A stretch of DNA of 13,864 nt, taken from assembly GCA_964631135.1 (NCBI GenBank), contig CAZVVZ010000008.1:4810-18673 (forward strand), given 5' to 3'. How positions within the stretch are numbered: position 1 is the first letter of the stretch; each line of letters begins with the position of its first letter. Below the pieces are notes generated by a model that searched no databases, was not told the origin of the DNA, and saw only the letters and a program-made list of their open reading frames with translations. The translations under genes and the position numbers were made by a program. The stretch is from an uncultured Eubacteriales bacterium (GTDB lineage Bacteria > Bacillota > Clostridia > TANB77 > RGIG9151). Positions 1 to 13,864 of this stretch are shown piece after piece.

Positions 1-581
1 GATATTCTACTTGTCGTGCCAAAGCATGGGCTGTATTAAATGGGTATGCAGATATAGACATGTGTTTGCCGTATATGAGAAAAAGGGCAGAATCTATGTC
101 TTACGAGATAATTCAGAATAGTCCTAACGGCATTATTGTTATAGACAGTGAATTAAAAATTGTGGATATCAATTCTAAGGCTTTAGAGTTACGAGGCATA
201 ACAGGGTATAACGTTAAAGGACAATATGTTGTAGATTATTTTGATCCGACAGATTTTGTTATAGCACTAAATGATGAGAAAAACATTATAAGAAAAAAGA
301 TGCATATTCCTCAGACAGATGCTTATGTTGAGCTATCTATTACATATTTAAAAGAGCATAAAGTTATGTTTGCAATAATGAAAGATATTACTTCGGGTGT
401 TAATTATAATGATAAATTAAATAAGGTTAAACATGAAACTTTTGAGACTACTGATAATGTCATTAAAAAGCAGATGAGAGTAGCTCAGGAAATTGCTTCT
501 TTACTTGGTGAAACTACTGCCGAGACTAAGGTCGCATTACTTAAATTAAAGAAAACCTTGCAAGAAGAGGAGGAGGAATGA
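1..581 (+). CDS. C-terminal part of a PAS-domain protein. Probably the 3' end of a HydS/HfsB-like sensory [FeFe]-hydrogenase-family gene cut by the window edge. Alternatively a stand-alone ~160-170 aa PAS protein starting at ATG 60, 75 or 99.
   Basis: The frame of the 60..581 ORF is open from nt 3 with no stop (YSTCRAKAWAVLNGYADID-MCLPY...), so the gene likely continues upstream. SYEIIQNSPNGIIVIDSELKIVDINSKALELRGI...FAIMKDIT reads as a PAS fold. Two Cys spaced C-x16-C lie just before it. The stop TGA (579-581) overlaps the next ATG (ATGA). Confidence 0.6.
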   Translation, partial: YSTCRAKAWAVLNGYADIDMCLPYMRKRAESMSYEIIQNSPNGIIVIDSELKIVDINSKALELRGITGYNVKGQYVVDYFDPTDFVIALNDEKNIIRKKMHIPQTDAYVELSITYLKEHKVMFAIMKDITSGVNYNDKLNKVKHETFETTDNVIKKQMRVAQEIASLLGETTAETKVALLKLKKTLQEEEEE

Positions 582-1741
582 TGTCTCTTTTTCTTGAAAC
601 AGGATATACTTCTCTTAATAAAGTCGGAGAAGAGTTATGTGGAGATAATGTTGACATGACAGTTAATGGCGACTATACTACTTTAGTGTTGGCTGATGGC
701 TTGGGTAGTGGGGTTAAGGCTAATATTTTGTCGACTCTTACTTCAAAAATTTTATGTACTATGATTTCTAATGATATAGAAATAGAAGAATGTATTGAGA
801 CTATTATTCAGTCGCTCCCTGTGTGCAAGGAAAGGGGACTGGCATATTCTACTTTTTCTATAATCCATATAAATAATGAAGGTATTGGATATTTAGTTGA
901 GTTTGACAATCCTCAAGCTATTTATATTCATAATGGCAAGTGCATGGACTTTGAAAGAGAACAGCTGAATATTTTTGACAAGGTTGTTTATAAAACTGAG
1001 CTCAAGTTAGAAGCTTCAGATATCGTTGTGATTATGTCGGACGGTACGATTCATGCGGGAATTGGGATGATATTAAATTTAGGCTGGCAGCGAAAAGAAA
1101 TTATGGAGTACTTAGATGATACGATTACTCCAAGTATGTCTGCCAGGTGCATTGCCTGCTTACTTGCAGCGACTTGTAATGATTTGTACTTAGATAAGCC
1201 GGGAGACGATACTACTGTTGCGGCTATTAGGCTTAGAGAAGAGCTTAAGGTTAATATTATGGTGGGACCTCCTGTCGATAAGGACAAAGACGATTTATAT
1301 ATAGGGGAGTTCATTAAAAAAGAAGGCAAACATATTGTTTGCGGTGGTACAAGTTCACAGATTGTAGCGAGGTTTTTAAATGAGGAGCTTCATACAAGTT
1401 TGGATTTCTCGGATAAGGAAGTTCCGCCTATTGCATATATTAAAGGCATTGATTTAGTTACAGAGGGTGTTATAACTATCAGAAAGCTATTACAACTTTC
1501 TGAAAAATATATAGATGTTAAAGATGTTTCGCCTAAATATTACGAGAAAAATGACGGAGCTTCTAAACTTGCAAAGATGCTATTTGAAGAAGCTACAGAG
1601 GTTAATTTTTTTGTGGGACAAAGTGTTAACATTGCACATCAAGGGTTACCTATTGATACTACTATGAAGCTAAAACTTGTTGAGTTTTTATCTGAAAATT
1701 TAAAGAAAATGGGTAAAAAAGTTACTGTTAAATATTTTTGA
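578..1741 (+). CDS. SpoIIE-family (PP2C-like) protein serine/threonine phosphatase with an uncharacterised C-terminal half
   Basis: 387-aa ORF. The N-terminal half has PP2C/SpoIIE-like acidic motifs (CGDNVD, LADGLGSGVKA, IMSDG, GDDTTV). The start ATG overlaps the upstream stop (ATGA at 578-581), implying translational coupling. Confidence 0.85.
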   Translation: MMSLFLETGYTSLNKVGEELCGDNVDMTVNGDYTTLVLADGLGSGVKANILSTLTSKILCTMISNDIEIEECIETIIQSLPVCKERGLAYSTFSIIHINNEGIGYLVEFDNPQAIYIHNGKCMDFEREQLNIFDKVVYKTELKLEASDIVVIMSDGTIHAGIGMILNLGWQRKEIMEYLDDTITPSMSARCIACLLAATCNDLYLDKPGDDTTVAAIRLREELKVNIMVGPPVDKDKDDLYIGEFIKKEGKHIVCGGTSSQIVARFLNEELHTSLDFSDKEVPPIAYIKGIDLVTEGVITIRKLLQLSEKYIDVKDVSPKYYEKNDGASKLAKMLFEEATEVNFFVGQSVNIAHQGLPIDTTMKLKLVEFLSENLKKMGKKVTVKYF

Positions 1742-1759
1742 TTAGAGGGGAATGAAACT

Positions 1760-2293
1760 ATGAAAGTTCTTATTGCATCAGATATTCACGGTTCAGCATA
1801 TTACATGAAAAAATTAAAGGAACGTTTTTTAGCGGAAGAAGCAACACGATTGTTTTTATTGGGGGATATTTATTACCATGGACCAAGAAATGATTTATCT
1901 TATGAATATGATCCCAAAAAAGTTGCAGAAATTCTTAATTCTATGTGGGACAAGGTTGTGTCTGTTCGTGGAAATTGTGATAGCGAAGTCGATGAAATGA
2001 TTTCCAGGTTTTCTTTTACTGAAAATATGGAAATCATTGTTAAAGAAAAACGTGTTTATCTTTCGCATGGGCACAAAATAAATTGGGATTTCCCTTATTA
2101 TTACGGAGACATAATCATCTTTGGCCATCTTCATACCGGTTTTATTAAGAAAGAGAATGGAGTTATTATTGCTAATGCAGGTTCTGTTTCTTTACCTAAA
2201 AACGGAACACCAAATAGCTATATTATTTTAACAGATGAAAAATTAGAATTAAAAGATATTGATGGGAACTTATTAGAAAGCGAGGCATTTTAG
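1760..2293 (+). CDS. YfcE/MJ0936-family metallophosphoesterase (phosphodiesterase)
   Basis: 177-aa ORF with the calcineurin-like metal-binding motifs in order: SDIHGS, GDIYYHGPRN, RGNCD, SHGH, GHLH. AGAGGGG Shine-Dalgarno about 8 nt upstream. Confidence 0.85.
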   Translation: MKVLIASDIHGSAYYMKKLKERFLAEEATRLFLLGDIYYHGPRNDLSYEYDPKKVAEILNSMWDKVVSVRGNCDSEVDEMISRFSFTENMEIIVKEKRVYLSHGHKINWDFPYYYGDIIIFGHLHTGFIKKENGVIIANAGSVSLPKNGTPNSYIILTDEKLELKDIDGNLLESEAF

Positions 2294-2295
2294 CA

Positions 2296-3729
2296 ATGAA
2301 AAAATTTGATACCAAAGTTCAGCATTTAAAATATAAGGTTTTAAGGGAAGTCATTAAAAAGGCAGAAAGCAATGACCTGGAAAATGTTTATAGAGACGTC
2401 CCTATTACTGTTGTACCGGGTCCTAAAGCAAGTATGAGATGCTGTATATATAAAGAAAGAGCTATTGTTCAGGAAAGAATTAAGATGGCACTTGGCGGTA
2501 ATAAAGATAACCCTAATGTTGTTGAAGTTATAGATATTGCTTGCGATGAGTGCCCGATTGGAGGTATGCTTGTAACAGAAGCTTGCCGTGGATGCATTGT
2601 AAATAGGTGTACAGAGGTTTGCCCTAAAGGTGCTATAAATATTGTTGATAAAAAGGCAGTAGTGGATAAGGACAAATGTATTGAGTGTGGATTATGCACT
2701 AAAGCTTGTCCGTATTCTGCTATTATTCATCAGCAGCGTCCTTGCATAAAGAGTTGCAAGGTTAAGGCTATTAGCATGGGAGAAGATAAAAAAGCTGAAA
2801 TTGATAACGATAAATGTATTGAATGCGGTGCTTGTGTTTATCAATGCCCTTTTGGTGCTATTGTAGATAAGTCTTTAATTATGGAAGTGCTTTCTATATT
2901 AAAAAATTCAGATAACAATAAGAATTATAATGTTTATGCCGTTATTGCGCCGTCTATTGTTAGCCAGTTTAAATATGCAAAGATTGAACAGGTTATAACC
3001 GGTATAAAGATGCTTGGTTTCCATCAAGTTGTTGAGGCGGCTCTTGGTGCGGACATTACTTTATATCATGAAGCTAATGAACTTAAAGAAAAGCATATTA
3101 TGACGACTTCGTGCTGTCCGTCGTTTGTTATGTTTGTGGAAAAGAACTTTCCTGAACTTACGAAGTATATTTCAAGCTCTGTTTCGCCTATGGTAGAAAC
3201 CGCAAAACTTATAAAAAGCTCTGATCCTACGGCTAAAGTTATATTCATTGGACCTTGCAGTAGTAAGAAGATGGAATATAGACTAGAAAAAACCGACGGA
3301 GCAATAGACAGTGTTTTATCTTTTGAAGAATTGCAAGCATTTTTAGATGCTCGGGATATTGATATAACAGTATTAGAAGATTCTGCTTTAGACAATGCAT
3401 CATATTACGGTAGAATTTTTGCTAAATCCGGCGGTATTGCTAAAGGCATAAAAGATGTTGGAGAAGAAATGGGGATTGATGTTAAGCCTATTGCTATGAG
3501 CGGAATTGATGAATGCAGAGTAAATTTACTCAAGTTAAAAGCTAATAAAGCTACGGAAAACTTTTTTGAAGGAATGGCTTGTGATGGCGGATGCTTAAAT
3601 GGGGCTTTGTGTTTAAGCCATGGCCCGAAAAATGCAGTTGATGTAGATAAATATGGTGAGGAAGCTAAAGAAAAAACCATAGATAATTCCGTTAATTTAT
3701 ATAAGTTAAGTCAGAATAAAGGGATGTAA
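2296..3729 (+). CDS. [FeFe]-hydrogenase, short monomeric type (likely group B-like), with N-terminal 4Fe-4S ferredoxin-type clusters
   Basis: 477-aa ORF. Two CxxCxxCxxxCP ferredoxin motifs (CIECGLCTKACP, CIECGACVYQCP) plus further Cys clusters. H-cluster motifs are TTSCCPSF (L1), GPCSSKKME (L2) and EGMACDGGCLNG (L3). Starts 2 nt after the upstream stop. Confidence 0.85.
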   Translation: MKKFDTKVQHLKYKVLREVIKKAESNDLENVYRDVPITVVPGPKASMRCCIYKERAIVQERIKMALGGNKDNPNVVEVIDIACDECPIGGMLVTEACRGCIVNRCTEVCPKGAINIVDKKAVVDKDKCIECGLCTKACPYSAIIHQQRPCIKSCKVKAISMGEDKKAEIDNDKCIECGACVYQCPFGAIVDKSLIMEVLSILKNSDNNKNYNVYAVIAPSIVSQFKYAKIEQVITGIKMLGFHQVVEAALGADITLYHEANELKEKHIMTTSCCPSFVMFVEKNFPELTKYISSSVSPMVETAKLIKSSDPTAKVIFIGPCSSKKMEYRLEKTDGAIDSVLSFEELQAFLDARDIDITVLEDSALDNASYYGRIFAKSGGIAKGIKDVGEEMGIDVKPIAMSGIDECRVNLLKLKANKATENFFEGMACDGGCLNGALCLSHGPKNAVDVDKYGEEAKEKTIDNSVNLYKLSQNKGM

Positions 3730-3733
3730 AAAA

Positions 3734-3806
3734 ATATATGCTGTTTTATCGAGACTCAAGATTTGCAACGAAAAACTTTAAAAAGCGATAGTTGTACGAA
3801 AGTCAA
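3734..3806 (+). repeat. Decayed/truncated copy C of the same element (left arm tip plus left half of the core; no right arm)
   Basis: TGTTTTATCGAGACTCAAGATTTGCAACGAAAAACTTTAAAAA (3742-3784) matches copy A 7841-7883 at 39 of 43 positions. TACGAAAGTC (3795-3804) resembles the core TACGGGAAGTC. No complementary right arm follows. Confidence 0.6.
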
Positions 3807-3816
3807 GGTGATTGAT

Positions 3817-4515
3817 GTGAAGATATTAAGAAGAATGTTTTTGGCAATATTACTATTTTGTTTGGTCGTAATAGGATTACTGGTACACGATGGATATAAT
3901 ATGTATAAGGAAGCTATTACTGAAGTTCCGCTTACTGAAAAAATAGTCCAAATTAAATCTAAGGAAAATTATGCAAAGATTGAAGAACTTCCTGAAATGT
4001 ATATAGATGCGGTTATATCTGTTGAAGATCATAGATTTTATCTTCACAATGGGATTGATGTAATTTCTATATTAAGGGCGATTATAAAAGATATTCAAGC
4101 TATGGAGTTTATAGAGGGGGGAAGTACTATTACTCAGCAGTTAGCAAAAAACATCTATTTTACACAGGAAAAAGAAATTAGGCGAAAAATTGCAGAAGTG
4201 TTTATGGCTTTTGAAATAGAGAAAAGTTGCAGTAAAAACGAAATATTGGAGTTATATTTAAATACTTGTTACTTTGGAGATGGGTATTATACTGTGAAGG
4301 AAGCCTGTAGAGGGTATTTTAATAAAGAATTAAGTGAAATGACCGACTATGAGTGTGTTCTTCTTGCGGGAATTCCGAATGCGCCTTCTATTTATGCGCC
4401 AACGAAGAATCCGGAGCTTGCAAGGCAAAGGCAGAAACAGGTAATCGACAAAATGGTTAAATATGGTTGCTTAACAAATGAAGAGGCATATTGCATAGCA
4501 AATGCTACAGAATAG
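3817..4515 (+). CDS. Monofunctional biosynthetic peptidoglycan transglycosylase (GT51 domain only, N-terminal membrane anchor)
   Basis: GT51 motifs EDHRFYLHNGID, GGSTITQQLAKN and RKIAEVFMAFEIE. N-terminal KILRRMFLAILLFCLVVIGLL membrane anchor. I prefer the GTG start at 3817 (AAGGTG at 3805-3810, 6-nt spacer); ATG 3835 is the alternative. The track's TTG at 3763 lies inside a repeat fragment. Confidence 0.8.
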   Translation: MKILRRMFLAILLFCLVVIGLLVHDGYNMYKEAITEVPLTEKIVQIKSKENYAKIEELPEMYIDAVISVEDHRFYLHNGIDVISILRAIIKDIQAMEFIEGGSTITQQLAKNIYFTQEKEIRRKIAEVFMAFEIEKSCSKNEILELYLNTCYFGDGYYTVKEACRGYFNKELSEMTDYECVLLAGIPNAPSIYAPTKNPELARQRQKQVIDKMVKYGCLTNEEAYCIANATE

Positions 4516-4547
4516 TACTTGTTAGATTGCAAGTACTCGGTTTTTTT
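4514..4547 (+). terminator. Intrinsic terminator after the GT51 transglycosylase gene
   Basis: 8-bp stem AGTACTTG (4514-4521) / CAAGTACT (4530-4537), 8-nt loop, then CGG and T7 (4541-4547). Confidence 0.7.
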
Positions 4548-4590
4548 GAACACATACAATAGACTGACTAGTAGATTCTAGTGACTTACT

Positions 4591-4619
4591 TTGACAAAAT
4601 AAATAAAATGTTGTACAAT
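4591..4619 (+). promoter_or_regulatory. Sigma-A-type promoter for the YebC-family gene
   Basis: TTGACA (4591-4596), 17-nt spacer, TACAAT (4614-4619). Confidence 0.6.
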
Positions 4620-4653
4620 GTTTTTCGTAAATAGATTTGAAAGGGGTTATATT

Positions 4654-5376
4654 ATGTCAGGACACAGTAAATGGGCTAATATAAAAAATAAGAAAGAAAA
4701 AGCAGATTCTGCTAGAGGTAAAGTTTTTACTAAGATTGGAAGAGAAATTGCTGTTGCGGTAAAATCAGGCGGACCTAATCCGGATGCTAATTCTAAGCTA
4801 AGAGATATTATCGCTAAAGCTAAGGCTGCTAATATTCCTAATGATAATATTGAAAGAAGTATTAAAAAAGCAGCCGGTGACGGAGATGCTACTAATTATG
4901 AATCACTAATGTATGAAGGGTATGGTACAGCCGGAGTTGCTATTATTGTTGAAGCATTAACAGATAATAGAAATAGAACGGCAGGAGATATGCGCCATTT
5001 ATTTGATAAGCATGGTGGAAATTTAGGTCAATCAGGTTCTGTTAGTTATATGTTTGACAGAAAAGGTGTTATTGTTATTGAAAAAAATGACAAACTAAAC
5101 GAAGATGATTTGATGATGATGGCTTTAGATGCCGGAGCAGATGACTTTTCGGCTGATGACGAGTGCTATGAGATAGTAACTAGTCCGGATGCATTTTCGG
5201 CTGTAAGAGAAAAACTTGAAGGTAGCAAGCTTGAATTGCTTGATGCGGAAATTAAGTATGTTCCACAGAATTATGTGGCAATTAGTGAAGAAGCTGCCGT
5301 TAAGCTCCAAAGACTGATAGATGCTTTAGAGGATAATGACGATGTTCAAAATGTTTGGACTAACTGGGAAGAATAA
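4654..5376 (+). CDS. YebC/PmpR-family DNA-binding/translation-associated protein
   Basis: Hallmark N-terminus [14 protein letters not shown] and family-typical length (240 aa). GAAAGGGG Shine-Dalgarno 7 nt upstream of ATG 4654. The track's ATG 4618 sits inside the predicted -10 box. Confidence 0.9.
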
Positions 5377-5392
5377 TTTATATTAGTGCATG

Positions 5393-5422
5393 AGGCCGAG
5401 TATTATCGGCCTTTTGTATTTT
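5393..5422 (+). terminator. Intrinsic terminator after the YebC-family gene
   Basis: GC-rich 7-bp stem AGGCCGA (5393-5399) / TCGGCCT (5406-5412), followed by TTTGTATTTT. Confidence 0.7.
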
Positions 5423-5436
5423 AAGAGGGTGATTTT

Positions 5437-7782
5437 ATGAAGAAAATTGAACTTTTATCTCCGGTTGGTGGATATGAGCAGTTTATCGCTGCTGTAGAGT
5501 GTGGAGCCGATGCGGTTTATTTAGGAGGCTCTTCTTTTAATGCAAGAAATTCTGCTGCTAATTTTTCTGATGAAGAATTAAAAGAAGCTGTAAAGTATGC
5601 TCATATAAGAGGTGTAAAAGTACATCTTACTTTAAATATTCTCATTCATGACAGAGAAATAAATGATGCTATAGATTTGGCTAAAAGGGCATATAGCTAT
5701 GGCGTAGATGCTTTTATTGTCCAAGATTTAGGTGTTGTTAATTTACTTAGGAAAGTTATTCCGGATGCAAAGCTTCATTTTAGTACTCAGGGAACTATTT
5801 ATAGTTTAGAGGGAATTAAAGCATTGAAGGCTTTTAATTTTGAAAGAGTTGTGCTTTCAAGAGAACTGACGTTAGACGATATTGAAAATATTTGCAAAAA
5901 TACTGATACGGAAATTGAGATTTTCGTTCATGGTGCTCTTTGTATATGTTATTCAGGCCAGTGCAGGTTAAGTAGTTTGGTGGGTGAAAGAAGTGGAAAT
6001 AGGGGGAAATGTGCCCAACCGTGTAGATTAAAATATTCTTTACTTGAAGGTGATAAGAAAATAAACAGTGAATATATTTTAAGCCCTAAAGATTTATGCG
6101 GAATACATGATTTAGTAAGGATTATAAAAAGTGGTGTTACGTCGCTAAAAATAGAGGGAAGATTAAAATCGCCGGAGTATGTTGCTTGTGTTACAGGCAT
6201 TTATAGAAAGTATATCGATGTAGCTTATAAACTGATTGAAAAAGGAGAAGAGGACAAGTATAAAGTAGAAGAAGAAGATATAAAAAAATTAGCACAGGTT
6301 TTTAACAGAGGAGGCTTTTCTCGTGGATATTATTACGGAGAATCAAGTAGAACTCTTATGTGTTATAAACGACCAAAGCATTGGGGAACTTATTTAGGAA
6401 AAGTAATAGGTTATGATAAAAAAAGGAAACTTGTAAAAGTTAAATTAAGTGATAATTTAAATATGGGAGACGGAATAGAAATTGTAAACGATAGTTTGCC
6501 GGGTAATGTTGTTACTTATATAGAAAAAGACAAAAAGCAGGTTAAACATGCACAAAAAGGTGAAATTGTTTTTGTTGGTGATATATCGGGAAACGTAAAA
6601 AACGAAGATGAAGTTTATAAAATTTCAGATAAATTACTTAATACAGAACTGAGAAGCTTTATCAATGGTAAGTTTTATAAAAAACTTCCGATTGACATGA
6701 ACTTAAGCGCAAATATAGGGAAAAATTTAATTTTAACTGTTAAAGACAATGATGGGAATGAAGTTACGGATAAATCGGATTACATTGTTCAAGAAGCATC
6801 AAATAGGCCTTTAAGTATTGAAAATGCAAGACTAGCTTTATCTAAGTTAGGAGATACTCCATTTTTATTAAACAAACTTGAAACTAGTATAGACGAACAG
6901 GCTTTAGTACCTATATCAGTATTAAATGATATAAGAAGAAATGCTTCAAACTTGCTTTTACAAAAAAGAGTAATAGTTGATAATAAATTACCTTATGATA
7001 CGAATTTTCACGATATAAATTCCCCCGAAAAAAAGGTAGATTCTAAAATTTCCGCATATTTATATAATGTAGATAATTTAGATGGTCTAGAACTTGCGGA
7101 CAGAATTTATGTACCGATAGATAAATATTCTGAGGAATTATGTGCTAAATTTTATAATAAAGAGGTTATTCCGTATTTAATTACAGTAACGAAAGGGCAT
7201 GAATACGGTAAGATTCATACAGATAGTATTTTAGTTTCAAATATAGAACATTTAGAAATATTTAAGGAAATAAAGAATAAATATTGCGATTTTTCCTTCA
7301 ATATTTTTAATTCGTATACATGTAAAGCTCTTAAAGATATGTACAATATAAAAGGTATTAACCTTTCATTTGAATTAAATTTGGAGGAAATTAAAAGAGT
7401 AAAAACAGATGCTGAAACTGAAGTTACGGTTTACGGAAGATTACCTCTTATGATAAGTGAGCATTGTGCTGTTGGAGCTAATATTTGCGGAAAAAATAAT
7501 TGCAATATGTGTAAGAAATCGCAATTTTTCTTAGAAGACAGAGTTGGGGAAAATTTTCCTATTATTACTGACAGAGAAAAATGTAGAATGCAGATTTTAA
7601 ATAGTAAAATTTTATTTGCAAGTGAGATAAAAAAGGAGTTAGAAGGTAAAGTTGATTACTTTAGGGCTTACTTTTTTAATGAAGGTACGGAAGAGAGAAA
7701 AAAGGTATTAAAGGCTATAAAAAATGGTGAAAAAGTAGTATCCGGTAAATACACATCCGGTCATTTCTACAGGGGAGTTTAG
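5437..7782 (+). CDS. U32-family protein (annotated 'peptidase U32', long form with a DUF3656-like middle region and a second C-terminal U32-like segment)
   Basis: 781-aa ORF. The N-terminal TIM-barrel-like U32 region has an exact CX6CX15CX3C motif (C169, C176, C192, C196; nt 5941-6024). AGAGGGTG Shine-Dalgarno upstream. Confidence 0.85.
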   Translation: MKKIELLSPVGGYEQFIAAVECGADAVYLGGSSFNARNSAANFSDEELKEAVKYAHIRGVKVHLTLNILIHDREINDAIDLAKRAYSYGVDAFIVQDLGVVNLLRKVIPDAKLHFSTQGTIYSLEGIKALKAFNFERVVLSRELTLDDIENICKNTDTEIEIFVHGALCICYSGQCRLSSLVGERSGNRGKCAQPCRLKYSLLEGDKKINSEYILSPKDLCGIHDLVRIIKSGVTSLKIEGRLKSPEYVACVTGIYRKYIDVAYKLIEKGEEDKYKVEEEDIKKLAQVFNRGGFSRGYYYGESSRTLMCYKRPKHWGTYLGKVIGYDKKRKLVKVKLSDNLNMGDGIEIVNDSLPGNVVTYIEKDKKQVKHAQKGEIVFVGDISGNVKNEDEVYKISDKLLNTELRSFINGKFYKKLPIDMNLSANIGKNLILTVKDNDGNEVTDKSDYIVQEASNRPLSIENARLALSKLGDTPFLLNKLETSIDEQALVPISVLNDIRRNASNLLLQKRVIVDNKLPYDTNFHDINSPEKKVDSKISAYLYNVDNLDGLELADRIYVPIDKYSEELCAKFYNKEVIPYLITVTKGHEYGKIHTDSILVSNIEHLEIFKEIKNKYCDFSFNIFNSYTCKALKDMYNIKGINLSFELNLEEIKRVKTDAETEVTVYGRLPLMISEHCAVGANICGKNNCNMCKKSQFFLEDRVGENFPIITDREKCRMQILNSKILFASEIKKELEGKVDYFRAYFFNEGTEERKKVLKAIKNGEKVVSGKYTSGHFYRGV

Positions 7783-7798
7783 TTAAATTATTAAAGAG

Positions 7799-7963
7799 AA
7801 ATCAGTTACTGCTCAAAGCACTATACGAAAATAACATATATGTTTTATCGGAACTCAGGATTTGCGACGAAAAACTTTAAAAAATACGGGAAGTCTGCAA
7901 ATATTCCTTCCTTTTAAAACATATATGTTATTTTCGTATAGTAGTTTGAGCAGTAACTGATTT
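7799..7963 (+). repeat. Long-hairpin intergenic element, full copy A (conserved asymmetric core flanked by 47 bp of arm pairing)
   Basis: 7799-7817 pairs with 7945-7963 (19 bp). After a 2x2 mismatch, 7820-7847 pairs with 7915-7942 (28 bp). The core at 7848-7912 recurs at 11851-11920 and partly at 3741-3806. Strand given is the core orientation, not proven transcription. Confidence 0.85.
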
Positions 7964-8003
7964 ATGATTAAAAACCTATTACCGGTAATCATCAAAGCTT
8001 TTA

Positions 8004-8789
8004 TTAGTTAAATGCAATTCCTGAAATACCTGTGTCTGTATAATATGCACCTTGGTAAGCATCTAAAATAGTTAATCTTATTGACGAAGTTACTTTTGGA
8101 GAATCAAATGTAATAGTGTAGCCCTTTTCTGCTTCAGAATATTTTGCTTTTGGAATGTCTTCTGTAATAATTTCTCCATCAGAAAATTCAATAGAAAATT
8201 TTTTTATTCTTCCGTTATTTGCATAAACTTTATCATTTTTTAAGTATCCGTTATATATAGTAATAGAAGAAACTGTCTGCTCACTTTCAGCAGAGTACAT
8301 AAGCCATTCACCAATTCCGTTGCCACGTACTCCTTCAAGCCATGCTGTGTCGAGCTTTCCATCTATAGTTAATTCAGGTTCATAGTCCTTTAATGAAGAA
8401 GATGCACTTACTTTAGAAAAAGCAGGAGGAGTAATTTCTTCCGGCTGCTCTTCAATAGGCGGCTGTGCAACTTCAGGCTCAGGCTCGTCAATCTGCTGAA
8501 CAATTTCATTTTCATTAGAAACAGGTGGAACTTCGCTATTAGTTTCAGATGGATTTTCTTCTTCGTTTTTTTGCATAACAGCTAATACATTATTATAAAA
8601 TGTCATGAAATTATCTTTTGCACCAGGTACATAAATTATATAAGAAATCGCACCTACCGCTACTAATATAAGAATTGAAAAATATATTCCTACTCTACTC
8701 TTGTGCTTTTTTCCCCATGGTGTGCCACAATTTTTGCAAACCAAGTCTACTCCGCTCATTTCAGCGCCGCAATTTTTACATGAAAGCAT
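8004..8789 (-). CDS. Zinc-ribbon membrane-anchored protein with a Pro/Glu-rich linker and a C-terminal discoidin/F5-8 type C-like (NADase-type glycan-binding-like) domain
   Basis: CKNCGAEM...CKNCGTPW zinc ribbon, then a TM helix (VGIYFSILILVAVGAISYIIYV), a PE-rich linker, and a beta-rich domain (DGKLDTAWLEG...GEWLMY...IYNGY). Start moved to Met16 (8789) because GGAGG (8796-8800 on -) precedes it. The 8834 start has no Shine-Dalgarno. Confidence 0.65.
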   Translation of the reverse strand: MLSCKNCGAEMSGVDLVCKNCGTPWGKKHKSRVGIYFSILILVAVGAISYIIYVPGAKDNFMTFYNNVLAVMQKNEEENPSETNSEVPPVSNENEIVQQIDEPEPEVAQPPIEEQPEEITPPAFSKVSASSSLKDYEPELTIDGKLDTAWLEGVRGNGIGEWLMYSAESEQTVSSITIYNGYLKNDKVYANNGRIKKFSIEFSDGEIITEDIPKAKYSEAEKGYTITFDSPKVTSSIRLTILDAYQGAYYTDTGISGIAFN

Positions 8790-8859
8790 AATTACCTCCG
8801 AATTGTCAATATTTACTTCTAATAGTATATCCAATTAAATTTATTTTGTCATTATAAAT

Positions 8860-8890
8860 TTGACATTTTGTAAAAAAATTGTATTATAAT
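8860..8890 (+). promoter_or_regulatory. Sigma-A-type promoter for plsX
   Basis: TTGACA (8860-8865), then the -10 region TGTATTATAAT (8880-8890). Depending on register, TATTAT gives a 16-nt spacer and TATAAT a 19-nt spacer. Confidence 0.5.
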
Positions 8891-8936
8891 AGAGTAGTGG
8901 TTTTAAAACAAAAACTAAAGGAGAGATAAAATACAT

Positions 8937-9917
8937 ATGAAAATAATAGTTGATGCTATGGGAGGAGATAATGCACCTGACGAAATAATAAAAGGAGCAG
9001 TTGAGGCAGCATCACAAGTTGATGCTACTATTGTTTTAGTCGGCAATGCGAAAATAATAAAGGACCGCTTAGAAAAACTAGGTCAGCCTGATAATATAAA
9101 GGTAAAGCATGCAAGTGAAATAATATCTAATGATGATATTCCAACAAAAGCAATAAAGTCAAAAAAAGATTCATCAATGGTTGTTGGGCTTAATATGATA
9201 AAAGAAAAAGAAGGAGAAGTTTTTATTTCTGCCGGTAGCACAGGTGCCTTACTTTCGGGAGCTTTGCTTATTGTTGGCAGAATAAAAGGAATTTCAAGGC
9301 CAACTCTTTGTCCAACATTGCCTTCTAAAAAAGGCCCATTTGTGATAGTTGATGCAGGTGCAAATACAAACTGTAAACCGGAATATTTAGTTCAGTTTGC
9401 ACATATGGGAAATGTTTATTGTAAAAATATTTTGGGAATAAGAAATCCTCGGGTCGGGCTACTTAATATCGGAACAGAAGAAGAAAAGGGCAATGACTTG
9501 ACTAAAGCAGCTTATCCGTTATTAAAGAAAGAGAATATTAACTTTATTGGAAATATTGAAGGTAGAGATTTAATGCTTGGTAATGTTGATGTTGTAGTTT
9601 GCGACGGCTTTTCAGGAAATCTTGTATTAAAAACTTTAGAAGGATTTGGATTAGCCGTTTTTGACATATTGAAAGAGTCTGTTGTAAAAAGTATTACAAG
9701 AAAAATCGGTGCTTTATTGATTAAACCCGCATTACGTGAAATAAAGCACAAAATGGATTATACGGAGTATGGGGGGGCACTGCTGTTGGGTATAGATGGG
9801 GGTATTGTTAAGTGCCACGGTACATCTAAGGCTCGTGAAATAAAATCTGCAATACTGCAAGCATATGAATTTGAAAAAACTAATACAATAGAAAATATAA
9901 AAGAAGCAATAAAATAG
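8937..9917 (+). CDS. plsX: Phosphate acyltransferase PlsX
   Basis: N-terminal MKIIVDAMGGDNAP hallmark, 326 aa, with typical PlsX conservation throughout and classic linkage to acpP and rnc. Confidence 0.95.
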   Translation: MKIIVDAMGGDNAPDEIIKGAVEAASQVDATIVLVGNAKIIKDRLEKLGQPDNIKVKHASEIISNDDIPTKAIKSKKDSSMVVGLNMIKEKEGEVFISAGSTGALLSGALLIVGRIKGISRPTLCPTLPSKKGPFVIVDAGANTNCKPEYLVQFAHMGNVYCKNILGIRNPRVGLLNIGTEEEKGNDLTKAAYPLLKKENINFIGNIEGRDLMLGNVDVVVCDGFSGNLVLKTLEGFGLAVFDILKESVVKSITRKIGALLIKPALREIKHKMDYTEYGGALLLGIDGGIVKCHGTSKAREIKSAILQAYEFEKTNTIENIKEAIK

Positions 9918-9945
9918 TTGCAATTTTAAAAAAAGTTGATATACT
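9918..9945 (+). promoter_or_regulatory. Sigma-A-type promoter for acpP (extended -10)
   Basis: TTGCAA (9918-9923), 16-nt spacer, TGATATACT (9937-9945). It lies just after the plsX stop. Confidence 0.5.
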
Positions 9946-10045
9946 TTTATTTGAGATTTTTAAATTTCATGTAAAGAGTTTAAATTTTACTGCCGATATT
10001 GCTTTTGTGGTAAGTGGTAAAATTTTGGAAGGGGGTGAATTGTAG

Positions 10046-10282
10046 ATGGTTTTCGAAAAGGTGAAAGAAATTATTGTTTCACAACTTGGAGTAGAGGAAG
10101 ATGAAGTTACTTTAGAATCTTCTTTTGTTGATGACCTTGGGGCTGACTCCCTTGATATGGTAGAATTCGTTATGGTTTTAGAAGAGGAATTCAATATTGA
10201 GGTACCGGAAACTGATGCAGATAAGATAGTAACAGTAGGTGATGCTGTCGAGTATATAAAAGCTCATCAAAATAATAACTAA
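10046..10282 (+). CDS. acpP: Acyl carrier protein
   Basis: 78 aa with the phosphopantetheine attachment motif [22 protein letters not shown] Shine-Dalgarno upstream. Confidence 0.95.
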
Positions 10283-10299
10283 GAGCGAGAAATTTTTGG

Positions 10300-10338
10300 T
10301 AGGCTGTTGAATTGGTTTCAACAGCCTATTATACAATT
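10300..10338 (+). terminator. Hairpin downstream of acpP (terminator or attenuator; weak U-tract)
   Basis: 12-bp stem TAGGCTGTTGAA (10300-10311) / TTCAACAGCCTA (10317-10328), 5-nt loop. The tail TTATACAATT is only moderately T-rich. Confidence 0.5.
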
Positions 10339-10540
10339 AAAAATGTTTGCTAACTAAGCTTAATTTAATAATAAATATGTTTCCATTATCAGAATTGTAT
10401 CTTATTAAATTAAGCATGGTCAGTAGAAAAGAACGGAATTGCAATAAATGAAGTATTTACTGCAACAAAATACATAAACTATATGCTAGGGGTGAAGAAT
10501 AGCTACTGTTCATGTTCGGGCCTGAACAGTACCGAAAAAT

Positions 10541-11224
10541 ATGGAAAATTTAGATATATTACAAAATAATTTGCAATATCATTTTAAAAACATAAATTTA
10601 TTAGAAACAGCACTTTCTCATACTTCATATGCTCATGAAAAGTCTCCTTACACAAAGAGTAACGAAAGACTTGAATTTTTAGGAGACACTGTATTAAATC
10701 TTGTTATAAGCGAAAAAATTTATATGCATAAACCGGAGATATCAGAAGGAAATATGAGCAAAATAAGGGCTACAGTAATATGTGAAGATGCATTATATGA
10801 AGTTGCATTAAAACTTGAATATAATAAGTTTATTAAACTGGGAGTTGGAGAAGAAAGGTTAGGAGGCAGCAATAAACCTTCTATATTGGCAGATGCTTTT
10901 GAGGCTGTTATTGCGGCTATTTATTTAGACGGAGGGTTTGAATCCGCAAAAGAATTTATATTACGTAATTTAGGACAAGTTGCCGAAGATGCTGTTGGAA
11001 AATTAGGTCAAAAAGACCATAAAACTAAGTTGCAAGAAATTTTACAAAAAGATAAATCTAAAAAAATAATTTATGAAATAGTAGGAGAAAACGGGCCGGC
11101 ACATAAAAGAAAATATGTAGCTGTTGTAAAGTTCGGCGATAAAATTCTAGGACAAGGAAACGGGAACAGTAAAAAAGAGGCGGAGCAGAATGCCGCTAAT
11201 GCTGCTTTAGAAAAAATTAAGTAA
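10541..11224 (+). CDS. rnc: Ribonuclease III
   Basis: RNase III signature ERLEFLGDTVL. C-terminal dsRNA-binding domain (GPAHKRKYVAVV...GNSKKEAEQNAANAAL). An in-frame TGA at 10523 excludes an upstream start. No obvious Shine-Dalgarno. Confidence 0.93.
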   Translation: MENLDILQNNLQYHFKNINLLETALSHTSYAHEKSPYTKSNERLEFLGDTVLNLVISEKIYMHKPEISEGNMSKIRATVICEDALYEVALKLEYNKFIKLGVGEERLGGSNKPSILADAFEAVIAAIYLDGGFESAKEFILRNLGQVAEDAVGKLGQKDHKTKLQEILQKDKSKKIIYEIVGENGPAHKRKYVAVVKFGDKILGQGNGNSKKEAEQNAANAALEKIK

Positions 11225-11243
11225 AAAATTTTCTGCTAAAAAA

Positions 11244-11335
11244 GGGGCTGTAAAAAACTCCATCTAGATAGCAAATACCTCATACATTTAAATATATGAG
11301 GTATTTACTATTTAGTGGAGTCCTTTTACAGCTCC
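11244..11335. terminator. 92-nt imperfect palindrome between convergent rnc and veg; probable bidirectional intrinsic terminator, and possibly a separate repeat family
   Basis: The arms pair as GGGGCTGTAAAA/TTTTACAGCTCC (11 of 12), ACTCCA/TGGAGT, CTAGATAG/CTATTTAG (7 of 8) and AAATACCTCATA/TATGAGGTATTT (12 bp). The loop is about 10 nt. A6 run at 11238-11243 gives a U-tract for the - strand; TTAATTTTT follows on the + strand. Confidence 0.6.
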
Positions 11336-11351
11336 TTAATTTTTACAGCCC

Positions 11352-11621
11352 TTAATTAAGAAAATTTTGAATGTTTAAGTTATCTGAACAACGAATTACT
11401 TCAATCGTGTTTGTAAGTACATCAGTATAACTATATGAAATTCTTCTTGTTGACTGCTCATCTTCAAACTTTACAGTAAATATGCTTGGATATGCGCTCT
11501 CAACAACACCTTCTTTTGTAAGTACTTTCTTTTTACCTTTGTTGGTAGTAACTCTTACACTTTGACCAATACAGAAGCCTATGTCTTCTTTTAACTTTGA
11601 TAGATCATTTTTCCTAATCAT
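11352..11621 (-). CDS. veg: Veg-family protein (biofilm formation stimulator Veg)
   Basis: 89 aa resembling B. subtilis Veg (…GILAETYPSVF…ERVSYSYADILTE…), here VVESAYPSIFTVKF…RRISYSYTDVLTNTIEV. GAGGTGG Shine-Dalgarno and a strong sigma-A-like promoter upstream on the - strand. Confidence 0.85.
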   Translation of the reverse strand: MIRKNDLSKLKEDIGFCIGQSVRVTTNKGKKKVLTKEGVVESAYPSIFTVKFEDEQSTRRISYSYTDVLTNTIEVIRCSDNLNIQNFLN

Positions 11622-11651
11622 TCGACCACCTCATTAGTAAATTATGTTGTT

Positions 11652-11680
11652 AGAATAACATAAAAAAACGATTTTGTCAA
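11652..11680 (-). promoter_or_regulatory. Sigma-A-type promoter for veg (extended -10)
   Basis: On the - strand: TTGACA (11680-11675), 17-nt spacer, TGTTATTCT (-10 hexamer at 11657-11652). A second TTGACA lies at 11700-11695. Confidence 0.55.
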
Positions 11681-11811
11681 AGACAGGCGATTATTGTCAA
11701 ATGCACTCTGCAAAAGGTTTTGAATAGGGTTACTAGTTATGTTAATTGGGTAAAAACGACTGTTAAAGCCAAAGTTATTTTATCAAAAAAAATAAAAATA
11801 ATTTTCTTGAT

Positions 11812-11981
11812 AGCTACTGGTCAGAGTACATGAAATAAGATACATGTTTCATCGGAACTCAGGATTTGCAACGAAAGACTTTAAAAAAATACGGGAAGTC
11901 TTTCGGCAAATATTCGTTCCTTTTAAAACATGTATCTTATTTCATGTACTCTGACCAGTGACATATACTCTGACCAGTAAC
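11812..11981 (+). repeat. Long-hairpin intergenic element, full copy B (same core, diverged but still complementary arms, duplicated right terminus)
   Basis: Perfect 34-bp stem 11816-11849/11926-11959. Inner pairings are GGAAC/GTTCC, ATTTGC/GCAAAT and CGAAAGACTT/AAGTCTTTCG, closing a 14-nt loop. The right terminus TACTCTGACCAGT occurs twice (11947-11959 and 11966-11978). Confidence 0.85.
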
Positions 11982-12010
11982 CAACTATGCGAATATTTTC
12001 TGAAAAACAC

Positions 12011-12039
12011 TTGATTTTGCAACAAACTTGTGATATATT
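12011..12039 (+). promoter_or_regulatory. Sigma-A-type promoter for rpsB-tsf (extended -10)
   Basis: TTGATT (12011-12016), 17-nt spacer ending in TGA, TATATT (12034-12039). This predicts a leader of about 100 nt. Confidence 0.5.
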
Positions 12040-12143
12040 ATTTCAGTAAAAAATCACACATACCTATAAACCACTAATGGTGCCGATTTTTCGGTTAGTG
12101 AATGTAAATAGATATGGCGGATAAAACCAAAGGAGGAAAAAAT

Positions 12144-12887
12144 ATGTCAGTTATCGCAATGAAGGCTTTACTTGAGGCCGGTGTACATTTTGGTCACCAA
12201 ACAAGAAGATGGAATCCAAAAATGGCTGAATACATCTTTACAGCTAGAAACGGAATCTATATTATCGATTTACAAAAAACTTCTAAAAAGGTTGATGAAG
12301 CATATAGCTTTATTAAATCTATTGCAGAAGAAGGAAAATCTATTTTGTTCGTAGGAACTAAGAAACAAGCTCAAGATGCTATCCGTGAGGAAGCTGAAAG
12401 ATGTGGAATGTACTATGTTAACCAAAGATGGTTAGGTGGTATGCTTACAAACTTCAAAACTATTACAAAGAGAATAGAACGTTTAAAAGAATTAGAAAAA
12501 ATGTCTACTGACGGAACATTTGATGTACTTCCTAAAAAAGAAGTTATTCAACTAAAAAATGAGATGGAAAAATTAGAAAAGAATTTAGGCGGAATCAAGG
12601 ATATGAAGGAACTTCCGGGTGCTTTATTTATCGTTGATCCTAAGAAAGAACATATTGCTGTTTTAGAAGCAAGAAAGTTGAATATTCCTATCGTTGGTAT
12701 TGTTGATACAAACTGTGATCCTGATGATACAGATTATGTTATCCCTGCTAATGATGATGCAATTCGTGCCGTTAAACTTATTGCCGGAGCTATGGCTGAC
12801 GGAATTATTGAAGTTAACCAAGGCGAAATGGGAGAAGTAGCGGAAACTAACGAAGTTGCTAGCGAAGAAGAAGCAACACAAGAATAA
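12144..12887 (+). CDS. rpsB: 30S ribosomal protein S2
   Basis: [27 protein letters not shown] is the canonical S2 N-terminus. AAAGGAGG lies 7 nt upstream of ATG 12144. The track's 12114 start would put the Shine-Dalgarno inside the coding sequence. Confidence 0.93.
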
Positions 12888-12892
12888 TCTTG

Positions 12893-12940
12893 AAAAGGGG
12901 TAGCCTATGAAGAAAATATTTTCAAGGTTTCCCCTTTTTT
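12893..12940 (+). terminator. Hairpin plus T-run between rpsB and tsf (partial terminator/attenuator)
   Basis: AAAAGGGG (12893-12900) pairs with CCCCTTTT (12931-12938). Inner pairing includes the GAAAATATTTTC palindrome. The T-run ends at 12940. tsf has its own Shine-Dalgarno 20 nt further on. Confidence 0.5.
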
Positions 12941-12973
12941 GAGTATAGATTAAAAATTAAGGAGGATATTATT

Positions 12974-13864
12974 ATGATTACTGCTGCTATGGTAAAAGAA
13001 TTAAGAGAGATTACAAGTGCCGGTATGTTGGACTGCCAAAAGGCATTAAAAGAAACAGACGGAAATATGGAGAAAGCTATTGAATTTTTAAGAGAAAAAG
13101 GATTGGCAACTGCGGCTAAAAAAGCAGGAAGAATTGCTGCTGAAGGTATTGTAAAGGCATATATTACAGACGACAAAAAAGTTGGAGTTTTACTTGAAGT
13201 TAACTCTGAAACTGACTTTGTTGCTAAAAATGATGAATTTCAAAACTTTGTTGCAGACGTAGCAAAAATTATTGCAGATAAAAATCCAAGCGATATTGAA
13301 GCATTAAAAGCAATGGATTATAACGGTGAAACTGTTGAAGCTAAGCTTACAGCTTTAATTGCTAAGATTGGGGAAAATATGAATATCAGACGTTTTGCAA
13401 GAATTGAAGGAAATGTTTGCTCTTACACTCATGCCGGTGGAAGAATTGGTGTACTTGTTCAAGCTGAAAATGCTTTAGACAAAGAAGATTCGTATGAAGC
13501 AGCTAGAGATGTTGCTATGCAAATTGCTGCAATTAACCCTTCATATTTGACTAAAGAAGTAGTACCTGCCAGTGATGTTGAAAAAGAGAAGGAAATTATT
13601 ATTGCACAAATTAAGGAAGATCCTAAGAATGCTAATAAGCCGGAAAATATTATTGACAAGATGGTTATGGGTAAAATCAATAAATTTTACGAGACAAATT
13701 GCTTACTTCAACAAGAATTCGTTAAAAATAACGATCAAAAAGTTCAGGCTTACCTTGCATCTCATGGTGTAAACTTAACGAACTTTGTAAGATTTGAAAA
13801 AGGTGAAGGCCTTCAGAAAAAGGAAGAAAACTTTGCTGAAGAAGTTATGAAACAAATCAAGTAA
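12974..13864 (+). CDS. tsf: Translation elongation factor Ts
   Basis: N-terminal UBA-like MITAAMVKELREITSAGMLDCQKALKETDGNMEKAIEFLREKG. 296 aa, follows rpsB as usual. AAGGAGG Shine-Dalgarno. Stop TAA at 13862-13864, so the gene is complete. Confidence 0.95.
   Translation: MITAAMVKELREITSAGMLDCQKALKETDGNMEKAIEFLREKGLATAAKKAGRIAAEGIVKAYITDDKKVGVLLEVNSETDFVAKNDEFQNFVADVAKIIADKNPSDIEALKAMDYNGETVEAKLTALIAKIGENMNIRRFARIEGNVCSYTHAGGRIGVLVQAENALDKEDSYEAARDVAMQIAAINPSYLTKEVVPASDVEKEKEIIIAQIKEDPKNANKPENIIDKMVMGKINKFYETNCLLQQEFVKNNDQKVQAYLASHGVNLTNFVRFEKGEGLQKKEENFAEEVMKQIK

Follow-up and report, generated by a model that had tools for sequence, protein, structure and literature searches.

An interspersed palindromic repeat family with concerted arm evolution and an inverting centre in an uncultured Clostridia lineage

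A 13,864-nt stretch of DNA from an uncultured Eubacteriales bacterium (GCA_964631135.1 CAZVVZ010000008.1:4810-18673; here referred to as the window, with positions counted from its first letter) contains long intergenic hairpins that belong to a multi-copy family. The two arms of each copy change in concert, the family has a restricted distribution, and the centre of one copy is found in opposite orientations in different strains of the same species. The family is best explained, with a probability of roughly 60%, as a lineage-specific, non-coding and selfish interspersed palindromic repeat of the MITE/REPIN/Correia kind, in which recombination or template switching between the arms flips the centre.

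Copies of the repeat and their genomic setting

The hairpin of the initial annotation is copy A at 7799-7963. Its left arm (7799-7847) is a terminal inverted repeat with the family terminus GTTACT at 7805, and its right arm (7915-7963) carries GTAG where other strains have GTGC, resulting in a 2x2 mismatch (arms and other palindromic features are given without strand). The arms pair over 19 bp, the 2x2 mismatch and a further 28 bp, and enclose a 67-nt centre (7848-7914, plus strand). This pairing of 47 out of 49 positions, already described in the initial annotation, is borne out by the predicted RNA fold, which reaches -78.3 kcal/mol vs -26.7 +/- 4.0 kcal/mol in dinucleotide shuffles (z = -13.0; none of 200 shuffles was as stable). 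An inverted repeat finder detected a weaker palindrome around copy A at 7788-7974 (60-nt arms, 90% complementary, 67 nt apart), which marks the outer limit of a locus-specific extension. The centre is matched by a covariance model at 7834-7928 (95.8 bits) and is quasi-palindromic with asymmetric internal loops. Going inward, its stems are GGAAC/GTTCC, ATTTGC/GCAAAT and CGAAAGACTT/AAGTCTTTCG; an internal loop with TCAGG opposite ATTC separates the outer two, an AA bulge sits between the inner two, and the apical loop measures 12-14 nt. In copy A, 4 nt of the innermost stem have been lost. The core, earlier described as non-palindromic and asymmetric, is for the most part an imperfect continuation of the hairpin, with three further stems and two asymmetric internal loops.

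Copy B (11816-11959; fold z = -12.9) has perfect arms of 34 bp at 11816-11849 and 11926-11959, the latter seen both as an inverted repeat and in the fold. The arms surround a plus-strand centre (11850-11925) in which the 10-bp apical stem CGAAAGACTT/AAGTCTTTCG is intact and which the covariance model matches at 11838-11937 with 114.9 bits. A tandem duplicate of the right-arm terminus (CATATACTCTGACCAGTAAC), also picked up as an inverted repeat, follows at 11962-11981 and ends in the family terminus AGTAAC. Between the centres of copies A and B there are 3 substitutions and two indels, of 1 nt and 4 nt, exactly as had been reported. A partial third copy had been placed at 3741-3806; it exists, but properly lies at 3730-3785 (copy C, plus strand), where it consists of the inner left arm and the 5' half of the centre, without the right half. 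Copy C is supported by a direct-repeat family (77% identity), by alignments and by an nhmmer match at 3729-3784. By chance, the 25-nt core motif that is present three times in the window would be expected 0.00 times.

Additional copies are present in flanking DNA of the same species, which bears out the claim of a multi-copy family. This DNA (~65 kb, 99.4-99.9% identical to the window) comes from ENA and Logan metagenome contigs that were found by exact-protein look-ups, and the entire sample is a small number of contigs from a single metagenome cohort; the look-up with the U32 peptidase of the window returned no record. Copy D, with perfect arms of 44 bp, lies on the minus strand of contig L001 (16509-16667), and the same contig contains copy E (19274-19420), of which the right arm has decayed. 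Copy F (L002, 11927-12042) is without a right arm, is adjoined by a degenerate copy, and sits at the margin of a 3-kb island that, among the strains compared, occurs in L002 only. Contig L019 contributes arms-only remnants at 997-1035 and 1045-1100, and a copy of a second subfamily at 4448-4673, with 66-nt arms that are 97% complementary and unrelated to the subfamily-1 arms. Altogether, the ~65 kb contain four full copies (A, B, D and E), two truncated ones (C and F), the arms-only remnants, and one subfamily-2 copy; the term "high-copy", as initially used, is an extrapolation from these ~65 kb.

Subfamily-1 units are ~145-165 bp long, with terminal inverted repeats of 34-49 bp that have GTTACT at the start and AGTAAC at the end, and with a centre of 67-76 nt. 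Their arms are homologous among copies (GTTACTrrTCrrAG..., with the complement at the other end). The subfamily-2 unit measures 226 bp; its 94-nt centre is homologous to the subfamily-1 centre, and its outer arms are single-copy, locus-specific sequence. The G+C content of the element is about 0.31-0.34. Logan contigs, assembled with k = 31, terminate at the arms.

The genes of the window encode, among others, [FeFe]-hydrogenase-like proteins, a transglycosylase, YebC, a U32 peptidase, PlsX, ACP, RNase III, S2 and EF-Ts, with a zinc-ribbon/F5-8 protein and Veg on the minus strand; a scan of the window for tRNA and tmRNA genes found none. The contexts of the family are heterogeneous: copy A lies between convergent genes, B and E are found between divergent promoters, and C and D follow directly on stop codons. 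Copy A is the sole hairpin in the gap between its two convergent neighbours, and it is flanked 3' by TTTATGATT on the plus strand and by TTTCTCTTTAATAATTT on the minus strand. An intrinsic terminator scan, accepting loops of 3-8 nt only, detected none at copy A; in a relative, the equivalent position is occupied by a conventional bidirectional terminator. Copy A itself probably acts as a bidirectional terminator or as a 3' stem-loop for the two convergent genes. Copy B lies between the divergent genes veg and rpsB; the promoter-like sites on its two sides are directed away from it, and it is probably transcribed from neither of them. The TTG called as the start of the next gene (3763) lies inside copy C, and a GTG at 3808, preceded by a Shine-Dalgarno sequence, is the likelier start of that gene. 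In simple consensus scans of copies A, B and C for promoters and terminators, the centres did not exceed shuffle expectation. Any effect of the copies on the host is probably incidental.

The family seems to be restricted to one uncultured species of gut or rumen Clostridia, and this distribution is the pattern of a recent expansion within a lineage. The initial annotation could not match the sequence to BOX, RUP, ERIC, Correia or an Rfam family, and no match to the family was obtained in any of the collections searched. In Rfam 15, at permissive thresholds, no family reached its gathering score and none matched copy A; the best match was MIR8742 on copy B (45.5 bits vs a threshold of 130), and the sub-threshold plant and viral miRNA models were discarded as generic long-hairpin matches. 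Exact-pattern scans gave 0 matches in the GTDB species representatives (core words) and 0 in IMG/VR, and blastn found no match among plasmids and phages. Three matches in JGI metagenomes were rejected as chance, since they were on contigs of 58-60% G+C and the 19-mer alone matched. By nhmmer and the covariance model, the family is absent from 1.3 Mb around plsX in 80 GTDB species, the nearest of which, a "Clostridia bacterium" MAG, has a PlsX identity of only 58%, and from relatives at 85-86% PlsX identity in which the gene order is kept. It is likewise absent from Era relatives at about 83% DNA identity. The sample name of one relative points to a bovine metagenome.

As to the means of spread, the observation that no transposase, integrase or reverse transcriptase is nearby extends to ~65 kb, where the called genes contain no such Pfam domain. 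No recombinase or RAYT gene was found among them, and contig walking over the same ~65 kb revealed no longer parent element or parent IS. Target-site duplications were seen at none of four or five intact ends, which is a small sample: the flanks are TCA/TGA for copy A, AAC/GTT for copy D, TAG/CAA for copy B and CAT/CCT for a small remnant, none of them direct repeats, and some are inverted and merely lengthen the palindrome. No pair of filled and empty sites was found between near-identical strains. Several other identities were considered and rejected. A small protein or toxin does not fit, as the reading frames that open at the ATG in the inner arm lose their frame through the 1-nt and 4-nt indels between copies and are without a ribosome-binding site. 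Integron attC sites were dismissed because the termini GTTACTG and CAGTAAC, compared by eye, misfit RYYYAAC...GTTRRRY and the element is surrounded by housekeeping genes instead of cassettes. No convincing fit was found to parS, the IHF consensus, the sigma-54 -24/-12 promoter or the K-turn when compared by eye.

Concerted change in the arms and conserved loops in the centre

The arms differ among copies at many positions, with matching changes in both arms of each copy. Over four copies, 8 of 55 pairs are changed on both sides. In the core this applies to 11 of 30 pairs and one-sided changes to 0 of 30, a result that 0 of 500 shuffles reached; core cells are paired in 95% of cases vs 33-52% when the partner is slid. 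The arm pairs are strictly Watson-Crick (34 of 34 in copy B, 44 of 44 in copy D, 47 of 49 in copy A), with essentially no G-T. Strict Watson-Crick pairing combined with two-sided changes points to DNA-level copying from arm to arm rather than to selection on an RNA helix, and to a constraint on complementarity that acts on DNA rather than on RNA. The mismatch in copy A may illustrate the process: GTAG is present in the right arm in the window, L001 and L014, and the complementary GTGC in L002, L011, L012, L013 and L113, a difference that is consistent with block correction of the 2-nt mismatch. Moreover, the palindromes run past the family terminus into local sequence, by 6 nt in copy A and 3 nt in copy D.

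The centre is more conserved than the arms in alignments. Within it, the two subfamilies share an identical loop of CTCAGGATT opposite ATATTCG and an identical AA bulge, while all surrounding stems and the outer arms have changed. As a purely passive palindrome would be expected to symmetrise, the conservation of asymmetric loops implies a sequence-specific constraint for which a passive model does not account, and these loops could be a protein-binding site or the recognition site of a mobilising enzyme.

Inversion of the centre and competing explanations

In contig ERZ27279220:k141_281157 (L002/L019), of which the flanking DNA is 99.4% identical to the window, exactly the inter-arm segment of copy A is reverse-complemented, with the arms and both flanks as in the window. 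This inverted form is present in 1 of 5 independent assemblies; the orientation is plus in the window, L001, L011, L113 and L014 (where the contig begins inside the element) and minus in L002/L019. Reverse-complementing the 165-nt unit of L113 gives that of L002 exactly. Copy A scores 95.8 bits with the covariance model on the minus strand in L002/L019 and on the plus strand elsewhere, whereas wrong-strand scores are 34-42 bits for copies B, D and E, with no reported match for copy A, so that its orientation is unambiguous. L113, which stems from another sample, combines the adjacent flank variants of L002 (an insertion of 3 nt, and a G) with the plus orientation, and the flip is therefore young relative to the neighbouring substitutions. 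The flip alters the hexamer at the junction of arm and centre, which is TTTAAA on one side and GATAAA on the other.

A second locus may behave in the same way. The subfamily-2 centre is in the plus orientation in L019 and L114 and reverse-complemented in ERZ27279216:k141_185909 (L115); the latter contig ends inside the centre, where the flip is probably real but could be a fold-back chimera. Three strains display three combinations of the two loci, namely, A+/S2-, A-/S2+ and A+/S2+. The flipped loci are those with the longest arms (49-66 bp), and copy B is in the plus orientation in all four assemblies. The initial annotation had noted that all copies share one orientation, which is true inside the window only, as copy D lies on the opposite strand and copy A is inverted in another strain. 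Its reading of the hairpin as one copy of an unclassified, multi-copy intergenic family is supported: additional copies exist, no described family was matched, and strain comparison revealed one strain-specific copy in addition to the differences in orientation.

On the reading as a selfish interspersed repeat, the units would have been dispersed within one species by a trans-acting enzyme encoded elsewhere in the genome. We infer such past mobility from the dispersal of the copies, their shared termini, the lineage restriction, the strain-specific copy and the decayed copies. A single-strand (HUH/RAYT-like) route would be a lead, suggested by the absent target-site duplications and the all-hairpin design. 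After insertion, recombination or replication template switching between the closely spaced long arms would act on each copy. Such exchange would keep the arms of a copy Watson-Crick complementary while copies diverge from one another, correct mismatches in blocks, flip the centre, and extend the palindrome into the local flanks. Template switching between the arms of inverted repeats homogenises and expands the arms and inverts the spacers (PMC8604942, PMC13100816, PMC5941160). Central or one-sided deletions would give rise to arms-only and half copies, and the outer arms of subfamily 2 may result from arm expansion or from insertion into a pre-existing palindrome.

The observed flipping admits other explanations. 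Programmed switching is rather improbable, i.e., that the copies are a multi-copy family of hairpin invertons, in which a dedicated recombinase reads the asymmetric centre or the inner arms and brings about phase variation by altering termination or antisense transcription at many loci. Both orientations occur at copy A, and probably at the subfamily-2 locus, among three to five strains, and the loci flip independently; conservation between the subfamilies extends to the inner arms and the asymmetric loops, the junction hexamer changes with the flip, and small invertible terminator switches exist in Clostridioides difficile. However, the centre is without a promoter or terminator motif above chance, no recombinase gene is present in ~65 kb, numerous copies are decayed or truncated, and the copies adjoin housekeeping genes in all intergenic contexts, divergent promoters included. 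Furthermore, it is the loci with the longest arms that flip, as homology-driven recombination or template switching predicts. A more ambitious version, in which an enzyme that recognises the CTCAGGATT/ATATTCG loop, the AA bulge and the apical hairpin both disperses and flips the units as multi-locus programmed switches, would be just as much of a long shot. If true, termination or antisense read-through beside core genes could be switched on and off by dozens to hundreds of intergenic hairpins, and this would be a hairpin-based multi-locus phase variation unlike the promoter invertons known so far. Even more doubtful is the view that the inversion, as opposed to the element, is an assembly or library artefact. 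Long palindromes do give PCR strand-switch chimeras and de Bruijn graph tangles, the Logan contigs (k = 31) break at the arms, and the L115 contig ends inside the subfamily-2 centre, as a fold-back chimera would. Against this, the k = 141 contig spans the true left flank, an arm, the inverted copy A centre, the other arm and the true right flank, which needs read k-mers that, on either side, link unique flank, the 49-60-nt arm and the centre. One template switch alone would yield an identical flank at both ends, and four other assemblies from the same pipeline show the opposite orientation of copy A.

Other explanations concern the level at which the hairpin would act. It is unlikely that the element functions as RNA, be it a structured ncRNA or a cis-acting mRNA hairpin with a role in RNase III processing, stabilisation or termination, with the pairing selected at the RNA level. 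The folds are very stable, the stems covary around conserved loops, and RNase III binds and cleaves Correia elements (PMC2649163). The location of copies A, C and D directly after stop codons would place them in transcripts, and the position of copy A as the sole hairpin between convergent genes, with an ordinary bidirectional terminator in the relative, would suit such a role. The pairing itself argues otherwise, as strict Watson-Crick pairs with no G-U and one-sided changes at 0 of 30 are unlike RNA-selected helices, and arms of 34-66 bp are far longer than termination or stabilisation requires. In addition, copies B and E lie between divergent genes, with the promoter-like sites reading away from B; the copies are without a promoter of their own and without an Rfam match, and their orientation relative to neighbouring genes is variable and flips. 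RNase III processing cannot apply to copies in untranscribed spacers. A function at the DNA level, i.e., a structural or protein-binding site recruited by the host for nucleoid organisation, replication or segregation, acting as a cruciform or single-stranded hairpin and amplified because it is useful, is very unlikely. It would agree with the DNA-level complementarity, with asymmetric loops conserved across subfamilies, and with the presence of copies in untranscribed intergenic DNA. On the other hand, the family occurs in a single species and is absent from relatives at 85% identity with the same gene order, many copies are broken, their distribution shows no regular spacing or strand bias, and no match to parS, IHF, sigma-54 or attC sites was recognised by eye.

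Comparison with known systems

The Correia elements (CREE) of Neisseria resemble the present family in being intergenic, non-coding, ~100-160 bp in length, and built from terminal inverted repeats around a conserved core; they too are numerous and lineage-restricted, with the whole unit forming a long hairpin that is a potential RNase III substrate if transcribed. Presumably the likeness does not extend to sequence, as Correia sequence was not recognised in the element. Correia elements, with inverted repeats around their conserved core, bind RNase III (PMC2649163), and a review (PMC10969869, citing Elbeyioglu 2017) reports inversion of these elements between strains. Unlike Correia elements, the family described here has arms of 34-49 bp vs about 26 bp, which vary between copies and are yet self-complementary, and neither a TA duplication, an outward promoter nor an IHF site was found in it; its host belongs to the Clostridia.

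REPINs are likewise abundant, lineage-confined, non-coding intergenic repeats that form long hairpins. They are mobilised by RAYT transposases, and are not known to have a target-site duplication. Compensatory changes are common in REPIN hairpins (PMC3116915), and target-site duplication is not mentioned in that work. In REPINs, however, the arms (REP) are most conserved and the spacer is variable, whereas here the centre is most conserved and the outer arms vary or, in subfamily 2, are unrelated. REP sequences are GC-rich, 20-40 bp long and headed by GTAG or CGTC, and come with a single-copy RAYT gene; the arms here are AT-rich, without a GTAG or CGTC head in their consensus, and no RAYT is encoded in ~65 kb.

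With MITEs and similar repeats (ERIC, RUP, BOX, bcr1), the family has in common that it is small, non-coding, bounded by terminal inverted repeats, dispersed over intergenic regions, lineage-restricted and partly represented by truncated copies. The units are below ~500 bp and non-coding, occur in multiple copies, and share terminal repeats within subfamily 1, the subfamily-2 arms being unrelated. Different from MITEs are the absence of a visible target-site duplication and of a cognate IS in ~65 kb, and the behaviour of the terminal repeats, which in MITEs are usually conserved between copies since they are read by a transposase, but here are locus-specific and evolve in concert.

Invertons, e.g., the capsule promoters of Bacteroides and cwpV and flgB of C. 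difficile, also consist of a segment bounded by inverted repeats that is found in both orientations in close genomes. The segment here is only 65-94 bp long with no detectable promoter, and the inverted repeats are unusually long relative to it. No invertase gene is present in ~65 kb, and the family is dense, scattered among housekeeping genes and decaying. Callers that work from reads would label these elements "invertons", though a regulatory role may be absent. The elements also break short-k assemblies at every copy and lead to miscalled start codons, as for era and the transglycosylase gene.

Template switching at quasi-palindromes explains how the 2-nt arm mismatch is corrected as a block, how the arms come to be strictly Watson-Crick and to extend into local sequence, and how the centre comes to flip (PMC8604942, PMC13100816, PMC5941160). 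It is a process and not an element family, and leaves the multi-locus centre and the conserved asymmetric loops unexplained; if these loops are the recognition site of an enzyme, the family would be a pointer to a novel system of mobilisation or inversion. The class of bacterial palindromic interspersed repeats is already known, and this family, previously undescribed, adds to it a member from an uncultured Clostridia lineage. New relative to the initial annotation are its confinement to a single species, a second subfamily, DNA-level concerted evolution of the arms, and the flipping centre. With arms that stay perfectly complementary, mismatches that are corrected in blocks, a centre that flips between near-identical strains, and copies that decay into arms-only and half copies, the family provides a clean natural example of the evolution of long, closely spaced inverted repeats in a bacterial chromosome.

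Gene-start calls and host of the element family

Copies of the palindromic element family affect gene-start calls at two sites. For the transglycosylase gene (window 3763-3810), the called TTG start (3763) falls within copy C, a half copy of the element, while an in-frame GTG at 3808 is preceded by AAGGTGA and gives an N-terminus beginning MKILRRMFLAILLF...; this GTG is the more plausible start. Upstream of era, roughly 9 kb to the left of the window (L019 997-1228, on a contig of the same species), the extension made by gene callers runs across an arms-only element remnant, so that Era is called as a protein of 365 aa; in relatives, Era has 297 aa and starts at an ATG that follows GGAGG. The 365-aa call is an example of element repeats corrupting annotation.

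The host has a low G+C content (33%) and carries spoIIE-, veg- and yqzL-type genes, and it appears to be an uncultured Clostridia bacterium. Its PlsX shares only 58% identity with that of the nearest GTDB species representative, and the sources of related contigs are an ENA metagenome cohort and a bovine metagenome. An ordinary repeat is also present in the window, i.e., a 44-nt direct repeat with 80% identity (2647-2690 and 2785-2828) within a hydrogenase-like gene, which matches the duplicated 4Fe-4S ferredoxin-type domains.

Element termini and a strain-specific island

The right-arm terminus of copy B is present as a tandem duplicate at window 11943-11981, CATGTACTCTGACCAGTGA followed by CATATACTCTGACCAGTAAC, and only the second unit (CATATACTCTGACCAGTAAC) is closed by the family terminus AGTAAC. 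The subfamily-2 palindrome (L019 4448-4673) is bordered on its left by a fragment resembling a subfamily-1 right arm (L019 4400-4447) and on its right by one resembling a subfamily-1 left arm (L019 4674-4710), which suggests nested or adjacent insertions.

In L002, another contig of the species, a 3-kb island (11752-14800) that is absent from L001 and from the window's strain lies between tsf and frr and encodes an 869-aa Peptidase_C39_2 protein. It is bordered on both sides by the direct repeat ACAAAT[C/T]AAGTAA (12/13 match), the left copy of which is the end of tsf. Two element copies are located at its left edge, namely, a degenerate one (L002 11765-11884) and copy F, which lacks the right arm (L002 11927-12042).

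Unrelated palindromes in the window and the wider lineage

A second long palindrome (window 11242-11337) occupies the gap between rnc and veg, two convergent genes; it has 48-nt arms with 77% complementarity and zero spacer. It shows no kinship with the element family, is present as one copy in the sampled DNA, and was the source of the sub-threshold Rfam matches (miRNA, ohsC). Its outer stem looks like the genome's usual terminator (GGGGCTGTAAAA...TTTTACAGCTCC). In a relative with 85% PlsX identity, the spacer at the rnc/veg site measures just 29 nt. In another relative (86% PlsX identity), an unrelated palindrome with 57-nt arms, 89% complementarity and an 18-nt loop was found upstream of rpsB (L108 4999-5130), and long palindromes may be recurrent in this intergenic region across the wider lineage.

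Follow-up and report, generated by a model that had tools for sequence, protein, structure and literature searches.

The DNA analysed here (hereafter the window; 13,864 nucleotides, 33% G+C) carries the housekeeping genes hydrogenase, yebC, U32 peptidase, plsX, acpP, rnc, veg, rpsB and tsf. Between veg and rpsB lies a palindromic element, copy B (11813..11981, no strand assigned), with the termini GCTAC on the left and GTAAC on the right. Two overlapping promoters predicted for veg (11652..11700, − strand; first hexamers TTGACA at 11700 and 11680) and one predicted for rpsB (12011..12039, + strand; TTGATT-17-TATATT with TG, kept in the sister species) lie outside copy B. An earlier note on this DNA had placed the element between these promoters and outside both transcription units; our consensus scan agrees at the level of prediction and places no promoter within 11813-11981, where the note had thought an own promoter possible. 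Just upstream of rpsB, positions 12037-12126 show a sub-threshold match to the t44 / rpsB-leader RNA (22 bits vs a threshold of 44), which fits a conserved S2 leader that has no relation to copy B.

Copy B consists of a left arm of 34 nt (11816..11849), an asymmetric core of roughly 76 nt (11850..11925, + strand) and a right arm (11926..11959) that is the perfect complement of the left arm; the arms, like the whole element, have no strand. The perfect 34-bp stem reported by the earlier note is thus an exact inverted repeat at these coordinates, and it cannot be extended at either end. Within this long stem, the core forms helices of 5 bp (11854-11858/11916-11920), 6 bp (11864-11869/11906-11911) and 11 bp (11872-11882/11895-11905), set apart by the loops TCAGG (11859-11863), AA and ATTC (11912-11915), of which TCAGG and ATTC are conserved. 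The first two helices had been described correctly and the last one measures 11 bp, not the 10 bp claimed. Beyond the right arm, a second tandem terminal motif (11966..11981) repeats positions 11947-11959 as TACTCTGACCAGT (11966-11978) and is followed by AAC; the same sub-terminal iteration is found two to three times in copies K and N. Folded as a single RNA strand (11806-11985), copy B reaches −81.3 kcal/mol (z = −14.5), and none of 200 shuffled sequences was as stable.

The window contains three related features. Copy A (7788..7974, no strand) lies in a gap between convergent genes and has 60-nt arms (7788-7847 / 7915-7974) that are 90% complementary and enclose a core at 7848-7914; its tight hairpin spans 7799-7963, with mismatches at 7818/7944 and 7819/7943. 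Copy C (3730..3785, + strand) is truncated and retains only the inner left arm and the left half of the core. It lies directly 3′ of the hydrogenase stop and overlaps the mechanically called TTG start (3763) of a transglycosylase ORF, whose true start is probably further downstream, past the AAGGTGA ribosome-binding site near 3787. The third feature, between the convergent genes rnc and veg, is a core-less palindrome of 96 nt without spacer (11242..11337, no strand).

Copies A and B differ by paired changes. The seven pair swaps quoted by the earlier note hold up (28 of 28 bases correct), and every pair is Watson-Crick in A and in B. An arm indel is mirrored in both arms, as the note had seen, with a size of 4 nt (1 + 3) instead of the single nucleotide given there. 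The 4-nt deletion in the apical helix of copy A was likewise found.

We recovered the same region from three other ENA metagenome assemblies and from Logan assemblies by exact-protein look-ups. A spurious open frame through the element, searched as protein, reached two more genomic regions and one JGI contig; the look-up of window ORF 60-581 as protein returned no record. The nearest RpsB among reference genomes is at most 78% identical, so the host belongs to a Clostridia lineage that is unrepresented in reference genomes. The source metagenomes appear to be ruminant-associated, and one related contig is labelled bovine.

In ~85 kb of this one uncultured species, the element occurs at no fewer than 14 loci, approximately one per 5-6 kb, and all of them are intergenic. 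Copies A, B, D, E, J, K, M and N are full; C, F, two copies in contig L092 and one half-core copy are truncated, and all five of these retain the left half of the core. A core-less hairpin (L089:1045), the divergent relatives G and H and nested forms are also present. The elements are 145-190 bp long, end in GTTACT...AGTAAC and have arms of 34-60 nt, which form terminal inverted repeats; the copies are dispersed, with unrelated flanks, as in MITEs. B-type arms (ACTGGTCAGAGTACATGAAATAAG...) occur at five loci, namely B, F, K, N and the core-less L089:1045, which places A and B in different arm subfamilies.

Two of the less regular arrangements deserve description. Copies F and G are found in strain S220 only, within a larger insertion of ~3.07 kb (L002 11753-14820) in the tsf-frr gap, downstream of the window end; the insertion contains a gene for an 869-aa C39-family peptidase, carries copy G and the right-truncated F at its left edge and is bordered by a 13-nt near-direct repeat, CAAAT(C/T)AAGTAAT. 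In L092 (1121-1443), a left arm and core without right arm, the full copy J and an inverted arm with 21 nt of core form a composite that could be a nested insertion or a palindromic rearrangement; it is annotated in public data as a 114-aa protein (P0001). Public data contain gene calls (P0001-P0003) for the frame MFYRNSGFATKDFKK, which several copies keep open. We rejected a coding function since the frame is broken by 1-nt and 4-nt indels between copies.

No known family was recognized in the searches that we ran. An Rfam E-value scan of the whole window returned no family (generic microRNA hairpin models stayed sub-threshold, at 45.5 bits vs 130). The exact core pattern had no match in one genome each of 185,579 bacterial and archaeal species and none in a JGI metagenome contig search, which was not exhaustive given that the JGI contig L100 contains the pattern; a looser gapped pattern tolerating helix change found nothing among metagenome or viral contigs. 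Plasmid and phage collections gave no blastn match, and nhmmer and a covariance model found nothing on 80 RpsB-anchored reference-genome loci. B-type copies were absent from 6-21 kb of sister-species loci, where gene order differs. Judged by its sequence, the family thus appears to be new and previously undescribed, and of the bacterial MITE or palindromic-repeat kind.

By eye, no direct repeats that would indicate a target-site duplication were seen beside copies A, B, D, K, M and N, whose exact ends are uncertain and for which no empty site was compared. The Pfam gene lists for the ~85 kb of this species contain no partner transposase. The bounding sequence by which a partner transposase, HUH or recombinase gene would be recognized is GTTACTGGTCAGAG. 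Mobility of the element is therefore suggested solely by the dispersal of near-identical copies.

Among eight distinct copies, mean identity between copies is 0.94 for the cores and 0.76 for the arms, in line with the earlier note's view that the core is the more conserved part; arm divergence is about four times that of the core. Within copies, arm-to-arm identity averages 0.90 and reaches 1.00 in four copies; the fixed 44-nt windows used for this measure extend past the hairpin in some copies, B and K among them. In a MAFFT alignment of the eight copies with an RNAalifold structure, 17 of 41 arm pairs had changed on both sides with pairing kept. Shuffled controls gave 7.4±1.7 such pairs and none of 500 reached 17, while sliding the partner column by 1-3 positions left 0-4. 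Paired arm change is thus in excess across the family, and arm indels are mirrored too. The note had regarded an origin of A and B from two distinct subfamilies as weighing against its reading; the arm subfamilies do differ, which bears this out in part, but paired change is still pervasive family-wide.

The core behaves differently from the arms. From the B type to the divergent copy H, the loops CTCAGGA and AATATTCG are unchanged, and the intervening helices are altered with compensation (ATTTGC/GCAAAT to ATTCAC/GTGAAT in one helix, CGAAAGAC/GTCTTTCG to CGGAAACC/GGTTTCC in the second). The JGI copy L100 retains the same core platform and has a 55-nt apical insert; in the sister-species copy the left loop has diverged. 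Since its architecture is kept in H and L100, the core must be under selection, and the suggestion of the earlier note that it may be a sequence-specific site is plausible. The arms of L100 and H are perfect or nearly perfect over 67 nt and are unrelated to the B-type arms.

Four near-identical strains from different metagenomes could be compared at copy A. In the window strain the core is in forward orientation and the arms carry two adjacent mismatches; strain S216 has the same orientation with the window's two mismatches and a third, and strain S226 has a forward core between perfect arms. In S220 the arms are perfect as well, and the core is the exact reverse complement. The inverted core of S220 has retained the private 4-nt deletion and other private bases of copy A, indicating that copy A inverted in place and was not replaced from another copy.

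Copy N gave a second case. Relative to the sub-terminal repeats, the core has one orientation common to B, K and N of S226 and the opposite one in N of S220, so that the S220 state is derived. Between S220 and S226 the repeat-side arm of N is identical, and the other arm has changed at 3 of the 32 nt available; all three changes in S220 yield the exact complement of the repeat-side arm. Outside the elements, the two strains differ at 25 of 9375 positions (0.27%). Two of the four copies that could be compared with other strains are inverted in S220. Very roughly, the inversion rate per element would be two orders of magnitude above the substitution rate per site, a figure that derives from only two inversion events, both in the assembly of one sample (ERZ27279220).

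We considered, by reasoning from the assembly alone, whether the inversions were assembly artefacts. At k = 141, a single k-mer is long enough to run from the flank through the arm into the beginning of the core, and we therefore take the orientation to be supported by reads. That copy A keeps its private 4-nt deletion when inverted also counts against an artefact. Ectopic conversion from another copy was rejected for copy A only, because the private core features are kept there; it could be the source of the change at copy N.

The family is dispersed, its arms covary, its core inverts in place, and one arm has been rewritten to match its partner. We propose, with a probability of roughly 0.6, that copy B is a non-coding, non-autonomous, MITE-like palindromic element whose arms are kept complementary at the DNA level by template switching. 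The veg-rpsB gap in which copy B lies would be permissive. The paired differences between A and B would have two causes, descent from different arm subfamilies and, within each copy, the maintenance of complementary arms at the DNA level. While the DNA is replicated or repaired, synthesis would jump from the template of one arm to that of the other arm and then return, with the outcome that one arm is copied from the other (homogenisation) and the core is possibly inverted. By our own derivation, synthesis would first move to the other parental strand on reaching the inner end of arm 1 and would switch a second time, back to the original template, at the outer end. The product would carry, between its flanks, arm 1 followed by the inverted core and an exact complement of arm 1, which is the state of S220 at copy N.

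Two reports describe template switching at imperfect inverted repeats as a process that homogenises the arms and inverts the spacer, and through which the repeat can grow (PMC8604942, PMC13100816). The combination of inversion and arm homogenisation in our strains is this known signature, which is why we favour template switching. We infer that it is the underlying enzymology, rather than cruciform mismatch repair or recombination. The earlier note had left open whether the pairing was due to selection for a structure, such as an RNA, or to copying of one arm from the other; the core flips at A and N and the rewritten arm at N speak directly for arm-from-arm copying, and a structured RNA gained no independent support. 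Besides the small number of inversion events and the failure to see a target duplication or a partner transposase, three observations go against the template-switch reading. Conversion alone leaves the approximately four-fold faster divergence of the arms unexplained. The asymmetric loops survive despite a drift toward the perfect palindrome, and selection on the core is needed to account for them. Simple descent and conversion do not explain the unrelated 67-nt arms of L100 and H. Propagation of the element may depend on a protein or other host factor that recognises the core, which would account for the conservation of the core.

Selection on a transcript whose long hairpin serves as bidirectional terminator, stabiliser, RNase III target or small RNA could also give rise to strong arm covariation, and it would fit the core architecture with compensated helices common to the B, H and L100 types, with loops kept from the B type to H. 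Terminators are usual between convergent genes, and gaps of this kind are occupied by copy A, L100 and the palindrome at 11242-11337. Copy B, however, lies outside both predicted transcription units, no promoter or terminator was predicted in the element, and no Rfam family scored above threshold. Gene tables read against the copy matches show a mixed orientation of the core relative to the neighbouring genes, and a core flip in place would alter any RNA. Moreover, the mismatched stem cells comprise 10 G·U and 11 A·C, a ratio of about 1:1 that is expected of DNA transitions and not the wobble excess of RNA selection, and perfect Watson-Crick stems of 34-67 bp are more than an RNA function requires. 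We therefore consider a selected RNA structure improbable, while the copies may have incidental RNA effects. The two core orientations at A and N, seen between samples, could also be produced by an inverton, in which a dedicated recombinase flips the core between the inverted repeats and switches a neighbouring gene on or off. Invertons such as fimS and the RecV-dependent switches of Clostridioides difficile likewise have inverted repeats that flank a segment found in both orientations; here, a conserved inner arm sequence (ATATATGTTTTA) could be the recombinase site, and copy B does lie between divergent genes. Copy A, in contrast, is placed between convergent genes, and neither the Pfam lists of the window nor those of the extended loci contain a site-specific recombinase gene. 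The consensus scan found no promoter-like site in the core and only weak arm matches in A. Unlike invertons, the element has many dispersed copies whose arms differ from one another; its spacer of ~70 bp is short for synapsis, and the arm rewriting at copy N is unlike the product of conservative site-specific recombination. Such a switch is the least likely of the alternatives that we weighed.

In a further alternative, the element would move or be repaired as a single-stranded fold-back, each round synthesising one arm from the other, and might land in the tips of hairpins. The terminal repeats of parvoviruses exist in flip and flop forms, and both flip and flop states of the core exist here. 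Perfect or nearly perfect arms in most copies, including the unrelated arms of L100 and H, would follow from fold-back synthesis, and the failure to see a target duplication and the retention of the same core half in the truncated copies would fit as well, although the latter sample is small (n = 5). We built a covariance model of the core and ran it beyond this species; the single match was an H-like core between rnc and veg in the sister species (87% PlsX identity). Its arms (ATAGCAAATACCTCATATATTTAA; L102 3249-3351) are orthologous to the core-less palindrome of the window at 11242-11337, so that orthologous arms at the rnc-veg site are found with a core in the sister species and without one in the window. 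More distant relatives have simple terminator hairpins only at this site. In the window palindrome, an A-run precedes and a T-run follows the outer stem (GGGGCTGTAAAA / TTTTACAGCTCC), which by its sequence resembles a bidirectional terminator. Only the left half of this outer stem is present in the sister species, as could result if the palindrome grew outward in the lineage of the window. It is conceivable, if doubtful, that the core is the real mobile or functional unit, a single-stranded hairpin whose arms are regenerated by fold-back synthesis, possibly at the tips of old terminator hairpins. If true, this would explain why perfect arms are unrelated between loci, why target duplications are absent, why truncation is one-sided and why orthologous arms occur both with a core and without one. 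However, we found no enzyme, whether nicking, HUH-type or other, B-type arms accompany the core to five loci, and for the flips template switching in place is the simpler explanation. Movement or repair through a hairpin intermediate is thus an unlikely account of the family.

Like the hairpin MITEs Correia of Neisseria, ERIC, RUP and bcr1 of the Bacillus cereus group, the element is a non-coding, intergenic repeat of ~100-200 bp that is multi-copy and lineage-restricted, with terminal inverted repeats round a core and long stable stem-loops. Stem changes that compensate each other have been reported for bcr1, and long stable stem-loops of MITEs at the RNA level have also been described (PMC3184786); the earlier statement that paired change is not expected for a decaying MITE was therefore too strong. 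Unlike in these four families, it is the core that is conserved, while the long arms (34-67 nt) vary; between strains the core flips in place, some members have unrelated arms, and we saw no target duplication. Nor does the sequence resemble anything in the collections searched. Conservation of the core instead of the ends is unusual for a MITE-like family.

Integron attC sites are imperfect palindromes of similar length with structure kept over sequence, a variable apex and GTT/AAC-containing ends, all of which the element shares. The end motifs of attC are RYYYAAC...GTTRRRY. We rejected an attC site since these motifs are reversed here (GTTACT...AGTAAC), neither an integrase nor a cassette array is present, and the genes next to the element are housekeeping genes.

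To our knowledge, template switching has not been described as the maintenance mechanism of any bacterial repeat family. Arm homogenisation, spacer inversion and repeat growth are the features that the element has in common with template-switch mutation at quasipalindromes, as set out in the same two reports (PMC8604942, PMC13100816). Most descriptions of such mutation, unlike what we see here, concern short repeats, either in reporter genes of E. coli or in the genomes of yeast and humans. Near-identical wild strains reveal how a palindromic repeat's pairing is kept up, by arm-from-arm copying and occasional inversion of the core. They also call for caution, in that covariation in repeat hairpins is not proof of a functional RNA.

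Two minor observations concern other repeats and the assemblies. A hairpin motif, GGAGCTGTAAAAAA...TTTTTTACAGCTCC, is present at L102 5020-5080 in the sister species and at 11242-11260 / 11320-11337 in the window, that is, at different loci in each species, and may represent a second, terminator-like palindromic repeat family. In several samples, contigs end inside or beside the arms of A, B, H and N (L085, L086, L087, L088, L091, L094), and the PlsX-bearing contigs of near relatives are mostly only 1-6 kb long. The density of copies probably fragments assemblies of this uncultured Clostridia lineage.
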